Part shown: in pieces, positions 1 through 64,000 of the stretch | Layout of the letters: the number at the start of each line of letters is the position of its first letter | Numbering within the stretch: position 1 is the first letter of the stretch | Position numbers and translations under genes: made by a program | Origin: Escherichia coli | Lineage (GTDB): Bacteria; Pseudomonadota; Gammaproteobacteria; Enterobacterales; Enterobacteriaceae | NCBI RefSeq assembly: GCF_011045215.1 | Contig: NZ_CP049201.1 | Length of the DNA stretch: 64,000 nt | Strand: one strand, 5' to 3' | The notes under the pieces: model-generated | Databases searched by the model: none | What the model saw: only the letters and a program-made list of their open reading frames with translations | What the model was told of the DNA's origin: nothing

Positions 1-417
1 GCTGTAAACCGGCGGGTTAGGCAGATCGCTCGGCAACAAGTTGGTCGCAGCGTTAATCGCGGCCTGCACTTCCTGCTCGGCGACATCGAGCGGTAATGTT
101 AGCTGGAACTGCAAAGTGATAACTGACGCACCGCCGGAACTTTGCGACGACATCTGTTTCAGGCCAGACATCTGCCCGAACTGGCGTTCGAGCGGCGCGG
201 TAACGGCAGAGGTCATGACATCCGGGCTGGCACCTGGGTAGAGCGTGACCACCTGAATGGTCGGATAGTCCACTTCCGGCAGCGCCGAAACGGGCAGGGC
301 GCGATAACCGATAATCCCGGCGAGTAAGATCGCCACCATCAGCAGCGTGGTGGCGACAGGACGCATAATAAACAGGCGCGACGGGCCGCCTGTGCTGCTC
401 GGGGGTAACACCTGCAT
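1..417 (-). CDS. mdtB: Multidrug efflux RND transporter subunit MdtB, N-terminal part (5' partial; continues beyond window start)
   Basis: Reverse complement from 417 reads [19 protein letters not shown]..., matching MdtB N-terminus; ATG overlaps mdtA stop (ATGA). Not in ORF track because it runs off the window. Confidence 0.85.
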
Positions 418-1664
418 CAGGAGCGTGCTCCTTTTTTCGCGTATTCGCGGCTGGTGGCTTTCTCTTCCGGAGTGGTGGCGCTCTGGGCTTCCACCACTTC
501 CACTTTCGCCCCTTCGGTCAGGCGATCAATGCCGTCTGTCACCACGCGATCGCCCGCAGAAATACCTGCACGGATCACCACTTTCTGACTGTCCTGAATG
601 CCCGGCGTCACCAGATGTTTGCTGACCTTGTTTTCACTATTCAGCACCCAGACAAAATGGCCTTCATTGCCCATTTGCAGGGCGGCTGATGGGATCACTA
701 CGGCGTTTTGTTCGGTGTCGACTAACATGCGCGCGTTAACAAACTGATTGGGAAACAGCGCATCATCCTGATTATTAAAGCGTGCTTTCACTTTAATCGT
801 ACCGGTTGTGGCATCGATTTGGTTATCGAGGCTTAACAGCGTGCCTTCACTTAATTTCTTCGAGTTGGTGCGATCCCAGGCTTCTACCACCAGCGGTTTT
901 CCGGCTTTCTGCGCCTGCACGACGGTAGCGATATCGCTTTCCGGCAGGGTAAAGAGCAAATCGATAGGATGCGTCTGGGTGATCACCACGATCCCGGTGG
1001 TATCACCACTGGAGATTTGGTTACCAACATCAACCTGCTTGAGACCAACGCGACCATCGACTGGTGCGGTGATGCGGCTCCAGTCGAGTTGCAGCTGCGC
1101 GCTGGCGACGCTTGCTTCATCAGCCTTAATGGTGCCTTCGGTTTCACTGACCAGCGCCTGTTGGGCATCCAGCTCCTGACGGGATACGAGATTGGTTTTT
1201 GCCAGTTGCTGATAACGCGCCAGGTCACGGCGGGCGTTAGCAAGCGTGGCTTTATCTTTTGCCAGTTGGCCCTGGGCTTGTGCTAATGCAACTTTGAACT
1301 GGCTGGGGTCAATTTCTGCCAGTAAATCGCCTGCTTTGACCTGCTGGCCTTCCTGGAAATGTAACGCCATCAGTTGACCGTCCACGCGGCTGCGCACCGT
1401 AACAGTATTAGCGGCGGTAATGGTGCCAAGCCCGGTGAGGTAACGCGGAACTGCCTGTTCTACGGCGGTCGCCGCCTGAACCGGGGCTAATGGGCCGGAA
1501 CGCATACCACGGCGACCACCCGCTGGCGATTGCTGCGCTTGTTTCGTCGCCCCTGGGGCTGTACTCCGGGAGTCATTGCGGCCTTGCCAGAACCAGAATG
1601 CGGCGATGGCGGCGATAACCACCACGATTACGATTACCCAACGGGATTTATAACTGCCTTTCAT
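417..1664 (-). CDS. mdtA: Multidrug efflux membrane fusion protein MdtA
   Basis: Track ORF 417..1811; real start taken at internal [16 protein letters not shown] (ATG at 1664), giving 415 aa as in K-12 MdtA. HlyD/AcrA-like coiled-coil and lipoyl regions. Confidence 0.9.
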
Positions 1665-1899
1665 CGTTAAGAGTTTCTCTTCCTGAAACGTTTCGCGGAA
1701 TGATACTAGTGTAGCCAGCCAATAAGGGAGAAAAATGGAGGAATTATGAAACACTGTCTGGAATCGTCTGAATGACGGGCACATTTGCGAGCACGCATCC
1801 AGTAATAACACATGAAACTATTTTATCTACGCGTTAGCGATAGACTGCTTGCATGGCGAAAGGAGGTAAGCCGACGATTTCAGCGGGACGCTGAAACGG

Positions 1900-2045
1900 G
1901 AAAGCCCCTCCCGAGGAAGGGGCCATAAATAAGGAAAGGGTCATGATGAAGTGGATCATCATCGTGGTGCTCTTAGTCATAAGCTTCCCGGCTTACTAAG
2001 ACTACCAGGGCGGGGGAAACCCCGCTCTACCCTCACTCCTGAAAG
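1900..2045 (-). ncRNA. sib: Sib-family antisense sRNA (antitoxin) opposite ibs copy 1; ends approximate
   Basis: Established Sib/Ibs organisation (about 140-nt antisense RNA fully overlapping the toxin ORF); flanking GC-rich hairpins (gcccctccc/ggaagggg; gcgggggaaaccccgc). Boundaries inferred, not measured. Confidence 0.45.
1943..1999 (+). CDS. ibs: Ibs-family type I toxin, 18 aa (MMKWIIIVVLLVISFPAY)
   Basis: ATG preceded by aaggaaaggg RBS; hydrophobic peptide matching the IbsA/IbsB family; too short for the ORF track. Confidence 0.75.
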   Translation: MMKWIIIVVLLVISFPAY

Positions 2046-2227
2046 TATGCCTTCACGATAAGATTGTCAATCCGCAGGCTTTGCAGTCTGCGATCCTGCC
2101 AGCAAATATTCTTTGCGAGACGTTACGCAATAATCACACTGGAAACTATTTTATCCGCAAGTCAGCGATAGACTGCATGCATGGCGAAAGGAGGTAAGCC
2201 GACGATTTCAGCGGGATGCTGAAACGG

Positions 2228-2373
2228 GAAAGCCCCTCCCGAGGAAGGGGCCTTAAATAAGGAAAGGGTCATGATGAAGCTACTCATCATCGTGGTGCTC
2301 TTAGTCATTAGCTGGCCAGCTTACTAAGACTACCAGGGCGGGGGAAACCCCGCTCAACCCTCACTCCTGAAAG
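2228..2373 (-). ncRNA. sib: Sib-family antisense sRNA opposite ibs copy 2; ends approximate
   Basis: By homology of unit 2 to unit 1 (328-bp shift). Confidence 0.45.
2271..2327 (+). CDS. ibs: Ibs-family type I toxin, 18 aa (MMKLLIIVVLLVISWPAY)
   Basis: Same position within repeat unit 2; RBS ggaaaggg; IbsB-like peptide. Confidence 0.75.
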   Translation: MMKLLIIVVLLVISWPAY

Positions 2374-2555
2374 TATGCCTTCACGGTCAGATTGTCAATC
2401 TGCAGGCTTTGCAGTCTGCGATCCTGCCAGCAAATATTCTTTGCGAGACGTTACGCAATAATCACACTGGAAACTATTTTATCCGCAAGTCAGCGATAGA
2501 CTGCATGCATGGCGAAAGGAGGTAAGCCGACGATTTCAGCGGGATGCTGAAACGG

Positions 2556-2704
2556 GAAAGCCCCTCCCGAGGAAGGGGCCTTAAATAAGGAAAGGGTTAT
2601 GAGGAAGCACGTCATCATACTGGTGATACTCTTAGTGATTAGCTTCCAGGCTTACTAAGAACACCAGGGGGAGGGGGAAACCTCTCCCTAACCCTCACTC
2701 CTGA
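2556..2704 (-). ncRNA. sib: Sib-family antisense sRNA opposite ibs copy 3; ends approximate
   Basis: By homology of unit 3 to units 1 and 2. Confidence 0.4.
2599..2658 (+). CDS. ibs: Ibs-family type I toxin, 19 aa (MRKHVIILVILLVISFQAY)
   Basis: Same position in repeat unit 3; IbsA-like peptide with P->Q near C-terminus and single Met start. Confidence 0.65.
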   Translation: MRKHVIILVILLVISFQAY

Positions 2705-2878
2705 AATTATGTCACTCCGCCCTTAGTGTCAATCGACGGCTCTCCGTTCTTGCGAGGCGAATAGCAAAATTTTCTGCGCCGCCGGGCCTAATTCTGAAAG
2801 TTTCTTCGTTTGCTCTTATTTCATTATTGCAGTCGGTATGATACCGGACCTCAATAATTCTCTAAGAAAGGATTTCTT

Positions 2879-3538
2879 ATGAGCGAACAAATCACGTTTG
2901 CCACCAGCGATTTTGCCAGTAACCCGGAACCACGTTGCCCCTGCATTCTGCTGCTGGATGTTTCTGGCTCGATGAGTGGCAGACCTATTAATGAACTTAA
3001 CGCCGGATTGGTTACCTTTCGTGATGAACTGCTTGCTGATCCGCTGGCTTTAAAAAGAGTGGAACTCGGCATTGTGACGTTCGGCCCGGTGCATGTGGAA
3101 CAACCCTTTACCAGCGCCGCTAATTTTTTTCCGCCCATCCTGTTTGCCCAGGGCGATACACCAATGGGTGCGGCCATTACCAAAGCCCTGGATATGGTAG
3201 AGGAGCGGAAACGTGAGTATCGTGCAAATGGTATTTCGTATTATCGCCCGTGGATTTTCCTGATTACCGATGGTGCACCAACCGATGAGTGGCAGGCTGC
3301 AGCCAACAAAGTGTTTCGGGGGGAAGAAGATAAAAGGTTTGCTTTCTTTTCCATCGGTGTTCAGGGGGCGGATATGAAGACGCTGGCACAAATTAGCGTT
3401 CGTCAGCCTTTGCCTCTGCAAGGATTACAATTCCGTGAACTGTTTAGCTGGTTATCCAGTTCGCTGCGTTCGGTTTCCCGCTCCACGCCGGGAACGGAAG
3501 TTGTGCTGGAAGCGCCAAAAGGCTGGACGTCAGTGTGA
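2879..3538 (+). CDS. yegL: von Willebrand factor A (vWA) domain protein YegL
   Basis: 219 aa; MIDAS-like motif [11 protein letters not shown] near N-terminus; matches K-12 YegL length and sequence. Confidence 0.9.
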
Positions 3539-4296
3539 GCTGGCGTCTGGTCTATGCATCAACCGTTGGAACGTCGCACATCAGCGCGGACTTGCCTTGT
3601 CAGGATGCCTGCCAGATGCAGATTGCCTGGTTAAATGACCAGCAGCCATTATTGTCGGTATTTGTCGCTGATGGCGCAGGCAGTGTCTCGCAGGGTGGCG
3701 AAGGCGCGATGCTCGCCGTCAATGAAGCGATGGCTTATATGTCGCAAAAAGTGCAGGGCGGGGAATTGGGGCTTAATGATGTCCTCGCCACAAATATGGT
3801 ACTGACCATTCGTCAACGACTTTTTGCCGAGGCGGAAGCCAAAGAATTAGCGGTTCGCGATTTTGCCTGCACATTTCTGGGACTGATTTCATCGCCTGAC
3901 GGCACCTTGATTATGCAGATTGGCGATGGCGGCGTGGTGGTAGATTTGGGTCACGGTCTGCAATTGCCTCTCACGCCGATGGCGGGTGAATATGCCAACA
4001 TGACGCACTTCATTACCGACGAAGATGCCGTTTCCAGACTGGAAACTTTCACCAGCACTGGGCGTGCGCACAAAGTTGCAGCATTTACGGATGGTATCCA
4101 GCGACTGGCGTTAAATATGCTGGATAATTCTCCTCATGTGCCTTTCTTTACCCCGTTTTTCAATGGACTGGCGGCAGCAACGCAGGAACAACTCGATTTA
4201 TTACCTGAATTGTTAAAGCAGTTTTTGTCCAGCCCGGCGGTAAACGAGCGTACGGATGATGATAAAACGTTGGCACTGGCGCTGTGGGCAGAGTGA
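3535..4296 (+). CDS. yegK: PP2C-family Ser/Thr phosphatase-like protein YegK
   Basis: 253 aa; GTG start overlapping yegL stop (GTGA); Asp/Gly-rich metal-binding-like motifs ([14 protein letters not shown]). Confidence 0.85.
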
Positions 4297-4360
4297 GTTT
4301 CTCATGGCGGTTGAAGACAACAATTCAACCGCCAGTTTAAACAATAAATATAACGGCTGA

Positions 4361-4822
4361 TTAGCGAACTAATTTTGCTCTTAGCTCGTCGGCTTCTTCT
4401 TTTGGATAGGTGACCAATAAAGGATCAATGGTATAACCGCCGTAAATTTTATCCCCGCGCGTATACATCCAGTCTGAAATATCTTCTTTCTTGATTTTCC
4501 ACTCCTGGCCATATTCTACGTTTGTAACAATACCAGGGTCATTGCTGATTACGCCAATAAACATGCCGTTAGAATAAGTGACATCCGTAAGCCAGAAATG
4601 CTCGGTTCTTCCGTGATCGGTTATCGGGGCTTTGACTGCGAAAGTATCGGCATCTTTTTTATTCATAACCTCGATGAATTTATCGGTTTCTTTCCGCGCA
4701 TGTTTAATCGCGTCAGACATCGCTTGTTTATCATAACCTCCCGTCACTAACGTATCCGAAACTTCACTAAAGCCCGCGGTAGTAAAAAATAGCAGACTCA
4801 ACATAAGTAATATCTTTTTCAT
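4361..4822 (-). CDS. yegJ: Secreted protein of unknown function YegJ (N-terminal signal peptide)
   Basis: 153 aa; MKKILLMLSLLFFTTAGFS signal-like N-terminus; matches K-12 YegJ. Confidence 0.85.
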   Translation of the reverse strand: MKKILLMLSLLFFTTAGFSEVSDTLVTGGYDKQAMSDAIKHARKETDKFIEVMNKKDADTFAVKAPITDHGRTEHFWLTDVTYSNGMFIGVISNDPGIVTNVEYGQEWKIKKEDISDWMYTRGDKIYGGYTIDPLLVTYPKEEADELRAKLVR

Positions 4823-5021
4823 TTTTTCTCCAGAATCCCTTTGTAGTCAAAGTTAGCAAAAACCTGTGGAAGTTAATCATTATCAGGCCGAAATTGAATT
4901 GTATCCTGATAAAATTGCATTATCATTTTTATTCTTGAGTGGGTTTTCCCTATATAGAAATAATTTTAATGGTTAGTTGTTATTATTCATTGAAATATAA
5001 TATAACTACCCGCGAAATATT

Positions 5022-6968
5022 ATGAAAACAAATATGAAAGTATTTACATCGACAGGTGAATTGACCACTCTTGGCCGTGAACTGGGCAAAGGTGGTGAAG
5101 GCGCGGTTTATGATATCGAGGAGTTTGTCGATAGCGTCGCCAAGATTTATCACACGCCGCCACCCGCCTTAAAACAGGACAAACTTGCCTTTATGGCTGC
5201 GACAGCTGACGCGCAGTTGTTGAATTATGTCGCCTGGCCGCAGGCAACGCTTCACGGTGGACGAGGCGGAAAAGTTATCGGTTTTATGATGCCAAAAGTT
5301 TCTGGTAAAGAACCGATTCATATGATCTATAGCCCGGCACATCGTCGCCAGAGTTACCCTCATTGTGCGTGGGATTTTCTACTCTATGTTGCGCGCAATA
5401 TTGCTTCATCTTTTGCTACGGTTCACGAGCACGGGCACGTCGTGGGTGACGTAAACCAGAACAGTTTTATGGTAGGTCGCGACAGCAAAGTGGTACTGAT
5501 TGATAGCGACTCCTTTCAGATTAACGCCAATGGCACACTGCATTTATGCGAAGTCGGCGTGTCGCATTTTACGCCGCCAGAGCTACAAACCTTGTCGTCA
5601 TTTGTCGGCTTTGAACGCACAGAAAATCACGATAATTTTGGCCTTGCGTTGCTGATTTTTCACGTCTTGTTTGGTGGCCGGCATCCTTATTCTGGTGTGC
5701 CGCTTATCTCTGATGCGGGTAATGCGCTGGAGACGGATATTACCCATTTCCGTTATGCCTACGCGTCAGATAATCAGCGACGTGGTTTAAAACCGCCGCC
5801 ACGATCGATTCCGCTATCGATGTTACCGAGTGATGTTGAAGCCATGTTTCAGCAGGCATTCACGGAAAGTGGCGTGGCAACCGGGCGTCCGACGGCTAAA
5901 GCGTGGGTAGCGGCACTTGATTCTCTGCGCCAACAGTTAAAGAAATGTCCCGTTTCGGCAATGCATGTTTATCCCGCTCATTTGACCGACTGCCCGTGGT
6001 GTGCGCTGGATAATCAAGGCGTTATCTATTTTATTGATCTCGGCGAAGAGGTCATTACCACCAGCGGTGATTTTGTGCTGGCGAAAGTCTGGGCGATGGT
6101 GATGGCGTCAGTAGCACCGCCAGCATTGCAATTGCCATTACCCGATCATTTCCAACCGACTGGCAGGCCGCTTCCTTTAGGCCTGTTACGGCGCGAATAC
6201 ATCATTCTGATTGAGATCGCACTGTCAGCGTTATCGCTGTTGCTTTGCGGCCTTCAGGCAGAACCGCGTTATATTATTTTGGTTCCTGTGCTGTCGGCTA
6301 TCTGGATTATTGGCAGTCTGACAAGCAAAGCGTACAAAGCAGAAGTTCAGCAACGCCGTGAGGCATTTAATCGCGCGAAAATGGACTATGACCATTTAGT
6401 CAGCCAGATCCAACAGTTGGGCGGGCTGGAAGGTTTTATCGCCAAACGGACGATGCTCGAAAAAATGAAGGACGAAATGCTCGGGTTACCGGAAGAAGAA
6501 AAACGTGCTCTGGCAGCACTTCACGACACCGCAAGGGAACGGCAGAAGCAGAAGTTTCTGGAGGGATTTTTTATTGATGTTGCCTCTATTCCCGGCGTTG
6601 GCCCTGCGCGTAAAGCGGCGTTACGGTCCTTTGGTATTGAAACAGCAGCGGATGTTACCCGTCGTGGGGTTAAGCAAGTGAAAGGGTTTGGTGATCATCT
6701 GACCCAGGCAGTTATCGACTGGAAAGCAAGTTGCGAACGCCGTTTTGTGTTCAGGCCGAATGAAGCGGTAACGCCAGCAGACAGACAAGCGGTAATGGCG
6801 AAAATGACCGCCAAACGACATCGGCTGGAATCGACGTTGACTGTCGGCGCGACAGAGTTGCAGCGATTCCGCCTTCATGCTCCAGCACGGACCATGCCGT
6901 TGATGGAACCGTTACGTCAGGCGGCAGAAAAACTGGCTCAGGCGCAGGCTGATTTAAGCCGCTGCTGA
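5022..6968 (+). CDS. yegI: Hanks-type (eukaryote-like) Ser/Thr protein kinase YegI
   Basis: 648 aa; N-terminal kinase-like region, hydrophobic segment LIEIALSALSLLLCGL...VPVLSAIWIIGSL, C-terminal helix-hairpin-helix-like motifs (IPGVGPARKAAL; VKGFGDHLTQAV). Confidence 0.9.
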   Translation: MKTNMKVFTSTGELTTLGRELGKGGEGAVYDIEEFVDSVAKIYHTPPPALKQDKLAFMAATADAQLLNYVAWPQATLHGGRGGKVIGFMMPKVSGKEPIHMIYSPAHRRQSYPHCAWDFLLYVARNIASSFATVHEHGHVVGDVNQNSFMVGRDSKVVLIDSDSFQINANGTLHLCEVGVSHFTPPELQTLSSFVGFERTENHDNFGLALLIFHVLFGGRHPYSGVPLISDAGNALETDITHFRYAYASDNQRRGLKPPPRSIPLSMLPSDVEAMFQQAFTESGVATGRPTAKAWVAALDSLRQQLKKCPVSAMHVYPAHLTDCPWCALDNQGVIYFIDLGEEVITTSGDFVLAKVWAMVMASVAPPALQLPLPDHFQPTGRPLPLGLLRREYIILIEIALSALSLLLCGLQAEPRYIILVPVLSAIWIIGSLTSKAYKAEVQQRREAFNRAKMDYDHLVSQIQQLGGLEGFIAKRTMLEKMKDEMLGLPEEEKRALAALHDTARERQKQKFLEGFFIDVASIPGVGPARKAALRSFGIETAADVTRRGVKQVKGFGDHLTQAVIDWKASCERRFVFRPNEAVTPADRQAVMAKMTAKRHRLESTLTVGATELQRFRLHAPARTMPLMEPLRQAAEKLAQAQADLSRC

Positions 6969-6979
6969 GCCATTTTCTT

Positions 6980-8332
6980 TTAACGAAATACCACTTCTGC
7001 CCAGCGTGCCAGCCCGGCGGTGACGGAGCCAAAGTCATCGCCGCCTGCAATCGGAATGCCCGGCAACTGTTCTGCCAGCGCTTTTTTAATCAGCGGCGAA
7101 CGGGCGCTACCGCCGGTCAGGTAGATAACGTCCGGTTTTTCCTGGGCGTTATCCAGCGCCAGTTGCACCTGTTCCAGAATCCGCGCCAGTGGCTGGCTGA
7201 GGGCGCTTTCCAGCCCTTGCTGGCTAATCAGCGTAGCCAGTTCATCGCTGATAAACGGCAGTGAGGCGCGGGTTTCCGCAGTGCTTGAAAGGGCGATTTT
7301 GCTCTCTTCTGCGCTACGCACCAGGCGATAGCTTAAACGCTGACGCCAGACTTTCTGTAACAGGGCCACTTTTTCCGGTTCGCGGGCATCGCGTACCAGA
7401 TCGTTAAGCAGACGACCGTTGGCACTACTGTAGAAATCACTCTGTGCAGGAACGTCGTTGATGGCAACCGCATTCCACCACGGCAGAATCGGCAGGGCGA
7501 TGCCTTTTTCGGTTTCGCCACCCATGCCCAGTAACGGCATCAGGTTTTTAAACGCCAGCGCGATATCCAGATCGTTACCGCCAATACGGCAACCACTGTG
7601 ACCCAGCAGGCTGGCTTCACGATCGAGACGCGAACGCCACTGCGGCCCCATCAGCAGCAATGAACAGTCAGTCGTACCACCGCCGATATCCACCACCAGC
7701 ACCCGTTTTTCTTCCTGCAAGGTGGCTTCGTAATCCAGCCCAGCCGCGACCGGCTCGTACTGGAATACCACGTCCCTGAATCCGGCACGCTTCGCCGCGC
7801 GTTCCAGAATCCCTTGCGCCTGGGTGTTTGCTTCATCACCGCCCAGCCCCTGGAAGTTGATCGGACGACCAATCACCGCCTGAGTAATCGCTTCTGGCAG
7901 CTGTGCCTGCGCCTGCTGGCGAATGTGCAACATCATTGCGCAGACCAGATCCTCAAACAGCGCTACCTGCTGCGGTTTTAAGCCGCTGGCACCGAGGAAC
8001 GATTTTGGTGATTTCACAAACCACACTTCTTCTGGATCATCAATGTACTGTGCCAGTGAGGAAAGACCGAACTGCACGCTTTTCGCCGTAACATCGATAT
8101 CTTCTTCGCGGTTATAACGAATCGCCCGACGTAACAGCGCCTGCGTTTCATCGTCGTCTGCCGGAACATCATGATGGCGGTACAGCCATTCGCTTACCGC
8201 TTCACGCGTTGGCGCGCAAAGCATTGAAGGCAGCAGCGTGCTGTCGTTTTCCATTTTTAGCAAATGCGGTTTACCGTCACGCATGACCGCCACTGAACAG
8301 TTTGCTGTACCGTAATCAAAACCAATAAACAC
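6980..8332 (-). CDS. yegD: Hsp70/actin-fold ATPase YegD (DnaK-like, no obvious substrate-binding domain)
   Basis: Track ORF 6980..8395; start set at GTG 8332 (MFIGFDYGTANCSVAV), giving 450 aa as in K-12. Phosphate-binding motifs FDYGTAN and VVDIGGGTTD. Confidence 0.88.
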   Translation of the reverse strand: MFIGFDYGTANCSVAVMRDGKPHLLKMENDSTLLPSMLCAPTREAVSEWLYRHHDVPADDDETQALLRRAIRYNREEDIDVTAKSVQFGLSSLAQYIDDPEEVWFVKSPKSFLGASGLKPQQVALFEDLVCAMMLHIRQQAQAQLPEAITQAVIGRPINFQGLGGDEANTQAQGILERAAKRAGFRDVVFQYEPVAAGLDYEATLQEEKRVLVVDIGGGTTDCSLLLMGPQWRSRLDREASLLGHSGCRIGGNDLDIALAFKNLMPLLGMGGETEKGIALPILPWWNAVAINDVPAQSDFYSSANGRLLNDLVRDAREPEKVALLQKVWRQRLSYRLVRSAEESKIALSSTAETRASLPFISDELATLISQQGLESALSQPLARILEQVQLALDNAQEKPDVIYLTGGSARSPLIKKALAEQLPGIPIAGGDDFGSVTAGLARWAEVVFR

Positions 8333-8465
8333 GAAATAATCCCCATGCCGGTGAAGAAGGGGCGTGACTTTAGCGAAATGTTGCCGTCGCGACAACCGGA
8401 ATATGAAAGCAAAGCGTAGCGTCTGAATAACGTTTATGCTGAAAGCGGATGAATAAGGAGATGCG

Positions 8466-9314
8466 ATGTATACCCTGAACTGGCAGCCGCCGTATGACTG
8501 GTCGTGGATGTTGGGATTTCTCGCCGCCCGTGCAGTGAGTGGTGTGGAAACGGTCGCTGAGGATTATTATGCCCGTAGTCTGGCGGTGGGCGAATATCGC
8601 GGCGTGGTGACTGCTATTCCGGATATAGCCCGCCATACTCTGCACATAAATTTAAGTGCAGGTTTAGAACCCGTTGCCGCTGAGTGTCTGGCGAAAATGA
8701 GCCGCCTGTTTGATCTGCAATGTAACCCGCAGATTGTTAACGGTGCGTTGGGCAAGTTAGGCGCGGCGCGGCCCGGATTGCGTTTACCCGGCTGTATTGA
8801 TGCTTTTGAGCAGGGTGTGCGGGCGATTTTAGGCCAACTGGTGAGCGTGGCGATGGCGGCAAAATTGACTGCCAAAGTTGTACAGTTTTATGGCGAACGG
8901 CTGGATGATTTTCCGGAGTATATCTGCTTCCCCACGCCTCAGCGGCTGGCAGCAGCCGACCCGCAGGCATTAAAAGCGTTAGGCATGCCGTTGAAACGGG
9001 CAGAGGCACTGATTCATCTGGCAAATGCGGCGCTGGAGGGCAGCTTACCAATGACAATTCCGGGCGATGTGGAGCAGGCGATGAAAACGCTGCAAACTTT
9101 TCCGGGTATCGGGCGCTGGACGGCGAATTATTTCGCTTTGCGTGGCTGGCAGGCGAAAGATGTTTTTCTGCCGGATGATTATCTGATTAAACAGCGATTT
9201 CCGGGGATGACACCGGCACAAATCCGCCGTTATGCCGAGCGCTGGAAGCCCTGGCGTTCTTATGCGCTGTTGCATATCTGGTATACGGAAGGCTGGCAAC
9301 CAGACGAAGCATGA
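8466..9314 (+). CDS. alkA: 3-methyladenine DNA glycosylase II
   Basis: 282 aa, matches AlkA length and sequence (HhH-GPD glycosylase). Confidence 0.92.
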   Translation: MYTLNWQPPYDWSWMLGFLAARAVSGVETVAEDYYARSLAVGEYRGVVTAIPDIARHTLHINLSAGLEPVAAECLAKMSRLFDLQCNPQIVNGALGKLGAARPGLRLPGCIDAFEQGVRAILGQLVSVAMAAKLTAKVVQFYGERLDDFPEYICFPTPQRLAAADPQALKALGMPLKRAEALIHLANAALEGSLPMTIPGDVEQAMKTLQTFPGIGRWTANYFALRGWQAKDVFLPDDYLIKQRFPGMTPAQIRRYAERWKPWRSYALLHIWYTEGWQPDEA

Positions 9315-9322
9315 CGTTGGTC

Positions 9323-9407
9323 GCCGGATGCGGTGCGAGCGCCTTATCCGGCCTGGGGAATGAGCGATTTGTAGGCATGATAAGACGCGTTAGCGTCGCA
9401 TCAGGCG
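9323..9407. repeat. REP/BIME element (two REP palindromes) between convergent alkA and dgcE
   Basis: gccggatgcggtgcgagcgccttatccggc and gtaggcatgataagacgcgttagcgtcgcatcaggc, typical E. coli REP sequences. Confidence 0.85.
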
Positions 9408-9422
9408 ATGGGGAAGCACGCC

Positions 9423-12400
9423 TCAGTTAATCGCGAAATAACTACTATTTACCAGCAAATCCAGCGGTTGGGCATCGGCAATCACCTCACCATAAATCAG
9501 ATCGACGCCGATGCCAGAAAGCGTATCCATCACTAAGGGTAAAACGACTGGCCCGGCGATGGTTTTCATCCCGAGTCGCTGAGCGTGCCCCTGAATAATC
9601 GTAATCAGCATCTCATCCATCAAATTACCCTGCACGTTGGCGCATAACTCACCATCAAGTAGCAGGTAATCTGCCATATTCGCTTTCAGCGAGTTGAAGA
9701 TTTGCAGATCGCGGCCCACCTGGCTGAGCACTATCCGACATCCCGCCAGCCGCAGTTTTTGCACGCTTTCTGCGTGATCTAAAATCGCTTCAGCCGGAAT
9801 AATCAGATGTAATAACCGTGGTGGTAGAGGGCTATTTTCCAGCTGCTCAAGCAGATCATTCACCAGCGTGGCGCTACTCAAACCGGCAACGGAAAGGGGG
9901 AGGGCGATGCTTATGCCTTTACTGGCAACCGCTTTTGCGGCCTGCTGGAAAAATTCGTGGAATACCCGGCGGTCAAGAGCATGGCTAAGCGCCGGATCGC
10001 TGAAGCTACGACGAAATGTTTGTTCATCAATAATCTCGCCTTCGCAACTCCAGAGCTTAAGTGAAATCAGCCACAAATTACGCGCTTCCGGGATCCGTGG
10101 CGAAGCGACACCGTGGGCGAGCATCATCAACTGATTCTCTTTAATCATCCGCCACTGTTCATCAAGCGACATCGCCGCCCGTTCGCTATGTGCGACAGCT
10201 TGCTGCGGTTCGTAAACCGTCACCCGGCCCCGGCCACCATTTTTGGAGGCATAACAGGCGATATCAGCCTGCGACATCACTTCTGCCGCCTGATGATTGT
10301 TGTCATCGATCAAGGTAATCCCGGCGCTGGCACCTACCCGATGTACCCGGCCTTCCCATATAAAGTGATAGTCATTCACAGCACTGATAATACGTGTAGC
10401 GATAAAACGAGCGCTTTCAACATTGCAGTCTGGCAGCAGCAGACCAAATTCATCACCGCCGAGCCGCGCCAGCACGTCACTGGAGCGCAGCATACTCAGC
10501 ATCAACGACGCCAGTTCGCGCAGCAAAGCGTCGCCCGCCGCATGCCCGGCGCTGTCATTCACCGCTTTAAAGCGATCAAGATCGATAAACACCAGTGCAT
10601 GTCGCTGATGCGTACTGTTTACCGTTTGCAGCAGGATACGCAGTTGTTTCTCAAAACTGGCGCGGTTGGCGAGATGCGTCAGTGCATCATGGGAGGCGCT
10701 GTAGCTCAGCTGGCGCAGCATTTTGCGTGATTCGGTAACGTCCTGAATCACCAGAACCGAACCAATATTGCTGCCGTCCAGAGTACTTAACGGCGTAATA
10801 CTGTAATGCACGTCGTAACTGCCGCCGCTCCGACAGTGCAACACCACATCTTGTTCGATCGCGGAACGTGAGGTGTCGGCACTGTAAATGTTCTCCATTA
10901 ATGGTCCGTTGTCGCCAAAAGTAATATGCAACACCGTCAGGAGCGGAACACCTAACGCTTCTTCCTGCGTCCAGCCGCTCATCTTCTCCGCCACTGGATT
11001 CATAAAGGTAATTTTCATCGCCATATCAATACAGACCACGGCTTCACCGATGGAATCAAGCGTAATGTGCAGGCGCTCTTTTTCCTGAAACAATGCCTCG
11101 TTAAGCTGTTTAACCTCAGTCATATCCATATTAATGCCGAGCAGGCGTTCGACTTCGCCTTCTTTATTCAGTACCCGGTTGGCGAGGGCGCGGATATGGC
11201 GGATGCCATCTTTCACGGCAATGCGAAATTCCAGCTTAAAGGGCGAGCGTGATTGCAACGAATCACGAATCACTTTTTCGGCGTGTTGGCGATCTTCCGG
11301 CAATACACACTCGTACCACACCTGCCAGTTCGGTTTGATATGCGGAGGAATTTCATACAGCTCGAACATCCGCTTATCCCAGCTAAAAATATTCGGCTTC
11401 AACTCCCACTCCCAGATGCCAATCCCGCCCGCTTCGTTAGCCAGCGTGATGCGCTCCATCAGTTGCTGATTGACCTGTTCGGTGCGTTTTAGCTCGTTAA
11501 TGTCTTCAATCTGAGCGATAAAATAGAGCGGCGTGCCATCCGTGTGGCGCACCAGTGAGACGGCAAGCAACGCCCAGACAACATCGCCATTGCGGTTGTA
11601 GTAGCGTTTTTCCATTGAATAGGTGTTTATTTCACCGCTTATCAGCTTTTCAACCTGTTGGAGATCTTTATTGAGATCCTCCGGCCAGGTCAGTTGCTGA
11701 AAGGTGAGTCCGCGCAGCTCTTCCTGACTGTAACCGAGAAACTGACATAAGGCTTTATTGGCTTGCAGCCATTGTCCTTCCGTTCCCACAAGGGCCATGC
11801 CGATGGCGGAATACTCCATCGCGTTGCGAAAACGGGTTTCGCTTTCGGAAATGTGTTTGCGTTCCGCACGAAAGGCATACATCACCATCGTCATGATGTT
11901 GGCGGGCAGCAGGATCAGCAAAAACGGTAGCCACGGCATATGGCTCATCAGGTATGTACGCGGCGTAGCAAGCAGGGAGGGATCCGCGGCCATCATCAGC
12001 GACACCATCATCACCGTGGTAAGGAAGATCAAAAAGGCTTCCATTCGTGGCAGGCGCACGGCGCTCCACATCAACAGCACAATAATGAAAGTAAAAGGCC
12101 ACGGCAGGTACAACATAGAAAGCCAGCTTAACGTCAGCGTGATGGCTAACGTGAGCAGTGACTCAAAAAGTAACCGTGGGTTGCGATGGCGCAGCAGATA
12201 GTGTGGCTTAAATAACAATCCCAGCGGCACTAGTGCCAGAGCGCCGATGGATTCTGACAGTACCCATATCAAAAATGCCCTGAGAGGATCGTCTCCGGGC
12301 GTCAGCAGGACAACCAGAACACCCCCTAACAGAGGCGGAACAATGGCGCTGCCGAATGCCAGACGCAGCCAGTCAGCCAGATTTTGCAAGGGGTTATACC

Positions 12401-12740
12401 ACGGCAGCAATTTACGTAGCAGCACTGCCCCGACCACGGCTTCAACAATATTGATGGTCGTCCAGGTCATGTTCAGCGAGCTGGTGGAAAAAAGCAGGAT
12501 GGATGCGGCGATATTTCCCAGCGAGCAGCTCAGCGCAATTCCCGGCCACATGCGCCCGGCATGGCGATAAAACGCCACCATCATGATGGACGTCGGGAAC
12601 CACAGTGGGGCGAGTTGGGTGCTAAACTGCGAAAGCTCAAGCGAGAAAAGGGTAAAGATAAACGAGACTAAACCTAAACTGACCAGGTGAAGCAGCGGGT
12701 GGGGCAGGGCAATTAATACATGCTGTGATTGTTTGCTCAT
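9423..12740 (-). CDS. dgcE: Diguanylate cyclase DgcE (YegE): N-terminal multi-pass membrane region, PAS repeats, GGDEF, C-terminal EAL-like domain
   Basis: 1105 aa; GGDEF motif in ...VLARLGGDEFGLLLPD...; hydrophobic N-terminal third; matches K-12 YegE length. Confidence 0.92.
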   Translation of the reverse strand: MSKQSQHVLIALPHPLLHLVSLGLVSFIFTLFSLELSQFSTQLAPLWFPTSIMMVAFYRHAGRMWPGIALSCSLGNIAASILLFSTSSLNMTWTTINIVEAVVGAVLLRKLLPWYNPLQNLADWLRLAFGSAIVPPLLGGVLVVLLTPGDDPLRAFLIWVLSESIGALALVPLGLLFKPHYLLRHRNPRLLFESLLTLAITLTLSWLSMLYLPWPFTFIIVLLMWSAVRLPRMEAFLIFLTTVMMVSLMMAADPSLLATPRTYLMSHMPWLPFLLILLPANIMTMVMYAFRAERKHISESETRFRNAMEYSAIGMALVGTEGQWLQANKALCQFLGYSQEELRGLTFQQLTWPEDLNKDLQQVEKLISGEINTYSMEKRYYNRNGDVVWALLAVSLVRHTDGTPLYFIAQIEDINELKRTEQVNQQLMERITLANEAGGIGIWEWELKPNIFSWDKRMFELYEIPPHIKPNWQVWYECVLPEDRQHAEKVIRDSLQSRSPFKLEFRIAVKDGIRHIRALANRVLNKEGEVERLLGINMDMTEVKQLNEALFQEKERLHITLDSIGEAVVCIDMAMKITFMNPVAEKMSGWTQEEALGVPLLTVLHITFGDNGPLMENIYSADTSRSAIEQDVVLHCRSGGSYDVHYSITPLSTLDGSNIGSVLVIQDVTESRKMLRQLSYSASHDALTHLANRASFEKQLRILLQTVNSTHQRHALVFIDLDRFKAVNDSAGHAAGDALLRELASLMLSMLRSSDVLARLGGDEFGLLLPDCNVESARFIATRIISAVNDYHFIWEGRVHRVGASAGITLIDDNNHQAAEVMSQADIACYASKNGGRGRVTVYEPQQAVAHSERAAMSLDEQWRMIKENQLMMLAHGVASPRIPEARNLWLISLKLWSCEGEIIDEQTFRRSFSDPALSHALDRRVFHEFFQQAAKAVASKGISIALPLSVAGLSSATLVNDLLEQLENSPLPPRLLHLIIPAEAILDHAESVQKLRLAGCRIVLSQVGRDLQIFNSLKANMADYLLLDGELCANVQGNLMDEMLITIIQGHAQRLGMKTIAGPVVLPLVMDTLSGIGVDLIYGEVIADAQPLDLLVNSSYFAIN

Positions 12741-13057
12741 TACCGCTTTATCCGCAAGACCTGGTCGCCAGTATTCGTTTCTGTGTTTATGCTAGTACAA
12801 AAGTTTTACATTTTATATGCGAATTGCTCATAAAGTGACGTAAAGGCGGATAATTTGCGCAACTGCGTATAACATTTTTTACCTTACATAAAACTGATCA
12901 ACGTAATTTGCCCCCGGGAATTCTTTGTCAACAATTAACTCTGAGCGCGCGGCAACGCTATTCGACTGGTATCAGACGGATGAAATCCCTATAATTGCCG
13001 CGTTTGGCGCTTCGTCGCCCCCTTCCTAACATCCAGGTTAATCAGGTCGCTAAATAT

Positions 13058-13699
13058 ATGACTGATCAGTCTCATCAGTGCGTCATTATCGGTATCGCTG
13101 GCGCATCGGCTTCCGGCAAGAGTCTTATTGCCAGTACCCTTTATCGTGAATTGCGTGAGCAAGTCGGTGATGAACACATCGGCGTAATTCCCGAAGACTG
13201 CTATTACAAAGATCAAAGCCATCTGTCGATGGAAGAACGCGTTAAGACCAACTACGACCATCCCAGCGCGATGGATCATAGTCTGCTGCTTGAGCATTTA
13301 CAAGCGTTGAAACGCGGCTCGGCAATTGACCTGCCGGTTTACAGCTATGTTGAACATACGCGTATGAAAGAAACGGTGACGGTTGAGCCGAAGAAGGTCA
13401 TCATTCTCGAAGGCATTTTGTTGCTGACGGATGCGCGTTTGCGTGACGAACTTAACTTCTCCATTTTCGTTGATACCCCGCTGGATATCTGCCTGATGCG
13501 CCGCATCAAGCGTGACGTTAACGAGCGTGGGCGTTCAATGGATTCCGTGATGGCGCAATATCAAAAAACCGTGCGCCCGATGTTCCTGCAATTCATTGAG
13601 CCTTCTAAACAATATGCGGACATTATCGTGCCGCGCGGCGGGAAAAACCGCATTGCGATCGATATATTGAAAGCGAAAATAAGTCAGTTCTTTGAATAA
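13058..13699 (+). CDS. udk: Uridine/cytidine kinase
   Basis: Track ORF 12995..13699; start set at ATG 13058 ([23 protein letters not shown]-loop), 213 aa as in K-12 Udk. Confidence 0.93.
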
Positions 13700-13790
13700 G
13701 CTTGATAAATTGTGTACCGTTCAGTGATAACCTGGTATGCCCTTGACGTAATTGGCGTTAAGGGAGTGATGCGCGAAAGGAGAAAATGCC

Positions 13791-14372
13791 ATGCGTCTGT
13801 GTGACCGAGATATTGAAGCCTGGCTTGATGAAGGCCGTTTGTCGATCAACCCACGTCCGCCAGTGGAGCGTATTAACGGCGCGACGGTGGATGTACGCCT
13901 GGGCAATAAATTTCGTACCTTCCGTGGTCACACGGCAGCGTTTATCGATCTGAGCGGTCCCAAAGATGAAGTGAGCGCCGCGCTTGACCGCGTGATGAGC
14001 GATGAGATCGTTCTCGACGAGGGCGAGGCGTTCTATCTTCACCCAGGAGAGCTGGCGCTGGCGGTGACGCTGGAGTCGGTGACGCTGCCAGCCGATCTGG
14101 TGGGCTGGCTGGACGGGCGTTCCTCTTTGGCGCGTCTGGGGCTGATGGTGCACGTCACCGCGCACCGTATCGATCCGGGCTGGTCTGGCTGCATTGTGCT
14201 GGAGTTCTACAACTCCGGTAAGCTGCCGCTGGCGCTGCGTCCGGGCATGTTAATTGGTGCGCTGAGCTTTGAGCCGCTTTCCGGCCCGGCGGCGCGACCT
14301 TACAACCGCCGTGAAGATGCGAAATATCGCAACCAGCAGGGCGCGGTAGCCAGCCGAATCGATAAAGACTAA
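13791..14372 (+). CDS. dcd: dCTP deaminase
   Basis: 193 aa, matches Dcd. Confidence 0.93.
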
Positions 14373-14393
14373 TTCAGGCCCATTGAGGATACC

Positions 14394-16247
14394 ATGAGAC
14401 GATTTCTGACGACGCTGATGATACTCCTGGTCGTGCTGGTGGCCGGGTTATCTGCGTTAGTGTTGCTGGTGAATCCGAATGATTTCCGCGACTATATGGT
14501 CAAGCAAGTTGCTGCACGTAGCGGTTATCAATTGCAGCTCGACGGGCCACTGCGTTGGCACGTCTGGCCGCAGCTTAGTATCCTCTCCGGGAGAATGTCT
14601 CTCACCGCCCAGGGCGCAAGCCAGCCACTGGTTCGCGCCGACAACATGCGTCTGGACGTGGCGCTTTTACCACTACTGAGTCATCAACTGAGCGTTAAGC
14701 AGGTGATGCTAAAAGGGGCAGTGATCCAACTGACGCCGCAGACGGAAGCGGTGCGCAGTGAAGACGCTCCGGTTGCACCGCGCGACAATACCTTGCCGGA
14801 TCTGTCAGACGATCGCGGATGGTCGTTTGATATATCCAGTCTTAAGGTGGCGGACAGCGTGCTGGTGTTCCAGCATGAAGATGACGAGCAGGTGACAATC
14901 CGCAATATTCGCCTGCAAATGGAACAAGATCCCCAACATCGTGGCTCATTTGAGTTCTCCGGGCGGGTTAATCGCGATCAGCGCGATCTCACGATATCCC
15001 TTAACGGTACGGTGGATGCTTCTGATTATCCGCATGATTTAACGGCTGCTATTGAACAAATTAACTGGCAGTTGCAGGGTGCCGATTTACCAAAACAAGG
15101 TATTCAGGGGCAGGGGAGTTTCCAGGCCCAGTGGCAGGAGTCACATAAACGCCTTTCATTTAACCAAATCAGCTTGACCGCCAATGACAGTACGCTGAGC
15201 GGGCAAGCACAGGTCACGCTGACAGAGAAACCTGAATGGCAGCTGAGACTGCAATTCCCGCAACTGAATCTTGACAACCTCATCCCGCTTAATGAAACCG
15301 CGAATGGTGAAAACGGTGCCGCGCAGCAGGGGCAGAGCCAATCAACGTTGCCGCGCCCGGTTATTTCTTCGCGTATTGATGAACCGGCCTATCAGGGACT
15401 GCAAGGCTTTACGGCTGATATTTTGTTGCAGGCCAGTAACGTGCGCTGGCGCGGAATGAATTTTACAGATGTTGCCACGCAAATGACCAACAAGTCGGGT
15501 TTGCTGGAAATTACTCAACTGCAGGGCAAGCTTAACGGTGGACAGGTTTCACTGCCGGGCACGCTGGACGCGACATCAATAAATCCGCGGATAAACTTCC
15601 AGCCACGGCTGGAAAACGTTGAGATTGGTACCATTCTGAAGGCGTTTAACTATCCGATTTCGTTGACCGGAAAAATGTCACTGGCTGGTGATTTCTCCGG
15701 TGCTGACATAGATGCCGACGCATTCCGCCACAACTGGCAAGGACAGGCACATGTCGAAATGACCGACACGCGCATGGAAGGGATGAACTTCCAGCAGATG
15801 ATTCAGCAAGCGGTAGAACGTAATGGTGGTGATGTGAAGGCCGCTGAAAACTTCGATAACGTAACGCGTCTTGACCGCTTTACCACCGATTTGACGTTGA
15901 AGGATGGCGTCGTGACGTTAAACGACATGCAAGGTCAATCGCCTGTGCTGGCGCTGACAGGGGAAGGCATGTTGAATCTGGCAGATCAAACCTGCGACAC
16001 CCAGTTTGATATTCGGGTCGTGGGTGGCTGGAGCGGGGAAAGCAAACTGATTGATTTCCTCAAAGAAACGCCAGTACCGCTGCGGGTTTATGGCAACTGG
16101 CAGCAACTCAATTACAGTCTGCAGGTGGATCAGTTACTGCGCAAACATCTACAGGACGAAGCGAAACGTCGCCTGAATGACTGGGCCGAGCGGAATAAAG
16201 ATTCCCGCAATGGCAAGGATGTGAAGAAGTTGCTGGAGAAGATGTAG
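14394..16247 (+). CDS. asmA: Outer-membrane assembly / lipid transport protein AsmA
   Basis: 617 aa; N-terminal membrane anchor MRRFLTTLMILLVVLVAGLSALVLLV; matches AsmA. Confidence 0.92.
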   Translation: MRRFLTTLMILLVVLVAGLSALVLLVNPNDFRDYMVKQVAARSGYQLQLDGPLRWHVWPQLSILSGRMSLTAQGASQPLVRADNMRLDVALLPLLSHQLSVKQVMLKGAVIQLTPQTEAVRSEDAPVAPRDNTLPDLSDDRGWSFDISSLKVADSVLVFQHEDDEQVTIRNIRLQMEQDPQHRGSFEFSGRVNRDQRDLTISLNGTVDASDYPHDLTAAIEQINWQLQGADLPKQGIQGQGSFQAQWQESHKRLSFNQISLTANDSTLSGQAQVTLTEKPEWQLRLQFPQLNLDNLIPLNETANGENGAAQQGQSQSTLPRPVISSRIDEPAYQGLQGFTADILLQASNVRWRGMNFTDVATQMTNKSGLLEITQLQGKLNGGQVSLPGTLDATSINPRINFQPRLENVEIGTILKAFNYPISLTGKMSLAGDFSGADIDADAFRHNWQGQAHVEMTDTRMEGMNFQQMIQQAVERNGGDVKAAENFDNVTRLDRFTTDLTLKDGVVTLNDMQGQSPVLALTGEGMLNLADQTCDTQFDIRVVGGWSGESKLIDFLKETPVPLRVYGNWQQLNYSLQVDQLLRKHLQDEAKRRLNDWAERNKDSRNGKDVKKLLEKM

Positions 16248-16267
16248 GTTACCAGGTGACCAGTCCT

Positions 16268-16305
16268 GTAGGCCTGATAAGACGCGTAAAGCGTCGTATC
16301 AGGCG
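16268..16305. repeat. REP element
   Basis: gtaggcctgataagacgcgtaaagcgtcgtatcaggcg palindrome downstream of asmA. Confidence 0.85.
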
Positions 16306-16520
16306 TTCGTGGCGGCATCATTATATTCTGAATATGTAAGATCGAAGGCTGTTCCGTTCACTTGATGTTCCTCGCTACTATGGAACGCTCAAGCCGGTGA
16401 ACGTGCCAGGGTGGCTCAATCGCCACCACCCTGGCAACCCGGGCTCCCGGCGGTAAATCGCCGCTGGCGCGGTTCCCTCATCTTATTCCTTTCGGCTATT
16501 GGGTAAAATGGCCGATATCA

Positions 16521-18104
16521 TCACACCTCGTACTCCATCTCGCCATCTTTACGCAGTGGAATAATCTGCACTTTCTGCACGCGATGGCTTTCCACCTGCA
16601 ACGTTTTAAGCAAATAATCCCCCACCTGAACTTCTTCGCCAGGTTTTGGAATACGCTGTAAATATTCCATCAACAGCCCGGCAATGGTGTGATATTCACG
16701 TTTTTCATCCAGCGGCAGCGGCACATATTGCACCAGATCCTCCAGCGGCATATGACCATTCGCCGTCCAGGAACCGTCCGCATTCTTCTGAATATCATGG
16801 CGGGCGTCGATCTCTTCCACTTCGTTCGGTAAGTTACCGGCAATGGTTTCAGTGACGTCACTTAATGTCACAATCCCTTCCACCGAGCCAAACTCATCCA
16901 CCACAAAAGCAAAGTGCGTGCGGGCATTACGGAACTGCTCCAGGGCAGGTAACAACGGCAAGGTTTCCGGGAACACCAGCGGCTGGCGAATCAACACCCG
17001 CAGGTTGAGCGGTTCGCCGCGCAGAGACTGTTGTAGCAGGTCGATAACGTGAACAACACCGAGCAAATCTTCTGCGTCATCACCGTCGGTAACCACCAGC
17101 CGCGTATGCTGATTTCGCTCCAGTAACTGGCGGATCTCGTCTTCCGGCGCGTTGAGATCGATATGCTCAATATCGTGGCGCGACGTCATAATGCTGCTGA
17201 CGGTACGCTGGTTAAGATTTAGTACCCGCTCAATCATCCGCCGTTCCTGCGGATTAAAGATCTGCTGGTTACCATGATCCACCAGCATGGACGCGGTTTC
17301 GGCGTCCAGTTCCGCATCTTCTTTTTGCCCGCTAAGCAGGCGCATTACCGCTTCGGTAGTCCGCTGGCGCAGCGTCTGGTTAGCGGAAAGAAAACGTCGC
17401 CGGTTAAAGATAGCCAACTGATTGAGCGCCTCGATCATCACCGAGAAACCAATGGCAGCGTACAGGTAGCCTTTCGGAATGACGAAGCCGAAACCTTCTG
17501 CCACCAGGCTAAAGCCAATCATCAACAGGAAGCTTAAGCAGAGAATAACGATCGTCGGGTGACTGTTAACAAATTGCGTTAACGGCTTGCTGGCCATCAA
17601 CATCAGGCTGATAGCGATAACCACGGCGGCCATCATGACCAGTAAATGGTCGACCATCCCGACGGCGGTAATCACTGAGTCGAGTGAGAAAATGGCGTCC
17701 AGTACCACAATTTGCGTCACCACGCCCCAGAACTTCGCACCTTTGCGTTGTGTGGGATTATTGCTGTCTTTCCCTTCCAGCCGTTCGTTCAGCTCCATCG
17801 TGGCTTTGAACAACAGGAAGAAACCACCAAACAGCATGATTAAGTCGCGGGCGCTAAAGGTAAACGAGCGGAAGCTGAACAGCGGTTGAGTCAGGGTGAC
17901 CAGCCAGGAGATTGACGCCAGCAGTAACAGGCGCATTAACATCGCCAGCAGCAGCCCGGTAACCCGTGCGCGGTCGCGCTGCTTCGGCGGTAGTTTTTCG
18001 GCGAGGATGGCAATAAAGACCAGGTTATCAATGCCGAGGACCAGTTCGATCACAATCAGCGTGATTAACCCGGCCCAGATAGACGGATCGGCAATCCATT
18101 CCAT
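16521..18104 (-). CDS. yegH: TerC-family membrane protein with CBS and CorC/HlyC domains, YegH
   Basis: Track ORF 16521..18170; start set at ATG 18104 ([16 protein letters not shown]), 527 aa as in K-12 YegH. Confidence 0.88.
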
Positions 18105-18265
18105 AGTAAGTACAAAACCTATTCGTTGTATGACAAATGTCACAATTCGATCATGGATAAATCGGGGCAAAAATGCAATGTTGCAGCACTATTTATCTCA
18201 TATTATTTGAGGGTAATAACCTCACATTATCGCTGAATTAAAAGTGGTAATAATAAAACATTATT

Positions 18266-18279
18266 TAAGAAATATCGCA
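18266..18279 (+). promoter_or_regulatory. Candidate RcsAB box upstream of the colanic acid (cps) operon
   Basis: taagaaatatcgca resembles the RcsAB box consensus TaAGaatatTCctA; lies about 280 bp upstream of the JUMPstart. Match is from memory, not scored. Confidence 0.35.
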
Positions 18280-18545
18280 TGTGGAGGCGCAATATTAAAT
18301 ATTGTCAACCTAAAGAAACTCCTAAAAACCATATTGAATGACACTTAATATAATTCTTAAAAATAGCCAATTACCGAATTGTTACCTTGCCTGCTATTCC
18401 GTTAGCTGTAACACTTCCTCCTGCATTATTGGAGAGCCAATATTCAATTACCATAATGTCACCTTATATTCGGAAGTTAATTTCCGCAATAACCCTTTCT
18501 CATCAACGATTGTATGCAGAGAGGGTTTGAAAAATTAAGCTAAAT

Positions 18546-18584
18546 CAGTGTATTGGTAGCTAGAAAGCCAGGGGCGGTAGCGTG
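18546..18584 (+). promoter_or_regulatory. JUMPstart element with ops site (GGCGGTAGCGTG), RfaH-dependent antitermination signal in the cps leader
   Basis: cagtgtattggtagctagaaagccaggggcggtagcgtg; ops at 18573..18584; about 180 bp upstream of wza. Confidence 0.85.
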
Positions 18585-18762
18585 TCTGGATGCCTGAAAG
18601 ACCAGTCTGAATTATTCTGTCAATAGCCTACGGATGAAATCAATTTTTTTAGGACTGATGCCAGTTAAATTTTTATTCAATTAACTGCAAGGTAAATGTG
18701 CATGGCGACATTGCTATTAATAGTGCACAGGATAATTACTCTGCCAAAGTGATAAATAAACA

Positions 18763-19902
18763 ATGATGAAATCCAAAATGAAATTGATGCCATTATTGGT
18801 GTCAGTAACCTTGATAAGCGGTTGCACAGTACTTCCGGGCAGCAATATGTCGACGATGGGCAAAGACGTCATCAAACAGCAGGACGCTGATTTCGATCTC
18901 GACAAAATGGTGAATGTTTATCCGCTGACCCCGCGCCTGATTGACCAATTACGCCCACGCCCGAATGTAGCGCGCCCCAATATGACGCTGGAAAGTGAGA
19001 TCGCGAATTACCAGTATCGCGTCGGGCCGGGGGACGTTCTTAATGTCACCGTCTGGGATCACCCGGAACTCACCACGCCAGCCGGTCAGTACCGCAGCTC
19101 CAGCGACACCGGCAACTGGGTACAGCCTGACGGCACTATGTTTTACCCGTATATCGGCAAGGTCCACGTAGTCGGGAAAACGCTCGCTGAAATCCGCAGT
19201 GATATTACCGGGCGCTTAGCGACGTACATCGCTGACCCGCAGGTGGACGTTAATATCGCCGCCTTCCGCTCACAAAAGGCCTATATCTCCGGTCAGGTGA
19301 ATAAATCCGGTCAACAGGCGATCACCAACGTGCCACTGACTATTCTCGACGCCATCAACGCCGCAGGTGGCCTGACCGACACCGCTGACTGGCGCAACGT
19401 GGTGTTAACACACAATGGTCGCGAAGAACGCATTTCTTTGCAGGCGCTGATGCAAAACGGCGACCTCAACCAGAATCGACTGCTTTACCCCGGCGATATT
19501 CTCTACGTGCCGCGTAATGATGATCTGAAAGTGTTTGTGATGGGTGAAGTGAAGAAACAGAGCACCCTGAAAATGGACTTTAGCGGTATGACCCTGACTG
19601 AAGCCCTGGGCAATGCTGAAGGTATCGACATGACCACCTCCAACGCCAGCGGCATCTTTGTCATTCGTCCGTTGAAAGGCGAGGGCGGGCGTAACGGCAA
19701 GATTGCCAATATCTACCAGCTGGATATGTCCGATGCGACGTCGCTGGTGATGGCGACAGAATTCCGCCTGCAACCTTATGACGTGGTGTATGTCACCACC
19801 GCCCCGGTTTCCCGCTGGAACCGTCTGATCAATCAGTTGCTGCCAACTATTAGCGGTGTCCGTTACATGACGGATACAGCCAGCGACATTCATAACTGGT
19901 AA
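18763..19902 (+). CDS. wza: Outer-membrane polysaccharide export lipoprotein Wza
   Basis: 379 aa; lipoprotein signal ...LISGCTV; matches Wza. Confidence 0.95.
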
Positions 19903-19907
19903 TCGTC

Positions 19908-20351
19908 ATGTTTAACAACATCTTAGTTGTCTGTGTCGGCAATATTTGCCGTTCCCCGACGGCGGAGCGCTTACTGCAACGTTATCACCCGGAGCTGAAA
20001 GTGGAGTCCGCTGGACTCGGCGCGCTGGTCGGTAAGGGCGCTGACCCTACCGCTATCAGCGTCGCCGCAGAACATCAACTGTCTCTGGAAGGTCACTGTG
20101 CACGGCAAATCAGCCGCCGCCTGTGTCGCAACTATGACCTGATTTTGACCATGGAAAAGCGCCATATCGAACGCTTATGCGAGATGGCACCCGAGATGCG
20201 CGGCAAAGTGATGCTGTTTGGTCACTGGGATAACGAATGTGAAATCCCCGATCCGTATCGCAAAAGCCGGGAAACGTTTGCAGCGGTGTACACATTACTT
20301 GAACGGTCTGCCCGCCAGTGGGCGCAGGCATTGAACGCAGAGCAGGTATAA
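19908..20351 (+). CDS. wzb: Low-molecular-weight protein-tyrosine phosphatase Wzb
   Basis: 147 aa; CVGNICRSP active-site loop. Confidence 0.95.
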   Translation: MFNNILVVCVGNICRSPTAERLLQRYHPELKVESAGLGALVGKGADPTAISVAAEHQLSLEGHCARQISRRLCRNYDLILTMEKRHIERLCEMAPEMRGKVMLFGHWDNECEIPDPYRKSRETFAAVYTLLERSARQWAQALNAEQV

Positions 20352-20353
20352 GA

Positions 20354-22516
20354 ATGACAGAAAAAGTAAAACAACATGCCGCTCCGGTAACGGGCAGTGA
20401 TGAAATCGATATTGGTCGCCTGGTCGGCACCGTCATTGAAGCGCGCTGGTGGGTGATTGGCATCACCGCCGTATTTGCCCTCTGTGCCGTGGTTTACACT
20501 TTCTTCGCCACGCCGATTTATAGTGCCGACGCACTGGTACAAATCGAGCAAAACAGCGGCAATTCGTTAGTGCAGGACATTGGTTCGGCATTAGCCAACA
20601 AACCGCCTGCATCGGACGCCGAGATCCAGTTGATTCGTTCGCGTCTGGTGCTTGGTAAAACGGTGGACGATCTCGACCTCGATATTGCGGTGAGCAAAAA
20701 CACGTTCCCGATTTTCGGTGCGGGCTGGGATCGTTTGATGGGACGTCAGAACGAGACGGTGAAAGTGACCACCTTTAACCGCCCGAAAGAGATGGCGGAT
20801 CAGGTGTTTACGCTTAATGTGCTGGACGATAAAAACTACACCCTGAGCAGTGATGGCGGCTTTAGCGCCCGTGGGCAAGCGGGCCAGATGCTGAAAAAAG
20901 AAGGCGTCACGCTGATGGTTGAAGCCATTCACGCCCGCCCGGGCAGTGAGTTTACCGTCACCAAATACTCCACGTTGGGGATGATCAACCAACTGCAAAA
21001 CAGCCTGACGGTAACGGAGAACGGCAAAGACGCAGGCGTACTGAGCCTGACTTATACCGGTGAAGATCGCGAACAGATCCGCGACATTCTTAACAGCATC
21101 GCCCGTAACTATCAGGAACAAAATATTGAGCGCAAATCGGCGGAAGCGTCGAAAAGCCTCGCTTTCCTCGCGCAACAGTTACCGGAAGTACGTAGCCGCC
21201 TTGATGTTGCCGAAAACAAACTGAATGCCTTCCGTCAGGATAAAGATTCTGTTGATCTGCCGCTGGAAGCGAAAGCGGTGCTCGATTCGATGGTGAACAT
21301 CGACGCCCAGTTGAACGAACTGACCTTTAAAGAGGCGGAAATCTCCAAGCTGTACACCAAAGTTCACCCGGCGTACCGCACGCTGCTGGAGAAACGTCAG
21401 GCGCTGGAAGACGAAAAAGCCAAACTTAACGGTCGCGTAACGGCGATGCCGAAAACCCAGCAGGAGATTGTCCGTCTGACCCGCGATGTCGAGTCTGGTC
21501 AGCAGGTCTATATGCAACTGCTGAATAAAGAGCAGGAGCTGAAAATCACCGAAGCCAGCACCGTCGGCGATGTGCGCATTGTTGACCCGGCAATCACTCA
21601 GCCTGGTGTGCTAAAACCGAAGAAAGGGCTGATTATCCTTGGGGCGATTATTCTTGGCCTGATGCTCTCTATCGTGGGTGTGCTGCTGCGCTCGTTGTTT
21701 AATCGCGGCATCGAAAGCCCGCAGGTGCTGGAAGAACACGGTATCAGCGTCTATGCCAGCATCCCGTTGTCGGAATGGCAGAAAGCGCGCGATAGCGTCA
21801 AAACCATCAAAGGGATTAAACGCTATAAACAGAGCCAGCTACTGGCGGTGGGGAATCCAACCGATCTGGCGATTGAAGCCATCCGCAGTCTGCGTACCAG
21901 TCTGCACTTCGCGATGATGCAGGCGCAGAACAATGTGTTGATGATGACCGGGGTTAGCCCGTCAATCGGTAAAACCTTTGTCTGCGCCAACCTGGCGGCG
22001 GTGATCAGCCAGACCAATAAACGCGTGTTGTTGATCGACTGCGATATGCGCAAAGGCTACACCCACGAGCTGTTGGGCACCAATAACGTCAATGGCCTGT
22101 CGGAAATTCTGATTGGTCAGGGCGATATTACTACCGCAGCTAAACCGACCTCTATTGCCAAATTTGACCTGATCCCGCGCGGTCAGGTGCCGCCAAATCC
22201 TTCTGAACTGTTGATGAGCGAACGCTTTGCCGAACTGGTGAACTGGGCGAGTAAAAACTATGACCTGGTGTTGATTGATACGCCGCCGATTCTGGCAGTG
22301 ACCGATGCGGCAATTGTTGGTCGTCATGTCGGAACCACATTAATGGTGGCGCGTTATGCGGTCAACACATTGAAAGAAGTGGAAACCAGTCTGAGCCGCT
22401 TTGAGCAAAACGGTATTCCGGTGAAAGGGGTGATTCTGAACTCCATCTTCCGCCGCGCCAGCGCGTATCAGGATTATGGCTATTACGAATACGAATATAA
22501 GTCGGATGCGAAATAA
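20354..22516 (+). CDS. wzc: Tyrosine autokinase / polysaccharide co-polymerase Wzc
   Basis: Track ORF 20318..22516; start set at ATG 20354 (MTEKVKQHAAP), 720 aa; Walker A GVSPSIGKT; C-terminal Tyr-rich tail YGYYEYEYKSD. Confidence 0.93.
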   Translation: MTEKVKQHAAPVTGSDEIDIGRLVGTVIEARWWVIGITAVFALCAVVYTFFATPIYSADALVQIEQNSGNSLVQDIGSALANKPPASDAEIQLIRSRLVLGKTVDDLDLDIAVSKNTFPIFGAGWDRLMGRQNETVKVTTFNRPKEMADQVFTLNVLDDKNYTLSSDGGFSARGQAGQMLKKEGVTLMVEAIHARPGSEFTVTKYSTLGMINQLQNSLTVTENGKDAGVLSLTYTGEDREQIRDILNSIARNYQEQNIERKSAEASKSLAFLAQQLPEVRSRLDVAENKLNAFRQDKDSVDLPLEAKAVLDSMVNIDAQLNELTFKEAEISKLYTKVHPAYRTLLEKRQALEDEKAKLNGRVTAMPKTQQEIVRLTRDVESGQQVYMQLLNKEQELKITEASTVGDVRIVDPAITQPGVLKPKKGLIILGAIILGLMLSIVGVLLRSLFNRGIESPQVLEEHGISVYASIPLSEWQKARDSVKTIKGIKRYKQSQLLAVGNPTDLAIEAIRSLRTSLHFAMMQAQNNVLMMTGVSPSIGKTFVCANLAAVISQTNKRVLLIDCDMRKGYTHELLGTNNVNGLSEILIGQGDITTAAKPTSIAKFDLIPRGQVPPNPSELLMSERFAELVNWASKNYDLVLIDTPPILAVTDAAIVGRHVGTTLMVARYAVNTLKEVETSLSRFEQNGIPVKGVILNSIFRRASAYQDYGYYEYEYKSDAK

Positions 22517-22540
22517 CGACGCCTGCATTCGCACCGCCCC

Positions 22541-22577
22541 GTAGGCCGGATAAGGCGTTCACGCCGCATCCGGCAAG
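22541..22577. repeat. REP element between wzc and wcaA
   Basis: gtaggccggataaggcgttcacgccgcatccggcaag. Confidence 0.8.
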
Positions 22578-22608
22578 CAAACCAGCTCATAAGCCGGGAG
22601 AACAACCT

Positions 22609-23448
22609 ATGAAAGACAATCCGCTGATCTCAATCTATATGCCGACCTGGAACCGCCAACAACTGGCGATTCGGGCGATAAAATCGGTCTTGCGCCAGGA
22701 CTACAGCAACTGGGAGATGATCATCGTGGATGATTGCTCCACCTCCTGGGAACAGCTTCAGCAGTACGTCACCGCCCTCAACGATCCGCGTATTACCTAC
22801 ATTCACAACGACATTAACAGCGGGGCGTGCGCGGTACGTAACCAGGCGATTACGCTGGCGCAAGGGGAATACATCACCGGGATCGATGATGATGATGAAT
22901 GGACGCCCAACCGCCTGAGCGTCTTCCTCGCCCATAAACAGCAACTGGTCACCCACGCCTTTTTGTACGCTAACGACTACGTTTGTCAGGGCGAAGTCTA
23001 TTCCCAACCGGCAAGTTTGCCGCTGTATCCCAAATCGCCGTATTCACGCCGCCTGTTCTACAAACGCAATATCATTGGCAATCAGGTCTTTACCTGGGCG
23101 TGGCGTTTCAAAGAGTGTTTGTTCGATACCGAACTGAAAGCGGCACAGGATTACGACATCTTCCTGCGGATGGTGGTGGAGTATGGCGAACCGTGGAAAG
23201 TGGAAGAAGCGACGCAGATCCTGCATATCAATCACGGTGAAATGCAGATCACCTCGTCACCGAAAAAATTCTCCGGATACTTCCACTTTTACCGCAAGCA
23301 CAAAGACAAATTCGACCGGGCCAGTAAAAAATATCAGCTGTTTACCCTCTACCAGATCCGCAATAAACGCATGACCTGGCGCACCTTGTTGACGCTGCTG
23401 TCGGTGCGTAACGGCAAACGTCTGGCTGATGGTATTCGGGGGCGCTAA
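22609..23448 (+). CDS. wcaA: Colanic acid glycosyltransferase WcaA (GT2)
   Basis: 279 aa; ISIYMPTWN...IIVDDCS GT2 signature. Confidence 0.92.
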   Translation: MKDNPLISIYMPTWNRQQLAIRAIKSVLRQDYSNWEMIIVDDCSTSWEQLQQYVTALNDPRITYIHNDINSGACAVRNQAITLAQGEYITGIDDDDEWTPNRLSVFLAHKQQLVTHAFLYANDYVCQGEVYSQPASLPLYPKSPYSRRLFYKRNIIGNQVFTWAWRFKECLFDTELKAAQDYDIFLRMVVEYGEPWKVEEATQILHINHGEMQITSSPKKFSGYFHFYRKHKDKFDRASKKYQLFTLYQIRNKRMTWRTLLTLLSVRNGKRLADGIRGR

Positions 23449-23450
23449 AG

Positions 23451-23939
23451 ATGCTGGAAGATCTGCGCGCCAACAGCTGGAGTTTACGCCCGTGCTGCAT
23501 GGTTCTTGCCTATCGCGTCGCTCATTTTTGTTCGGTGTGGCGCAAAAAGAACGTCCTCAACAATCTGTGGGCGGCCCCGCTGCTGGTGCTGTATCGCATT
23601 ATCACCGAATGCTTTTTCGGTTATGAAATCCAGGCCGCCGCAACCATTGGCCGCCGCTTTACTATCCATCACGGTTACGCCGTAGTGATCAATAAAAACG
23701 TGGTAGCGGGGGATGATTTTACCATTCGCCACGGCGTCACTATCGGCAATCGTGGTGCCGATAACATGGCATGTCCACACATTGGCAACGGCGTCGAACT
23801 CGGTGCCAACGTCATTATTCTTGGTGATATCACGCTTGGTAACAACGTCACCGTGGGTGCGGGCAGCGTGGTGCTCGACTCTGTCCCGGACAACGCGCTG
23901 GTGGTGGGAGAAAAAGCGCGAGTGAAGGTAATTAAATGA
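23451..23939 (+). CDS. wcaB: Colanic acid acetyltransferase WcaB (hexapeptide repeat)
   Basis: 162 aa, matches WcaB. Confidence 0.92.
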   Translation: MLEDLRANSWSLRPCCMVLAYRVAHFCSVWRKKNVLNNLWAAPLLVLYRIITECFFGYEIQAAATIGRRFTIHHGYAVVINKNVVAGDDFTIRHGVTIGNRGADNMACPHIGNGVELGANVIILGDITLGNNVTVGAGSVVLDSVPDNALVVGEKARVKVIK

Positions 23940-25153
23940 ATATTCTGCAATTTAATGTGCGACTGGCGGAAGGCGGAGCGGCAGGTGTGGCGTTAGATCT
24001 CCACCAGCGTGCGCTGCAACAGGGGCTGGCGTCACATTTTGTCTACGGTTACGGCAAAGGCGGCAAAGAGAGCGTCAGCCATCAGAACTATCCGCAGGTC
24101 ATCAAACATACGCCGCGGATGACCGCGATGGCGAACATTGCCCTGTTTTGTCTGTTTAATCGCGATCTGTTTGGCAATTTCAATGAGTTATATCGCACCA
24201 TTACTCGCACACCGGGTCCGGTGGTCCTGCATTTTCATGTGCTGCACAGCTACTGGCTAAATCTTAAGAGCGTGGTGCGCTTTTGCGAAAAGGTGAAAAA
24301 CCATAAACCGGACGTCACTCTGGTCTGGACGCTGCACGACCACTGGAGTGTAACCGGACGCTGCGCCTTTACCGACGGTTGCGAAGGCTGGAAAACGGGC
24401 TGCCAGAAATGCCCGACCTTAAATAATTATCCGCCGGTGAAGATTGATCGCGCACACCAACTGGTGGCGGGCAAACGCCAGTTATTCCGTGAGATGCTGG
24501 CGCTGGGCTGTCAGTTTATTTCCCCCAGCCAGCATGTGGCTGACGCTTTCAATAGCCTGTACGGTCCAGGGCGTTGCCGGATTATCAATAACGGTATTGA
24601 TATGGCAACCGAAGCGATTCTGGCGGACTTGCCTCCGGTGCGCGAAACCCAGGGCAAGCCGAAAATCGCGGTGGTGGCGCATGACCTGCGTTACGACGGC
24701 AAAACTAACCAGCAACTGGTGCGTGAGATGATGGCGCTGGGCGACAAAATCGAACTGCATACCTTTGGTAAGTTCTCGCCGTTCACCGCTGGCAACGTGG
24801 TTAATCACGGCTTTGAAACTGACAAGCGCAAGTTGATGAGCGCGCTCAATCAGATGGATGCGCTGGTATTCAGTTCTCGCGTCGATAACTACCCGCTGAT
24901 TTTGTGTGAGGCGTTATCAATTGGCGTGCCGGTGATTGCCACCCATAGCGACGCGGCACGGGAAGTGTTGCAAAAATCCGGCGGTAAAACCGTCAGTGAA
25001 GAAGAGGTGCTGCAACTGGTGCAGTTAAGCAAACCGGAAATCGCGCAGGCGATATTTGGTACCACGCTGGCTGAGTTCAGCCAACGCAGCCGCGCCGCCT
25101 ACAGTGGACAACAGATGCTGGAGGAGTATGTCAACTTCTATCAGAATCTGTAG
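23936..25153 (+). CDS. wcaC: Colanic acid glycosyltransferase WcaC (GT4)
   Basis: 405 aa, matches WcaC; start overlaps wcaB stop. Confidence 0.92.
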   Translation: MNILQFNVRLAEGGAAGVALDLHQRALQQGLASHFVYGYGKGGKESVSHQNYPQVIKHTPRMTAMANIALFCLFNRDLFGNFNELYRTITRTPGPVVLHFHVLHSYWLNLKSVVRFCEKVKNHKPDVTLVWTLHDHWSVTGRCAFTDGCEGWKTGCQKCPTLNNYPPVKIDRAHQLVAGKRQLFREMLALGCQFISPSQHVADAFNSLYGPGRCRIINNGIDMATEAILADLPPVRETQGKPKIAVVAHDLRYDGKTNQQLVREMMALGDKIELHTFGKFSPFTAGNVVNHGFETDKRKLMSALNQMDALVFSSRVDNYPLILCEALSIGVPVIATHSDAAREVLQKSGGKTVSEEEVLQLVQLSKPEIAQAIFGTTLAEFSQRSRAAYSGQQMLEEYVNFYQNL

Positions 25154-26345
25154 CTACCTGCTGCTGCCGCTGATCTACCTGCTGGTTAACGTCAAAATCG
25201 CCCAGCTTGGTGAAAGTTTCCCCATCACCATCGTCACTTTTTTACCTGTCTTGTTACTGCTGTTTTTAGAACGCATCAGCGTTAAAAAATTGATGATTGC
25301 CTTAGGGATTGGTGCGGGACTCACGGCGTTTAACTATCTGTTTGGTCAGTCGCTGGATGCCAGTAAATACGTCACTTCAACCATGCTGTTTGTCTATATT
25401 GTGATCATTATTGGCATGGTGTGGAGTATTCGCTTTAAAACGATTTCGCCACACAACCATCGCAAGATATTACGTTTCTTTTATCTGGTGGTCGGGCTGG
25501 TGGTGGCGCTGGCGGCGGTGGAGATGGCGCAAATTATCCTCACCGGCGGCAGCAGTATTATGGAGTCGATTTCGAAATATCTGATTTACAGCAACAGCTA
25601 TGTACTGAATTTCATTAAATTCGGCGGCAAGCGCACGACAGCACTTTATTTCGAACCGGCATTTTTCGCTCTGGCATTAATCTCAATTTGGCTCAGCATC
25701 AAACAGTTTGGTATCAAAACGCCTAAAACAGATGCTATGATTCTCGCAGGGATAATATTATCCGGATCGTTTTCAGGGGTTATGACCTTTATCCTGTTTT
25801 ATTTGCTGGAGTGGGCATTCCAATATCTGAATAAAGAGGCGATTAAGAAAAAGTTACCGTTAGCATTGATTTCTCTGGCTGTATTCCTGGTTGGTGTGGT
25901 AATCGCGTTTCCTTATATTTCCACCCGTCTGGGCGATTTAGGTACGGAAGGATCGTCATCGTATTATCGTATTGTCGGTCCGCTGGTGATGGTCGGTTAT
26001 TCTTTGACCCATATTGACGGTGTAGTCAGATTTGGCTCACTTTATGAATATGTCGCATCATTCGGAATATTTAACGGTGCGGATGTCGGAAAAACTATAG
26101 ACAATGGTTTGTATCTGCTGATTATTTATTTTTCCTGGTTCGCGGTGTTTTTATCGCTGTGGTACATGGGGAAAGTGATAAAAATGATGATCAACGCTTT
26201 TGGTGATAACCGCAATTTTCGCGTGCAATTATATCTTTTTACTCCGGTATCGCTGTTTTTTACCGGTTCGATATTTAGCCCGGAATATGCATTTTTAATC
26301 GTCTGTCCGTTTATTTTGCGAAAAGCGTTAAATATTACGAGGTAA
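25128..26345 (+). CDS. wcaD: Colanic acid polymerase WcaD
   Basis: Track ORF 25056..26345; start set at ATG 25128 ([19 protein letters not shown]), 405 aa; polytopic membrane protein. Confidence 0.88.
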
Positions 26346-26355
26346 GAATAAGAAC

Positions 26356-27102
26356 ATGTTGCTTAGCATAATCACTGTCGCGTTTCGTAACCTCGAAGGG
26401 ATAGTCAAAACACATGCCTCGCTGGCGCATCTGGCGCAGGCGGAAGATATCAGCTTCGAATGGATTGTTGTCGATGGCGGTTCCAACGACGGCACCCGTG
26501 AGTATCTGGAAAATCTCAATGGTATCTTTAACCTACGCTTTGTCAGCGAGCCAGATAACGGTATCTACGACGCCATGAACAAGGGCATTGCGATGGCACA
26601 AGGCAAGTTCGCGTTGTTTCTCAATTCGGGCGATATTTTTCATCAGGATGCCGCAAATTTTGTCCGTAAGTTAAAAATGCAAAAAGATAACATGATGATC
26701 ACCGGCGATGCGCTGCTGGATTTTGGCGACGGGCATAAAATTAAACGTAGCGCCAAACCTGGCTGGTATATTTATCACAGCCTGCCCGCCAGTCATCAGG
26801 CGATATTTTTCCCTGTATCCGGCTTGAAAAAATGGCGTTATGACCTGGAATATAAAGTTTCTTCCGACTACGCGCTGGCAGCCAAAATGTATAAAGCCGG
26901 TTATGCATTTAAAAAACTCAATGGCCTGGTGTCTGAATTTTCCATGGGTGGGGTATCTACCACCAATAATATGGAATTGTGTGCTGACGCGAAAAAAGTC
27001 CAACGACAAATATTACATGTGCCTGGCTTTTGGGCTGAATTATCCTGGCATTTACGCCAACGTACTACCTCAAAGACGAAAGCCTTATATAACAAAAGCT
27101 GA
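26356..27102 (+). CDS. wcaE: Colanic acid glycosyltransferase WcaE (GT2)
   Basis: 248 aa, matches WcaE. Confidence 0.92.
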
Positions 27103-27117
27103 ATATAAGGGAAAACG

Positions 27118-27666
27118 ATGCAGGATTTAAGTGGATTCTCGGTGCCGAAAGGGTTCCGGGGTGGCAACGCTATTAAAGTGCAATTGTGGTGGGCAGTACA
27201 GGCAACATTATTTGCCTGGTCGCCACAAGTATTGTATCGCTGGCGGGCATTTTTATTACGTTTATTCGGCGCAAAAATAGGAAAAAACGTAGTTATTCGT
27301 CCGTCAGTAAAAATTACCTATCCGTGGAAATTAACCTTAGGTGATTACGCGTGGGTCGGCGATGAGGTCAATTTATATACCCTCGGTGAAATAACCATTG
27401 GCGCACATTCGGTGATATCGCAAAAAAGTTATTTATGCACCGGTAGCCACGACCATGCAAGTCAACATTTCACCATTAACGCCACGCCTATTGTGATTGG
27501 CGAGAAATGCTGGCTGGCAACCGATGTCTTTGTTGCCCCAGGCGTCACAATCGGCGACGGCACCGTCGTGGGTGCACGAAGCAGTGTTTTTAAATCGCTT
27601 CCGGCAAATGTGGTTTGCCGGGGGAATCCCGCAGTGGTGATACGCGAACGCGTTGAAACTGAATAA
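27118..27666 (+). CDS. wcaF: Colanic acid acetyltransferase WcaF (hexapeptide repeat)
   Basis: 182 aa, matches WcaF. Confidence 0.92.
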   Translation: MQDLSGFSVPKGFRGGNAIKVQLWWAVQATLFAWSPQVLYRWRAFLLRLFGAKIGKNVVIRPSVKITYPWKLTLGDYAWVGDEVNLYTLGEITIGAHSVISQKSYLCTGSHDHASQHFTINATPIVIGEKCWLATDVFVAPGVTIGDGTVVGARSSVFKSLPANVVCRGNPAVVIRERVETE

Positions 27667-27691
27667 ATTCAAAAATACAGAGGAATAAGAC

Positions 27692-28813
27692 ATGTCAAAA
27701 GTCGCTCTCATCACCGGTGTAACCGGACAAGACGGTTCTTACCTGGCAGAGTTTCTGCTGGAAAAAGGTTACGAGGTGCATGGTATTAAGCGTCGCGCAT
27801 CGTCATTCAACACCGAGCGCGTGGATCACATTTATCAGGATCCGCACACCTGCAACCCGAAATTCCATCTGCATTATGGCGACCTGAGTGATACCTCTAA
27901 CCTGACGCGCATTTTGCGTGAAGTACAGCCGGATGAAGTGTACAACCTGGGCGCAATGAGCCACGTTGCGGTCTCTTTTGAGTCACCAGAATATACCGCT
28001 GACGTCGACGCGATGGGTACGCTGCGCCTGCTGGAGGCGATCCGCTTCCTCGGTCTGGAAAAGAAAACTCGTTTCTATCAGGCTTCCACCTCTGAACTGT
28101 ATGGTCTGGTGCAGGAAATTCCGCAGAAAGAAACCACGCCGTTCTACCCGCGATCTCCGTATGCGGTCGCCAAACTGTACGCCTACTGGATCACCGTTAA
28201 CTACCGCGAATCCTACGGCATGTACGCTTGTAACGGAATTCTCTTCAACCATGAATCCCCGCGCCGCGGCGAAACCTTCGTTACCCGCAAAATCACCCGC
28301 GCAATCGCCAACATCGCCCAGGGGCTGGAGTCGTGCCTGTACCTCGGCAATATGGATTCCCTGCGTGACTGGGGCCACGCCAAAGACTACGTAAAAATGC
28401 AGTGGATGATGCTGCAACAGGAACAGCCGGAAGATTTCGTTATCGCGACCGGCGTTCAGTACTCCGTGCGTCAGTTCGTGGAAATGGCAGCGGCACAGCT
28501 GGGCATCAAACTGCGCTTTGAAGGCACGGGTGTTGAAGAGAAGGGCATTGTGGTTTCCGTCACCGGGCATGACGCGCCGGGCGTTAAACCGGGTGATGTG
28601 ATTATCGCCGTTGATCCGCGTTACTTCCGTCCGGCTGAAGTTGAAACGCTGCTCGGCGACCCGACCAAAGCGCACGAAAAACTGGGTTGGAAACCGGAAA
28701 TCACCCTCAGAGAGATGGTGTCTGAAATGGTGGCTAATGACCTCGAAGCGGCGAAAAAACACTCTCTGCTGAAATCTCACGGCTACGACGTGGCGATCGC
28801 GCTGGAGTCATAA
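27692..28813 (+). CDS. gmd: GDP-mannose 4,6-dehydratase
   Basis: 373 aa; [15 protein letters not shown] Rossmann motif; matches Gmd. Confidence 0.95.
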
Positions 28814-28815
28814 GC

Positions 28816-29781
28816 ATGAGTAAACAACGCATTTTTATCGCTGGCCATCGTGGGATGGTCGGTTCTGCCATCAGGCGGCAGCTCGAACAGCGCGGTGATG
28901 TGGAACTGGTATTACGCACCCGCGACGAGCTGAACCTGCTGGACAGCCGCGCGGTGCATGATTTCTTTGCCAGCGAACGCATTGACCAGGTCTATCTGGC
29001 GGCGGCGAAAGTGGGCGGCATTGTTGCCAACAACACCTATCCGGCGGATTTCATCTACCAGAACATGATGATTGAGAGCAACATCATTCACGCCGCGCAT
29101 CAGAACGACGTGAACAAACTGCTGTTTCTTGGATCGTCCTGTATCTACCCGAAACTGGCAAAACAGCCGATGGCAGAAAGCGAGTTATTGCAGGGCACGC
29201 TGGAGCCGACCAACGAGCCTTACGCCATTGCCAAAATCGCCGGGATCAAACTGTGCGAATCATACAATCGCCAGTATGGACGCGATTACCGCTCAGTCAT
29301 GCCGACCAACCTGTATGGCCCGCATGACAACTTCCACCCGAGTAATTCGCATGTGATCCCTGCATTGCTGCGTCGCTTCCACGAGGCGACGGCACAGAAT
29401 GCACCGGACGTGGTGGTGTGGGGTAGCGGTACACCGATGCGTGAATTCCTGCACGTCGATGATATGGCGGCGGCGAGCATTCATGTCATGGAGCTGGCGC
29501 ATGAAGTCTGGCTGGAGAACACCCAGCCGATGCTGTCGCACATTAACGTCGGCACGGGCGTTGACTGCACTATCCGCGAGCTGGCGCAAACCATCGCCAA
29601 AGTGGTGGGTTACAAAGGTCGGGTGGTTTTTGATGCCAGCAAGCCGGATGGTACGCCGCGCAAACTGCTGGATGTGACGCGCCTGCATCAGCTTGGCTGG
29701 TATCACGAAATCTCACTGGAAGCGGGGCTTGCCAGCACTTACCAGTGGTTCCTTGAGAATCAAGACCGCTTTCGGGGGTAA
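28816..29781 (+). CDS. fcl: GDP-L-fucose synthase (GDP-4-keto-6-deoxymannose epimerase/reductase)
   Basis: 321 aa, matches Fcl (WcaG). Confidence 0.95.
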
Positions 29782-30263
29782 TGATGTTTTTACGTCAGGA
29801 AGTCTTTGCCACGGTAGTGCGCTCCACTCCGCTTGTCTCTCTCGACTTTATTATCGAGAACAGTCGCGGCGAGTTTCTGCTTGGTAAAAGAACCAACCGC
29901 CCGGCGCAGGGTTACTGGTTTGTGCCGGGAGGGCGCGTGCAGAAAGATGAAACGCTGGAAGCCGCATTTGAGCGGCTGACGATGGCGGAACTGGGGCTGC
30001 GTCTGCCGATAACAGCAGGCCAGTTCTACGGTGTCTGGCAGCACTTTTATGACGATAACTTCTCCGGCAAGGATTTCACCACTCACTATGTGGTGCTCGG
30101 TTTTCGCTTCAGAGTAGCGGAAGAAGAGCTGTTACTGCCGGATGAGCAGCATGACGATTACCGCTGGCTGACGCCGGACGCACTGCTCGCCAGTGACAAT
30201 GTTCACGCTAACAGCCGCGCCTATTTTCTCGCTGAGAAGCGTGCCGGAGTACCCGGATTATGA
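29781..30263 (+). CDS. gmm: GDP-mannose mannosyl hydrolase (Nudix)
   Basis: 160-aa ORF (start may be the second Met); matches Gmm/WcaH. Confidence 0.9.
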
Positions 30264-31483
30264 AAATACTGGTCTACGGCATTAACTACTCGCCGGAGTT
30301 AACCGGCATCGGCAAATACACCGGAGAGATGGTGGAATGGCTGGCGGCACAAGGTCATGAGGTGCGGGTTATTACCGCACCGCCTTACTACCCGCAATGG
30401 CAGGTGGGCGAGAACTATTCCGCCTGGCGGTACAAACGAGAAGAGGGGGCCGCCACGGTGTGGCGCTGCCCGCTGTACGTGCCAAAACAGCCGAGCACCC
30501 TGAAACGCCTGTTACATCTCGGCAGTTTTGCCGTCAGCAGTTTCTTTCCTCTGATGGCGCAACGTCGCTGGAAGCCGGATCGCATTATCGGCGTGGTGCC
30601 AACGCTGTTTTGCACGCCGGGAATGCGCCTGCTGGCGAAACTCTCTGGTGCGCGTACCGTGCTGCATATTCAGGATTACGAAGTAGATGCCATGCTTGGG
30701 CTGGGCCTTGCCGGAAAAGGCAAAGGCGGCAAAGTGGCACAGCTGGCGACGGCGTTCGAACGTAGCGGACTGCATAACGTCGATAACGTCTCCACGATTT
30801 CGCGTTCGATGATGAATAAAGCCATCGATAAAGGCGTGGCGGCGGAAAACGTCATCTTCTTCCCCAACTGGTCGGAAATCGCCCGTTTTCAGCATGTTGC
30901 AGACGCCGATGTTGATGCACTTCGTAACCAGCTTGGCCTGCCGGATAACAAAAAAATCATTCTTTACTCCGGCAATATTGGTGAAAAGCAGGGGCTGGAA
31001 AACGTTATTGAAGCTGCCGAACGCCTGCGTGATGAACCGCTGATTTTTGCCATTGTCGGGCAGGGCGGCGGCAAAGCGCGGCTGGAAAAAATGGCGCAGC
31101 AGCGTGGACTGCACAACATGCAATTCTTCCCGCTGCAATCGTATGACGCTTTACCCGCACTGCTGAAGATGGGGGATTGCCATCTGGTGGTGCAAAAACG
31201 CGGCGCGGCAGATGCCGTATTGCCGTCGAAACTGACCAATATTCTGGCAGTAGGTGGTAACGCGGTGATTACCGCAGAAGCCCACACAGAACTGGGGCAG
31301 CTTTGCGAAACCTTTCCGGGCATTGCGGTTTGCGTAGAGCCGGAATCGGTCGAGGCGCTGGTGGCGGGGATCCGTCAGGCGCTCCTGCTGCCCAAACACA
31401 ACACGGTGGCACGTGAATATGCCGAACGCACGCTCGATAAAGAGAACGTGTTACGTCAATTTATAAATGATATTCGGGGATAA
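30260..31483 (+). CDS. wcaI: Colanic acid glycosyltransferase WcaI (GT4)
   Basis: 407 aa, matches WcaI. Confidence 0.92.
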
Positions 31484-31485
31484 TT

Positions 31486-32922
31486 ATGGCGCAGTCGAAA
31501 CTCTATCCAGTTGTGATGGCAGGTGGCTCCGGTAGCCGCTTATGGCCGCTTTCCCGCGTACTTTACCCCAAGCAGTTTTTATGCCTGAAAGGCGATCTCA
31601 CCATGCTGCAAACCACCATCTGCCGCCTGAACGGCGTGGAGTGCGAAAGCCCGGTGGTGATTTGCAATGAGCAGCACCGCTTTATTGTCGCGGAACAGCT
31701 GCGTCAACTGAACAAACTCACCGAGAATATTATTCTCGAACCAGCAGGGCGTAACACTGCACCAGCCATTGCGCTGGCGGCGCTGGCGGCAACACGTCAT
31801 AGTCCGGAGAGCGACCCGTTAATGCTGGTGCTGGCGGCGGATCATGTGATTGCCGATGAAGACGCTTTTCGCACCGCCGTGCGTAACGCTATGCCGTATG
31901 CCGAAGCGGGCAAGCTGGTGACCTTTGGCATTGTGCCGGATCTACCTGAAACCGGTTATGGCTATATTCGTCGCGGTGAAGTATCTGCGGGTGAGCAGGA
32001 TACGGTGGCCTTTGAAGTGGCGCAGTTTGTCGAAAAACCGAATCTGGAAACCGCCCAGGCCTATGTGGCAAGCGGCGAATATTACTGGAACAGCGGTATG
32101 TTCCTGTTCCGCGCCGGACGCTATCTCGAAGAACTGAAAAAATATCGCCCGGATATTCTCGACGCCTGTGAAAAAGCGATGAGCGCCGTCGATCCGGATC
32201 TTGATTTTATTCGCGTGGATGAAGAAGCGTTTCTGGCCTGCCCGGAAGAGTCGGTGGATTACGCGGTCATGGAACGTACGGCAGATGCCGTTGTGGTACC
32301 GATGGATGCGGGCTGGAGCGATGTCGGTTCCTGGTCTTCATTATGGGAGATCAGCGCCCACACCGCCGAGGGCAACGTTTGCCACGGCGATGTGATTAAT
32401 CACAAAACTGAAAACAGCTATGTGTACGCCGAATCTGGCCTGGTCACCACCGTCGGGGTGAAAGATTTGGTGGTAGTGCAGACCAAAGATGCGGTGCTGA
32501 TTGCCGACCGTAACGCGGTGCAGGATGTGAAAAAAGTGGTCGAGCAGATCAAAGCCGACGGTCGCCATGAGCATCGGGTGCATCGCGAAGTGTATCGTCC
32601 GTGGGGCAAATATGACTCTATCGACGCGGGCGACCGCTACCAGGTGAAACGCATCACCGTGAAACCGGGCGAGGGCTTGTCGGTACAGATGCACCATCAC
32701 CGCGCGGAACACTGGGTAGTGGTCGCGGGAACGGCAAAAGTCACCATTGATGGTGATATCAAACTGCTTGGTGAAAACGAGTCCATTTATATTCCGCTGG
32801 GGGCGACGCACTGCCTGGAAAACCCGGGGAAAATTCCGCTCGATTTAATTGAAGTGCGCTCCGGCTCTTATCTCGAAGAGGATGATGTGGTGCGCTTCGC
32901 GGATCGCTACGGACGGGTGTAA
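31486..32922 (+). CDS. cpsB: Mannose-1-phosphate guanylyltransferase
   Basis: 478 aa, matches CpsB/ManC. Confidence 0.95.
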
Positions 32923-32924
32923 AC

Positions 32925-33112
<188 letters not shown>

Positions 33113-33202
33113 AATGAATGCGAAACCGCGGTGTAAATAACGACAAAAATAAAATTGGCCGCTTCGGTCAGGGCCAACTATTGCCTGAAAAAGGGTAACG
33201 AT

Positions 33203-34573
33203 ATGAAAAAATTAACCTGCTTTAAAGCCTATGATATTCGCGGAAAACTAGGCGAAGAACTGAATGAAGATATCGCCTGGCGCATTGGTCGCGCCTATGG
33301 CGAATTTCTCAAACCGAAAACCATTGTGTTAGGCGGTGATGTCCGCCTCACCAGCGAAACCTTAAAACTGGCGCTGGCGAGAGGTTTACAGGATGCGGGC
33401 GTCGATGTGCTGGATATTGGCATGTCCGGCACCGAAGAGATCTATTTCGCCACGTTCCATCTCGGCGTGGATGGCGGCATTGAAGTTACCGCCAGCCATA
33501 ACCCGATGGATTATAACGGCATGAAACTGGTGCGCGAAGGGGCTCGCCCGATCAGCGGCGATACCGGACTGCGCGACGTCCAGCGTCTGGCAGAAGCTAA
33601 CGACTTCCCTCCAGTCGATGAAACCAAACGCGGTCGCTATCAGCAAATCAATCTGCGTGACGCTTACGTTGATCACCTGTTCGGTTATATCAACGTCAAA
33701 AACCTCACGCCGCTCAAGCTGGTGATCAACTCAGGTAACGGCGCGGCGGGTCCGGTGGTGGACGCCATCGAAGCCCGCTTTAAAGCCCTCGGCGCACCGG
33801 TGGAATTCATCAAAGTGCACAATACGCCGGACGGCAATTTCCCCAACGGTATTCCTAACCCCCTGCTGCCGGAATGCCGCGACGACACCCGCAATGCGGT
33901 CATCAAACACGGCGCGGATATGGGCATTGCCTTTGACGGTGATTTTGATCGCTGTTTCCTGTTTGACGAAAAAGGGCAGTTTATCGAGGGCTACTACATT
34001 GTCGGCCTGTTGGCAGAAGCATTCCTCGAAAAAAATCCCGGCGCGAAGATCATCCACGATCCACGTCTCTCCTGGAACACCGTTGATGTGGTGACTGCTG
34101 CTGGCGGCACGCCGGTGATGTCGAAAACCGGACACGCCTTTATTAAAGAACGTATGCGCAAGGAAGACGCCATCTACGGTGGCGAAATGAGCGCTCACCA
34201 TTACTTCCGTGATTTCGCTTACTGCGACAGCGGCATGATCCCGTGGCTGCTGGTGGCCGAACTGGTGTGCCTGAAAGGAAAAACGCTGGGCGAACTGGTG
34301 CGCGACCGGATGGCAGCGTTTCCGGCAAGCGGTGAGATCAACAGCAAACTGGCGCAACCCGCTGAGGCGATTAATCGCGTCGAACAGCATTTTAGCCGTG
34401 AGGCGCTGGCGGTGGATCGCACCGATGGCATCAGCATGACCTTTGCCGACTGGCGCTTTAACCTGCGCTCCTCCAACACCGAACCGGTGGTGCGGTTGAA
34501 TGTGGAATCGCGCGGTGATGTGCCGCTGATGGAAGCGCGAACGCGAACTCTGCTGACGTTGCTGAACGAGTAA
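33203..34573 (+). CDS. cpsG: Phosphomannomutase
   Basis: Track ORF 33155..34573; start set at ATG 33203 ([15 protein letters not shown]), 456 aa; TASHNP active-site motif. Confidence 0.93.
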
Positions 34574-34627
34574 TGTCGGATCTTCCCTTACCCCATTGCG
34601 GGTAAGGGGCTAATAACAGGAACAACG

Positions 34628-36022
34628 ATGACAAATCTAAAAAAGCGCGAGCGAGCGAAAACCAATGCATCGTTAATCTCTATGGTGCAACGCTTTTCAG
34701 ATATCACCATCATGTTTGCCGGATTATGGCTGGTTTGCGAAGTGAGCGGCCTGTCATTCCTCTACATGCACCTGTTGGTGGCGCTGATTACGCTGGTGGT
34801 GTTCCAGATGCTGGGCGGCATCACCGATTTTTATCGCTCATGGCGCGGTGTTCGGGCAGCGACAGAATTTGCCCTGTTGCTACAAAACTGGACCTTAAGC
34901 GTGATTTTCAGCGCCGGACTGGTGGCGTTCAACAATGATTTCGACACGCAACTGAAAATCTGGCTGGCGTGGTATGGGCTGACCAGCATCGGACTGGTGG
35001 TTTGCCGTTCATGTATTCGCATTGGGGCGGGCTGGCTGCGTAATCATGGCTATAACAAGCGGATGGTCGCCGTAGCGGGGGATTTAGCCGCCGGACAAAT
35101 GCTGATGGAGAGCTTCCGTAATCAGCCGTGGTTAGGGTTTGAAGTGGTGGGGGTTTACCACGACCCGAAACCGGGCGGCGTTTCTAACGACTGGGCGGGC
35201 AATCTGCAACAGCTGGTCGAGGACGCGAAAGCGGGCAAGATTCATAACGTCTATATCGCGATGCAAATGTGCGACGGCGCGCGAGTGAAAAAACTGGTCC
35301 ATCAATTGGCGGACACCACCTGTTCGGTGCTGCTGATCCCCGATGTCTTTACCTTCAACATTCTCCATTCACGTCTCGAAGAGATGAACGGCGTTCCGGT
35401 GGTGCCGCTTTACGACACGCCGCTTTCCGGGGTTAACCGCCTGCTCAAACGTGCGGAAGACATTGTGCTGGCGACGCTTATTCTGTTGCTGATCTCCCCG
35501 GTGCTGTGCTGTATTGCGCTGGCGGTGAAACTCAGTTCACCAGGGCCGGTTATTTTCCGCCAGACTCGCTATGGCATGGATGGCAAGCCGATCAAAGTGT
35601 GGAAGTTTCGTTCCATGAAAGTGATGGAGAACGACAAAGTGGTGACCCAGGCGACGCAGAACGATCCGCGCGTCACCAAAGTGGGGAACTTTCTGCGCCG
35701 CACCTCGCTGGATGAATTGCCGCAGTTTATCAATGTGCTGACCGGGGGGATGTCGATTGTCGGTCCACGTCCACACGCGGTGGCGCATAACGAACAGTAT
35801 CGCCAGCTCATTGAAGGCTACATGCTGCGCCATAAGGTGAAACCGGGCATTACCGGCTGGGCGCAGATTAATGGCTGGCGTGGCGAAACCGACACGCTGG
35901 AGAAAATGGAAAAACGCGTCGAGTTCGACCTTGAGTACATCCGCGAATGGAGCGTCTGGTTCGATATCAAAATCGTTTTCCTGACGGTATTCAAGGGCTT
36001 CGTTAACAAAGCGGCATATTGA
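34628..36022 (+). CDS. wcaJ: Undecaprenyl-phosphate glucose-1-phosphate transferase WcaJ
   Basis: 464 aa, matches WcaJ (polyisoprenyl-phosphate hexose-1-P transferase). Confidence 0.93.
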   Translation: MTNLKKRERAKTNASLISMVQRFSDITIMFAGLWLVCEVSGLSFLYMHLLVALITLVVFQMLGGITDFYRSWRGVRAATEFALLLQNWTLSVIFSAGLVAFNNDFDTQLKIWLAWYGLTSIGLVVCRSCIRIGAGWLRNHGYNKRMVAVAGDLAAGQMLMESFRNQPWLGFEVVGVYHDPKPGGVSNDWAGNLQQLVEDAKAGKIHNVYIAMQMCDGARVKKLVHQLADTTCSVLLIPDVFTFNILHSRLEEMNGVPVVPLYDTPLSGVNRLLKRAEDIVLATLILLLISPVLCCIALAVKLSSPGPVIFRQTRYGMDGKPIKVWKFRSMKVMENDKVVTQATQNDPRVTKVGNFLRRTSLDELPQFINVLTGGMSIVGPRPHAVAHNEQYRQLIEGYMLRHKVKPGITGWAQINGWRGETDTLEKMEKRVEFDLEYIREWSVWFDIKIVFLTVFKGFVNKAAY

Positions 36023-36023
36023 T

Positions 36024-37502
36024 ATGAGCTTACGTGAAAAGACCATCAGCGGCGCGAAGTGGTCGGCGATTGCCACGGTGATCATCATCGGCCTCGGGCT
36101 GGTGCAGATGACCGTGCTGGCGCGGATTATCGACAACCACCAGTTCGGTTTGCTTACCGTGTCGCTGGTGATTATCGCGCTGGCAGATACGCTTTCTGAC
36201 TTTGGTATCGCTAACTCGATTATTCAGCGAAAAGAAATCAGTCACCTTGAACTCACCACGTTGTACTGGCTGAACGTCGGGCTGGGGATCGTGGTGTGCG
36301 TGGCGGTGTTTTTGTTGAGTGATCTCATCGGCGACGTGCTGAATAACCCGGACCTGGCACCGTTGATTAAAACATTGTCGCTGGCGTTTGTGGTAATCCC
36401 CCACGGGCAACAGTTCCGCGCGTTGATGCAGAAGGAGCTGGAGTTCAACAAAATCGGCATGATCGAAACCAGCGCGGTACTGGCGGGCTTCACTTTTACG
36501 GTGGTTAGTGCCCATTTCTGGCCGCTGGCGATGACCGCGATCCTCGGTTATCTGGTCAATAGTGCGGTAAGAACGCTGCTGTTTGGCTACTTTGGCCGCA
36601 AAATTTATCGCCCCGGTCTGCACTTCTCGCTGGCGTCGGTGGCACCGAACTTACGCTTTGGTGCCTGGCTGACGGCGGACAGCATCATCAACTATCTCAA
36701 CACCAACCTTTCAACGCTGGTGCTGGCGCGTATTCTCGGCGCGGGCGTGGCAGGGGGATACAACCTGGCGTACAACGTGGCCGTTGTGCCACCGATGAAG
36801 CTGAACCCAATCATCACCCGCGTGTTGTTTCCGGCGTTTGCCAAAATTCAGGACGACACCGAAAAGCTGCGCGTTAACTTCTACAAGCTGCTGTCGGTAG
36901 TGGGGATTATCAACTTTCCGGCGCTGCTCGGGCTGATGGTGGTGTCGAATAATTTTGTACCGCTGGTCTTTGGTGAGAAGTGGAGCAGCATTATTCCGGT
37001 GCTGCAATTGCTGTGTGTGGTGGGGCTACTGCGCTCCGTGGGTAACCCGATTGGTTCGCTGCTGATGGCGAAAGCGCGGGTCGATATCAGCTTTAAATTC
37101 AACGTATTCAAAACATTTCTGTTTATTCCGGCGATTGTTATTGGTGGGCAGATGGCGGGCGCAATCGGCGTCACGCTCGGTTTCCTGCTGGTGCAGATTA
37201 TCAACACCATTCTGAGTTACTTCGTGATGATTAAACCGGTTCTTGGTTCCAGTTATCGCCAGTACATCCTGAGTTTGTGGCTGCCGTTTTATCTCTCGTT
37301 GCCGACGCTGGTGGTTAGTTATGCGCTGGGCATTGTGCTGAAAGGGCAACTGGCGCTGGGGATGCTGCTGGCGGTGCAAATAGCCGCGGGCGTGCTGGCG
37401 TTTGTGGTGATGATTGTGCTGTCGCGCCATCCGCTGGTGGTGGAAGTGAAGCGTCAGTTTTGTCGCAGCGAAAAAATGAAAATGCTTTTACGGGCGGGGT
37501 GA
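36024..37502 (+). CDS. wzxC: Colanic acid repeat-unit flippase WzxC
   Basis: 492 aa polytopic membrane protein, matches WzxC. Confidence 0.92.
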   Translation: MSLREKTISGAKWSAIATVIIIGLGLVQMTVLARIIDNHQFGLLTVSLVIIALADTLSDFGIANSIIQRKEISHLELTTLYWLNVGLGIVVCVAVFLLSDLIGDVLNNPDLAPLIKTLSLAFVVIPHGQQFRALMQKELEFNKIGMIETSAVLAGFTFTVVSAHFWPLAMTAILGYLVNSAVRTLLFGYFGRKIYRPGLHFSLASVAPNLRFGAWLTADSIINYLNTNLSTLVLARILGAGVAGGYNLAYNVAVVPPMKLNPIITRVLFPAFAKIQDDTEKLRVNFYKLLSVVGIINFPALLGLMVVSNNFVPLVFGEKWSSIIPVLQLLCVVGLLRSVGNPIGSLLMAKARVDISFKFNVFKTFLFIPAIVIGGQMAGAIGVTLGFLLVQIINTILSYFVMIKPVLGSSYRQYILSLWLPFYLSLPTLVVSYALGIVLKGQLALGMLLAVQIAAGVLAFVVMIVLSRHPLVVEVKRQFCRSEKMKMLLRAG

Positions 37503-37530
37503 GTTGCTGTTTTCGGTTCCGACAACGGTT

Positions 37531-37716
37531 GCCGGATGCGGCGTAAAACGCCTTATCCATCCTACGGTTCTGTGCTCGGGACCTGTAGGCCTGATAAGAC
37601 GCGTCAGCGTCGCATCAGGCACTGAATGCCGGATGCGGCGTGAACGCCTTATCCGGCCTACGGTTCTGTGCTCGGGTCTTGTAGGCCTGATAAGACGCGT
37701 CAGCGTCGCATCAGGC
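37531..37716. repeat. BIME cluster (multiple REP palindromes) between wzxC and wcaK
   Basis: Repeated gccggatgcggcgtgaacgccttatccggcctacggttctgtgctcggg and gtaggcctgataagacgcgtcagcgtcgcatcaggc units. Confidence 0.85.
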
Positions 37717-37777
37717 AAAAAGCGGCAACGAAAAAAACAAACGCAGCCTCACCTGGCATCAAATTTATGAGGAAAAA

Positions 37778-39058
37778 ATGAAATTACTTATTCTGGGCAA
37801 CCACACTTGCGGCAATCGTGGCGATAGCGCCATCCTGCGCGGCTTACTTGATGCCATCAACATTCTCAATCCACACGCCGAAGTGGATGTGATGAGCCGC
37901 TATCCGGTCAGTTCTTCCTGGCTGCTCAACCGCCCGGTAATGGGCGATCCGCTGTTCCTGCAAATGAAACAACACAACAGCGCAGCGGGCGTTGTCGGGC
38001 GCGTTAAAAAAGTCCTCCGTCGCCGCTACCAGCATCAGGTACTGCTCTCGCGCGTCACCGACACTGGCAAGTTGCGTAATATCGCCATCGCCCAGGGATT
38101 CACTGACTTCGTGCGCCTGCTGTCAGGTTACGACGCCATTATTCAGGTCGGCGGATCGTTTTTTGTCGATCTCTACGGCGTGCCACAGTTTGAACATGCA
38201 CTTTGCACGTTTATGGCGAAAAAGCCGCTGTTTATGATTGGTCACAGCGTTGGCCCGTTCCAGGATGAGCAATTTAACCAACTGGCGAACTATGTCTTTG
38301 GTCACTGTGACGCGCTGATCCTGCGCGAATCGGTCAGCCTTGATCTGATGAAACGCAGCAATATCACCACCGCAAAAGTGGAACATGGCGTCGATACCGC
38401 GTGGCTGGTCGATCACCACACAGAAGACTTCACCGCCAGCTATGCCGTTCAACACTGGCTGGACGTTGCCGCACAACAGAAAACGGTGGCCATTACCCTG
38501 CGCGAACTGGCACCGTTCGACAAACGTCTCGGCACCACTCAACAAGCGTATGAAAAAGCCTTTGCCGGGGTGGTCAATCGCATTCTCGACGAAGGCTATC
38601 AGGTTATTGCGCTCTCCACCTGTACGGGCATCGACAGCTATAACAAAGACGACCGCATGGTGGCGCTCAACCTGCGTCAGCACATCAGCGATCCTGCCCG
38701 TTACCACGTAGTGATGGATGAACTCAACGATCTGGAAATGGGCAAAATTCTCGGAGCCTGTGAACTCACCGTCGGTACGCGCCTGCACTCCGCCATTATC
38801 TCAATGAACTTTGCCACTCCGGCGATTGCCATCAACTATGAACATAAATCCGCCGGGATCATGCAGCAGCTGGGACTACCGGAGATGGCAATTGATATCC
38901 GTCATTTACTGGACGGCAGCCTGCAAGCGATGGTTGCGGATACCTTAGGCCAACTTCCGGCGCTGAACGCACGACTTAACGAAGCTGTCAGTCGTGAGCG
39001 TCAGACGGGAATGCAGATGGTGCAATCTGTGCTTGAGCGCATCGGGGAGGTGAAATGA
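37778..39058 (+). CDS. wcaK: Colanic acid pyruvyl transferase WcaK
   Basis: 426 aa, matches WcaK. Confidence 0.92.
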   Translation: MKLLILGNHTCGNRGDSAILRGLLDAINILNPHAEVDVMSRYPVSSSWLLNRPVMGDPLFLQMKQHNSAAGVVGRVKKVLRRRYQHQVLLSRVTDTGKLRNIAIAQGFTDFVRLLSGYDAIIQVGGSFFVDLYGVPQFEHALCTFMAKKPLFMIGHSVGPFQDEQFNQLANYVFGHCDALILRESVSLDLMKRSNITTAKVEHGVDTAWLVDHHTEDFTASYAVQHWLDVAAQQKTVAITLRELAPFDKRLGTTQQAYEKAFAGVVNRILDEGYQVIALSTCTGIDSYNKDDRMVALNLRQHISDPARYHVVMDELNDLEMGKILGACELTVGTRLHSAIISMNFATPAIAINYEHKSAGIMQQLGLPEMAIDIRHLLDGSLQAMVADTLGQLPALNARLNEAVSRERQTGMQMVQSVLERIGEVK

Positions 39059-40275
39059 AGGTCGGCTTCTTTTTACTGAAATTTCCGTTGTCGTCAGAAA
39101 CCTTCGTCCTCAATCAAATTACCGCGTTTATTGATATGGGATTTGAGGTGGAGATTGTCGCGCTGCAAAAAGGCGACACACAAAACACCCACGCGGCATG
39201 GACGAAATACAACCTTGCCGCCAGAACCCGTTGGTTACAGGACGAACCTACGGGCAAAGTGGCGAAGCTGCGCCACCGCGCCAGCCAGACTTTACGCGGC
39301 ATTCATCGTAAAAATACCTGGCAGGCGCTCAACCTCAAACGCTATGGTGCCGAGTCGCGGAATCTGATTTTGTCTGCCATTTGCGGTCAGGTCGCAACAC
39401 CATTTCATGCCGATGTCTTTATCGCTCATTTTGGCCCTGCGGGGGTAACCGCAGCAAAACTACGCGAACTGGGTGTCATTCGCGGCAAAATTGCCACTAT
39501 TTTTCACGGCATTGATATTTCCAGTCGGGAAGTGCTCAACCATTACACTCCCGAATATCAACAACTGTTTCGACGTGGCGACCTGATGCTACCGATAAGC
39601 GATCTGTGGGCCGGAAGGCTGCAAAAAATGGGCTGCCCGAGGGAAAAAATCGCCGTATCGCGCATGGGCGTAGATATGACGCGCTTTAGCCCGCGTCCCG
39701 TGAAAGCGCCCGCAACACCGCTGGAGATTATTTCCGTCGCACGCTTAACCGAGAAAAAAGGCCTGCATGTGGCGATTGAAGCCTGCCGTCAGTTGAAAGA
39801 GCAGGGCGTGGCATTTCGCTATCGCATCCTCGGCATTGGCCCGTGGGAAAGACGCCTGCGCACCCTCATCGAACAATATCAACTGGAAGATGTGGTGGAG
39901 ATGCCGGGCTTTAAACCGAGCCATGAAGTGAAAGCGATGCTCGACAACGCGGATGTTTTCTTGTTGCCATCGGTAACGGGTGCGGATGGCGATATGGAAG
40001 GTATTCCGGTGGCGCTAATGGAAGCGATGGCGGTCGGTATTCCGGTGGTTTCTACTCTGCATAGCGGAATACCGGAACTGGTGGAGGCCGATAAATCCGG
40101 CTGGCTGGTGCCTGAGAATGATGCTCGCGCACTGGCGCAACGACTGGCGGCGTTTAGCCAACTGGACACCGACGAACTGGCTCCGGTTATCAAACGTGCT
40201 CGCGAAAAAGTCGAACACGATTTTAACCAGCAGGTGATTAACCGAGAACTCGCCAGCTTGTTGCAGGCTTTATAG
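39055..40275 (+). CDS. wcaL: Colanic acid glycosyltransferase WcaL (GT4)
   Basis: 406 aa, matches WcaL; start overlaps wcaK stop. Confidence 0.92.
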
Positions 40276-40285
40276 AGGAGAACGT

Positions 40286-41680
40286 ATGCCATTTAAAAAA
40301 CTCTCCCGACGCACCTTCCTGACGGCAAGCTCCGCGCTTGCCTTCCTCCATACCCCTTTCGCTCGCGCACTTCCCGCCCGACAAAGCGTTAACATTAACG
40401 ACTACAACCCACACGACTGGATCGCCTCATTTAAACAAGCCTTCGGCGAAGGGCAAACGGTCGTCGTGCCTGCCGGATTGGTTTGCGACAATATCAACAC
40501 CGGCATCTTCATTCCTCCTGGCAAAACGTTACACATCCTTGGAAGCCTGCGCGGCAACGGCAGAGGGCGATTTGTCTTACAGGACGGTAGCCAGGTGACA
40601 GGGGAGGAGGGCGGCAGTATGCATAACATCACCCTGGATGTGCGTGGCTCTGACTGCACCATCAAAGGGCTGGCGATGAGCGGCTTTGGCCCGGTAACGC
40701 AGATTTATATCGGCGGCAAAAACAAACGGGTCATGCGCAACCTGACCATCGATAACCTCACTGTCAGCCACGCTAATTACGCCATCTTACGCCAGGGATT
40801 TCATAACCAGATAATCGGTGCCAACATCACCAATTGTAAGTTCAGCGACTTACAGGGCGATGCCATTGAATGGAACGTGGCGATTAACGACAGTGATATT
40901 TTGATATCTGACCATGTCATCGAGCGCATCAACTGTACCAACGGCAAAATCAACTGGGGCATTGGCATAGGCCTTGCGGGAAGCACTTACGATAATAATT
41001 ACCCGGAAGATCAGGCAGTGAAAAACTTTGTCGTGGCGAATATCACGGGATCGGATTGTCGGCAGTTGATCCATGTTGAAAATGGTAAACATTTTGTTAT
41101 TCGTAATATCAAAGCCCGCAATATCACGCCGGATTTCAGTAAGAAAGCAGGTATTGATAACGCCACGGTCGCTATTTACGGTTGTGATAATTTCGTGATT
41201 GATAATATTGAAATGATTAATAGCGCCGGGATGTTAATCGGCTATGGGGTAATTAAAGGCAAATATCTCTCGATACCGCAAAATTTCCGAGTGAATAATA
41301 TTCAACTGGATAATACCCACCTTGCTTACAAATTGCGCGGTATCCAAATCTCCGCCGGGAATGCTGTCTCCTTTGTGGCGCTGACTAACATTGAGATGAA
41401 GCGTGCGTCGCTGGAGTTACACAACAAACCGCAACATCTTTTTATGCGTAATATCAATGTGATGCAGGAATCCTCTGTTGGACCCGCATTGAGCATGAAC
41501 TTCGACATGCGCAAAGACGTTCGCGGCGTCTTTATGGCGAAAAAAGAAACACTGCTGTCTCTTGCAAATGTTCATGCGGTGAATGAAAGAGGGCAAAGCT
41601 CCGTCGATATCGACAGGATTAATCACCATATTGTTAATATGGAAAAGATTAACTTTAGATTGCCAGAACGGAGGGAGTAG
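40286..41680 (+). CDS. wcaM: Colanic acid biosynthesis protein WcaM
   Basis: 464 aa; twin-arginine-like N-terminus [15 protein letters not shown]; matches WcaM. Confidence 0.92.
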
Positions 41681-41837
41681 ATTTGCGACCATTCATAAAC
41701 TTACTGGATATAATGTTCTAAAAGATTATAATCCTCACACTAACTGTTAAAGCTGGGGCTGGGCAGCATTGACTACTCAGGGAAGGTACTCATCTTTATC
41801 TTGTGTTTCTTACGTAACAACCAGACTAAAGTGATTT

Positions 41838-42833
41838 ATGAACGATAACGTTTTGCTCATAGGAGCTTCCGGATTCGTAGGAACCCGACTACTTGAAACG
41901 GCAATTGCTGACTTTAATATCAAGAACCTGGACAAACAGCAGAGCCACTTTTATCCAGAAATCACACAGATTGGCGATGTTCGTGATCAACAGGCACTCG
42001 ACCAGGCGTTAGCCGGTTTTGACACTGTTGTGCTACTGGCAGCGGAACACCGCGATGACGTCAGCCCTACTTCTCTCTATTATGATGTCAATGTTCAGGG
42101 TACCCGCAATGTGCTGGCGGCCATGGAAAAAAATGGCGTTAAAAATATCATCTTTACCAGTTCCGTTGCTGTTTATGGTTTGAACAAACACAACCCTGAC
42201 GAAAACCATCCACACGACCCTTTCAACCACTACGGCAAAAGTAAGTGGCAGGCGGAGGAAGTGCTGCGTGAATGGTATAACAAAGCACCAACAGAACGTT
42301 CATTAACTATCATCCGTCCTACCGTTATCTTCGGTGAACGCAACCGCGGTAACGTCTATAACTTGCTGAAACAGATCGCTGGCGGCAAGTTTATGATGGT
42401 GGGAGCAGGGACTAACTATAAGTCCATGGCTTATGTTGGAAACATTGTTGAGTTTATCAAGTACAAACTGAAGAATGTTGCCGCAGGTTATGAGGTTTAT
42501 AACTACGTTGATAAGCCAGACCTGAACATGAACCAGTTGGTTGCTGAAGTTGAACAAAGCCTGAACAAAAAGATCCCTTCTATGCACTTGCCTTACCCAC
42601 TAGGAATGCTGGGTGGATATTGCTTTGATATCCTGAGCAAAATTACGGGCAAAAAATACGCTGTCAGCTCAGTGCGCGTGAAAAAATTCTGCGCAACAAC
42701 ACAGTTTGACGCAACGAAAGTGCATTCTTCAGGTTTTGTGGCACCGTATACGCTGTCGCAAGGTCTGGATCGAACACTGCAGTATGAATTCGTTCATGCC
42801 AAAAAAGACGACATAACGTTTGTTTCTGAGTAA
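41838..42833 (+). CDS. gne: NAD-dependent sugar epimerase of the Gne/Gnu type (UDP-GlcNAc / GlcNAc-PP-Und 4-epimerase)
   Basis: 331 aa; Rossmann motif LLIGASGFVGTRL; sits between wcaM and galF, as I recall for the O55/O157-type gne gene. Confidence 0.8.
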   Translation: MNDNVLLIGASGFVGTRLLETAIADFNIKNLDKQQSHFYPEITQIGDVRDQQALDQALAGFDTVVLLAAEHRDDVSPTSLYYDVNVQGTRNVLAAMEKNGVKNIIFTSSVAVYGLNKHNPDENHPHDPFNHYGKSKWQAEEVLREWYNKAPTERSLTIIRPTVIFGERNRGNVYNLLKQIAGGKFMMVGAGTNYKSMAYVGNIVEFIKYKLKNVAAGYEVYNYVDKPDLNMNQLVAEVEQSLNKKIPSMHLPYPLGMLGGYCFDILSKITGKKYAVSSVRVKKFCATTQFDATKVHSSGFVAPYTLSQGLDRTLQYEFVHAKKDDITFVSE

Positions 42834-43075
42834 TGCAGACGAGTCAGAGAAAAAAGGACCAGGTTGGACTACGATTATTCGGAAAGAGGTACTGATTAAA
42901 TTATCAGTATGCGGAATTCCGAGTAATCCGAGTAACCCAGATGCTGATGGTGTGTAGTGTTATTCTAAGGTTTAAGCAAAGTTATGCGGAACTAAGCTTT
43001 GGTATATAGCCATAACGTTTGGCTAACCTATGGCAATAATTTACGCACTATCAGCCACTTAGAGGTAGGAAAAGA

Positions 43076-43969
43076 ATGACGAATTTAAAAGCAGTTATAC
43101 CGGTAGCAGGTCTTGGGATGCATATGTTGCCTGCCACTAAGGCGATTCCCAAAGAGATGCTACCGATCGTCGACAAGCCAATGATTCAGTACATTGTTGA
43201 CGAGATTGTGGCTGCAGGGATCAAAGAAATCCTCCTGGTAACTCACGCGTCCAAGAACGCAGTCGAAAACCACTTCGACACCTCTTATGAATTAGAATCT
43301 CTCCTTGAACAGCGCGTGAAGCGTCAACTGCTGGCGGAAGTACAATCTATCTGTCCGCCGGGCGTGACCATTATGAACGTGCGTCAGGGTGAACCTTTAG
43401 GTTTAGGCCATTCCATTTTGTGTGCACGACCCGCCATTGGTGACAACCCATTTGTCGTGGTGCTGCCAGACGTTGTGATCGACGACGCCAGTGCCGACCC
43501 GCTGCGCTACAACCTTGCTGCCATGATTGCGCGTTTCAATGAAACGGGCCGTAGCCAGGTGCTGGCAAAACGTATGCCGGGTGACCTTTCTGAATACTCC
43601 GTTATTCAGACCAAAGAGCCGCTGGATCGTGAAGGCAAAGTCAGCCGCATTGTTGAATTTATCGAAAAACCGGATCAGCCGCAGACGCTGGACTCAGACA
43701 TCATGGCCGTTGGTCGCTATGTGCTTTCTGCCGATATTTGGCCGGAACTTGAACGCACTCAACCTGGTGCATGGGGACGTATCCAACTGACTGATGCCAT
43801 TGCTGAACTGGCGAAGAAACAGTCCGTTGATGCCATGCTGATGACTGGTGACAGCTACGACTGCGGTAAAAAAATGGGCTATATGCAGGCGTTTGTGAAG
43901 TATGGACTGCGCAACCTGAAAGAAGGGGCGAAGTTCCGTAAAGGGATTGAGAAGCTGTTAAGCGAATAA
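43076..43969 (+). CDS. galF: UTP-glucose-1-phosphate uridylyltransferase regulatory paralogue GalF
   Basis: 297 aa, matches GalF. Confidence 0.95.
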
Positions 43970-44227
43970 TGAAAATCTGACCGGATGTAACGGTTGATAA
44001 GAAAATTATAACGGCAGTGAAGATTCGTGGTGAAAGTAATTTGTTGCGAATATTCCTGCCGTTGTTTTATATAAACAATCAGAATAACAACGAGTTAGCA
44101 ATAGGATTTTAGTCAAAGTTTTCCAGGATTTTCCTTGTTTCCAGAGCGGATTGGTAAGACAATTAGCGTTTGAATTTTTCGAGTTTAGCGCGAGTAGGTA
44201 ACGCTAGTCACATCGTAGACATGTAAG

Positions 44228-44266
44228 CAGTGCTCTGGTAGCTGTAAAGCCAGGGGCGGTAGCATT
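44228..44266 (+). promoter_or_regulatory. JUMPstart element with variant ops site (GGCGGTAGCATT) in the O-antigen cluster leader
   Basis: cagtgctctggtagctgtaaagccaggggcggtagcattg, about 350 bp upstream of the first O-antigen gene; last ops positions differ from canonical GGCGGTAGCGTG. Confidence 0.75.
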
Positions 44267-44618
44267 GTTCTTGATATTTTTAAGTATAAAAATGACACAT
44301 AAAAATAAAATAATTAGTTATCGGTATGTTTTTAATTGTGTTATTATTGAAAAATATCACCATTAATTATTTAATGCGATAAAGGCCAAATAAATCACTC
44401 ATTTATTTCTACATAGGATAGGGGACTATCAGATGGGAATTAAATAAAAATCCAAGTGCTAAATATTTCAATCTTAAATTCCATTGTAAAAAGTTTAAGG
44501 GATTTTATTCTAAAAAAGAATTGGATGAATTGAAAGTTATTTTGAGCTTAATTTATTAAACTTGAAGTTTTTTTACTGAGTTTTTCTGAAAAATAATTTA
44601 TTGTTAATGGAGCCATAT

Positions 44619-45638
44619 ATGTCAATTTTAGTTACCGGAGGTTGTGGTTATATAGGTGTCCACACAATTTATACGTTAATTTCTCAGGGCTACGATGTTA
44701 TTGTACTGGATAACCTGACTAACTCATCAATAGAGTCATTAGAGAGAGTCAAGTTAATGACAAATCATAACATACCCTTTTATAAAGGAGATGTGGGGAA
44801 TAAAAAAATATTGGTAGACATATTCAATGAGCATCAAATAAAAGCGGTTATGCATTTTGCAGGCTTGAAATCAGTAAGTGAATCTATAAAAAAACCGATT
44901 GAATATTATTCAAGTAACGTAATGCAAACGTTATCACTAATATCTACAATGATAGAGTATAACGTAAAAAGCTTTATCTTTAGTTCATCTGCTACTGTAT
45001 ATGGTAAACCAAAGTTATGCCCTATAAATGAAACTCATCCTATTGGCAAAACTACAAATCCTTATGGAACATCAAAATTAATGATGGAGTTAATGTTGTC
45101 TGATTTGTGTAATGCATATGATGATTTTAATGTGACAATTTTACGATATTTTAATCCAATTGGTGCTCATGAATCAGGTAATATTGGTGAACATCCAAAC
45201 GGTATACCAAATAACCTATTTCCTTATCTTACAAAAGTTGCTATTGGAGAGTATCCTTATTTAAAAGTGTATGGTTGTGATTACCCAACGTCTGATGGTT
45301 CTGGTGTTCGAGATTATATTCATGTAGTTGATCTTGCTGAAGCACATGTAAAAGCTTTATCAAAAAATTCAGAGTCGACTGGGCTAAAAATTTATAATTT
45401 AGGAACCGGAAAAGGATATTCTGTACTCGAAGTTATAGAAGCTTTTGAAAAGATAACTGGAATCAAAATACCATATAAAATTATGCCTCGAAGGGATGGT
45501 GATGTTGCGGAGTGTTGGTCTGATAGCACGAAGGCAAATGATAAATTAGAATGGAAAGCAAACAGAGAATTATATGACATGATTAGAGACGCTTGGAATT
45601 GGCAATCAAAAAATCCTCATGGTTATGATAATACATGA
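44619..45638 (+). CDS. UDP-hexose 4-epimerase, GalE family
   Basis: Start taken at ATG 44619 after ggag RBS (track begins at TTG 44601); ILVTGGCGYIG Rossmann motif and YGTSK catalytic motif; AT-rich codon usage. Confidence 0.8.
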   Translation: MSILVTGGCGYIGVHTIYTLISQGYDVIVLDNLTNSSIESLERVKLMTNHNIPFYKGDVGNKKILVDIFNEHQIKAVMHFAGLKSVSESIKKPIEYYSSNVMQTLSLISTMIEYNVKSFIFSSSATVYGKPKLCPINETHPIGKTTNPYGTSKLMMELMLSDLCNAYDDFNVTILRYFNPIGAHESGNIGEHPNGIPNNLFPYLTKVAIGEYPYLKVYGCDYPTSDGSGVRDYIHVVDLAEAHVKALSKNSESTGLKIYNLGTGKGYSVLEVIEAFEKITGIKIPYKIMPRRDGDVAECWSDSTKANDKLEWKANRELYDMIRDAWNWQSKNPHGYDNT

Positions 45639-46003
45639 TGTTATAGTATATTCAATGAATATAATTTATGCTTTGGAGTAAAAGTTGTCACAGCGTTTTC
45701 TTGCAGAACTAAGATGTTTTTAGCATAATTAGACACAGAATTAAAAATATTATCAGGCCGTATCAGTACATATCTTCAGTATGCACTATCATATATTAAT
45801 ATGAGAAAATATTTGTATTTAAAATATGATGTTCTAATAAGATTAAATTAACTGCCTAGGATATTAAAAGCTAATTTGGACTAGCTTTATTAGATAAGTA
45901 AATCTAACAAAATATTACTATGTCCGATATGTTATACCACTATTAATGACATCATGTAATATTATTTTAATAAACTATTTTTTGATCGCAGAGGTAATTA
46001 TAA

Positions 46004-46399
46004 ATGAGAAGAGTTATCACCTTTGGAACATTCGACGTGTTTCATATTGGACATGTTAATATATTAAAAAGGGCGAAGGAGTTTGGTGATTTGCTGATTG
46101 TGGGAGTTTCATCCGATTCATTAAATTTTTCTAAAAAACAGCGTTATCCAATCTATAGCCAGGAGGAGCGCATTGAGATTATATCCTCACTTAAGTTTGT
46201 AGATCATGTCTTTATAGAAGAATCTTTAGATCTTAAGTTAGAATATATTAGAAAGTATGAGGCAAATTTACTTGTAATGGGAGATGATTGGAAGGGCAGA
46301 TTTGACTGGGTTAAAGATGAGTGCGAAGTTATTTATTTGCCCAGAACACCATCGATATCAACTACCGAGATTATAGAAATTGTCCGGAGAATAAAATGA
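46004..46399 (+). CDS. Glycerol-3-phosphate cytidylyltransferase (TagD/TarD-like; makes CDP-glycerol)
   Basis: 131 aa; ITFGTFDVFHIGHVNIL (HxGH nucleotidyltransferase motif) and ...MGDDWKGRFDW...EVIYLPRTPSISTTEI, closely resembling Bacillus TagD. Confidence 0.85.
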   Translation: MRRVITFGTFDVFHIGHVNILKRAKEFGDLLIVGVSSDSLNFSKKQRYPIYSQEERIEIISSLKFVDHVFIEESLDLKLEYIRKYEANLLVMGDDWKGRFDWVKDECEVIYLPRTPSISTTEIIEIVRRIK

Positions 46400-46471
46400 T
46401 AACTCATTTGTTGATAGTGATTTATATTGTATAATTAATATTATGTAAAATGATATATATGGCAAATACAA

Positions 46472-47773
46472 ATGACGTCATGTAATAACTTTAAAAAGTA
46501 TAAAACATTATCTTTATTATCCGTGTGTTTATCCTCTATTCGTGTCTTTTTGGGGCCAATAACATTACTTGTACTAGCCAAAAACCTTTCCACTGAGGAA
46601 CTAGGATTTTATTATGCTTTTTTTTCGTTAACAGCAATGGCACAGTTGCTGGAAGTTGGGATGTCTAGCGTATTGAAACAGTATTATAGCCATTCTTATG
46701 CTATTCATGATATCAGTGAAAAAAATATAAAAATATCGAACTATTTTAACTTTTCAATCTATTGGTATTTAATATTATCAATACTTTTTTTTATATTGGG
46801 AGGGGTGGTGTCATATGTTATGTTTAATGATTATAACGGAATAGTTAACTGGAAATTACCATGGTTTTTTTTGCTTTTTGTTTCATGTACTAATTTATTA
46901 GTATTGCCCTTAAATGCAATGCTTGATGGAACACAAAGGCAACAATTATTGATGAAAGCTAATATTGTTAGTCAGTTAATGATAGCGATATCATTATGGC
47001 TGACAATTTATTTAGGCTTGGGGCTATATTCTCTTGGTCTATCACAATTGGTAGGAATATTATTTTTTTTACTGTCAGTTTTTATATTTAATAAATGTAG
47101 ATTCCAGTTCATAGAAATACATAAAAAAAACTTTTCATTTAAAACAGTATTTAATGAGTTGTGGCCGTTATTGAAAAAAACTAGTATCGTATGGTTTCTT
47201 GGTTATTTCTACTGGAACGGTTTTAATATAATATCATTTAAATATCTTGGTGCAGAGATCGCAGGCTTCGTTGGTATGTCGATGTCAATTATGCGAGCGG
47301 GACAGAATATAGCAATATCTATTTTGAATTCTCAGATGACATTGTATGCAAGCAATATTGCGATGGGAAAGATTGATGAAGCAAGAAGAGTATTTAAGAA
47401 ATATTTTATCATTTCATTTTTGTTATTAATTTCTGGTTACTCAATATTTTATATTTTCTATTATGTTAAGCCTGATTTTTTCTTGTTTAAGAAGGTCCTG
47501 CCCTTAGAACAAATGATTTATGTGTCAATATTTTTTGCCTTTACATTTATAATATCAGGAACTGAAACTTTTATTCGTTGTTTTAAAGTGGAGAAGTTCG
47601 TTATCACTCAGACAATCAATTCAATTTTAACTCCATTCTTATTTGTTTTGGGGCTTAACTTGCATTATCAATATTTTTGTTTACCAATAATATCTGTACT
47701 GATAGTGTCAATCTTAACGTTATATATAAGTCGACGTTTTTACACGGGGTATTCGAATGCAAAAAATACTTAA
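46472..47773 (+). CDS. wzx: O-antigen flippase Wzx (polysaccharide biosynthesis protein family)
   Basis: 433 aa, many predicted TM helices; N-terminal Wzx-like segment FLGPITLLVLAKNLSTEELGFYY. Confidence 0.7.
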   Translation: MTSCNNFKKYKTLSLLSVCLSSIRVFLGPITLLVLAKNLSTEELGFYYAFFSLTAMAQLLEVGMSSVLKQYYSHSYAIHDISEKNIKISNYFNFSIYWYLILSILFFILGGVVSYVMFNDYNGIVNWKLPWFFLLFVSCTNLLVLPLNAMLDGTQRQQLLMKANIVSQLMIAISLWLTIYLGLGLYSLGLSQLVGILFFLLSVFIFNKCRFQFIEIHKKNFSFKTVFNELWPLLKKTSIVWFLGYFYWNGFNIISFKYLGAEIAGFVGMSMSIMRAGQNIAISILNSQMTLYASNIAMGKIDEARRVFKKYFIISFLLLISGYSIFYIFYYVKPDFFLFKKVLPLEQMIYVSIFFAFTFIISGTETFIRCFKVEKFVITQTINSILTPFLFVLGLNLHYQYFCLPIISVLIVSILTLYISRRFYTGYSNAKNT

Positions 47774-48929
47774 GTATATAATGAAATTAATGATGTGGAG
47801 TATTTATCCTATCGGTTTTTTAATTAAAAGGGATAAAAGCATTTGGCTTTTCGGTAGTTATAGCGGTTTTACTGATAATAGTCGATATTTATTTGAATCT
47901 ACCACTAAAAAGAATGATGTAAGATGCATTTGGATATCTGATGATATAAAGCTGATAAAAAAAATTAGATGTAAAGGTTATGAGGCATATTACAAATATA
48001 GTGTTAAAGGTATATATTTTTGTTATATTGCAAAGGTGTATATATATTCAAATTATGTATCAACGATAAACTTTTATACATCTGCAGGCGCGGTATTGGT
48101 AAATTTATGGCATGGGACGCCACTTAAAAAAATCGAATATGATATATCTAAATCTCCTTTATTTAATTATTTTAAAGGAGCCTCATTTATAATTAAAATA
48201 TTGATGCCTGAGAAACATAAAAAGTGTAATTTCATTCTTGCTCCGAGTCAATTTGTTTATGATTATTCATTTAAAAGTGCATTTAGGGTGTATGATATGC
48301 AATATGCCATTATTGCTGATCCACCTAGGATATCTAATCTCTTATCAAGAGCCTATCACAAAGTGAATAATGATAAGAATTCAATTAAAAAAACAAAGAA
48401 AACATTTTTATATGCACCAACATGGAGAGATGATCGCTCGGATTTTATAAGTATTTCAGGTTTAAATTTCAACGAAATTAATAATTTTCTATTAAAAAAT
48501 AACGCGTATTTACAAATCAGGTTGCATCCTAATACAACTTTAAATATTGATATGAGTGAAATGGAAAATATTCACATTGTTGATAATTATGAACCAGCTG
48601 AAGATAGTATGCTAAATTCTGATTTTCTCATAACTGATTACTCTTCAATATATTTTGACTACCTCTATCTTAATAGACCTATAATCTTCTTCCCATTTGA
48701 TCTTGAAAAATATACCGCATCGCGTGATTTTTATTTGAGTTATAACGAAGCAACTCCAGGGGTTAAAGTATATAATCAAGGTGAATTAATCCAGGAGATG
48801 GATAACCTATTGAAGGGCATTGACAATTGGATGAACTATCGAAAGGAGCTTGCTGAAAAATTCTGTTCGCTCGAAAGACGTAACGATGATTATATCATAA
48901 AAAAAATTAAAAAAGGTGTATCTGAATGA
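47757..48929 (+). CDS. CDP-glycerol glycerophosphotransferase (TagF/TagB-like)
   Basis: 390 aa; YAPTWRDD motif typical of the TagF family; directly downstream of the tagD-like gene. Confidence 0.7.
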   Translation: MQKILKYIMKLMMWSIYPIGFLIKRDKSIWLFGSYSGFTDNSRYLFESTTKKNDVRCIWISDDIKLIKKIRCKGYEAYYKYSVKGIYFCYIAKVYIYSNYVSTINFYTSAGAVLVNLWHGTPLKKIEYDISKSPLFNYFKGASFIIKILMPEKHKKCNFILAPSQFVYDYSFKSAFRVYDMQYAIIADPPRISNLLSRAYHKVNNDKNSIKKTKKTFLYAPTWRDDRSDFISISGLNFNEINNFLLKNNAYLQIRLHPNTTLNIDMSEMENIHIVDNYEPAEDSMLNSDFLITDYSSIYFDYLYLNRPIIFFPFDLEKYTASRDFYLSYNEATPGVKVYNQGELIQEMDNLLKGIDNWMNYRKELAEKFCSLERRNDDYIIKKIKKGVSE

Positions 48930-49732
48930 ATCTTGGTAAAATTATAAATTATATAGAGTCTAAGGTTATTAGTATAAATTTTGATTTCAATCATTTAGCT
49001 GGCTATTTAAGTCGTGATGAGCGAGATAAAATAACCTTAAAACATCTAAGCAGTATTATTGATAGAAGAAAAAAACATCCATCTGTTTCTGCTATATACA
49101 GAGTGAAAAATGGAGCTCAATTTATTGAACTATCTATTCTTTCAATAGCTGCATTTTGTCGTGAAATAATTATTGTAGACAATAATTCAACAGATGATAC
49201 TTTACTAATAGTAGAACGTCTTAAAAGCGAACTTCAGGAAATATGTGAAATTAAAATCTATCAGTATACTAGTCAGGTCGCTTTGGCGGGTAAGAATTAT
49301 AATGATGAAATCAGAAAATATCCTGAGCGGTCATTGGCAAAATATTATAACTATGCTTTTTCATTGGCAACATCGGAATTCTTAATGAAGTGTGATGCTC
49401 ATTATATATTCACACCTGCGGGTATAGATAGTATACAACGAAAATTAATTTCAAATCATAAGTCAGTTGATGTTATATGTTATCGTGGCACCGAAGTATT
49501 TGGAGCCATGTTAGATTGTGAACCCTATCTAATACGGAAAAATAGTTTTAAATATTACGACACTCAATATTTTGAACGTTTGACATTAAACAAGAAGAGA
49601 AGTTTTATTCAAAAAATTAAAGGGAGAATTTCATCACCTTGCTTTATACATGTTAAACGTTTGAGTTATGTTAAGTCAGTTCATCTATGTGAAATAAACC
49701 CTGTGGAGTATATGTATAAAAATGATAATTAA
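48926..49732 (+). CDS. Putative glycosyltransferase (GT-A fold, family 2-like)
   Basis: 268 aa; SAIYRVKNGAQFIELSILSIAAF...IIVDNNSTDDT resembles the GT2 N-terminal signature; start overlaps previous stop. Confidence 0.55.
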   Translation: MNLGKIINYIESKVISINFDFNHLAGYLSRDERDKITLKHLSSIIDRRKKHPSVSAIYRVKNGAQFIELSILSIAAFCREIIIVDNNSTDDTLLIVERLKSELQEICEIKIYQYTSQVALAGKNYNDEIRKYPERSLAKYYNYAFSLATSEFLMKCDAHYIFTPAGIDSIQRKLISNHKSVDVICYRGTEVFGAMLDCEPYLIRKNSFKYYDTQYFERLTLNKKRSFIQKIKGRISSPCFIHVKRLSYVKSVHLCEINPVEYMYKNDN

Positions 49733-50951
49733 ATTACATAATATTTGCGTAACTGGGAAGAATGATAATCATGACGGGTCTTTTCGCCTACAAATATACT
49801 ATTTCCTATGTATTTTAATATCTATTCTATTTTTCAGTGCATACCCTTTGGTATCGTTACCTCTTATAGCTCTTTCAAGTCCATTTGTTAATAACTATGC
49901 AAGATGGACTATGTCACTATTAATGATTTTTTATTTTATTTTATTATACTCATCTATTACGCCTTTTTCAGACATAGCAGAGTATATGCTTATCTATAGA
50001 GGAGTAACCGATGTTGATATATTTAGTTTTGGTAGGTTTGGTGGTGGAATCGAGATCTTCATATTAGCTCTCATGCGCTTGGTGTATTTTATATCCGATG
50101 GCAATGAATATCTTTTTTTATTTTTTTGCTTTACTATTATTCAAATATTTCTTTTTGTATTTTGTTATCGTGTTAATCGTCGTTTATCATGTTTATATTT
50201 TTTAGTATTTAATCTTTCATATGCTTATTATTCTTTTAATGCATATTTTTTACGAAGCATGTTATCCGCGGTTTTTTTAATTAATGCCTTTTTGTTTATT
50301 TCTAAAAAAAAGTATGTGTATTATTTTTTTGCAATTATATCGCATTTGTCATCCGTCCTATATATAGGAGTATGGGAATATTTAAGGGCAAGAAATAAAA
50401 AATTAAAAATATGGGTTGCTAGTATGGCAACTGTAACTATTATATGTTGTTTTATTTTTTTGCGAGATAGGATTGAATTTTATTTATTTAAAAGCTCTGG
50501 AAATTCGATGGGGTATGTACAAGTTGTAACCATTGCTTTTAATTATATTTTGTGTTTGTTGTTATTATTCTTTTCAAATGCAAGAAAAGAATTGTCAACT
50601 CAAAGAATAATATTGTTTTTGACTTTTTTCTTTATCTTGGCCTTGGTAACTTATAAAATACCACAAAATTTTGGGATAAGAATCTCTATTTTGCTTTACG
50701 CACTATCACCGTTTTTCTTGTATCCACTTCTTACCTCCTGCAATGTAACAATATTAAATAAGATCAAATCGTTGTCTCTTTATATGATTGTTAACTGTTG
50801 CTTTCTCTTTGTTGTGTTATATAAGGGCGATGATATTTCAAATCACATGCGTTCAAATCCATTAGATACTAGTTTTATTGATTTATTAATAAAGGACATA
50901 GATTATTTTGTTAAAGGATATTATCCAGTAATATATTCTAGAGACGAATAA
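49722..50951 (+). CDS. wzy: O-antigen polymerase Wzy (putative)
   Basis: 409 aa, very hydrophobic and F/Y/I/L-rich polytopic membrane protein with no strong family signature, as is typical for Wzy. Confidence 0.6.
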   Translation: MIIKLHNICVTGKNDNHDGSFRLQIYYFLCILISILFFSAYPLVSLPLIALSSPFVNNYARWTMSLLMIFYFILLYSSITPFSDIAEYMLIYRGVTDVDIFSFGRFGGGIEIFILALMRLVYFISDGNEYLFLFFCFTIIQIFLFVFCYRVNRRLSCLYFLVFNLSYAYYSFNAYFLRSMLSAVFLINAFLFISKKKYVYYFFAIISHLSSVLYIGVWEYLRARNKKLKIWVASMATVTIICCFIFLRDRIEFYLFKSSGNSMGYVQVVTIAFNYILCLLLLFFSNARKELSTQRIILFLTFFFILALVTYKIPQNFGIRISILLYALSPFFLYPLLTSCNVTILNKIKSLSLYMIVNCCFLFVVLYKGDDISNHMRSNPLDTSFIDLLIKDIDYFVKGYYPVIYSRDE

Positions 50952-51238
50952 GGGACATTGTTTAGATGTGCAAGGTGGAAATGTATCAAAGAAAATTGTA
51001 GTTACTACAGTAACAGTTACTTTGTAAAGTATATTTCGGTAAAACCTGCAATAACCAAGGGCGCTAAACTCCCTAACAACTCCGCTAATGGAATTAGAAT
51101 TAGAGAGTGACGAGTTTAAATATGAGAGTTTAGGGTAATAGAACAAATTTTTAAGTTTATAGAGTAAGAACAGATTAAGTTAAGTTTGCTTATTTTATAA
51201 TAAGCTCTTTCTTAAACCATATATAGTATTATCTACAA

Positions 51239-51961
51239 TTGAGTGATATCAAATTGAATATTGAGATCGGTTTATCAGCGCTGAATTCAGGAATTTATAA
51301 AATTAAATTTCGTAATGATTATAATTATCTTATTATTCATCAGATTACTGATGAATGTGATTACTCTGATTATGTGGCATCTTTCCCTGAAAATGTTAGA
51401 TACATATCTTCATATGAGTCTGGGTTGTCCAAAAGTCGAAATATGGCCATTGAAAATGCAAAATACGATTATCTTTGGTTAATGGATGATGATATGGAAA
51501 TAGATGATGCGGCTTGGGATTATCTGACGAAATTTATTAGTGATTATAAAAATAGTCCTTTGCTGGTTGTTTCTCATTCATTGGCAAAAAAGTATAATAA
51601 TGAAAAAGAGAGGATTAAAAGATTGAATCCTATAACTGCTGCGGGAATTTGTTCTGTAGATATGATATTAAAAATTTCAGCACTGGACGGTATTAGATTT
51701 AACTCAGATTTTGGGTTAGGAGCTAAATATCCTTCCGGTGAGGAATATATTTTTGCATGTGATTTGATGAGAGCTGGAAAAAAAATATATAAATCTAATA
51801 AAATTTGCTCGAATCATCCTGACACGACTTCTAGTGATAAAACATATCCAAATAAAGACGCTTTTAGTACGAAGAAGAAAATGTTTAAAGTCGCAAATGG
51901 GAAATACTTAGGGAGCATTTTGTATATTGCTTTTGTTGTCAAAAAATTACTATATAAATAA
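51239..51961 (+). CDS. Putative glycosyltransferase family 2 (possible TTG start)
   Basis: 240 aa; DxD-like motif in KYDYLWLMDDDMEIDD; ORF opens right after an in-frame stop at 51224 and first in-frame start is TTG 51239, so start is uncertain. Confidence 0.55.
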   Translation: MSDIKLNIEIGLSALNSGIYKIKFRNDYNYLIIHQITDECDYSDYVASFPENVRYISSYESGLSKSRNMAIENAKYDYLWLMDDDMEIDDAAWDYLTKFISDYKNSPLLVVSHSLAKKYNNEKERIKRLNPITAAGICSVDMILKISALDGIRFNSDFGLGAKYPSGEEYIFACDLMRAGKKIYKSNKICSNHPDTTSSDKTYPNKDAFSTKKKMFKVANGKYLGSILYIAFVVKKLLYK

Positions 51962-52005
51962 TAATTTACATAATTTTATTTTTATATAATCTATTTATTG
52001 TCTAG

Positions 52006-53052
52006 ATGCCTATGAAAAAAGTATATATTTTTATTGATGATATATCCCGTTCCGGTGGCACAGAACGAGTTGCGACATTTCTCTCTAATCAAATGTTTTT
52101 ATCCGGATTTTCAGTCACACTAATATCATTAGCATTAGAAGGAGGGAATACATACTATCCGCTGCAACCCGGAGTCAAGTTAGAGGTTTTAAGTGAATCA
52201 ACATTATACGAATTGTTTCTTTTTTTAAGAAAAAATTCATGTGATGTGTTGATTTCTGTTTCCATGGGTAGTTTATCGTTTAAGCTTGCATGTTTACATT
52301 TTCTATTACGATTAAAATCTCGTCTTATTTTAAGTGAGCATGTGGCTTTTGAATCCTCATCAAAGTTCATTCGTTCTCTAAAATGGTTAAGCTATCAATT
52401 CGCTGATGATCTTGTATTATTGACAAAGCATGATTATAAATTGCTTAAGTCAAATGTTAGGGCTCATACTCACGTTATCAATAATGCTAGTGGTTTCGAA
52501 CAATTATCTGAATCTGTTCTTATTCAAAAGCAAAAGATAGTATTAGCAGTGGGACGTTTAACTTATCAGAAGGGGTTTGATAGGTTAATTCGTATTTGGG
52601 CTTCCATATCGGACAATCACGGTTGGGTTTTACGGATCGTAGGGGATGGAGAATTGCGTTCAGAACTACAAAAAATGATTGTTGACCTGAATGTTACACA
52701 TAATGTCCAACTTATACCAGCAACAAAATGTATAGAACAAGAATATACTAATGCAGCTATATTAGCTATGACTTCTCGCTATGAAGGACTACCATTGGTT
52801 CTTATAGAGGCTAAATCTTTTGGATTAGCAGCAGTCGCTTTTGATTGTAAAACAGGTCCTGCTGAAATTATTCATCACAAAAAAGATGGGTTCTTGATTA
52901 CTGAAGATAATGAACCTGAATTTTCATATCGTCTTCAGTCTTTAATGATCGATGATGTTTATCGAAACAAAATACAAAGTATGGCCTTAAGAAATGCTAA
53001 TGATTATTCTGTTGAAAAAATAAGTCGGCAGTGGTTGGAGTTAATATCATGA
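52006..53052 (+). CDS. Glycosyltransferase family 4 (GT-B fold)
   Basis: 348 aa; C-terminal motif RYEGLPLVLIEAKSFGLAAVAFDCKTGPAEII typical of GT4 donor-binding region. Confidence 0.75.
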   Translation: MPMKKVYIFIDDISRSGGTERVATFLSNQMFLSGFSVTLISLALEGGNTYYPLQPGVKLEVLSESTLYELFLFLRKNSCDVLISVSMGSLSFKLACLHFLLRLKSRLILSEHVAFESSSKFIRSLKWLSYQFADDLVLLTKHDYKLLKSNVRAHTHVINNASGFEQLSESVLIQKQKIVLAVGRLTYQKGFDRLIRIWASISDNHGWVLRIVGDGELRSELQKMIVDLNVTHNVQLIPATKCIEQEYTNAAILAMTSRYEGLPLVLIEAKSFGLAAVAFDCKTGPAEIIHHKKDGFLITEDNEPEFSYRLQSLMIDDVYRNKIQSMALRNANDYSVEKISRQWLELIS

Positions 53053-53837
53053 GTAGTTATGAAACAGTATCTATAATCATGCCTACGTTTAATGCTGCAT
53101 CTTATATTTCGTATAGCATCATTTCTGTAATTGAACAATCATATAATGATTGGCATTTATATATAATAGATGATGGTTCAACTGACAATACCGCACATGA
53201 AATATCTAATTTTACCGATCTGCGAATAACATATGTAATGCTTCCTATCAATAGTGGAGTTGCAAATGCTAGAAATATAGGTATTAAAATGGCAAAAGGG
53301 AAATTTATTGCGTTTCTTGATAGTGATGACATTTGGGAAAAAGAAAAATTATCCTTGCAAATCCCTTTACTCGAAAAAGGATATGATGTAGTTTGTTCAA
53401 ATTATGCCATTTTTAAAAATGAACCAAAAAAAATAATCGGTTCTCGAACTGCACCACAACAGATCACCTATTCGCGTTTGTTACGCGGTAATTGTATCGG
53501 CAATTTAACGGGGATTTATAACCGAGAACGACTAGGTAAATGCTTACAGGAAGAATGTGGACATGAAGACTATCTAATGTGGTTACAGTTGGTAAAGCTT
53601 TCTGGTAGCGCTTATTGCATACAGAAAAATTTAGCCCGGTATCGAGTTACGGAACATTCAGTATCATCAAATAAATTAAAAGCAGCATTTTGGCAATGGA
53701 ATATATATCGTAAAAAACTCAAGCTTAATATTTTGAGCAGTATATATTACTGGTGTAATTATTCTTTTTACGCATTTATGCACATGTTAAAAATGAAGTT
53801 TCATGTGAATAAAAGTAATCTAATATATAAGAGATAA
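53049..53837 (+). CDS. Glycosyltransferase family 2
   Basis: Start set at ATG 53049 (MSSYETVSIIMPTFN; track begins at 53031); classic GT2 N-terminus ...IIDDGSTDNT; ATGA overlap with upstream gene. Confidence 0.8.
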   Translation: MSSYETVSIIMPTFNAASYISYSIISVIEQSYNDWHLYIIDDGSTDNTAHEISNFTDLRITYVMLPINSGVANARNIGIKMAKGKFIAFLDSDDIWEKEKLSLQIPLLEKGYDVVCSNYAIFKNEPKKIIGSRTAPQQITYSRLLRGNCIGNLTGIYNRERLGKCLQEECGHEDYLMWLQLVKLSGSAYCIQKNLARYRVTEHSVSSNKLKAAFWQWNIYRKKLKLNILSSIYYWCNYSFYAFMHMLKMKFHVNKSNLIYKR

Positions 53838-54085
53838 CAAGATATATAGTGTTAATTGTCACCTTCATTATATAAAGTAGATTAATTTGCGATGGTGACT
53901 TTTACATTAACATCGAAGTAAATATTGAGATAAATATTATACAATATTAATAATATGTTATGAATTTAAATTTTATTTTGAATTGCCCAATAATATTTTT
54001 TTAAATTATTACTTTAAGTAGTCATTTTAGGTTAATATATTACCGTTAAGCAAACCATGCAGTATATTACTGACAGGAGTAAACA

Positions 54086-55492
54086 ATGTCAAAGCAACAG
54101 ATTGGCGTCGTCGGTATGGCAGTGATGGGGCGCAACCTTGCGCTCAACATCGAAAGCCGTGGTTATACCGTCTCTATTTTCAACCGTTCCCGTGAGAAGA
54201 CGGAAGAAGTGATTGCCGAAAATCCAGGCAAGAAATTGGTTCCTTACTTTACGGTAAAAGAGTTTGTTGAATCTCTGGAAACGCCTCGTCGCATCCTGTT
54301 AATGGTGAAAGCAGGTGCAGGCACGGATGCTGCTATTGATTCTCTCAAGCCATACCTCGATAAAGGTGACATCATCATTGATGGTGGTAACACCTTCTTC
54401 CAGGACACCATTCGTCGTAACCGTGAGCTGTCTGCAGAAGGTTTTAACTTTATCGGTACTGGTGTTTCCGGTGGTGAAGAAGGTGCACTGAAAGGACCTT
54501 CCATCATGCCTGGTGGCCAGAAAGAAGCCTATGAACTGGTTGCACCGATCCTGACCAAAATCGCCGCAGTGGCTGAAGATGGGGAGCCATGTGTTACCTA
54601 TATTGGTGCCGATGGTGCTGGTCACTATGTGAAGATGGTTCACAACGGTATTGAATACGGAGATATGCAACTGATTGCTGAAGCCTATTCTCTGCTAAAA
54701 GGTGGCCTGAACCTCACCAACGAAGAACTGGCGCAGACCTTTACCGAGTGGAATAACGGTGAACTGAGCAGCTACCTGATCGACATCACCAAAGATATCT
54801 TCACCAAAAAAGATGAAGACGGTAACTACCTGGTTGATGTGATTCTGGATGAAGCTGCAAACAAAGGTACGGGTAAATGGACCAGCCAGAGTGCGCTGGA
54901 TCTCGGCGAACCGCTGTCGCTGATTACCGAGTCTGTGTTTGCACGTTATATCTCTTCTCTGAAAGATCAGCGCGTTGCCGCATCTAAAGTTCTCTCTGGC
55001 CCGCAAGCGCAGCCAGCAGGCGACAAAGGTGAGTTCATCGAAAAAGTTCGCCGTGCGTTGTATCTGGGCAAAATCGTTTCTTACGCCCAGGGCTTCTCTC
55101 AGCTGCGTGCGGCGTCTGAAGAGTACAACTGGGATCTGAACTACGGCGAAATCGCGAAGATTTTCCGTGCTGGCTGCATCATCCGTGCGCAGTTCCTGCA
55201 GAAAATCACCGATGCTTATACCGAAAATCCGCAGATCGCTAACTTGCTGTTGGCTCCATACTTCAAGCAAATTGCCGATGACTATCAGCAGGCGCTGCGT
55301 GATGTTGTTGCTTATGCAGTACAGAACGGTATCCCGGTTCCCACCTTCGCCGCTGCGGTTGCCTATTATGACAGCTACCGTGCCGCTGTTCTGCCTGCGA
55401 ACCTGATCCAGGCACAGCGTGACTATTTCGGTGCACATACTTATAAGCGCATTGATAAAGAAGGTGTGTTCCATACTGAATGGCTGGATTAA
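54086..55492 (+). CDS. gnd: 6-phosphogluconate dehydrogenase (decarboxylating)
   Basis: 468 aa; [15 protein letters not shown] Rossmann motif; matches Gnd. Confidence 0.96.
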
Positions 55493-55517
55493 TCTTATTT
55501 AACTAACAATAAATTGA

Positions 55518-55549
55518 GGCCTGGCGTATATTGCGCCGGGCTTTTTTTT
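55518..55549 (+). terminator. Rho-independent terminator downstream of gnd
   Basis: GC-rich hairpin ggcctggcg...cgccgggc followed by an 8-T run. Confidence 0.8.
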
Positions 55550-55730
55550 GCCAATTATCTTATAGACTAAATTTCACTGCTTAATATTAACTTAATAAAT
55601 ATCAGCTATTCTTATAAAGAAAATCTGAATTGTTTTTCGTTGCGTTGACCATCTGACAACGTAGCGTTAAAACTTTTAGCTCTTATCAGGATGCTAAAAA
55701 CATCATGATTCACAGTTAAGTTAATTCTGA

Positions 55731-56906
<1,176 letters not shown>

Positions 56907-56916
56907 CATCATGTTA

Positions 56917-56945
56917 TCAGGGCGATTTTCGCCCTGATTCTCTTA
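56917..56945 (+). terminator. Terminator-like hairpin downstream of ugd
   Basis: Perfect inverted repeat tcagggcga-ttt-tcgccctga followed by T-rich sequence. Confidence 0.6.
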
Positions 56946-57049
56946 TGTTCCCTTTGTAATAATTCATTTTTTTTATCATTTATCCTATAGCATTCATGGC
57001 GATTATCGCTAAACTATGGCGACTTAAAATTATTTCGTCCGTTAGGGTA

Positions 57050-58030
57050 ATGATGAGAGTAGAAAATAATAATGTTTCTGGGCAAAACCATGACCCGGAA
57101 CAGATTGATTTGATTGATTTACTGGTGCAGTTGTGGCGTGGCAAGATGACAATTATCATCTCTGTCATTGTGGCTATTGCCCTGGCTATAGGGTATCTGG
57201 CCGTTGCCAAAGAAAAGTGGACTTCCACAGCTATCGTTACTCAACCTGATGTGGGGCAAATCGCTGGTTATAACAATGCCATAAATGTGATTTATGGTTC
57301 GGCAGCGCCGAAAGTGTCTGAGATCCAGTCGATGTTAATTGGTCGTTTCAGCACGACATTTTCTGCATTAGCAGAAACGCTGGATAATCAGGAAGAACCT
57401 GAAAAACTGACCATTGAGCCTACCGTTAAAAATCAGTCATTACCTTTAGCGGTTTCTTATGTGGGTGAAACACCTGAAGGTGCGCAGAAACAGCTGGCGA
57501 AGTATATCCAGCAAGTTGACGACCAGGTAAATGAAGAACTGGAACAAGACCTGAAAGACAACATCGCGCTGCAAATGAAAAACTTGCAGGATTCTCTGAA
57601 GACCCAGGAAGTGGTTGCGCAGGAGCAGAAAGATCTGCGTATCCGTCAGATTCAGGAAGCGTTGCAGTATGCGAATCAGGCGCAGGTGACAAAGCCGCAG
57701 ATTCAGCAGACACAGGACGTAACCCAAGATACTATGTTCCTTTTGGGGAGCGAAGCGCTGGAGTCGATGATTAAGCACGAGGCGACTCGTCCGTTGGTGT
57801 TCTCATCAAACTACTATCAGACTCGTCAAAACCTGCTGGATATCGACAATCTTGACGTTGATAAACTTGATATTCATGCTTACCGCTATGTAATGAAACC
57901 GACGTTACCTATTCGTCGCGATAGCCCGAAAAAGGCAATTACCTTGATTCTGGCGGTGCTGCTGGGCGGCATGGTTGGCGCGGGGATTGTGCTGGGGCGT
58001 AACGCTCTGCGTAATTACAACGCGAAGTAA
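57050..58030 (+). CDS. wzzB: O-antigen chain-length determinant Wzz (polysaccharide co-polymerase)
   Basis: Track ORF 56996..58030; start set at ATG 57050 (MMRVENNNVSGQNHDPEQIDLIDL) after taggg RBS; two TM segments flanking a coiled-coil periplasmic region. Confidence 0.9.
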   Translation: MMRVENNNVSGQNHDPEQIDLIDLLVQLWRGKMTIIISVIVAIALAIGYLAVAKEKWTSTAIVTQPDVGQIAGYNNAINVIYGSAAPKVSEIQSMLIGRFSTTFSALAETLDNQEEPEKLTIEPTVKNQSLPLAVSYVGETPEGAQKQLAKYIQQVDDQVNEELEQDLKDNIALQMKNLQDSLKTQEVVAQEQKDLRIRQIQEALQYANQAQVTKPQIQQTQDVTQDTMFLLGSEALESMIKHEATRPLVFSSNYYQTRQNLLDIDNLDVDKLDIHAYRYVMKPTLPIRRDSPKKAITLILAVLLGGMVGAGIVLGRNALRNYNAK

Positions 58031-58052
58031 TCTTTTCGGTTTTAAAGAAAAA

Positions 58053-58085
58053 GGGCAGGGTGGTGACACCTTGCCCGTTTTTTTT
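58053..58085. terminator. Bidirectional rho-independent terminator between convergent wzz and hisI
   Basis: Hairpin gggcagggtggtgacaccttgccc flanked by T8 on the plus strand and by a T-rich tract on the minus-strand reading. Confidence 0.7.
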
Positions 58086-58126
58086 GCCGGATGCGATGTT
58101 GTTGTCGCATCCGCTTACCCCGCAAC

Positions 58127-58731
58127 TCACTGATGCCGTTTGCGCAGGTTCTCAATCACCGTTGTTAAATCCAGATCCTGATCCTGCAACAGCACCAACA
58201 GGTGATACACCAAGTCAGATGCCTCATTCTTCAGCTCAAAGCGGTCATGTACTGTCGCTGCCAGTGCGGTTTCCACGCCTTCTTCGCCCACTTTCTGCGC
58301 AATGCGTTTGGTGCCGCTGGCATACAGTTTGGCGGTATAGGAGGTTTCCGGATCGGCAGATTTACGTTCGGCGAGCAATTGTTCCAGTTGATACAGGAAC
58401 AGCCACTGGTGAGCGGTATCGCCGAAGCAGCTGCTGGTGCCTTTGTGGCAGGTTGGTCCGATAGGATTCGCCAGTACCAGTAGCGTGTCGTTGTCGCAGT
58501 CCGGCGCAATATTTACTACGTTGAGGAAATTGCCCGACGTTTCGCCTTTGGTCCACAGTCGCTGTTTAGTGCGCGAGAAGAAGGTGACTTTGCCGCTTTC
58601 GATGGTTTTGTCTAAGGCTTCCGGGTTCATATAGCCCAGCATTAACACTTCGCCGGATACCGCGTGTTGCACAATCACCGGCATAAGTCCGTCGGTTTTT
58701 TCCCAGTCCAGTTCGCGACGTTGTTGTTCTG

Positions 58732-58738
<7 letters not shown>
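58127..58738 (-). CDS. hisI: Bifunctional phosphoribosyl-AMP cyclohydrolase / phosphoribosyl-ATP pyrophosphatase
   Basis: 203 aa, matches HisIE. Confidence 0.95.
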
Positions 58739-60816
<2,078 letters not shown>

Positions 60817-60817
<1 letters not shown>

Positions 60818-61883
60818 TACAGCACTCCTTTCGACGAGGGCAGGGTATCGCCTTCCACGCGGATGGCCTGGCGCAGGGTGCGACCAAAAGCTTTGAACAG
60901 GCTCTCTACACGGTGGTGATCGTTTTTACCTTTGGTTTTCAGGTGCAGGGTCACGCCCATGGTGTATGAGAGCGAACGGAAGAAGTGCTCGATCATTTCG
61001 GTGCTGAGATCGCCCACGCGCTGGTAGGTAAATTCGGCTTTATATTCCAGGTGCGGGCGACCAGAGATATCCAGTGCACAGCGGGCAAGGCATTCATCCA
61101 TTGGCAGCACAAAACCGAAGCGGCAAATACCGCGTTTGTCTCCGAGGGCGATTTTTAGCGCTTCGCCCAGCGCCAGACCGGTATCTTCGACGGTGTGGTG
61201 ATCGTCGATATAGAGGTCGCCTTTGACGTTGATTTCCATGCGGAAACCGCCGTGGGTGGCGATCTGATCCAGCATGTGATCAAAGAAGCCAACGCCGGTA
61301 TTAATCTTGCTGCCACCTTCGCGATCCAGCCACACCTGGACGTCAATTTGCGTCTCTTTGGTGTTACGCACTACATGGGCGTAACGGTCTCGTTTAGTGA
61401 GTTGCTCGCCAATCATCGGCCAGTTCAGGGTTTCGCGGTCGTAGCGTAAACCATTAATGCCCATGTTTTCCGCCAGTTGAATGTCGGTCGCGCGATCGCC
61501 AATCACATAACTGTTAGCGCGATCCATCGCTTGCTCAGCCAGATAACGTTCCACCAGTTTTACTTTCGGCTTACGGCAGTCGCACTCATCGGCGGGCAGG
61601 TGCGGACAAATCAGCACTTCATCAAATTGTACGCCTTGCGAGGTGAAGATCTGCATCATCAGGTTGTGCGGGCCATCGAAATCCGCCTGCGGGAAACTTT
61701 GTGTTCCCAGACCATCCTGATTAGTGATCATCACCAGCTTGTAGCCCGCTTTTTGCAGCTTTAGTAGCTCCGGGATCACGCCCGGTTCAAAGGCGAGTTT
61801 GTCAAAACGGTCCACCTGAAAATCACTCGGCGGTTCGCTAATCAGGGTTCCATCGCGATCGATAAAAAGATACTTCTGACTCA

Positions 61884-61884
<1 letters not shown>
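60817..61884 (-). CDS. hisB: Bifunctional histidinol-phosphatase / imidazoleglycerol-phosphate dehydratase
   Basis: 355 aa, matches HisB. Confidence 0.96.

Positions 61885-64000
<2,116 letters not shown>

Follow-up and report, generated by a model that had tools for sequence, protein, structure and literature searches.

A probable three-unit Ibs/Sib type I toxin-antitoxin array between mdtA and yegL in an Escherichia coli genome

The intergenic region between mdtA and yegL in the analyzed Escherichia coli sequence (a 64-kb stretch of DNA, hereafter the window) very probably comprises three tandem Ibs/Sib type I toxin-antitoxin modules, which would operate by the antisense mechanism set out below. 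This assignment had been made in the first-pass annotation of the sequence and is upheld by three matches to the Rfam family SIB_RNA and by orthology with the K-12 locus. The array is itself already known, being a common, annotated and ordinary variant of E. coli. Its features, numbered along the window, are the following.

417..1664, minus strand: mdtA, flanking gene (start codon ATG at 1662–1664)
1784..2767, no strand assigned: three-unit Ibs/Sib array, 328 bp per unit (repeat search, Tandem Repeats Finder, unit alignment)
1784–2111: unit 1
2112–2439: unit 2
2440–2767: unit 3
1899..2034, minus strand: unit 1 Sib, SibB-type, 136 nt, +1G (RF00113, 140.1 bits at 1928–2070; K-12 sibB homology)
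2227..2362, minus strand: unit 2 Sib, SibB-type, 136 nt (RF00113, 137.7 bits at 2256–2398)
2554..2696, minus strand: unit 3 SibA, 143 nt (RF00113, 142 bits at 2584–2732; alignments)
1943..1999, plus strand: unit 1 ibs ORF, MMKWIIIVVLLVISFPAY, IbsB-like, identical to WP_012767741.1
2271..2327, plus strand: unit 2 ibs ORF, MMKLLIIVVLLVISWPAY, IbsB with F15W, identical to WP_100249772.1
2599..2658, plus strand: unit 3 ibsA ORF, MRKHVIILVILLVISFQAY, K-12 IbsA with M2R, identical to WP_071528451.1
2065..2070, minus strand: putative −35 TTGACA of the unit 1 Sib (read from the sequence; the Rfam model starts here)
2042–2047, minus strand: putative −10 TACTTT of the unit 1 Sib, after a 17-nt spacer, with +1 at 2034 (placed from the K-12 sibB 5′ end)
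2393–2398, minus strand: putative −35 TTGACA of the unit 2 Sib
2727–2732, minus strand: putative −35 TTGACA of the unit 3 Sib
1873..1878, plus strand: candidate −10 of the unit 1 ibs, GACGAT (equivalents at 2201–2206 and 2529–2534)
2879..3538, plus strand: yegL, flanking gene, vWA-domain protein

A direct-repeat search of this intergenic region detects three direct copies of 300 nt each (1784–2083, 2112–2411 and 2440–2739) at successive spacings of 328 nt, the other two copies displaying ungapped identities of 90% and 64% to copy 1. Tandem Repeats Finder reports a repeat at 1803–2711 with a period of 328, 2.8 copies, 91% matches and a score of 1472. The two methods agree with the three tandem 328-bp units described at the outset, which extend over 1784–2767. 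In the unit alignment, the sequence upstream of the ORF is almost invariant among the three units, and the Sib regions are 93% and about 80% identical between units.

The minus strand of the array contains three matches to RF00113 (SIB_RNA) with scores of 142.0, 140.1 and 137.7 bits, each covering model positions 1–147, for a family whose gathering score is 56 bits. The E-values (2e-30 to 3e-29) are far beyond chance, and no further Sib copies were found within the 64-kb window besides those of the three array units. The ends of the RNAs were obtained by transferring the annotated ends of the K-12 sRNAs through the alignment. Each ibs ORF, together with its ribosome-binding site, lies wholly within the span of its Sib, and all three Sibs begin at G, in agreement with the +1G reported for K-12 sibA and sibB (PMC12956327). 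The three predicted folds are 3.3–4.7 standard deviations below those of shuffled sequences, with values of −60.2 kcal/mol (z −4.4) for the unit 1 Sib, which includes a terminator hairpin, and −61.3 kcal/mol (z −4.7) for the unit 2 Sib. The predicted architecture is family-like and consists of a closing stem, three hairpins, a single-stranded stretch and a terminator hairpin. The 5′ part of the unit 3 SibA is that of K-12 SibA except for an A-to-C change opposite M2R, which introduces an A·C mismatch in the third SibA hairpin; the mismatch is flagged by the Rfam match, and the overall predicted fold is kept.

On the plus strand, opposite each Sib, lies a hydrophobic ORF of 18–19 codons. All three ORFs are preceded by AAGGAAAGGG, with the Shine-Dalgarno AAGGA located 7 nt upstream of the ATG, and the three peptides that the first-pass annotation had read behind a ribosome-binding site are exact. 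The unit 1 and unit 2 peptides share 16 and 17 of 18 residues, respectively, with K-12 IbsB, and the unit 3 peptide shares 18 of 19 with K-12 IbsA. In place of the K-12 residues, the window has W4I5 in unit 1 (a 4-nt cluster in ibsB that converts Leu4-Leu5 to Trp-Ile), F15W in unit 2 (Phe15 to Trp) and M2R in unit 3 (ATGATG to ATGAGG in ibsA, Met2 to Arg). The Phe-to-Trp change and the single Met start noted earlier are therefore real alleles, already present in RefSeq as WP_100249772.1 and WP_071528451.1, whereas the supposed Pro-to-Gln substitution does not hold, as Gln17 is the normal residue of K-12 IbsA. The RefSeq name of all three peptides is type I toxin-antitoxin system Ibs family toxin. 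Because the peptides are below the minima of 20–30 aa for HMMs, their membership of the toxin family is assigned by RefSeq identity and by the 16–18 residues shared with K-12 IbsA and IbsB. The three peptides keep Leu11 and a basic residue at position 3, both reported as necessary for the activity of Salmonella IbsA (10.1101/2025.05.26.656083).

The toxin ORFs are indeed missing from the ORF track, as had been reported, but this is an effect of the length cut-off: at 18–19 codons they are shorter than the 20-codon floor (the ORF lister has a minimum of 20 aa), and PGAP annotates all three in identical arrays. The locus illustrates how very short toxin ORFs become invisible to length-thresholded ORF tracks, a point of small significance beyond correct annotation. 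Every unit additionally displays an ORF of 42–48 codons on the Sib strand (1834–1980, 2162–2308 and 2490–2618, minus strand) that begins within the Sib RNA and crosses the terminator. These are probably non-coding by-products of the repeat.

In the proposed mechanism, the plus strand of each 328-bp unit would yield a weakly transcribed mRNA for the 18–19-residue hydrophobic membrane peptide Ibs, and the minus strand would yield a constitutive antisense Sib of about 136–143 nt spanning the entire ORF and the ribosome-binding site. Sib and ibs mRNA would pair via TRD1, a loop inside the ORF, and TRD2, a single-stranded region opposite the Shine-Dalgarno and start codon, with a consequent translation block and RNase III-dependent decay of the ibs mRNA, and Ibs would be synthesized solely when Sib falls. 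We infer the transcription, toxicity, repression and specificity of the window units from published work on the K-12 and Salmonella homologues. In that work, Sib is a constitutive cis-antisense RNA whose pairing begins at two independent domains: TRD1, the loop of a hairpin that faces the 3′ portion of the ORF, and TRD2, which is single-stranded and faces the translation initiation region. Pairing leads to a translation block and RNase III-dependent decay (PMC2943612, PMC4147584). Overproduced Ibs causes membrane depolarization and a drop in ATP, as described for K-12 Ibs (PMC8309996) and Salmonella IbsA (10.1101/2025.05.26.656083). Complementarity between each window Sib and its own ibs is perfect by construction. 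For IbsC, the N-terminal residues are reported to be dispensable for toxicity (PMC8309996), and M2R is for this reason unlikely to abolish the toxicity of the unit 3 peptide.

SibC/ibsC, the family member whose mechanism has been dissected (Han et al. 2010, PMC2943612), has the architecture predicted for the window Sibs, with a closing stem, three internal hairpins, single-stranded TRD2 and terminator, and its antisense RNA likewise covers the whole ORF and its ribosome-binding site. By contrast, SibC/ibsC is found in a single copy at another chromosomal locus, and its TRD1 and TRD2 sequences are unlike those of the window. SibC also starts with +1A and is NAD-capped in K-12, whereas the SibA/SibB type has a G start and is uncapped (PMC12956327).

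Every Sib start has a TTGACA box upstream of it, followed after a 17-nt spacer by a weak putative −10 element, spaced right for the 5′ ends mapped in K-12. The −10 elements are weak (3 of 6 positions) and the U-tract of the terminator is short, with a GC-rich terminal hairpin predicted. A simple sigma-70 and terminator consensus scan of positions 1665–2878 reported no promoters or terminators for Sib or ibs. This blank outcome was taken to reflect the thresholds of the scan rather than a lack of the signals, since the orthologous K-12 sRNAs, whose sequences are the same, are annotated and expressed; given the blank scan, the weak −10 and the short U-tract, the assignment of the Sib and ibs promoters rests on K-12 homology. 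On the ibs side, GACGAT aligns with TACGAT upstream of the ibsC transcription start in the alignment with the K-12 ibsC upstream region, and Han et al. 2010 (PMC2943612) mapped the ibsC mRNA start to a position 18 nt upstream of the SibC 3′ end. GACGAT might tentatively be taken as the −10 of the ibs promoter.

A comparison with K-12 MG1655 reveals which unit is additional. The same intergenic region in K-12 carries sibB/ibsB on the mdtA side and sibA/ibsA on the yegL side (Fozo et al. 2008, as cited in PMC2943612 and PMC4147584), in the same orientation and between the same flanking genes as the window array; the K-12 annotation thereby bears out the two copies that the first-pass annotation gave for this strain. 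In a pairwise alignment, the two intergenic regions are near-identical, except that the window has 327 bp, or one unit, that K-12 lacks, and the alignment of the units to each other and to K-12 that the first-pass annotation had suggested as a check likewise leaves one extra unit. Unit 1 differs from K-12 sibB/ibsB at only a handful of positions, and the core of unit 3 is identical to sibA/ibsA but for one ORF substitution. From these alignments, units 1 and 2 are IbsB-type paralogues and unit 3 is the ibsA/sibA orthologue, with unit 2 as the extra IbsB-type unit (327 bp) that the K-12 array is without. Decay of unit 3 into a pseudo-copy was rejected, because a single substitution separates it from K-12 sibA/ibsA over the stretch between the ORF and the Sib promoter, both included, and its Rfam score is the highest of the three. 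A derivation of the K-12 array from the window array via one simple crossover was also rejected: K-12 IbsB is a patchwork of stretches resembling unit 1 and stretches resembling unit 2, which suggests mosaic gene conversion.

Of 5,426 complete E. coli genomes, 5,419 have a match to the 1301-bp region. Copy number was assessed in a sample of 60 evenly spaced records down the ranking of 5,422 matching records. Three annotated Ibs genes in one colinear match were found in 25 of the 60 (about 42%), O157:H7 included, and two copies in approximately 26 (about 44%), among them MC4100, Nissle 1917 and other K-12-like records. Four copies occur in approximately six of the sampled records (about 10%) and a single copy in one (about 2%). 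The number of records with an identity of at least 95% (2,283) is in line with the three-copy share of the sample. The third copy, put forward earlier as copy-number variation, is one unit more than in K-12, yet it is common, being present in about two-fifths of complete E. coli genomes. The copy number of Ibs/Sib units at the mdtA–yegL locus is a common E. coli polymorphism, ranging from one to four units, for which the simplest explanation is recombination among the 328-bp repeats, by unequal crossing-over and gene conversion.

The best match, NZ_AP022298.1, is 99.8% identical (3 mismatches in 1301 nt) and encodes three peptides identical to those of the window, in the same order and annotated by PGAP as Ibs family toxins. 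The frequency of the alleles was estimated with exact 61–63-mers centered on the variant codons. Up to 1,455 genome records contain the unit 1 63-mer and 499 the unit 2 61-mer, and the M2R ibsA 61-mer occurs in 66 of the 4,435 records that have an ibsA match. The unit 1 peptide also occurs in the arrays of O157:H7, O145:NM and TUM13770. In O157:H7 (NZ_CP038419.1) the order is MMKILIIVVLLVISYPAY, MMKWIIIVVLLVISFPAY and IbsA, so that the window unit 1 peptide corresponds to its second unit; TUM13770 (NZ_CP128916.1) has four units, of which the second and third correspond to window units 1 and 2 and are followed by ibsA. Both arrays differ from that of the window in their first unit, MMKILIIVVLLVISYPAY, which is absent from the window, and in their IbsA, which is wild-type and not M2R. 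O145:NM (NZ_CP031919.1) has four units at the mdtA–yegL locus. Lineage-specific duplications of the family are also described in PMC2887945, where O157:H7 Sakai is reported to have seven ibs genes versus five in K-12. The third copy and all three peptide alleles are thus known variation, with IbsA M2R alone uncommon. A Gambian stool isolate (NZ_CM128594.1) has one unit at the locus, whose lone ORF is annotated as 17 codons, MKWIIIVVLLVVSYPAY.

Two other explanations of the array were considered. The prevalence of the arrangement bears directly on whether the third copy might be an error of assembly, in which a tandem repeat was wrongly expanded. Short reads can mis-assemble 328-bp tandem repeats, but the units differ at diagnostic positions (93% and about 80% identity in the Sib region) and the three-unit arrangement appears as a single colinear alignment in roughly 2,280 complete-genome records, one of them 99.8% identical; we regard such an artefact as extremely improbable. 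An unlikely, though less remote, alternative is that the array is real and one of its units, either the extra unit 2 or unit 3 with the M2R ibsA, is an inactive relic, such that the locus acts as a K-12-like two-module system. Such a unit might have lost ibs promoter activity or peptide toxicity, or its Sib might fold or pair improperly. The ibs promoter elements are putative and weak, M2R leaves just the first of two in-frame Met codons as well as creating the mismatch in the third SibA hairpin, and K-12 ibsA is already atypical, in that cells deficient in SibA survive and non-cognate Sibs recognize ibsA (PMC2943612). Against this, all three units have full-length Sib scores, intact ORFs, Shine-Dalgarno sequences and TTGACA −35 boxes, and the region upstream of the ORF is almost invariant among them. 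Moreover, the occurrence of the unit 2 allele in 499 genome records and of M2R in 66 indicates that neither is a private lesion, and the dispensability reported for the N-terminal residues of IbsC (PMC8309996) argues against a loss of toxicity. Three probably functional modules are thus the preferred reading of the array.

Differences between the window units are concentrated in the Sib hairpin loops that determine target specificity (TRD1). TRD1 and TRD2 of SibC were placed on the window Sibs by alignment. The three Sibs differ at 3–5 of 23 positions in TRD1 and are almost identical in TRD2, across which units 1 and 2 share a perfect run of 26 nt. Over their final 43 nt, the Sibs of units 2 and 3 do not differ. 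This 3′ segment of the unit 3 Sib, which comprises the TRD2 region and terminator, is therefore of the unit 2 type instead of the K-12 SibA type, which points to inter-unit recombination. In K-12, SibA and SibB have merely a 14-nt perfect run in the TRD2 region, in contrast to the near-identity of TRD2 across the three window units. Only the base before the ATG distinguishes the upstream half of unit 3 (2440–2598), which holds the ibs 5′ region as well as the Sib terminator and TRD2, from 2112–2270 in unit 2, and several positions set this half apart from the K-12 sibA unit. It appears to represent a recombination or gene-conversion tract that homogenizes TRD2 across the array.

Variation among eleven IbsB-type units from six strains is concentrated in two loops, P5 (TRD1; codons 13–16) and P6 (codons 4–5), with one further variable position at the end of TRD2. 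It is reasonable to suppose that the substitutions touch on Sib specificity, as their positions fall in Sib hairpin loops including TRD1; the principle of hairpin-loop specificity is already published (Han et al. 2010, PMC2943612). In the same study, a contiguous helix of 22–25 bp through either TRD sufficed to retarget SibC. Given this result and the near-identity of TRD2 in the window, cross-repression of neighboring units through TRD2 is plausible for this allele.

A broader reading, which we consider doubtful, is that the units behave as shuffled cassettes: unequal crossing-over would reassort a limited stock of IbsB-type units, selection on P5/TRD1 and P6 of the Sib, and not on the peptide, would drive the changes at Ibs residues 4–5 and 15–16, and the nearly shared TRD2 and terminator would allow cross-repression that buffers the loss of any single Sib. 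Such buffering would contrast with K-12, where SibB to SibE are reported to be strictly specific for their cognate ibs. With TRD2 common to its three units, the window allele would offer a convenient natural test of TRD1 insulation versus TRD2 cross-protection, although the question is a modest and specialist one.

Elsewhere in the 64-kb window, an O-antigen gene cluster is located at 44200–53900, between galF (43076–43969) and gnd (54086–55492). It has a JUMPstart element at 44228–44266 and a GC content of 0.29–0.32, compared with about 0.53 in its surroundings. Its products include two glycosyltransferases, an epimerase of the GalE type, a flippase with a weak likeness to Wzx, and a TarF-like CDP-glycerol glycerophosphotransferase, the last a hint that glycerol phosphate is part of the O unit; the cluster ORFs at 49722–50951 and 51239–51961 gave no NCBIfam match. 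A second JUMPstart (18546–18584) heads the cluster at about 18700–43000, which is the colanic-acid (wza–wca) cluster by position and ORF layout. An algC RNA motif is found at 33149–33198, directly upstream of the ORF at 33155–34573, and naRNA4 (REP-type) matches are present on the minus strand at 32992–33062 and 37588–37658.

Follow-up and report, generated by a model that had tools for sequence, protein, structure and literature searches.

The genes yegL, pphC (yegK) and yegI of Escherichia coli form a conserved unit of three genes, not five, and most likely constitute a TerY-P-like conflict switch that is fixed in the Escherichia core genome. In its full form this reading – a self-contained, horizontally mobile phosphorylation switch of the TerY-P type, acquired by an ancestor of Escherichia between yegD and the ibs/sib array and now fixed – has, in our judgement, about an even chance of being right. 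Judged from sequence comparisons, the yegLKI family is distinct from TerY-P and is missed by defence-finding models.

The window analysed here is a stretch of 64,000 nucleotides of E. coli DNA. An earlier note on it had joined the three genes to those for secreted YegJ and Hsp70-like YegD in a module of five; all of the features that it listed were found again when the window was re-examined, at the following coordinates.

2879-3538, plus strand: yegL, 219 aa, vWA protein of TerY type (Pfam VWA, 1.7e-9)
3535-4296, plus strand: yegK/pphC, 253 aa, PP2C phosphatase (Pfam PP2C_2, 6.4e-52, residues 11-220)
4306-5040, no strand: yegJ-bearing insertion, 735 bp, consisting of yegJ and an AT-rich spacer
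4361-4822, minus strand: yegJ (DUF2314, 2.9e-25), with a signal-peptide-like N-terminus, predicted secreted
5022-6968, plus strand: yegI, 648 aa
5022-5936, plus strand: yegI residues 1-305, atypical eukaryotic-like Ser kinase domain
5937-6014, plus strand: yegI residues 306-331, small beta-hairpin and helix with a CHCC motif, predicted zinc knuckle
6192-6344, plus strand: yegI residues ~391-441, two hydrophobic helices (membrane hairpin)
6558-6752, plus strand: yegI residues ~513-577, cytoplasmic (HhH)2 domain
6980-8332, minus strand: yegD, 450 aa, Hsp70/actin-fold ATPase (HSP70, 1e-14; NCBIfam NF008673, 811 bits over 1-450)

The interval between mdtA and yegL holds three Ibs ORFs and, opposite them, three Sib RNAs (137-142 bits). 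The locus shares 98.4% identity with K-12 MG1655, and of 5426 complete E. coli genomes 5381 (~99%) have it at a coverage of >80%.

Conservation of the triad and the status of its neighbours

The triad of vWA protein, PP2C phosphatase and Ser/Thr kinase is real and is co-conserved far beyond E. coli. When gene neighbourhoods were compared, the three genes were found together outside E. coli as well: of 52 non-Escherichia loci, drawn from about nine phyla, 45 have them colinear in the order yegL, yegK, yegI, and all-against-all clustering of the ORFs flanking 56 triad loci yielded no recurrent fourth gene. A small ORF and an SNase nuclease occur upstream of the triad in a few betaproteobacterial loci only. 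The family comprises 6794 clusters (50% identity, E<=1e-30); nearly all of its best 150 matches span almost the whole profile, most being about 645 aa long and some extended at the C-terminus. The triad is carried on 47 non-Escherichia plasmids (among them the megaplasmids pQBR103 and pVIM-24) and, in Chromobacterium, on a Tn7-like element. It is found in other Escherichia species and is missing from the syntenic site of two sister genera, Salmonella and Citrobacter, whose genes run alkA-yegD-ibs-mdtA.

That YegD and YegJ work in one system with the three triad proteins is suggested by the adjacency of the genes in the window and by published work on K-12, in which moderate overexpression of yegJ strongly up-regulates yegD and whose authors speculate that YegJ shares a pathway with PphC and YegI. 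Comparative genomics largely refutes such a five-gene module, which seems to us very unlikely indeed. The Hsp70/actin-fold phosphate motifs ascribed to YegD are present (DYGT, DIGGGT, LTGG), and the HSP70 match covers model positions 2-349 of 599: since this is the nucleotide-binding domain only, YegD appears to be an Hsp70-like ATPase that lacks a substrate-binding domain. Its gene is an ancestral, vertically inherited neighbour that stands outside the triad. YegD is 88-91% identical in Salmonella and Citrobacter, which have it without the triad; at none of the 52 non-Escherichia loci does yegD adjoin the triad; and its orientation is convergent with yegI rather than shared with the triad.

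Membership of YegJ had to be given up as well. Alignment to the yegJ-less strain E. coli PM7 bounds a recent insertion by the gap at 4306-5040; the insert has a GC content of 0.37 and was found in 1933 of the 5426 E. coli genomes (~35%). No yegJ was found in a search of the 56 triad loci, and the homologues that it has elsewhere are likewise small proteins, of about its own size. The insertion breaks an ancestral overlap between pphC and yegI, intact in yegJ-less E. coli, and so uncouples yegI from yegL-pphC in the window and likewise in K-12. The adjacent type I toxin-antitoxin array, to which the earlier note had pointed, does consist of three ibs/sib copies; its significance was overstated, because the array is ancestral at this site and the triad happened to insert beside it. 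For experimenters, the three-gene unit specifies both what should be cloned (a yegJ-less allele) and what may be omitted (yegD and yegJ).

The three proteins and their evolution

The MIDAS motif of YegL (DVSGSMSG) was confirmed at residues 27-34, and the site is complete (D27, S29, S31, T94, D131). A Ser-rich C-terminal tail is also conserved (WLSxSxxSVSxS, residues 191-202): in alignments of 23-46 homologues the invariant positions are the MIDAS residues, N15/R19, S193, S195, V199 and S200. Of the three genes yegL evolves most slowly, with 50-85% identity across phyla and a dN/dS of 0.03-0.06 within Escherichia. No sigma-70 consensus promoter was detected upstream of yegL at the threshold applied.

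The GTG start of yegK overlaps the yegL stop at 3535-3538 – the GTGA overlap described earlier – and by this arrangement pphC is translationally coupled to yegL. Its PP2C-like metal-binding motifs were equally borne out: PphC belongs to the PPM/PP2C family by its profile match and by the conserved metal-binding residues D24, D46, D131, D186, D242 and D243, the invariant set being D24, D46-G47, G130-D131-G132, D186-G187 and D242-D243. Reported as the first PP2C-like phosphatase of E. coli, PphC has Mn-dependent activity that is lost in a D46N mutant, and it removes phosphates from YegI; the K-12 enzyme is less active than that of B strains. The gene is unusually divergent among E. coli lineages (85-96% identity, versus 98-100% in the flanks). 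Positive selection was considered and rejected: a dN/dS of 0.14-0.18 together with a raised dS points to old haplotypes, or to recombination linked to the yegJ insertion, and not to diversifying selection.

YegI had been described as a Hanks-like kinase of 648 aa. Length and kinase fold stand, but the Hanks assignment is not readable from sequence profiles. Pfam searches support VWA, PP2C and HSP70 domains in the other proteins and give no Pkinase match for YegI; NCBIfam returns LanL/LanKC kinase cores only, and a profile search of the PDB returns only TTK (E=0.002). Proof by sequence profile was therefore abandoned in favour of fold comparison and the literature, and the kinase assignment derives from the match of an AlphaFold model to PknA/PknB and from published biochemistry. 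The model (pLDDT 89.9) has PknA, PknB and Aurora B as its top Foldseek matches (E about 3e-7, TM-score 0.63-0.71). Its catalytic loops read VGD in place of HRD and DSD in place of DFG: the canonical Pkinase profile, HRD and DFG are lacking, while the bilobal fold is present with its catalytic Lys and Asp. Invariant in the kinase domain (residues 1-305) are K41, G142-D143, D161, D163-S164, T184, E187, D204 and R289. Published experiments establish YegI, one of eight known Ser/Thr/Tyr protein kinases of E. coli, as a Mn-dependent Ser kinase that is active in vitro, that autophosphorylates with second-order kinetics and that is inactivated by K39D and D141N (REL606 numbering).

Directly after the kinase domain stands a CHCC motif (C309-x5-H315-x8-C324-P-W-C327), of which C309, H315, C324 and C327, as well as W326, are invariant in 39 homologues. 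In the model this segment folds into strands 306-308 and 316-318 and a helix at 325-331, and it is predicted to be a zinc knuckle that would bind metal. Two hydrophobic helices (391-410, and from 415 on) are evident in sequence and model alike, and published PhoA-LacZ fusions show an inner-membrane hairpin with both ends cytoplasmic; such a two-helix hairpin places the kinase and the C-terminal part on the same, cytoplasmic side. Long coiled-coil helices run on either side of the (HhH)2 domain (442-512, 585-647).

Across Escherichia species dN/dS ranges from 0.03 to 0.18 for all three genes, which is purifying selection. This bears on the suggestion that the locus is in decay, the remnant of a formerly mobile cassette that has fallen silent in E. 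coli and is heading for loss, with the yegJ insertion as its first lesion. Expression is indeed very low (no condition of robust expression has been found, and that in stationary phase is weak), yegJ splits the operon in 35% of genomes, some Escherichia sp. loci (L002, L003) have a yegI with a frameshift or an interruption, and the weaker PphC of K-12 could be read in the same way. Set against this are the purifying selection on every gene, the retention of the locus in 99% of genomes, the intact catalytic and MIDAS residues of the window, and the published activity of both YegI and PphC in vitro: decay is, in our view, improbable.

Likeness to TerY-P and other kinase systems

TerY-P is an anti-phage system that protects against T7-like phages, with survival of the cells (Gao et al. 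2020). In E. coli G3/10 (L069, 7001-10260) its genes follow the order vWA, PP2C, kinase, with the same orientation as in yegLKI. The vWA protein is, like YegL, of TerY type with a MIDAS; the kinase is, like YegI, an atypical Ser/Thr kinase that lacks a Pfam Pkinase match; and the two kinases have in common a GDxxxxN catalytic loop and an IDxD loop instead of DFG. Both systems are stand-alone cassettes that adjoin restriction-modification genes. The architectural definition of TerY-P – a TerY-type MIDAS vWA protein encoded in a vWA, PP2C, kinase operon – describes yegLKI too.

The relation between the proteins is nonetheless remote. YegL and the TerY-P vWA protein match at E=0.007 by BLASTP (hhalign 89%, E=2e-6), the two kinases match by hhalign (77%, E=2e-5), and the two phosphatases show no detectable relation beyond family level. 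Membership of TerY-P by PADLOC or NCBIfam models was tried and rejected, the outcome being negative even at E<=10: of the PADLOC TerY, PP2C and STK_OB models, TerY gave YegL 11.8 bits (E=0.03) and none matched YegK or YegI, while the G3/10 proteins, as positive control, scored 572, 358 and 878 bits, respectively. The TerY-P kinase is soluble and carries a C-terminal OB fold, whereas an OB fold is absent from the model of YegI; in its place are the zinc knuckle, membrane hairpin, coiled coil and (HhH)2. Only 4 of 5426 E. coli genomes have canonical TerY-P, which is thus rare in a species that has yegLKI in its core, and of the two it is TerY-P whose anti-phage activity has been demonstrated.

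For TerY-P triads the function first proposed was sensing of metal or tellurite stress, and by analogy the MIDAS of YegL could sense a metal or metalloid and the kinase and phosphatase relay the signal. YegL is a vWA protein of TerY type whose MIDAS is intact, and both YegI and PphC prefer Mn. Neither ter genes (TerB/C/D/Z) nor metal transporters are recurrent neighbours of the triad at the 56 loci, however; its neighbours are defence and mobile-element genes, and canonical TerY-P itself acts on phages. We judge a metal sensor quite unlikely.

TerY-P triads also occur in type II/III-A CoCoNuT (McrBC-like) systems, with a vWA protein, a PP2C phosphatase and a kinase fused at its C-terminus to a zinc ribbon, which the CHCC knuckle of YegI recalls in its position directly after the kinase, a likeness drawn from descriptions of CoCoNuT. 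Beyond the knuckle YegI differs from the CoCoNuT kinase in its membrane hairpin and (HhH)2, and none of the CoCoNuT genes (CnuH, CnuE, McrBC) recurs beside yegLKI-type triads. With the Hanks-type pairs PknB-PstP, PrkC-PrpC and Stk1-Stp1 the likeness lies in the bilobal kinase fold (best PknA and PknB), in a cognate PP2C from the same operon that dephosphorylates the kinase, and in activation-loop autophosphorylation with dimer-type kinetics. YegI differs from these kinases in having no extracellular sensor (PASTA) domain and in lacking HRD, DFG and 3 of 10 canonical residues; the system differs in its obligatory vWA partner, its cytoplasmic module of DNA-binding type and its horizontal, defence-island distribution. 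Stk2, PD-T4-6 and MkoA, in which the Ser/Thr kinase is itself the effector of immunity, have that idea in common with a conflict reading of yegLKI; they have another architecture, with neither a vWA nor a PP2C partner, and the PD-T4-6 and Mokosh MkoA models match the kinase core of YegI weakly (E about 1e-4), far below family level.

Defence context and possible mode of action

Outside Escherichia the triad is often surrounded by defence genes. PADLOC models match 13 of 40 large triad neighbours (E<=1e-8) and none of 10 proteins taken from the window as controls (Fisher p=0.034; binomial p<1e-4 with the background set as high as 10%), where the neighbours were picked by size and proximity, the control set is small and some matches are to generic domains (kinase, methylase). 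The matches include Avs2 (2426 bits), a type I MTase (903) and a type I REase (1247), LmuA, Dcm, WYL and PifA/QatA. Triads are accompanied by GmrSD, SymE and type I RM in Klebsiella, by NYN, SLFN helicase, McrA-like, BrxR and JetB in Piscinibacter, by AbiH and KAP in Chromobacterium, and by type I RM and Mrr at a further locus (L062); at least one triad homologue stands among housekeeping genes. The proposal of a conflict module rather than housekeeping genes is thus upheld as regards appearance, in the TerY-P layout and the defence-gene neighbours. To call the system under-described and of unresolved function was too strong, TerY-P triads being a validated anti-phage class already and the biochemistry of YegI and PphC being published.

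Several features speak against a conflict switch. The triad belongs to the core and has a single fixed position in 99% of E. coli, whereas typical defence systems are patchy, and an obvious effector domain is absent. The lack of a condition of robust expression, the failure of the PADLOC TerY-P models, the unrelated phosphatases and the homologue among housekeeping genes count on the same side. Our survey of the literature found no report that ties yegLKI to phage or plasmid defence. The operon of E. coli B is intact. E. coli B and K-12 are the classical hosts of T1-T7, so that at native expression the triad affords no visible protection against these phages.

An endogenous Ser/Thr phospho-switch of housekeeping type, domesticated for instance in stationary phase, at the envelope or in DNA damage and acting on host substrates with no role in defence, is a possibility that we take seriously without expecting it to hold. 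It fits the single locus in nearly all E. coli and in other Escherichia species, the strong purifying selection and the weak stationary-phase expression. Endogenous DNA damage in E. coli rises when either YegL or YegI is overproduced, a disturbance of DNA integrity that fits as well and that also gives the conflict reading a link to DNA, and about 100 E. coli Ser/Thr phosphoproteins are, by published count, still without an assigned kinase. A domesticated switch accords poorly with the sporadic horizontal spread beyond Escherichia (on plasmids, a Tn7-like element and in defence islands), with the absence from the syntenic Salmonella/Citrobacter site and with the genome-reduced strain DGF-298, which has been stripped of the entire region; nor does such a switch have a known substrate or phenotype.

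If yegLKI is a conflict switch, its mode of action might be as follows. At rest YegI would be held dephosphorylated by PphC. An invasion signal on the inner side of the membrane – most probably foreign DNA on entry, or DNA in complex with protein, to which the zinc knuckle and (HhH)2 would bind – would cluster YegI dimers until trans-autophosphorylation outran PphC. Active YegI would then phosphorylate YegL, with the Ser-rich tail as candidate site, and other proteins of host or invader, while the MIDAS of YegL might serve as an adaptor that takes up acidic or phosphorylated ligands in a metal-dependent manner; phage or mobile-element DNA would be blocked without a dedicated nuclease, as in TerY-P. 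We extend this only tentatively, and with rather little confidence, to the family as a whole: its thousands of clusters may be immune or anti-mobile-element switches in which a membrane-anchored YegI kinase detects entering DNA through the zinc knuckle and (HhH)2 and stops the invader by phosphorylation, with a vWA adaptor and a PP2C reset, and its fixation in the E. coli core would be unusual for a defence system. Were this true, yegLKI would represent a widespread TerY-P subtype with a membrane-anchored kinase of DNA-binding type, undetected by PADLOC, and would show that a cassette of defence type can become fixed in a species' core genome. The link to TerY-P and to defence islands turns an 'unknown function' into a specific test.

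Full-length matches to three unannotated PHROGs were obtained as well. Carriage by phages was rejected as an explanation, tblastn of 50,697 phage records having given just two weak matches; these PHROGs probably stem from mis-bounded prophages.

The three-gene unit and its boundaries

An ORF listing, together with a megablast search of 5,426 complete E. coli genomes, identifies the region as the mdtA-ibs/sib-yegL-pphC(yegK)-yegJ-yegI-yegD-alkA-dgcE segment of E. coli, which runs opposite to its K-12 MG1655 counterpart and shares 98.4% identity with it. An earlier note on this DNA read yegL, yegK, yegI, yegJ and the Hsp70-like yegD as one module, and every feature that it named was found by ORF, motif, Pfam and RNA checks. 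The MIDAS motif of YegL (DVSGSMSG) lies at residues 27-34 of a protein matching Pfam VWA (1.7e-9); the PP2C assignment of YegK (PP2C_2, 6.4e-52), its coupling to yegL through a GTGA overlap (3535-3538) and the Hsp70-like character of YegD (HSP70, 1e-14; NF008673, 811 bits) were all borne out, and YegJ matches DUF2314 (2.9e-25). The adjoining type I toxin-antitoxin array is also present, as three Sib RNAs each facing an Ibs ORF:

1928-2070, 2256-2398, 2584-2732, - strand: Sib RNAs of three tandem ibs/sib copies (1928-2732)
1943-1999, 2271-2327, 2599-2658, + strand: Ibs ORFs, each opposite a Sib RNA
2879-3538, + strand: yegL (vWA)
3535-4296, + strand: pphC/yegK (PP2C)
4361-4822, - strand: yegJ
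5022-6968, + strand: yegI (atypical kinase)
6980-8332, - strand: yegD

Transcription of yegL by ibs read-through is possible, since the ibs genes run in its direction and the sequence just ahead of it yielded no consensus sigma-70 promoter. The number of ibs copies at this site varies: three in the window, two in E. coli PM7 and one in annotated Salmonella and Citrobacter loci.

A YegI profile scan of one genome per species gave 56 loci, four of them Escherichia, from Gamma-, Beta- and Alphaproteobacteria, Acidobacteriota, Planctomycetota, Cyanobacteria, Actinomycetota, Myxococcota, Verrucomicrobiota, Lentisphaerota and Chloroflexota. Kinase, PP2C and vWA genes are co-conserved outside E. coli: in 45 of the 52 non-Escherichia loci yegL, yegK and yegI are colinear on a single strand (tblastn), the remainder being contig ends, one rearranged, one interrupted and two kinase-only loci. 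Comparative genomics largely rules out the five-gene module. YegD and AlkA are confined to the four Escherichia loci, YegJ was found by tblastn at no non-Escherichia triad locus among the 56, and all-against-all clustering of flanking ORFs gave no recurrent fourth gene. Salmonella and Citrobacter have a YegD with 88-91% identity, in the order dgcE-alkA-yegD-ibs-mdtA and with the triad absent; the triad was therefore inserted, in the Escherichia lineage, between yegD and a pre-existing ibs, and on this sequence comparison YegD is its bystander. The low-GC stretch that constitutes the yegJ insertion (4306-5040) is present in 1933 of 5426 E. coli genomes and absent from PM7, in which yegL, pphC and yegI overlap: yegJ arrived later than the triad, and its presence or absence agrees with a difference between K and B strains in the literature. 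The correct unit is thus three genes, with yegD and yegJ left out.

Within Escherichia, dN/dS is 0.03-0.06 for yegL, 0.14-0.18 for yegK and 0.12-0.18 for yegI. Purifying selection acts on each of the three genes and, together with intact catalytic residues, argues against the triad being a decaying relic. Compared with a yegJ-less E. coli, the pphC region (3501-4300) shows 85-96% nucleotide identity against 98-100% in the flanks, and a dS of 0.19 against 0.04-0.06; marked divergence of pphC between E. coli lineages has also been noted in the literature. The divergent haplotype is linked to the yegJ insertion. Positive selection on pphC was rejected: dS is raised as well, pointing to old haplotypes. 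The interval between pphC and yegJ, which converge, holds a hairpin (~4307-4334) resembling a bidirectional terminator.

Individual loci depart from the common arrangement. In L053 (a Candidatus Obscuribacterales MAG, 3442-14603) the triad is rearranged: the PP2C gene runs on the other strand, and the vWA gene lies past the kinase. Next comes a 1515-aa protein containing multiple kinase domains, and the canonical TerY-P STK_OB model picks out one of them (170 bits). The kinase gene of L019 (8001-14945) is apparently interrupted by ~5 kb (its N-terminal part ends at 9002, its C-terminal part resumes at 14037), and L042 (4371-9975) has one vWA-PP2C pair and then two tandem kinase paralogues. In several betaproteobacterial loci (L059, 7719-8474; L063, 7700-8501; L005, L006, L013, L026) a ~70-aa ORF and an SNase gene stand immediately upstream on the same strand, possibly as an accessory or effector gene peculiar to this lineage.

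YegI and its partners

The description of YegI as a kinase holds for its fold and its published activity, and is not supported by sequence profiles. YegI has no Pfam Pkinase match (its sole Pfam match is a marginal HHH_5), and a PDB search with a 39-sequence profile returned TTK alone (E=0.002). An AlphaFold model built from 39 homologues (pLDDT 89.9) matches PknA, PknB and Aurora B in Foldseek over ~300 residues (E ~3e-7, TM-score 0.63-0.71, 15-18% identity). Rajagopalan and Dworkin found that YegI autophosphorylates on serines with second-order kinetics and a preference for Mn, that activity requires K39, D141 (REL606 numbering) and the DSD loop, and that PphC, a Mn-dependent PP2C, dephosphorylates YegI. 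Model and published biochemistry together indicate a kinase that is real but atypical, and YegI and PphC form a kinase/phosphatase pair acting on the kinase itself.

Across homologues K41, G142-D143, D161, D163-S164, T184, E187, D204 and R289 are invariant. Alignment and model show the kinase lobe to be followed at once by a small hairpin-plus-helix with invariant C309, H315, C324, W326 and C327, whose C309/H315/C324/C327 element is a predicted CHCC zinc knuckle; a disordered linker and two hydrophobic helices (~391-441) forming a membrane hairpin follow. YegI is membrane-anchored, with its catalytic and HhH parts cytoplasmic. The core order is constant, while some homologues have a third membrane segment and periplasmic domains, or far longer linkers and coiled coils. 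Alphaproteobacterial and myxococcal homologues (L034, L035, L037) are longer at the C-terminus by 280-400 residues, which include a third membrane segment; the C-terminal repeats of L035 look like peptidoglycan-binding domains, so that some lineages may carry a periplasmic add-on.

YegL is the obligatory, slow-evolving vWA partner with a working MIDAS site. It is the best conserved across loci (50-85% identity, versus 29-65% for YegK and 31-62% for YegI; tblastn), and its MIDAS residues, N-terminal NPEPR motif and C-terminal Ser-rich WLSxSxxSVSxS segment are all (nearly) invariant. PphC keeps its full set of metal-binding aspartates.

Relationship to TerY-P

TerY-P systems (vWA, PP2C and kinase) protect E. 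coli against T7-like phages, and a P. aeruginosa variant protects against Autographiviridae with most cells surviving. As a canonical example, the start of the cloned E. coli G3/10 TerY-P was taken from the supplement of Stokar-Avihail et al. and then located in the genome (59618-62877 in NZ_CP060075.1): vWA (277 aa), PP2C (239 aa) and kinase (561 aa) follow the order of yegLKI. Canonical TerY-P occurs in 4 of 5426 complete E. coli genomes, and since yegLKI is nearly universal, both triads probably coexist in those strains. The G3/10 island also has a type I RM system alongside and an IS5-family element.

The PADLOC models TerY, PP2C and STK_OB score 572, 358 and 878 bits on the G3/10 proteins; on the window proteins they give 11.8 bits for YegL and nothing for YegK or YegI. 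In direct comparison the vWA proteins are remotely related (BLASTP E=0.007; hhalign 89%, E=2e-6), as are the kinases (hhalign 77%, E=2e-5), and YegK has no detectable relationship to the canonical PP2C. Both kinases have unusual GDxxxxN and IDxD loops and are missed by Pfam Pkinase; they differ in that YegI ends in the predicted zinc knuckle, membrane hairpin and (HhH)2, and the canonical kinase in an OB fold absent from YegI. The predicted knuckle has a parallel in CoCoNuT-associated TerY-P triads, where the kinase is fused to a zinc ribbon. The earlier assignment to the TerY-P type thus stands for architecture and gene order and fails by the PADLOC sequence models: judged by its sequences, yegLKI forms a TerY-P-like family of its own, one that escapes current defence-finding models.

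Genomic company and possible function

Six homologues had neighbourhoods with precomputed Pfam contexts. Four have defence or mobile-element surroundings; of the other two, one is housekeeping and one uninformative:

Klebsiella spallanzanii: GmrSD, SymE, BrnA, type I RM system
Piscinibacter: NYN, SLFN-type helicase, MazG, ScoMcrA/NOV_C, HIT, SNase, BrxR, JetB
Chromobacterium: AbiH, KAP NTPase, Tn7-like transposon
Metagenomic contig: type I RM and Mrr directly downstream

In a small PADLOC sample (40 large neighbouring ORFs from 27 further loci, E<=1e-8), 13 of the 40 matched, versus 0 of 10 large housekeeping proteins of the window (Fisher's exact p=0.034; binomial p<1e-4 at 10% background), some matches being to generic domains. 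Strong matches were Avs2 (2426 bits), a type I restriction enzyme (1247), a type I methyltransferase (903) and a cytosine methylase (341); LmuA, a WYL regulator, a PifA/QatA-like ATPase, PD-T4-6-like kinases, a caspase-like protein and PDC-S26 were clear family matches, and a single DrmD/BrxH-like match was weak. This is the "guilt by association" signature of defence-system discovery.

That the triad is a conflict system we consider the likeliest of the readings, though in itself an evenly balanced proposition. YegI would be held off by PphC until a signal at the inner membrane – the best candidate being incoming foreign DNA or nucleoprotein, to which the (HhH)2 and zinc-knuckle module would bind – caused its trans-autophosphorylation; active YegI would then phosphorylate YegL, at the Ser-rich tail, and other targets, and the invader would be blocked without a nuclease. 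A genome-wide overproduction screen lends independent support to the DNA link: YegL ranks with the strongest "DNA-damage-up" proteins, and with YegI damage rose at least 5-fold. The same screen flagged the adjacent MdtA (mdtA, 417-1811) and MdtB, and four matches in one short segment may be coincidence or a shared membrane-protein overload effect.

E. coli B and K-12, both carriers of the triad, are classical T-phage hosts, which counts against a conflict function. This, with the core status of the triad in E. coli (fixed at one locus), its bare expression according to the literature, the lack of a published phenotype and the dispensability of the region for laboratory growth, makes a domesticated endogenous signalling role the main rival, albeit in our judgement an unlikely one. 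A Ter-type metal sensor would be a further alternative, against which stands the absence of ter genes nearby.

The earlier note had put the genes forward as an under-described system. Since they are annotated, two of them have had their biochemistry worked out and TerY-P is a known class, the system is not categorically new; what is added here is its three-gene boundaries, the full YegI architecture, how widespread and mobile the family is, its setting in defence islands and its separation as a TerY-P-like family. Against 1.84 billion representative proteins the YegI profile found 6794 clusters (E<=1e-30); among the best 150, the alignment spans almost the full profile in nearly every case, and most of these proteins are ~645 aa, some having C-terminal extensions. 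The YegI kinase domain was found on 47 non-Escherichia plasmids, many conjugative, and the Pseudomonas megaplasmids pQBR103 and pVIM-24 have the complete triad annotated in unchanged order. The triad kinase is essentially absent from phage genomes. YegL, YegK and YegI match three function-unknown PHROG families near end to end (508, 485 and 1502 bits); the phage carriage that these suggest was rejected, as actual phage genomes have essentially no homologues, and the three families are probably chromosomal genes swept in by over-extended prophage calls.

Follow-up and report, generated by a model that had tools for sequence, protein, structure and literature searches.

The TerY-P (TerY-phosphorylation) concept goes back to Anantharaman, Iyer & Aravind (2012), as cited in three later papers (PMC11090510, PMC4978471, PMC7699616). 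Two of these link TerY-P triads to systems of DNA processing and restriction (PMC4978471, PMC11090510), and protection against T7-like phages is attributed to one TerY-P form (Gao et al. 2020, via PMC7699616 and PMC11090510). The kinase C-termini described in PMC11090510 are of two kinds, a zinc ribbon in the triads linked to CoCoNuT and an OB fold in a stand-alone defence system, the OB fold being interpreted there as an oligonucleotide binder.

In Escherichia coli, the Ser/Thr kinase YegI was characterized by Rajagopalan & Dworkin (bioRxiv 10.1101/819920; FEBS Lett 2020 by citation). YegI was found to autophosphorylate on serines in a staurosporine-sensitive reaction with a preference for Mn2+ (bioRxiv 10.1101/819920); the published autophosphorylation kinetics are second-order, and YegI is dephosphorylated in vitro by PphC (bioRxiv 10.1101/303594). 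The deviation of its catalytic motifs (VGDxxQxS and DSD) was described, yet the protein is active in vitro (bioRxiv 10.1101/819920). The terms 'helix-hairpin' and 'HhH' do not occur in that preprint, which makes no mention of a zinc knuckle either, and no test or discussion of a YegI HhH domain was found in the literature searched, in which the YegI study was represented by its preprint and the 2012 TerY-P paper by later citations of it. A preprint atlas of bacterial STKs likewise mentions neither YegI nor HhH, vWA or PP2C.

A third group of described proteins comes into play with the C-terminal domain of YegI. Tandem HhH, or (HhH)2, domains occur in the N-terminal domain of Rad51/RadA/Dmc1, domain II of RuvA, the C-termini of UvrC and LigA, and the C-terminal domain of DisA, to all of which the YegI module has marginal sequence similarity (Pfam HHH_5, below the gathering score). 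Unlike the modules of these DNA-handling proteins, that of YegI belongs to a membrane-anchored kinase and has a long helical flank on either side; its DNA binding is putative. The DNA integrity scanning protein DisA is itself a signalling enzyme, in which a helical spine leads to the C-terminal HhH domain; its catalytic domain, in contrast, is a diadenylate cyclase and not a protein kinase, and DisA forms soluble octamers that lack a transmembrane (TM) hairpin, homology being claimed for the HhH module only.

The window analysed here, a stretch of 64,000 nucleotides from E. coli contig NZ_CP049201.1 (assembly GCF_011045215.1), contains a yegI open reading frame at 5022..6968 (+), which runs from ATG to stop, encodes a Ser/Thr protein kinase of 648 aa and is 99.9% identical to RefSeq yegI genes annotated "protein kinase YegI". 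This is the same gene as that of the published YegI (bioRxiv 10.1101/819920, 10.1101/303594), and what was found for the latter holds for the window: an active kinase, the VGDxxQxS and DSD motifs, a two-pass topology with cytoplasmic termini, a phosphorylation that PphC removes and, as in K-type strains, an inserted yegJ. The gene order mdtAB, ibs toxins, yegL, pphC/yegK, yegJ, yegI, yegD, alkA, dgcE is the standard E. coli neighbourhood, with the Hsp70-like yegD following yegI on the opposite strand. Upstream, yegL (2879..3538, +) encodes a vWA-domain protein (Pfam VWA, E 6.7e-10; RefSeq annotation), a TerY-like triad partner, and overlaps by 4 nt with pphC (yegK; 3535..4296, +), which encodes a PP2C phosphatase (Pfam PP2C_2, E 5.7e-52; RefSeq annotation). 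The three genes thus form an adjacent set interrupted by yegJ (DUF2314; 4361..4822, -), an opposite-strand insertion between pphC and yegI in K-12-type strains. Two genes downstream of yegI, the HhH-GPD glycosylase gene alkA was considered as a functional link and set aside, as it is missing near the genes of distant YegI relatives.

Whereas the preliminary description took yegI in isolation, the gene belongs, as the kinase member, to a conserved vWA-PP2C-kinase triad. In four distant relatives out of four, drawn from unrelated metagenomes and genomes, the kinase gene occupied the third position of a vWA - PP2C - kinase operon; the genes of these triads often overlapped, and the more distant neighbours differed. 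Having the same three genes in the same order, often overlapping, around each distant relative examined, yegL-pphC-yegI is a TerY-P-type triad. It differs from the described triads: in place of a zinc ribbon or OB fold, YegI combines a TM hairpin with long helices and an (HhH)2 domain, and yegI is a fixed E. coli core gene (present in 5410 of 5426 complete genomes) rather than part of an island. Known defence-system models (PADLOC 2.0, NCBIfam) did not recognize the triad: PADLOC 2.0 had no match for YegL or PphC and gave only weak matches of YegI to the PD-T4-6/MkoA kinases (E about 1e-4).

Among 1.84 billion representative proteins, searched exhaustively, 3270 were related to YegI at E<=1e-30; unless another set is named, the conservation figures given hereafter derive from 109 full-length relatives with 35-52% identity to YegI. 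The N-terminal part of the protein is an atypical Hanks-type kinase domain (5061..5921, +; about aa 14-300). Its G-loop (GKGGEGAVY, aa 22-30) and subdomain-II lysine (Lys41) follow the usual GxGxxG and Lys pattern, while the canonical HRDxxxxN and DFG motifs are replaced by a VGDVNQNS catalytic loop (aa 141-148) and by DSD (aa 161-163) in the DFG position, with only the Asp residues D143 and D161 being retained of these. Residues G24, G25, E26, G27, K41, G142, D143, N145, D161 and D163 are conserved in at least 95% of the 109 relatives. Pfam Pkinase (PF00069) had no match to the divergent domain of YegI at E<=1, phmmer searches with the kinase domain against PDB sequences returned no match at E<=0.01, and PADLOC and NCBIfam gave weak generic kinase matches; relatives at 40-55% identity to YegI scored 33-40 bits with Pkinase, against a gathering cut-off of 31.7.

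Directly after the kinase domain lies a C-x5-H-x8-C-P-W-C motif (5946..6002, +; aa 309-327, CPVSAMHVYPAHLTDCPWC) found in nearly all of the best 150 relatives, its residues C309, H315, C324, W326 and C327 being conserved in at least 95% of the 109 full-length ones. The motif is zinc-knuckle-like and probably a zinc knuckle. A zinc ribbon is described at the corresponding position of TerY-P kinases in PMC11090510; YegI would resemble them in having this putative Cys/His knuckle immediately after the catalytic domain and a further, putatively nucleic-acid-binding, C-terminal module, although that module is an (HhH)2 domain. A linker joins the motif to the membrane segment. Neither the knuckle nor the long helices that flank the HhH module (see below) figured in the preliminary description.

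That description had placed a strongly hydrophobic stretch at about residues 395-440. The stretch is real, but Kyte-Doolittle analysis with 19-residue windows resolved it into two peaks, at aa 391-414 (mean 2.3) and aa 415-437 (mean 1.9), corresponding to TM helix 1 (6198..6254, +; about aa 393-411) and TM helix 2 (6270..6332, +; about aa 417-437), which are separated by a loop of only five residues, QAEPR. Rajagopalan & Dworkin likewise predicted two TM helices with Phobius, and their PhoA-LacZalpha fusions, in the numbering of the paper, were cytoplasmic at 340, 390, 439 and 646 and periplasmic/TM at 414 and 432 (bioRxiv 10.1101/819920). Residue identities indicate that the numbers of the paper are 2 lower than in the present translation, E340, E390, R414, T432 and E439 corresponding to E342, E392, R416, T434 and E441, and the periplasmic R414 fusion thus falls within the QAEPR loop. 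With two hydrophobic helices and published in-out-in fusions, YegI is a two-pass inner-membrane protein, and a buried hydrophobic core, as opposed to a membrane anchor, is excluded by these fusions. Because the anchor crosses the membrane twice, as a hairpin of two helices, kinase and HhH domain are both on the cytoplasmic side. A further segment, aa 351-369 (Kyte-Doolittle 1.64), was rejected as a third TM helix since the published fusions on either side of it (340 and 390) are cytoplasmic. Among the 109 relatives, the conservation of the TM region is limited to its hydrophobicity.

Beyond the membrane hairpin, long cytoplasmic helices (6345..6563, +; aa 442-514) precede an (HhH)2 domain (6564..6746, +; aa 515-575) made of two hairpins and a connector. 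The first motif, HhH1 (6588-6623, +; aa 523-534, IPGVGPARKAAL), has the hairpin PGVGP, and the second, HhH2 (6678-6713, +; aa 553-564, VKGFGDHLTQAV), the hairpin KGFGD, so that the tandem arrangement reads IPGVGP (aa 523-528), the connector GIETAADV (aa 538-545) and VKGFGD (aa 553-558). The polypeptide then returns through C-terminal helices (6774..6959, +; aa 585-646), predicted by AlphaFold2 at aa 585-607, 609-618 and 620-646. Two C-terminal autophosphorylation sites of YegI, S602 and S644 in the numbering of the paper (bioRxiv 10.1101/819920), lie inside these returning helices, where residue identities place them at S604 and S646.

Four independent lines of evidence bear on the nature of this module. 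Pfam HHH_5 matched YegI at aa 517-552 (E 2e-4 to 9e-4, 20-22 bits), an alignment that covers HhH1 and the connector only, and among the relatives of the tail it matched 33 of 55 at E<0.01 (best E 1.2e-4), all of these matches, like that of YegI, remaining below the gathering score of 27. Tails 44-58% identical to that of YegI aligned over their entire length, and LRSFGIETAADV, GFG, W567 and CERRFxF were invariant or nearly so among the tail relatives. In the 109 full-length relatives, only the kinase core is more conserved than the block of aa 521-580, the hairpin glycines are 88-92% conserved, and the family consensus IxGIGPxRKAxLxSxGIETAADV...VPGFGPxLTxxLLxWR contains two canonical h-x-G-h-G hairpins. 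AlphaFold2 modelled the tail (aa 441-648) as all-helical with a pLDDT of 94.7, and aa 506-582 alone with a pLDDT of 89.7, the module taking on the compact helical structure that known (HhH)2 domains share. The top Foldseek matches were all domains of this same kind, with TM-scores up to 0.68, their E-values, all at least 0.23, being non-significant for so short a query. The best of them were DNA-associated (HhH)2 domains; NusA AR2, the RNAP alpha-CTD, SAM domains and the dimerising HhH domain of Hef were also among the structural matches. Taken together, the profile, the two lines of conservation and the AlphaFold2/Foldseek structure lead to the conclusion that the tail module of YegI is a genuine (HhH)2 domain. 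The two glycine hairpins that had been read as HhH-like are therefore true HhH motifs, and the order of kinase, membrane segment and HhH-containing C-terminus had been read correctly.

When the tail was compared as a profile with PDB sequences, significant-looking matches to clostridial toxins also came up, which were rejected as sums of weak matches: they align a W-x5-F-x-F-N-P segment with the toxin repeats, each stretch at E>40. Once the toxins were removed, faint matches remained to the thumb of Pol IV and to the HhH of L32e (E 0.05-0.5).

The fusion of a kinase with HhH motifs, which had been considered unusual, turned out to be the default of a large family. Most of the best 150 of the 3270 relatives are collinear with YegI over about 645 aa, and the HhH module occurs in 141 of the 151 sequences formed by YegI and these best 150. 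It is also named in the source annotation, as 'DNA-binding helix-hairpin-helix protein with protein kinase domain' (JGI) and 'helix-hairpin-helix domain-containing protein' (NCBI), an architecture that we take to correspond to COG4248. The kinase and HhH combination is thus already known from public annotation, and publications cover the kinase along with its topology and phosphatase; the present analysis adds the fold assignment of the tail and its family-wide conservation. Variants of the architecture were also identified. Some relatives (P0159, P0240, P0134) keep the HhH module and lack the TM hairpin, and others (P0169, P0205, P0148, P0170) have a TM segment after the HhH module, together with SH3 or TPR domains. 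This retention of HhH where the TM segment is absent or relocated supports the kinase-HhH pairing as the constant core of the family and the membrane anchor as secondary. One HhH-less relative (P0265) has a weak, sub-threshold match to an Ada-type zinc DNA-binding domain at its C-terminus.

The architecture of YegI, considered apart from any DNA-binding step, can be stated with high confidence. As to how it may operate, the helices on either side of the module would form an antiparallel stalk bearing the (HhH)2 head at its tip, and this head would bind the backbone of nucleic acids irrespective of sequence, dsDNA close to the inner membrane being the likeliest ligand. Such binding could gather or orient YegI molecules and promote their autophosphorylation in trans; PphC would then reset the switch, with YegL as a partner or substrate adaptor, and the output might be a response to stress or to conflict, similar to phage defence, such as has been proposed for TerY-P triads. 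The coupling of a nucleic-acid cue to phosphorylation, suggested in the preliminary description, is plausible. The explanation as a whole, that of a triad kinase with a DNA-binding (HhH)2 head, is one that we hold tentatively, its chances falling slightly short of even.

Hairpins of the h-x-G-h-G type are typical of HhH motifs that bind the DNA backbone. DNA binding by YegI is suggested by the canonical and strongly conserved sequence of its hairpins across the family, by the predominance of DNA-associated domains among the matches of the modelled structure and, by analogy, by the putative nucleic-acid-binding modules that related triads have at the equivalent position. The net charge of the HhH module, mildly positive in YegI (+4), may be taken as suggestive only; the same figure counts on the other side as well, being modest and variable, with values from -7 to +7 across relatives. 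Also against DNA binding, the (HhH)2/SAM-like fold is used for protein-protein contacts as well, the HHH_5 matches are all under the gathering score, and the Foldseek E-values are all at least 0.23. Against the explanation as a whole speak, in addition, the fixed presence of yegI as a core gene (5410/5426), unlike a mobile defence island, its reportedly very low expression in laboratory conditions, and the weak generic kinase matches that were all PADLOC gave for the triad.

Among the protein-protein roles that this fold could serve, the head and its flanking helices might act as a dimerisation or oligomerisation device that enables trans-autophosphorylation with no binding of nucleic acid, in the way that XPF/ERCC1 and Hef use their (HhH)2 domains, or as SAM domains do. 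This is rather unlikely in our estimation, given that the G-h-G signature is kept at about 90% in both hairpins of a family only 35-52% identical overall, a feature that a pure dimer interface does not need and that counts against it, as does the DNA-associated character of the best structural matches. The HhH domains of Hef and XPF both dimerise and bind DNA, so the two roles are not exclusive. The (HhH)2 domain could otherwise serve to dock a partner protein or a substrate, recruiting the target of the kinase much as NusA AR2 engages the RNAP alpha-CTD, with YegL (vWA), PphC or a DNA- or RNA-associated protein as candidates. The hairpins are usually degenerate in those (HhH)2 domains that bind proteins, the NusA AR repeats for example, whereas those of YegI are canonical, and we regard docking on any of these candidates as improbable.

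The reading of YegI as a triad kinase with a DNA-binding head has a more far-reaching extension, in which YegI would be a membrane-tethered DNA sensor whose stalked (HhH)2 head sits under the inner membrane, DNA-templated clustering switching on the kinase and the triad relaying an immune or stress signal. The DNA sensed in this manner might come from phage genome injection, conjugation or uptake, or be nucleoid DNA pressed on the membrane. We consider this extension speculative and its truth unlikely. Were it true, a set of E. coli core genes would turn out to be a TerY-P-type module for defence or DNA surveillance that has become domesticated, and direct activation by DNA would be shown, with YegI, for a bacterial Ser/Thr kinase for the first time. 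YegI is among the few Ser/Thr kinases of E. coli, and the (HhH)2 head is its only candidate sensory or targeting domain; conserved like the catalytic core, this head is where the input signal of the kinase can be sought most directly, and its function bears also on the HhH branch of the widespread TerY-P triads.

The state of the operon across E. coli raises the issue of whether the module still operates in this species. The yegJ region is found in 1933 of 5426 genomes, i.e. the operon is split in about a third of them, and in some strains an IS1 lies inside this region. These disruptions, together with an expression reported as undetectable or very low, the many shortened E. coli YegI fragments in the protein collection (truncated genes or contig-end partials) and the recurrent yegI mutations reported from long-term evolution lines, speak for a module that is decaying or has been silenced and no longer takes part in signalling, in which case the function of the HhH domain would be moot in E. 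coli. Against such decay, a full-length intact open reading frame is retained in 5401 of the 5426 genomes (at least 80% coverage, mostly 95-99% identity), the signature residues of the catalytic domain, zinc knuckle and HhH motifs are all intact in the copy of the window, and purified YegI is active (bioRxiv 10.1101/819920); we judge the remnant hypothesis very unlikely. A scan for promoters and terminators around yegI gave nothing decisive, and the single promoter candidate that it returned was a sigma-70-like site (9/12) at 4935-4964 (+).

The kinase domain of YegI (window 5022-6050, + strand) is divergent from the Pfam Pkinase family, which gave zero matches to YegI even at E<=1, and PDB sequences compared with the domain gave no match at E<=0.01. 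The Pkinase gathering score is exceeded by YegI relatives of 40-55% identity, and the only Pfam family with a meaningful E-value for full-length YegI was HHH_5. Directly C-terminal to the kinase domain lies a C-x5-H-x8-C-P-W-C motif, CPVSAMHVYPAHLTDCPWC (aa 309-327; window 5946-6002, + strand), which is mentioned neither in the YegI preprint (bioRxiv 10.1101/819920) nor in the preliminary description. Among 109 full-length relatives sharing 35-52% identity, positions C309, H315, C324, W326 and C327 were each conserved at a level of at least 95%. This motif probably represents a zinc knuckle or ribbon.

N-terminal to the transmembrane hairpin, a third, moderately hydrophobic segment, FVLAKVWAMVMASVAPPAL, was also identified (KD 1.64; aa 351-369; window 6072-6128, + strand). 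A membrane-spanning helix at this position was ruled out, since the published fusions on both sides, at residues 340 and 390 in the numbering of the paper, are cytoplasmic (bioRxiv 10.1101/819920). This stretch could be amphipathic, or it could rest against the membrane.

Several architectural variants occur in the YegI family, as seen at two loci holding distant relatives (L003 and L004) and in a number of protein relatives. Some of these proteins have kept the HhH region and are devoid of the transmembrane hairpin (P0134, P0159 and P0240), while others have a transmembrane segment C-terminal to HhH and, beyond it, SH3 or TPR domains that are presumably located outside the cell (P0169, P0205, P0148 and P0170). 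An HhH-less relative, P0265, displayed a weak C-terminal match to an Ada-type zinc DNA-binding domain (E 6e-4, below the cut-off).

On the 3' side, yegI adjoins the Hsp70-like gene yegD (6980-8395, - strand), and the second gene is alkA (8466-9314, + strand), with an HhH-GPD motif of its own, FPGIGRWTANYF. The links of both genes to YegI look coincidental, as neither of them neighbours the yegI-like gene at the loci of distant relatives. Some YegI fragments are listed in databases as "putative chaperonin" or "molecular chaperone", names that probably stem from legacy annotation or were transferred, perhaps from the adjacent yegD. Among the genes found near the vWA, PP2C and kinase triad in distant relatives are those for an AbiJ N-terminal-domain protein, an N6/N4 DNA methyltransferase and a PLD-family (PLDc_2) protein (L002 695-1426, L003 953-2266 and L007 6585-7775). 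This hints at a defence-island-like setting in some genomes, in a sample too small for a conclusion.

In the window, the triad operon is interrupted by yegJ (DUF2314; 4361-4822, - strand, within region 4297-5021), which separates pphC from yegI and runs on the opposite strand. Of 5426 complete E. coli genomes, only 1933 contained this region, against 5410 with yegI, and some strains carry an IS1 inside the region. According to a 2026 paper, YegJ binds RNase E, and its overproduction induces yegD (PMC13232886). Upstream, there is a 4-nt overlap between yegL and pphC (3535-3538, + strand), with the GTG start of pphC within the yegL stop region, an arrangement that suggests translational coupling. 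Tight or overlapping vWA, PP2C and kinase genes also occur in distant relatives (L002, L004 and L007).

Follow-up and report, generated by a model that had tools for sequence, protein, structure and literature searches.

The spacer described here separates two convergent genes, asmA (positions 14394–16247, plus strand) and yegH (16521–18104, minus strand), within the window, by which we mean the whole 64 kb stretch of Escherichia coli DNA that was analyzed. Both gene names had been given in the initial annotation, and the open reading frame (ORF) list and RefSeq annotation of identical loci agree with them. The stop codon of asmA abuts the spacer; yegH codes for a TerC-family membrane protein, and the K-12 gene is 1584 nt long. 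The spacer itself (16248–16520) measures 273 bp, and its counterpart in K-12 MG1655 (2,139,486–2,139,758) is equally long and unannotated. Elsewhere in the window there are three tandem SIB RNA (Sib antitoxin) genes on the minus strand (1928–2070, 2256–2398 and 2584–2732), where K-12 has two Sib genes at the corresponding locus. JUMPstart elements occur on the plus strand at 18546–18584 and 44228–44266, the first of them upstream of wza (ORF at 18763), and an algC RNA motif is found at 33149–33198, also on the plus strand.

On the asmA side, the spacer carries a repetitive extragenic palindromic (REP) unit at 16272–16304 (inverted repeat I1), a feature already recognized in the initial annotation. 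Its arms, GCCTGATAAGACGC and GCGTCGTATCAGGC, occupy 16272–16285 and 16291–16304 around a 5-nt loop; each is 14 nt long and they are 93% complementary. Like other REP units it is a GC-rich imperfect palindrome of about 35 nt, of the GCCTGATG...CATCAGGC type, and it is extragenic, lying between two stop codons. In an Rfam scan, the spacer matched a single family, and that weakly: the sub-threshold match, to the REP-derived naRNA4 model, falls on 16272–16304. Five further REP matches (92–95%) are found in the window at about 9370–9407, 32988–33112 and 37582–37716, and the naRNA4 model matches 32992–33062 and 37588–37658. REPs are known to stabilize or end transcripts and to slow 3' exonucleases or polymerase.

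The REP is followed by a segment (16305–16350) that contains the palindrome ATATTCTGAATAT at 16323–16335, was confined to the asmA–yegH locus in E. coli searches, and lies beyond the family profile match described below. Two hairpins come next, both read here on the minus strand. HpE, the terminal hairpin of the family (16355–16403; inverted repeat I6, family helix 9), has an outer stem formed by CGTTCAC (16355–16361) and GTGAACG (16397–16403), which confirms the second inverted repeat reported for this region. HpD (16404–16436; inverted repeat I3, family helices 7 and 8) had been described as a hairpin with a 9-bp stem at about 16405–16437. The hairpin is real and its stem is longer than stated: a perfect 11 bp, in which TGCCAGGGTGG (16404–16414) pairs with CCACCCTGGCA (16426–16436) across an 11-nt loop bearing the conserved motif GGCGAUUG. 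Perfect stems of at least 11 bp arose in 1 of 1000 dinucleotide shuffles of the 273-bp spacer. Folded as RNA, the whole spacer gave z scores of -5.9 (plus strand) and -4.4 (minus strand), and none of 200 shuffles was equally stable. The yegH-proximal flank (16506–16520) is common to the window and to the full-length allele of the spacer.

Both hairpins belong to a dispersed, structured repeat of about 266 nt. Distant blastn searches with the non-REP part of the 451-bp spacer allele found matches in 5425 of 5426 E. coli genomes, at a median of three places and a maximum of ten per genome. Matches of the full allele were 75–86% identical over about 185–250 nt and extended to Klebsiella and Citrobacter; a phage collection yielded no match. 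A family profile HMM of 266 positions, built from nine copies, detected further copies in E. albertii, Enterobacter, Citrobacter, Leclercia and Lelliottia, and no second copy in the 64 kb window. Other E. coli sites of the repeat are the tauA/mmuM, lysO/aqpZ, yohP/dusC, alx/sstT and ybaP/copA spacers. K-12 has intact copies at lysO/aqpZ (about 915,016–915,281, plus strand) and yohP/dusC (about 2,229,122–2,229,388, minus strand), and no copy in its alx/sstT spacer. That K-12 spacer does keep a short fragment resembling the 5' end, GCACCGATGCTGG, beside BoxC-like sequences. A literature search found nothing on the asmA–yegH spacer or on this repeat family.

Several observations concern the distribution of individual copies. 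The yohP/dusC repeat lies in opposite orientations in K-12 and strain MS10711, with unrelated flanks. At four Citrobacter loci, copies of the repeat lie no more than a few hundred bp apart, as head-to-head pairs or clusters, and one such pair is located about 360 bp upstream of GlmY. A contig labelled as a Desulfacinum MAG has an end 97% identical to a Klebsiella copy, probably through contamination or mis-binning. Scanning genome contigs with the pattern AGGCCGGGN{65,85}AGGRATAAG proved too loose, with about 20 true enterobacterial copies among 120 stretches, most of which matched by chance; the pattern matches in Clostridia, Lachnospiraceae and Vibrio were rejected as TwoAYGGAY RNAs, as they fail the Rfam gathering threshold.

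The common structure of the family was examined in alignment A2, which holds 27 full-length copies from at least seven genera. The full-length fold comprises adjacent hairpins with AUGGAU and AGGGAU loops (HpA and HpB), a 4-bp junction stem and longer closing stems (P1a and P1b, the latter with tandem G.A), followed by HpD and HpE. RNAalifold applied to A2 gave compensatory changes in 25 of 48 pairs. In a curated nine-helix structure, 91.7% of cells were paired (37–40% in slid controls), changes on both sides were seen in 32 of 58 pairs (4–9 in slid controls), and the covariation score was 0.367 (0.069 or less in controls); no shuffle reached the observed values. P1a and P1b are backed by covariation in the full copies. 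The covariance check across enterobacterial copies that the initial annotation had proposed favors the two hairpins present in the window as well: in helices 7–9, 12 of 18 pairs change on both sides, made up of 9 of 11 in HpD (helices 7 and 8) and 3 of 7 in HpE (helix 9), where 99.5% of cells are paired. Across subfamilies HpD keeps its loop motif GGCGAUUG while the stem sequence varies. On the yegH-sense strand there are 26 G.U pairs vs. 7 A.C pairs, an excess that points to a single-stranded form of that strand; this fits RNA, and single-stranded DNA is also compatible.

Full-length copies resemble TwoAYGGAY, an RNA motif described from human gut metagenomes, Clostridiales and some gamma-proteobacteria, and functionally orphan (Weinberg et al., 2010; PMC2864571 and its supplement). 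They match the whole Rfam model RF01731 (positions 1–168) at 28–36 bits, and scores of full-length copies span 25.6–36.4 bits, where the gathering threshold is 43; in the window spacer, the model had no match even at E ≤ 10. The likeness extends to the adjacent AUGGAU/AGGGAU hairpins, the short junction stem, the long P1 and the tandem G.A in the stem. The enterobacterial family differs in that the second loop frequently reads AGGGAU, with R in place of Y at position 2, in having an added small hairpin together with HpD and HpE, and in behaving as a dispersed, polymorphic repeat. The window copy differs further, as it has neither the two AYGGAY loops nor the long closing P1, and so retains none of the defining hairpins. 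We treat the family as a probable variant of TwoAYGGAY with an added 3' two-hairpin module; it is a non-member by the Rfam criterion, and the proposed link draws on sub-threshold scores.

A CsrA-binding role has been suggested for TwoAYGGAY (PMC4333381), and the motif shares the clan label CL00106 with PrrB_RsmZ in the output of the Rfam search. The full-length enterobacterial copies are similar to the CsrB/CsrC/Rsm RNAs in displaying GGA in hairpin loops, as well as two single-stranded GGA motifs. The family differs from them in having two loop sites, and in that no promoter or terminator was identified, while the window copy has lost both loop sites. CsrC and CsrB have 9–18 or more loop sites. 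The CsrA SELEX consensus, which Dubey and colleagues reportedly gave in 2005 as RUACARGGAUGU, closely resembles the loop sequences UACAGGGAUGU and CACAUGGAUGU; as a lead, we regard these loops as putative CsrA sites.

The window contains only the 3' part of this repeat. The profile matches 16351–16504 on the minus strand (nhmmer E 3.6e-32), the same strand as in K-12, and the match represents the 3' 155 nt of the family (positions 112–266 of 266); alignment with the full-length ST131 allele and with paralogues gives the same placement. Together with the profile match, perfectly paired HpD and HpE identify the window copy as belonging to the family. Upstream of HpD on the minus strand, column mapping onto A2 and the curated structure locates at 16454–16490 the orphaned 3' strands of P1a (CGAUUUA) and P1b (GAUGAGG), the small hairpin HpC (CCGCGCCAGCGG) and the invariant single-stranded motif AGGAAUAAG. 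The P1a and P1b strands fall at 16454–16482, and their 5' partners are deleted. The HpD loop and the 3' strand of P1a each contain the motif GGCGAUU, which explains the direct repeat AATCGCC at 16418 and 16456. Family positions 1–111 are gone altogether. They include HpA and HpB, which are the two AYGGAY hairpins, along with the junction stem and the 5' strand of each closing stem (P1a and P1b), so that the complete architecture of the repeat is lacking. The two single-stranded GGA motifs are retained; GGA sites in loops occur solely in full-length copies.

The missing sequence is accounted for by a single difference from the ST131 allele: that allele has 178 bp more than the window form, with AT(T/C)GGGTA repeats (TACCC(A/G)AT when read on the other strand) on either side of the extra segment. 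Alignment of the window and K-12 with ST131 places the junction at 16498–16505, where the sequence is ATTGGGTA (minus strand TACCCAAT). Judging from the paralogues, the 178-bp difference appears to be a deletion in the window and K-12 rather than an insertion in ST131.

The initial annotation had taken the hairpins to be probably just terminator structure for the two convergent genes. In favor of termination, the hairpins do lie between convergent genes and are very stable, as the z scores above indicate, and REPs can stabilize or end transcripts. Against it, no U/T run follows any of the hairpins on either strand, and a terminator scan of 16248–16520 found no terminator-like site on either strand. 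The genomic context of the other copies is also informative. A crude ORF-based survey called both flanking genes for 21 of 26 copies, of which nine lie between convergent genes, 12 between co-directional genes and none between divergent genes. The nine convergent copies and the lack of divergent ones would suit a terminator; of the 12 co-directional copies, however, seven are sense and five antisense to the flanking genes. This spread over convergent and co-directional spacers, in both orientations, argues for a tolerated intergenic repeat and not for a terminator or a 3'-UTR element of fixed orientation. Moreover, some E. coli strains manage without either hairpin, as in the 67-bp spacer that holds only the REP and in the toxin–antitoxin alleles described below. 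Both hairpins being helices of a repeat that also occurs in non-terminator contexts and in either orientation, the terminator assignment does not hold, and we consider it quite unlikely that they serve to terminate asmA and yegH.

The flanks of different copies are unrelated to one another, full-length copies have no promoter or terminator consensus, and no ORF is conserved across the family, in which 1-nt indels are common. By eye, no terminal inverted repeat of the kind that marks MITEs was seen in A2 (5' end CAGCG.../CTGCACCG... vs. 3' end ...GTGAACGGAAC). No clean target-site duplication can be read from a comparison of filled with empty sites, since the repeat itself is not the only difference between them.

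One ORF in the window copy deserves separate mention. On the minus strand, 21 codons (MREPRQRRFTAGSPGCQGGGD), with the first base of the ATG at 16481, are preceded by AAGGA at a good Shine–Dalgarno spacing (AAGGAAUAAGAUG), and the frame is intact in K-12 and ST131. In paralogous copies, though, the start position reads CUG, UCG, CCG, GCG or ACG; the frame shares in the family-wide absence of a conserved ORF and the frequent 1-nt indels; and the apparent Shine–Dalgarno sequence is the family's invariant AGGRAUAAG motif. We therefore rejected it as a gene, and likewise as part of a type I toxin–antitoxin system, on the grounds of the non-conserved start codon and the lack of a family-wide ORF; that it encodes a small protein is highly improbable.

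To place the window form among its relatives, the spacer was surveyed in 5,426 complete E. coli genomes. The K-12/window form (273 bp) is the commonest, at roughly 45% of genomes as estimated from evenly spaced rows, and the full element (451 bp), found in ST131 and others, is at least 80% covered in 1,425 genomes. In strain DS566-2, the spacer is reduced to 67 bp with the REP as its sole content. The ZF34-type allele (292 bp) results from a second, independent deletion that removes the core between other short repeats, and the occurrence of both this and the K-12-type deletion indicates recurrent decay at the asmA–yegH locus. Even so, the truncated form outnumbers every other allele in E. coli and is therefore not obviously being purged.

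About 910 of the 5426 genomes have no REP and instead carry an intact RelE/ParE-type toxin (112 aa) with an HTH antitoxin (96 aa). These genes stand between yegH and asmA in place of the REP and repeat, and their carriers include large genomes of about 5.4 Mb. Strains FDAARGOS_497 and EM10-18-28 have a hybrid allele, in which an IS110-family insertion accompanies a toxin gene whose N-terminus is cut off by the repeat. These alleles raise the idea that the structured part of the spacer is a leftover of a toxin–antitoxin module or of the IS110-family element, given that in these two strains the sequence abuts the truncated toxin gene and carries the insertion. We find this scarcely credible: the intact toxin–antitoxin allele shares no sequence with 16305–16504, the insertion element entered a pre-existing repeat cleanly with a 2-bp AT duplication, and the sequence belongs to a multi-locus family. 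Two narrower versions were also discarded, namely that 16305–16350 (ATATTCTGAATAT plus TATAAT) is a remnant of a toxin–antitoxin operator or promoter, since the upstream region of the intact allele is unrelated, and that the IS110-family element supplied the structured region as its non-coding RNA end, since this element is a clean secondary insertion.

Whether the remnant could still act, as a minus-strand small RNA (sRNA) or a 3'-UTR element that binds, e.g., a protein through its two single-stranded GGA motifs and HpD/HpE, bears on the earlier suggestion that the spacer could hold a small RNA. That suggestion is right insofar as the sequence descends from an RNA-like structured element, and fails in that the 5' half is missing from the window copy. 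The conserved, covarying helices of the family, the G.U bias toward the minus strand and the retention of the invariant AGGAAUAAG motif all speak for function, as may the low divergence from ST131. The shared spacer differs from ST131 by 1.55% (4 of 258 positions), where 4-fold sites differ by 7.4% in yegH and 8.4% in asmA; relative to K-12, the values are 1.83% (5 of 273) for the spacer, 1.95% for yegH and 4.03% for asmA. Constraint is one way to account for the low spacer divergence from ST131, and ordinary intergenic selection or local recombination could explain it as well. On the other side, 111 of 266 family positions are gone, so that neither AYGGAY hairpin remains and every closing helix has lost its 5' strand; a consensus scan of the spacer found no sigma-70-like promoter, in keeping with the earlier remark that promoter evidence was lacking; the element is absent from many strains; and the independent ZF34-type deletion suggests decay. 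We judge a functional remnant very unlikely.

The 273-bp asmA–yegH spacer is a mosaic of intergenic repeats, neither a purpose-built terminator nor an sRNA gene. Our best explanation, to which we would give a probability of roughly three in four, is that it consists of a REP and a 5'-truncated, inert relic of the TwoAYGGAY-like structured repeat. The sequence comparisons show a REP unit next to asmA, followed by 46 bp of locus-specific sequence and then by the 3' 155 nt of the repeat on the minus (yegH-sense) strand; an apparent 178-bp deletion between the TACCC(A/G)AT microhomologies has left the copy with neither AYGGAY hairpin and with only the 3' strand of each closing stem. That the copy is inert is the inferred part of this explanation. 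Any remaining effect would be passive: in read-through transcripts, 3' exonucleases or polymerase may be slowed by the very stable hairpins and, on the asmA side, by the REP. Most likely, then, the window copy has no present-day role or at most contributes passive 3' structure to yegH transcripts, and the low importance first assigned to it seems appropriate.

The repeat has points in common with other small intergenic repeats of enterobacteria. Like REP/BIME elements, it is extragenic, multi-copy, structured, variable among strains and absent from divergent spacers in our sample, and REP and the larger repeat are both specific targets of IS110-family elements. It differs from them in its length of about 266 nt with nine helices, its 2–10 copies instead of hundreds, the absence of sequence similarity and the lack of a known RAYT-type transposase. 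For REP, the element concerned is IS621, which is described as targeting it (Choi et al., 2003, as cited in PMC3184786; see also PMC11208160). ERIC/IRU, BoxC, RSA and RU-3 are likewise small, non-coding, structured intergenic repeats with a patchy distribution among strains (PMC3184786, PMC5172473). BoxC-like sequences adjoin some copies of our repeat. To our knowledge, the ERIC primer sequences bear no resemblance to it. RU-3 is 103 bp long. RSA is 150/151 bp long with six copies in K-12 (PMC5172473), and the ~266-nt family occupies only three places in a K-12-like genome; since these copy numbers disagree, the two are probably distinct, and identity of the family with the K-12 RSA repeat is unlikely.

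The IS110-family element mentioned above (transposase WP_000868863.1) is 1,384 bp long and was found at 340 places in 180 genomes. At the repeat it inserts into the AGGGAU loop of HpB, as ACAGGGAT | IS | ATGTTACC. The position is identical in each of the five copies examined, and each shows a 2-bp AT duplication. These copies cover four kinds of site: yegH/asmA (two strains), ybaP/copA, lysO/yohP and dusC/aqpZ. The element has 11-bp subterminal inverted repeats (ATGGACGCTCC), and its long right end holds GAGGTAACA, which is complementary to the right flank of the target (chance expectation about 0.1). The last two sites come from strains N32 and LWY24, which contain the recombinant junctions lysO-[5' half]-IS-[3' half]-yohP and dusC-[5' half]-IS-[3' half]-aqpZ. 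Such junctions imply an inversion of about 1.3 Mb between the copies that are oppositely oriented in K-12 (at about 0.915 and 2.229 Mb), with endpoints that we take to be roughly symmetric about the replication terminus.

The asmA–yegH spacer can accordingly be dropped as a candidate terminator or sRNA, and the analysis accounts for the REP, the two hairpins, the direct repeat and the CCCGGG palindrome in a K-12 spacer that has no annotation. Taken alone, the window copy is unremarkable. Its family represents a previously unrecognized form of an established, functionally orphan motif, and K-12 carries intact relatives of that motif. The repeat family is also a previously unremarked, specific target of an IS110-family element of the bridge- or seek-RNA type, and lies at apparent inversion junctions. 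A bolder proposal, which we put forward as speculative and think unlikely, is that the enterobacterial repeat is a functional transcribed RNA, whose two loop GGA motifs might, for instance, be bound by a CsrA dimer; that it doubles as the dedicated landing pad of an RNA-guided IS110-family transposase and as a substrate for megabase inversions; and that the K-12 allele at asmA–yegH is a natural loss-of-function in which HpD and HpE may still shape the 3' end of yegH mRNA. Since K-12 combines copies of a strongly covarying family with CsrA-like loops and natural deletion alleles, the function of the motif is testable in the best genetic system. If the proposal is true, the two intact copies and the truncated one in K-12 would offer a ready-made genetic system for a motif that has been an orphan since 2010.

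Follow-up and report, generated by a model that had tools for sequence, protein, structure and literature searches.

The DNA that separates yegH from wza in Escherichia coli raises the question of which of its sequences control the colanic-acid operon, and in particular whether a 14-nt sequence that resembles the RcsAB box is a genuine operator. The timing of colanic-acid slime capsule production in E. coli and its relatives is set by this region, which makes it relevant to biofilms, desiccation and phage resistance. The element is a textbook cps control region whose biology is already known. Confirming its annotation is housekeeping that changes nothing; the added value of this analysis is modest and lies in a comparative map that distinguishes functional blocks from filler, and that flags both a spurious RefSeq gene call and conserved leader sequences that neither RcsAB nor RfaH explains.

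First, we established the identity of the locus. The window, that is the whole 64-kb stretch of DNA that was analysed, is a piece of E. coli chromosome. Its 658-bp gap between yegH and wza is collinear with that of K-12 and 98% identical to it, and 751 bases around the locus are matched in 4,832 of 5,426 complete E. coli genomes, nearly all of them at 95-99.6% identity. MG1655 and a K-12-like genome align to these 751 bases with zero indels, and the roughly 14 single-base differences between K-12 and the window leave site A, block D and ops (Table 1) untouched. In the closest genome, the genes are ordered as mdtABC, ..., asmA, yegH (minus strand), wza-wzb-wzc-wcaA...wcaK. The assignment to the colanic-acid (cps/wca) cluster follows from the asmA-yegH / wza-wzb-wzc-wcaA... 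order and from the collinearity with K-12. The original prediction had taken the locus for the colanic-acid cps control region, and this is borne out by the gene order and by the 98-99.6% identity and collinearity with E. coli genomes, K-12 MG1655 among them. Elsewhere in the window, we noted three tandem SIB antitoxin RNAs (ibs/sib toxin-antitoxin repeats) and, in the cps cluster, two naRNA4 (REP-derived) elements and an algC RNA motif (1928..2732, 32992..33198 and 37588..37658). In the closest genome (strain JL05; locus L084 32211..33433), the annotation gives wcaI as a frameshifted gene.

Table 1. Features of the yegH-wza region, with positions in the window
Feature	Position	Strand	Remarks
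yegH (TerC family), divergently transcribed	16521..18104	-	Promoter-proximal conserved block 18130..18182
yegH-wza divergent intergenic region, cps/wca control region	18105..18762		658 bp, GC 0.348; from ORFs, annotation of collinear genomes and composition
Site B, CACTATTTATCTCA, decayed upstream box	18191..18204	+	One half (TCTCA) kept in Escherichia
Site A, TAAGAAATATCGCA, probable RcsA-RcsB operator (RcsAB box)	18266..18279	+	-497 to -484 from the wza ATG
Block C, TTGTCAACC-TAAAGAAACTCCTA-AAAA	18302..18328	+	1.50 bits per column
Block D, CTTAATATAATTCTTAAAAAT	18344..18363	+	1.69 bits per column, invariant in Escherichia
P-down, predicted sigma-70 extended -10 promoter	18387..18415	+	TTGCCT-17 bp (ending TGt)-AACACT
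JUMPstart	18546..18584	+	39 nt; Rfam RF01707, 57.3 bits against a gathering score of 35
ops, GGCGGTAGCGTG, RfaH loading site	18573..18584	+ (non-template)	190 nt before the wza ATG
Post-ops leader	18585..18762	+	178 nt, fixed length; near-invariant blocks 18611-30, 18646-72 and 18726-62
wza, first gene of the colanic-acid operon	18763..19902	+	ORF and annotation

The DNA ahead of wza had been described as an AT-rich region of about 590 bp. Its AT-richness stands: the flanking genes both have a GC content of 0.53, compared with 0.346 for the span first proposed and 0.348 for the true gap. Its extent had to be revised: the annotated start of yegH is the ATG at 18104..18102 (minus strand) and that of wza the ATG at 18763, and the span was under-called by 66 bp because its left edge had been set at 18171, where yegH has its far TTG. 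The gap was also scanned for the H-NS nucleation motif TCGATAAATT; the three two-mismatch hits obtained are no enrichment over the window-wide rate. On the yegH side, we observed a CRP-like sequence, TATGACAAATGTCACA (18129..18144), that reads TGTGA-CATTTG-TCATA on the minus strand and matches 9/10 of the CRP core. It is kept across genera, belongs to the yegH-proximal block and lies between the yegH ATG and a putative yegH promoter (minus strand, TTGCAT-17-CATGAT).

The JUMPstart/ops assignment is unambiguous. The ops element forms the 3′ end of the 39-nt JUMPstart, agrees with the 12-nt ops consensus GGCGGTAGnnTG and sits on the wza strand, in the untranslated leader of a long operon and downstream of both candidate promoters described below. 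The sequence GGCGGTAGNNTG was found only once in the 64 kb, at this ops, where 0.07 occurrences are expected, and the position of ops is kept in nearly all of 80 Wza loci of other Enterobacteriaceae. The canonical ops announced by the original prediction is exact in its position; it is the sole match in the window and lies inside a high-scoring JUMPstart. With a permissive threshold, an Rfam scan of the region detected the JUMPstart alone; a hit to ARRPOF is noise (16.5 bits against a gathering score of 127). A second JUMPstart lies at 44228..44266, ahead of the O-antigen genes (Rfam, 55.2 bits), and carries a variant ops, GGCGGTAGCATT, whose last base is T and not G.

Expression from this locus had been stated to need RfaH, which is a stronger claim than the evidence carries. 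This evidence comes from strain CFT073, in which a RfaH ChIP signal was obtained at the wza ops, with the same sequence and the same -190 position (PMC9765446). Moreover, the signal was seen only in a delta-hns delta-stpA strain: in the wild type, H-NS binds at wza and initiation is silenced, which explains why ops is occupied only when H-NS and StpA are lacking and the locus is termed a 'cryptic' RfaH target (PMC9765446).

We then considered the candidate RcsAB box. The 14-mer of site A is found exactly where it had been placed, and it is identical in MG1655 (2137727..2137740). Compared with the published RcsAB consensus TaAGaatatTCctA (PMC4325325; PMC3950696), it agrees at 9 of 14 positions, among which are all the conserved ones (T1, A3, G4, T10, C11 and A14); with this 9/14 match, it does not appear among the matches with three mismatches or fewer. 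The box was scored by consensus and mismatch, since the readable motif instances had been selected by pattern and a position weight matrix built from them would be circular. In these consensus and mismatch scans of the window, site A is no better than chance on sequence alone. Indeed, the core T.AG.....TC..A occurs 26 times in the window where 23 are expected, which corresponds to about 0.24 expected per 658-bp gap; site A is its sole match in 18105..18762 on either strand. In addition, a 13/14 twin of site A, TAAGAAATATCGTA (56123..56136), resides inside a ugd-like coding sequence, which shows that the 14-mer by itself is not diagnostic. These chance-level counts and the coding-sequence twin are what speaks for reading the gap as a low-GC spacer, or as a horizontally acquired junction, in which the 14-mer would be a fortuitous match in AT-rich DNA.

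The comparison across species argues otherwise. We gathered 80 wza loci, one per species, from about 15 genera; for 73 of these, the 520 nt that precede ops were aligned. In this cross-genus alignment, the conservation of site A reaches 1.02 bits per column, compared with 0.25-0.31 in the 20 nt on either side. Its consensus over about 10 genera is TAGGAWATATCGCA, a sequence present in Citrobacter, Salmonella, Enterobacter, Lelliottia, Kosakonia, Phytobacter, Silvania, Huaxiibacter and others; at box position 3, most genera have G (TAGG) and not the A of the published consensus. The distance from the first base of site A to the next conserved block (TCCTA, in block C) is 53-55 bp in 44 of 45 species, and the sequence in between is unconserved despite this fixed spacing. 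By contrast, the length of the downstream leader varies from 213 to 250 across species. A similar picture emerges at short evolutionary distance: when 14 Escherichia sequences are compared, the 101 variable columns of the gap all fall outside site A, whose flanks vary at 6 of 11 positions on the left and 10 of 12 on the right (16/23).

Discrete conserved blocks, held at fixed spacing over some 15 genera with freely diverging sequence between them, together with an Escherichia polymorphism that avoids the blocks, already contradict a fortuitous match, which we regard as barely conceivable. As judged from conservation, the 14-mer is more than a product of chance. The proposal of a RcsAB box is supported by the agreement at the consensus positions, by the absence of any other match in the gap, by the conservation footprint, by the fixed spacing and by the invariance in Escherichia, and site A is very probably a RcsA-RcsB operator.

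Site A is not the only RcsB-like sequence of the region, and the question arises whether the true operator lies elsewhere. RcsB homodimers recognize sites that follow the structure-derived rule TN(G/A)GAN4TC(T/C)NA (PMC7913699). Site B takes different forms in different genera (comparison loci L027, L044, L054, L010 and L017). In Enterobacter, Lelliottia, Trabulsiella and Cedecea, it makes up a complete palindrome of the RcsB type, TGAGATTTCTCTTA, and Phytobacter and Kosakonia carry TGCGATTTATCTTA there, which repeats the site A type in the opposite orientation. The Escherichia version, with 4 variable columns, is decayed, as are those of Citrobacter and Salmonella. The homodimer rule accommodates site B in Enterobacter and Lelliottia and excludes it in Escherichia. 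In block C, the 14-mer TAAAGAAACTCCTA (18311..18324) combines a perfect RcsB-type right half, TCCTA, with an off-register left half. Block D provides a second TC(T/C)TA half-site, TCTTA, at 18355..18359. The centres of sites A, C and D are 45 and 35 bp apart.

Several of these features would suit a scenario in which block C, block D (as TAATATAATTCTTA, 18346..18359) or the remnant of site B is the true RcsAB operator, site A being conserved for another reason. Blocks C and D surpass site A in conservation (Table 1), and both have perfect RcsB-type right halves. Block C differs from the RcsB box of Salmonella yciG, TAAGAAAACTCCTA (PMC7913699), by nothing other than a swap of bases 4 and 5; it forms a full box in a few genera, for instance TGAGGATAATCCTA, and would be centred near -105 if P-down is the promoter. 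However, neither C nor D has the conserved G at position 4, which also sets them apart from the homodimer rule, and on the left side their halves are out of register or lack conservation (Citrobacter and Salmonella have TCAAT). Site A alone matches at every conserved position and is kept as a complete 14-mer, with both its halves. We therefore hold an operator located in C, D or B to be improbable.

The two halves of site A also bear on the identity of the protein that binds it. The left half, TAAGA (TAGGA), fits the RcsB half-site TN(G/A)GA perfectly (PMC7913699), and the right half, TCGCA, departs from the rule by a G at position 12 where TC(T/C)NA is prescribed. A site that breaks the homodimer rule at position 12 and has a perfect left half is what would be expected for a heterodimer. 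The same right half, which agrees neither with the RcsB rule nor with the consensus 'TCcta', could alternatively indicate that site A serves another factor or another partnership of RcsB (RcsB homodimer, BglJ-RcsB, MatA-RcsB or an unrelated regulator), the RcsA dependence of cps coming from elsewhere; RcsB indeed has several partners, whose sites share just the RcsB half (PMC3950696, PMC5651002). Yet cps is the classic RcsA-dependent target according to reviews, and the second, inverted TAAGA-N4-TCGCA-type copy present at site B in Phytobacter and Kosakonia speaks in favour of a single recognition type that is dedicated to capsule promoters under Rcs control. Recognition of site A by something other than RcsA-RcsB thus appears even less probable than an operator displaced to the neighbouring blocks, and a RcsA-RcsB operator at site A is the reading that we retain.

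Where transcription starts relative to site A can be predicted from two conserved promoter-like modules. The downstream one, P-down, would start near 18422-18425 and give a leader of about 340 nt. Across 56 species, TTGCCT is found in 48/56, TGC or TGT in 51/56 and an AACAAT -10 in 51/56, and its 17-bp spacer is ungapped. The other module, P-up, consists of a possible -10, TAATAT or TATAAT, within block D (18346..18354); a start at about 18359 is possible, in which case block C would abut the -35 and site A would be centred near -87. The P-down start would place the centres of D, C and A near -70, -105 and -150, so that site A is upstream of both predicted starts. The spacings from site A through P-down are all fixed across genera. 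A generic sigma-70 scan missed both modules and returned a single hit, 18430..18457, which we judged spurious as it falls in unconserved DNA.

P-down seems the most likely promoter, because its TTG, TG and A-11/T-7 positions are conserved and because Franconibacter keeps it and has its P-up -10 destroyed; P-up is the less likely of the two, and the use of both would be less likely still. The K-12 cps leader, which we take to be roughly 340 nt, would fit P-down as well. The distal position of site A is a further argument for P-down, given that rcsA, too, has a remote RcsAB site, some 170 bp ahead of its start, in an AT-rich, H-NS-bound DNA for which two boxes are described (PMC11879457). Under either start, the transcribed leader is predicted to be about 340-400 nt long. 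The original prediction of a long leader containing the RcsAB box therefore holds for this part of the 658 bp and not for the box, which would lie upstream of the promoter. A scan for intrinsic terminators found none in the leader.

Altogether, the analysis establishes the identity of the locus, a canonical JUMPstart/ops in its leader and a conserved, RcsAB-box-like site A at a fixed distance from promoter blocks. We consider it highly likely that these are parts of a colanic-acid operon control region, which would operate through the following Rcs-RfaH mechanism. Upon envelope stress, signalling through RcsF, IgaA, RcsC and RcsD would lead to the phosphorylation of RcsB, and phosphorylated RcsB would bind site A together with its unstable co-activator RcsA, possibly also occupying the half-sites TCCTA of block C and TCTTA of block D. 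The RcsA-RcsB complex would then overcome the H-NS silencing of this AT-rich DNA and turn on a weak sigma-70 promoter, most likely that at 18387..18415, with site A near -150, or alternatively that at 18346..18354, with site A near -87. RNA polymerase would transcribe the leader and pause at ops, where the non-template strand would recruit RfaH. This factor would protect polymerase against pausing, Rho and H-NS along the operon of more than 20 kb. RfaH may also aid ribosome loading on wza. Ribosome recruitment assisted by RfaH is part of the general knowledge on this factor, and it is plausible here because wza has no Shine-Dalgarno sequence: none was found before its ATG.

The part of the leader that follows ops deserves attention in its own right. 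The distance from ops to the wza ATG is 189-191 nt in almost every measurable species, the last 37 nt before the ATG are almost invariant, and the blocks listed in Table 1 are near-invariant across about 15 genera. This strong conservation, as read from the alignment, would be explained neither by RcsAB nor by RfaH, and the post-ops leader may be a control element, for example for CsrA, a small RNA or RfaH-coupled ribosome loading. It contains conserved GGA motifs at 18651-54 and 18729-32; that they hint at CsrA is speculation. The folding of the leader was no better than that of shuffled sequences (z = -0.51), and with RNAalifold neither 18372..18436 nor the post-ops leader showed a conserved structure, the JUMPstart hairpin excepted; an apparent GTTAC/GTAAC covariation was consequently dropped. 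No Rfam family was found for the post-ops leader.

We also considered whether the gap encodes small proteins. A mini-ORF at 18658..18684 (ATG CCA GTT AAA TTT TTA TTC AAT TAA, MPVKFLFN*) follows an AGGA, and its 8-codon length is kept in many species. We rejected it as coding, as its ATG is lost, becoming ATA or ATT, in 19 of 71 species; block 18646-72 can alternatively be taken for a small hairpin, ACTG-ATGC-CAGT, in which the variable bases make up the loop. A 66-aa ORF on the plus strand (18338..18538) was likewise discarded, spanning length-variable and unconserved sequence. The 49-aa 'hypothetical protein' WP_162829205.1, which RefSeq/PGAP places on the minus strand at 18305..18454 in many E. 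coli genomes, is almost certainly a spurious gene call, because its frame is interrupted by a stop in the window and runs over the conserved promoter blocks.

Going one step further, cps control could be viewed as a multi-site module of fixed geometry, in which site A, the half-sites of C and D and the extended -10 are maintained in about 10 genera and site B has been lost in Escherichia, Citrobacter and Salmonella, the post-ops leader perhaps being an undescribed post-transcriptional element. Such a picture, drawn from conserved blocks and their spacing, is tentative and we would not count on it; some or all of it may already be contained in Stout 1996 or later work.

Finally, these elements can be set against known systems. 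The closest is the K-12 cps (wza) promoter, with which the region shares the locus, the JUMPstart, the flanking genes and an identical 14-mer. The K-12 promoter and its RcsAB box have reportedly been mapped (Stout 1996, J Bacteriol 178:4273; Wehland & Bernhard 2000, J Biol Chem 275:7013); a literature search did not find the sequences of site A or of the promoter printed in open-access full text, and an IS1 insertion in the cps promoter is described in one supplement without coordinates. We infer that site A is the mapped K-12 box.

With the JUMPstart/ops-RfaH modules of rfaQ, hlyC, kps and the O-antigen clusters, which are said to function in antitermination (Hobbs & Reeves 1994; Bailey et al. 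1997; Artsimovitch & Landick 2002), the region has in common the 39-nt JUMPstart, the 12-nt ops, a long leader and a polysaccharide operon; it differs from them in that the wza site of CFT073 is occupied only after removal of H-NS and StpA. The box of the rcsA promoter, TAAGGATTATCCGA, at -264 from the rcsA ATG, has the 14-bp frame of site A, its conserved positions and its far-upstream placement, but its right half is TCCGA instead of TCGCA, and two boxes are described at rcsA.

With respect to the RcsB homodimer boxes of rprA, osmC and flhDC (Huesa et al. 2021), site A agrees with the half-site rules in its left half, and blocks C and D do so in their right halves. The homodimer boxes usually adjoin the -35, whereas site A would be 87-150 bp upstream of the predicted start. 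In this respect site A recalls exopolysaccharide operons of other genera. A RcsA/RcsB site is said to lie several hundred bp upstream of the EPS operon in Erwinia amylovora (amsG) and Pantoea stewartii (cpsA; Wehland et al. 1999), and that of amsG reportedly occupies -555..-533 from the amsG start, compared with -497..-484 for site A.

Follow-up and report, generated by a model that had tools for sequence, protein, structure and literature searches.

BIME-2 elements consist of z2 and y REPs that are arranged in multiple tandem copies with a short S linker, and their copy number varies between strains (Ton-Hoang 2012, PMC3333891). One such REP element of K-12 MG1655, REP144, is located between wzxC and wcaK of the colanic acid operon (NC_000913.3 2118467-2118652, 186 bp, 'Tandem wzxC/wcaK'). 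A comparison of six strains by Iguchi et al. 2011 (PMC3158064) described for O157 strains REPs and REP indel polymorphism at wcaK-wzxC and cpsG-cpsB, and these indels coincided with recombination junctions. REPs that attenuate or stabilize within an operon form a functional class with REP325 and malE-malF as examples. REP325 (yjdM-yjdN), the source of naRNA4, is a partial terminator and upstream stabilizer which reduces the gene behind it by a factor of about 8 to 10 (Harris et al. 2026 bioRxiv); fragments of REP325 with 2-4 hairpins show no detectable Rho dependence. For REP-containing tandem gene pairs the same study reports a median log up/down ratio of 0.96 versus -0.09 for controls. Exonuclease protection and Rho-linked 3' ends have been assigned to REPs (Dar & Sorek 2018). 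In the case of translation-regulating REPs, which are likewise REP hairpins 3' of a stop codon within an operon, the account of Liang, Rudd & Deutscher 2015 given in PMC12306157 sets the distance between stop codon and REP at <16 nt.

The element analyzed here is located at 37531-37716 of a 64-kb window (the whole stretch of E. coli DNA that was analyzed, 64,000 nucleotides) and agrees with REP144 in position, length, number of REPs and REP order. It is already known, as REP144 in K-12 and through the polymorphism published in 2011. We consider it highly probable that this BIME-2 array, the ortholog of REP144, is tolerated mobile DNA that is co-transcribed with the operon and causes no marked change in expression from wzxC to wcaKLM, with an effect that is likely small. 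The array and its surroundings contain the following features.

36024-37502, + strand: wzxC, colanic acid repeat-unit flippase (NCBIfam NF007773, 834 bits, full length; RefSeq annotation of near-identical genomes)
37503-37515, + strand: left hairpin arm (GTTGCTGTTTTCG), begins right after the wzxC stop codon
37520-37527, + strand: left copy (CGACAACG) of an 8-bp direct repeat flanking the array
37531-37565, + strand: Y REP no. 1, degenerate, sense-RNA hairpin of -13.7 kcal/mol
37566-37584, + strand: tail-to-tail S linker of unit 1, 19 nt, GGTTCTGTGCTCGGGACCT
37585-37620, - strand: Z2 REP no. 1, inverted, 35/36 to the probe consensus, hairpin of -20.5 kcal/mol
37621-37627, + strand: head-to-head linker ACTGAAT between unit 1 and unit 2, 7 nt
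37628-37661, + strand: Y REP no. 2, 34/34 to the probe consensus, hairpin of -21.3 kcal/mol
37662-37680, + strand: tail-to-tail S linker of unit 2, 19 nt, GGTTCTGTGCTCGGGTCTT
37681-37716, - strand: Z2 REP no. 2, inverted, 35/36 to the probe consensus
37723-37730, + strand: right copy (CGGCAACG) of the 8-bp direct repeat
37729-37742, + strand: right hairpin arm (CGAAAAAAACAAAC), pairs with the arm at 37503-37515
37769-37772, + strand: wcaK Shine-Dalgarno sequence GAGG, 5 nt before the ATG, found by sequence inspection
37778-39058, + strand: wcaK, colanic acid pyruvyl transferase (TIGR04006, 935 bits)

The original prediction had placed a REP/BIME cluster between the two genes, and its coordinates proved to be exact: the 186 bp contain four REP palindromes, organized as two tandem BIME-2 units, each with a Y REP, a 19-nt linker and an inverted Z2 REP. 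The REPs alternate in orientation in the order Y(+), 19 nt, Z2(-), 7 nt, Y(+), 19 nt, Z2(-), and all four carry the GTAG/CTAC tetranucleotide of the REP feet, as a terminal CCTAC or an initial GTAGG when read on the + strand. The start-to-start spacing of the units is 96/97, with 95% identity over 75 nt (repeat family D1). REP typing by blastn-short with probes for Y, Z1 and Z2 gave 34/34 and 26/28 (the partial, degenerate copy) for Y and twice 35/36 for Z2, and the Z1 probe found no match at this locus. The Rfam naRNA4 model of a Z2/Y pair, with 79.7 bits, supports this typing independently. The degenerate Y REP at 37531-37565 carries two stem-base mismatches, with CCAT replacing CCGG, and an additional A in the loop.

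That these palindromes are beyond chance is evident from both motif excess and folding energy. With <=1 mismatch allowed, the 64-kb window contains 16 copies of the REP head motif GCCKGATGCGRCG against an expectation of 0.33, a number that was never reached in 100 shuffles. For the sense RNA of 37495-37790 the folding energy is -139.4 kcal/mol compared to -94.7 +/- 5.3 for the shuffles (z = -8.4), and the individual REP hairpins range from -13.7 to -21.3 kcal/mol. A BIME-1 with an IHF site was ruled out by the missing Z1 REP, the 19-nt linker and the missing IHF consensus; WATCAANNNNTTR had no match on either strand of the wzxC-wcaK intergenic region.

As predicted, the array is wholly extragenic, between the wzxC stop at 37502 and the wcaK ATG at 37778; wcaL and then wcaM follow downstream of wcaK. 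The distance between the wzxC stop codon (TGA, 37500-37502) and the first REP at 37531 is 28 nt, and control of wzxC translation by a stop-proximal REP was rejected on the basis of the <16 nt limit in the account cited above. The presence of its own Shine-Dalgarno sequence GAGG argues that wcaK translation starts independently, uncoupled from wzxC. A scan of 37000-38200 found no sigma-70-like promoter on either strand and no intrinsic terminator. The BIME lies in a loop, as the arms 37503-37515 and 37729-37742 on its two sides form a small hairpin that existed before it. In the E. coli O145 allele, which lacks the BIME, this hairpin reads GTTGTTGTTTTCG-gttccggcaa-CGAAAACAACAAC and forms a perfect 13-bp stem of -16.1 kcal/mol, and in the window the arms around the BIME are still paired in the minimum-energy fold. 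The 8-bp repeat CGGCAACG is single in the empty allele and present on both sides of the BIME in filled alleles.

The copy number of the units differs considerably within the species. The comparison with K-12 and other strains that the original prediction had suggested gave 2 units for K-12 and 0-6 units in the E. coli sample. For this census we ranked 4688 complete genomes with a match and used 60 of them, spaced evenly along the list. No unit was present in 5/60 genomes, one unit in 10/60, two in 16/60, three in 3/60, four in 9/60, five in 5/60 and six in 5/60; a truncated 145-bp allele (2/60), a BoxC-like repeat allele (4/60) and one genome without a match to the locus (1/60) account for the others. 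The allele sequences were verified for 0, 1, 3, 4, 5 and 6 units and for the 145-bp form. Among individual strains LF82 and Nissle have 6 units, an O25b:H4-ST131 strain 4, K-12 2, O157:H7 1 and O145 0. The ACTGAAT linker joins all units in the 3- to 6-unit alleles. Between strains the array expands and contracts by complete units of 96 bp, within the range of 0-6.

Outside E. coli, the array is missing from most other Enterobacteriaceae: in 50 of 77 species the wzxC-wcaK spacer is <=45 bp long, with a median of 29 bp. Together with the 0-6 units in E. coli this argues against a fixed 'design'. In different lineages of the Enterobacteriaceae, REP, BoxC-like or ERIC-like repeats are present at the same junction. 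We regard it as improbable that the junction attracts hairpin-forming repeats of these three unrelated families preferentially, or is under selection for them, and the recurrence of such repeats in many lineages could reflect selection for structure instead of tolerance. If selection favors a structured spacer, the copy number would be a possible heritable dial on pyruvylation by wcaK, on wcaL and wcaM, or on local supercoiling.

Three further elements of the operon were located in the window.

18573-18584, + strand: canonical ops element GGCGGTAGCGTG, part of the leader of the operon, roughly 180 nt before wza
22541-22574, - strand: lone perfect Y REP between wzc and wcaA, which brings the REP sites of the operon to three
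32924-33112, + strand: sister BIME-2 array in the cpsB-cpsG gap, made of a half Z2 and then two Y+Z2 units with an 11-nt linker and a period of 88

The ops element would recruit the anti-terminator RfaH. The units at wzxC-wcaK had been described as near-identical to those at cpsB-cpsG, and this is true of the hairpins (Y 32/34, with both differences forming a compensating T-A pair; Z2 35/36) but not for the whole units, which are 76-88% identical and have a period of 96 versus 88 due to an 8-nt indel in the tail-to-tail linker (19 nt versus 11 nt). Each array is homogeneous in this respect, as the wzxC-wcaK units share the 19-nt linker and ACTGAAT and the cpsB-cpsG units share the different 11-nt linker. 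The proposal of two BIME-punctuated sub-blocks is an undercount of the REP sites, with the third at 22541-22574. The REP between wzc and wcaA is conserved according to Iguchi et al. 2011 (PMC3158064). In K-12 the cpsB-cpsG intergenic region of 104 bp contains a half REP alone and no array.

We propose that the array, as two tandem inverted Y/Z2 REP pairs of a repeat family associated with the TnpA-REP/RAYT transposase, would be transcribed as part of the wza-wcaM polycistronic mRNA, because there is no promoter-like or intrinsic-terminator-like site between wzxC and wcaK. In this mRNA it would fold four stable hairpins and may act as a partial barrier to 3'-5' exonucleases that spares the wzxC-proximal mRNA, with a small and context-dependent effect. 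The DNA would be a preferred gyrase site, as is BIME-2 in general. The array would not cause expression to change markedly from wzxC to wcaKLM. It presumably represents tolerated mobile DNA and not a designed regulator, in an operon that is tightly packed and leaves few gaps.

The original prediction had inferred graded expression of the late colanic acid genes from the BIMEs, and the published K-12 data do not support this. After Rcs induction by colicin M, wzxC and wcaK show the same microarray value (log2 4.45 each; PMC3599342 Table 1), although saturation or unequal baselines could mask a step of <=2-fold in these fold-changes. Along the operon the induction decreases gradually from 7.12 for wza to 2.71 for wcaM, with no step at the BIME. 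Without induction, the DESeq2 baseMean values of K-12, which are very low counts, not length-normalized and given without strandedness, are 36.2 for wzxC and 37.5 for wcaJ upstream of the repeat and 90.9 for wcaK, 161.5 for wcaL and 144.3 for wcaM downstream. Expression that is higher upstream than downstream of the element was thus not found in the published K-12 data, consisting of microarray fold-changes and very low counts. The supplementary 3'-end data of Adams et al. 2021 that were searched have no entry for wzxC, wcaK, cpsB, cpsG, wcaA or wcaM, and the operon was probably silent there. Beyond PMC3599342 we found no paper with a per-gene expression table for the operon in its main text; PMC12057083 names the genes only within a deletion. 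The K-12 step from cpsB to cpsG was discarded as a second BIME test on account of the half REP at this position.

Other explanations have to be weighed against tolerated, co-transcribed mobile DNA. A role at the DNA level is possible but somewhat doubtful: the array may be a strong, transcription-independent gyrase site or a topological insulator that would relieve the positive supercoils of a 23-kb operon for membrane proteins. BIME-2 elements are significantly enriched in gyrase cleavage sites, with preferential cutting of Y REPs, and the cleavage signal goes up, not down, under transcription block (Sutormin 2019); the wzxC-wcaK array is of the canonical BIME-2 type and includes one perfect Y REP. 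On the other hand, the cleavage sites were found in 'a subset' of BIME-2 only, the locus is absent by gene name from the supplementary tables of that study that were searched, and strains with 0 units as well as most species manage without the array.

We are similarly hesitant about the idea that the array is phenotypically inert, i.e. purely selfish or neutral DNA which persists in a tolerant gap. The presence of 0-6 copies, truncated variants and a swap for another repeat family within one species, the lack of the array in most relatives, the decayed first Y REP of this strain and the absence of a detected expression step in the K-12 data all agree with it. However, mRNA hairpins of -20 kcal/mol are known barriers to 3'-5' exonucleases (Dar & Sorek 2018), the stems of the Y REPs at cpsB-cpsG were kept paired by compensating substitutions, and repeats were acquired recurrently and independently at the wzxC-wcaK junction.

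It is unlikely that the BIME serves as intra-operon punctuation, a partial Rho-assisted terminator and upstream stabilizer that keeps wcaKLM below wza-wzxC, with the BIME at cpsB-cpsG as a second step. The array does form stable hairpins on the sense strand, and REP325, which is also composed of Z2/Y, lowers the gene downstream of it and stabilizes the one upstream. The upstream bias of REP-containing tandem pairs on average makes a modest attenuation at wzxC-wcaK conceivable, and the K-12 induction falls toward the 3' end of the operon. This drop, however, occurs within the repeat-free wcaK-wcaL-wcaM part, while at the junction itself K-12 shows no step despite having the same four REPs, and the uninduced counts go up, not down, past the BIME. 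REP325 has 12 hairpins, and its fragments of 2-4 hairpins revealed no detectable Rho dependence. The canonical ops site in the leader, the range of 0-6 units in E. coli, the short spacers of 50 of 77 species and the absence of a cpsB-cpsG array from K-12 also speak against punctuation.

An internal promoter that is provided or hidden by the repeat, so that wcaKLM would be transcribed independently of the wza promoter, is highly improbable. The uninduced baseMean of wcaK, wcaL and wcaM is 2.5- to 4.5-fold above that of wzxC, wcaJ and cpsB, and the lower fold-induction of wcaL and wcaM would fit a raised baseline, but these are the low, unnormalized counts of unstated strandedness mentioned above, the scan of both strands revealed no sigma-70-like promoter, and nothing assigns such a promoter to the BIME over wzxC.

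Three annotation signals overlap the repeat.

37504-37770, + strand: spurious 88-aa ORF through the palindromes, from the ORF list
37488-37718, - strand: spurious 76-aa ORF, from the ORF list
37588-37658, - strand: match to Rfam naRNA4 (RF02564), 79.7 bits (gathering score 59.5)

The ORFs look artefactual, in agreement with the original prediction: Pfam searches with both yielded nothing above threshold, the RefSeq genomes inspected carry no gene annotation over the BIME, and the 88-aa ORF is wholly gone in the 0-unit and BoxC-like alleles. Small proteins were rejected as a candidate, with only sub-threshold Pfam noise (E = 0.06-0.66) for both ORFs. That the array encodes a nucleoid-organizing non-coding RNA of the naRNA4 type is extremely unlikely, since the match above the gathering score is antisense to the operon (55.4 bits on the operon-sense + strand), the model is a REP pair that also matches the cpsB-cpsG array, and the 2026 study saw no chromosome compaction by REP325/naRNA4. 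The model was built from the Z2/Y pair of REP325 and therefore matches any Z2/Y pair, so a naRNA4 gene at wzxC-wcaK was discarded and the match taken to reflect the repeat family alone. For annotation this means that ORFs across the repeat should not be called genes and that an Rfam naRNA4 match at this position should be read as 'REP pair' and not as a small-RNA gene.

Taken together, tolerated mobile DNA of the BIME-2 type describes this locus best, and comparison with the known systems places it within them. As a copy of the commonest dispersed repeat of E. coli, and of the best known one in bacteria, the element carries little weight for discovery. The natural alleles with 0-6 units in one inducible operon are nevertheless a handy series for testing BIME-2 copy number against downstream expression, and tuning of downstream expression by BIME-2 copy number is a question raised in the recent REP literature. 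The array shows every sequence-level feature of the BIME-2 family (Gilson/Bachellier, per PMC3333891) and no sequence-level difference from it; gyrase binding, a biochemical property of the family, may extend to this copy. REP325 shares with the array the REP types and the tandem position within an operon, but differs in its 12 hairpins and the 8- to 10-fold downstream drop from the 4 hairpins at wzxC-wcaK with no drop in the K-12 data. Compared to K-12 MG1655, the intergenic region of 275 bp has 3 SNPs. The first Y REP reads CCGTCC in REP144 and CCATCC in this strain, which is one further stem mismatch, and the second Y REP has one mismatch in REP144, whereas the copy of this strain is a perfect consensus. 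To the polymorphism described by Iguchi et al. 2011 the present analysis adds the range of 0-6 units from thousands of genomes and the comparison across species.

Five colanic acid genes of the window were confirmed with NCBIfam equivalog models, and 551 bases around the array aligned to complete genomes of E. coli with identities reaching 99.8%, in matches annotated as wzxC and wcaK. The gap between these two genes has a length of 275 bp. Its four REP palindromes lie precisely where the original prediction had located a REP cluster.

Colanic acid genes (NCBIfam equivalogs) and REP elements around the wzxC-wcaK gap
34628-36022, wcaJ
36024-37502, wzxC
37531-37565, plus strand, Y REP 1, degenerate
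37585-37620, minus strand, Z2 REP 1, 35/36 to the probe
37628-37661, plus strand, Y REP 2, 34/34 to the probe
37681-37716, minus strand, Z2 REP 2, 35/36 to the probe
37778-39058, wcaK
39055-40275, wcaL
40286-41680, wcaM

The first REP starts 28 nt behind the stop codon of wzxC, beyond the limit of fewer than 16 nt published for REPs that regulate translation (Liang, Rudd & Deutscher 2015, as cited in PMC12306157). The palindromes make up a tandem pair of units (period 96), with linkers of 19 nt (tail-to-tail) and 7 nt (head-to-head, ACTGAAT). With 16 REP-head motifs in the window versus 0.33 expected, the REP pattern is far above chance expectation, and the sense RNA of the array region has a folding z-score of -8.4. 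The overlapping ORFs called here were correctly regarded in the prediction as artefacts of the palindromes. BIME-2 elements consist of Y and Z2 REPs in inverted pairs with a short S linker (tail-to-tail), in tandem copies whose number varies between strains (Ton-Hoang et al. 2012, PMC3333891); judged by its sequence, the array shows all of these features and is a BIME-2. BIME-1 was ruled out because no Z1 REP was found in the array and no IHF consensus in the gap. The Rfam model of naRNA4, which was built on a Z2/Y pair of REP325 (the yjdM-yjdN array), matched the central Z2-linker-Y pair; on the minus strand the match scored 79.7 bits, against a gathering score of 59.5, and on the plus strand 55.4 bits. 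The model also matched the cpsB-cpsG array. We read this match as a confirmation of the repeat family and not as a small-RNA gene.

The units had also been described as near-identical to those between cpsB and cpsG. This holds for the hairpins, which are identical at 32/34 (Y) and 35/36 (Z2) positions, the two differences in Y (C2 to T, G29 to A) restoring a base pair. It does not hold for the whole units, which share 76-88% identity and differ in linker (19 versus 11 nt) and period (96 versus 88). Units resemble each other more within a locus than between the loci, as expected from local amplification (Ton-Hoang et al. 2012, PMC3333891). The cpsB-cpsG gap (32923-33203) comprises 281 bp with a half Z2 REP and two full Y+Z2 units, whereas the K-12 gap (locus L001, 12981-13084) has 104 bp with only the half Z2 REP (ACGTCGCATCAGGC); the difference of 177 bp is bounded by a direct repeat, CGTCGCATCAGG. 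Directly 3' of this BIME and directly 5' of cpsG (phosphomannomutase) lies a strong match to the Rfam cis-regulatory motif "algC RNA" (RF02929; 33149-33198, plus strand, 76.6 bits, gathering score 33.8), a sequence also present in the K-12 gap. Besides the two arrays, which the prediction had recognized, the operon contains a third REP site that it had missed, with an orientation opposite to the Y REPs of both arrays.

Further REP sites in the window
22541-22574, minus strand, single perfect-consensus Y REP in the wzc-wcaA gap
9323-9406, Y+Z2 pair outside the operon
16268-16304, Z2 copy with a 3-nt insertion, outside the operon
58086-58098, REP-head motif outside the operon

To determine allele sizes, the BIME-free allele of E. 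coli O145 and its flanks were used as query, with one match per genome, and the match span was converted to the insert size. The sample comprised 60 genomes, drawn at even spacing from the ranked list of the 4688 complete genomes that gave a match.

Alleles of the wzxC-wcaK gap in 60 E. coli genomes
0 units, 5
1 unit, 10
2 units, 16
3 units, 3
4 units, 9
5 units, 5
6 units, 5
145-bp truncated allele, 2
unrelated 161-bp intergenic region, 4
locus not matched, 1

Representative sequences of each class demonstrated expansion by whole units with unchanged linkers. The empty O145 allele (L004, 454-524) reads GTTGTTGTTTTCG-gttccggcaa-CGAAAACAACAAC, a perfect 13-bp hairpin directly 3' of the wzxC stop codon. 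In filled alleles the BIME is located in the loop of this hairpin (window 37503-37742), with the two copies of an 8-bp direct repeat on its sides (CGACAACG ... CGGCAACG); they resemble a target-site duplication or a substrate for precise deletion. The unrelated 161-bp gap occurs in about 5-7% of E. coli genomes; it was analyzed in strain PSS-10 (L005, 454-614), and BL21 has an intergenic region of similar size. Its dispersed repeat is of another kind, with the form CCCTCTCCC...GGGGTGAGGG; E. coli genomes contain it at a median of 15 places, and we regard it as BoxC-like. The presence of the BoxC family in E. coli was confirmed. This repeat, together with a ribosome-binding region (TTTTGAGGTCATA) like that of other Enterobacteriaceae, suggests that the allele was imported by recombination. 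Among 5,426 complete genomes of E. coli, 692 had no wcaK detectable by blastn; in these, about 13%, the 3' part of the colanic acid cluster appears to be missing or replaced.

A WcaK scan with one genome per species yielded 80 loci, and the wzxC-wcaK gap could be delimited in 77 of them (L007-L086). Across these 77 Enterobacteriaceae species the median gap is 29 bp; in 50 it does not exceed 45 bp and typically consists of TTTTAAGAGGTCATT followed by ATG. A recognizable dispersed repeat is present in 20 species: REP type in seven (including E. coli, E. whittamii, the Citrobacter amalonaticus group, a Citrobacter sp. and, with a degenerate copy, Salmonella enterica subsp. arizonae), BoxC-like in 12 and ERIC-like in one (L025). 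The BIME is therefore dispensable for the working of the operon. Nonetheless, unrelated palindromic, hairpin-forming repeats have settled at this junction repeatedly, making it a recurrent landing site.

The array is most likely transcribed within the operon mRNA, because a scan in and around the gap (37000-38200) found neither a sigma-70-like promoter nor an intrinsic terminator and wcaK possesses a Shine-Dalgarno sequence of its own. In this mRNA the array can form four hairpins, with energies between -13.7 and -21.3 kcal/mol. A canonical ops element, GGCGGTAGCGTG, is located in the operon leader about 180 nt 5' of wza (18573-18584, plus strand), and a second ops-like sequence, GGCGGTAG, lies after galF and before the O-antigen genes (44255-44262, plus strand). 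The ops element recruits RfaH, which suppresses Rho-dependent termination; by sequence both sites resemble the RfaH-recruiting leaders that would be expected for the two polysaccharide operons. REP elements shield Rho-terminated transcripts from 3'-5' exonucleases (Dar & Sorek 2018), and gyrase cleavage is preferential in BIME-2 (Sutormin 2019). REP325 with its 12 hairpins acts both as partial terminator and as stabilizer, and tandem pairs containing REP show on average upstream-biased expression (Harris et al. 2026). With REP325 fragments of 2-4 hairpins, Rho dependence was not detectable.

From the two arrays the original prediction had suggested a graded expression of the late genes. In MG1655 treated with colicin M for 60 min (microarray, log2 ratios; PMC3599342) induction was 7.12 for wza, 5.10 for cpsB, 5.15 for cpsG and 4.82 for wcaJ, then 4.45 for both wzxC and wcaK on the two sides of the array, 3.63 for wcaL and 2.71 for wcaM. 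In a published RNA-seq table of uninduced K-12 the DESeq2 baseMean was 36.2 for wzxC, 90.9 for wcaK, 161.5 for wcaL and 144.3 for wcaM; the last three genes were 2.5- to 4.5-fold above wcaJ and wzxC, at very low counts and unknown library strandedness. These higher counts hint at a weak independent transcription of wcaK, wcaL and wcaM; the scan of 37000-38200 found no promoter-like site for them. The locus-specific evidence, which besides these expression data takes in the ops element of the leader and the lack of detectable Rho dependence in short REP325 fragments, points against a marked expression step at the array, although microarray fold-changes and very low counts of unknown strandedness are weak tests that leave room for a modest effect. 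Graded expression is a reasonable generic REP hypothesis, but the K-12 data for the junction do not support it, and it fits poorly with an array that has 0-6 units in E. coli and is absent from most relatives. Taken together, the array is best explained as a tolerated mobile repeat whose effects on mRNA decay and gyrase binding would be small at most.

In K-12 MG1655 the 275-bp intergenic region is the same except for three substitutions. Harris et al. 2026 list its array in a supplementary table as REP144 (NC_000913.3 2118467-2118652, "Tandem, wzxC / wcaK"); with 186 bp, it has the same length as the array in the window. A published in-vitro screen reported a NusG-dependent Rho-binding site at K-12 NC_000913.3 2118651-2118749 (plus strand, antisense to the operon); it corresponds approximately to window 37434-37532 on the minus strand, shares 1 nt with the edge of REP144 and extends into wzxC at its 3' end. 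Iguchi et al. 2011 (PMC3158064) described REPs in three gaps, wcaK-wzxC, cpsG-cpsB and wcaA-wzc, and noted that O157 strains differ by insertion and deletion of REPs, in coincidence with recombination junctions. The array is thus already known as a catalogued BIME-2 with published polymorphism at the locus, and only two points are mildly new: the measured spectrum of 0-6 units and the recurrent occupation of the gap by three repeat families across the Enterobacteriaceae.
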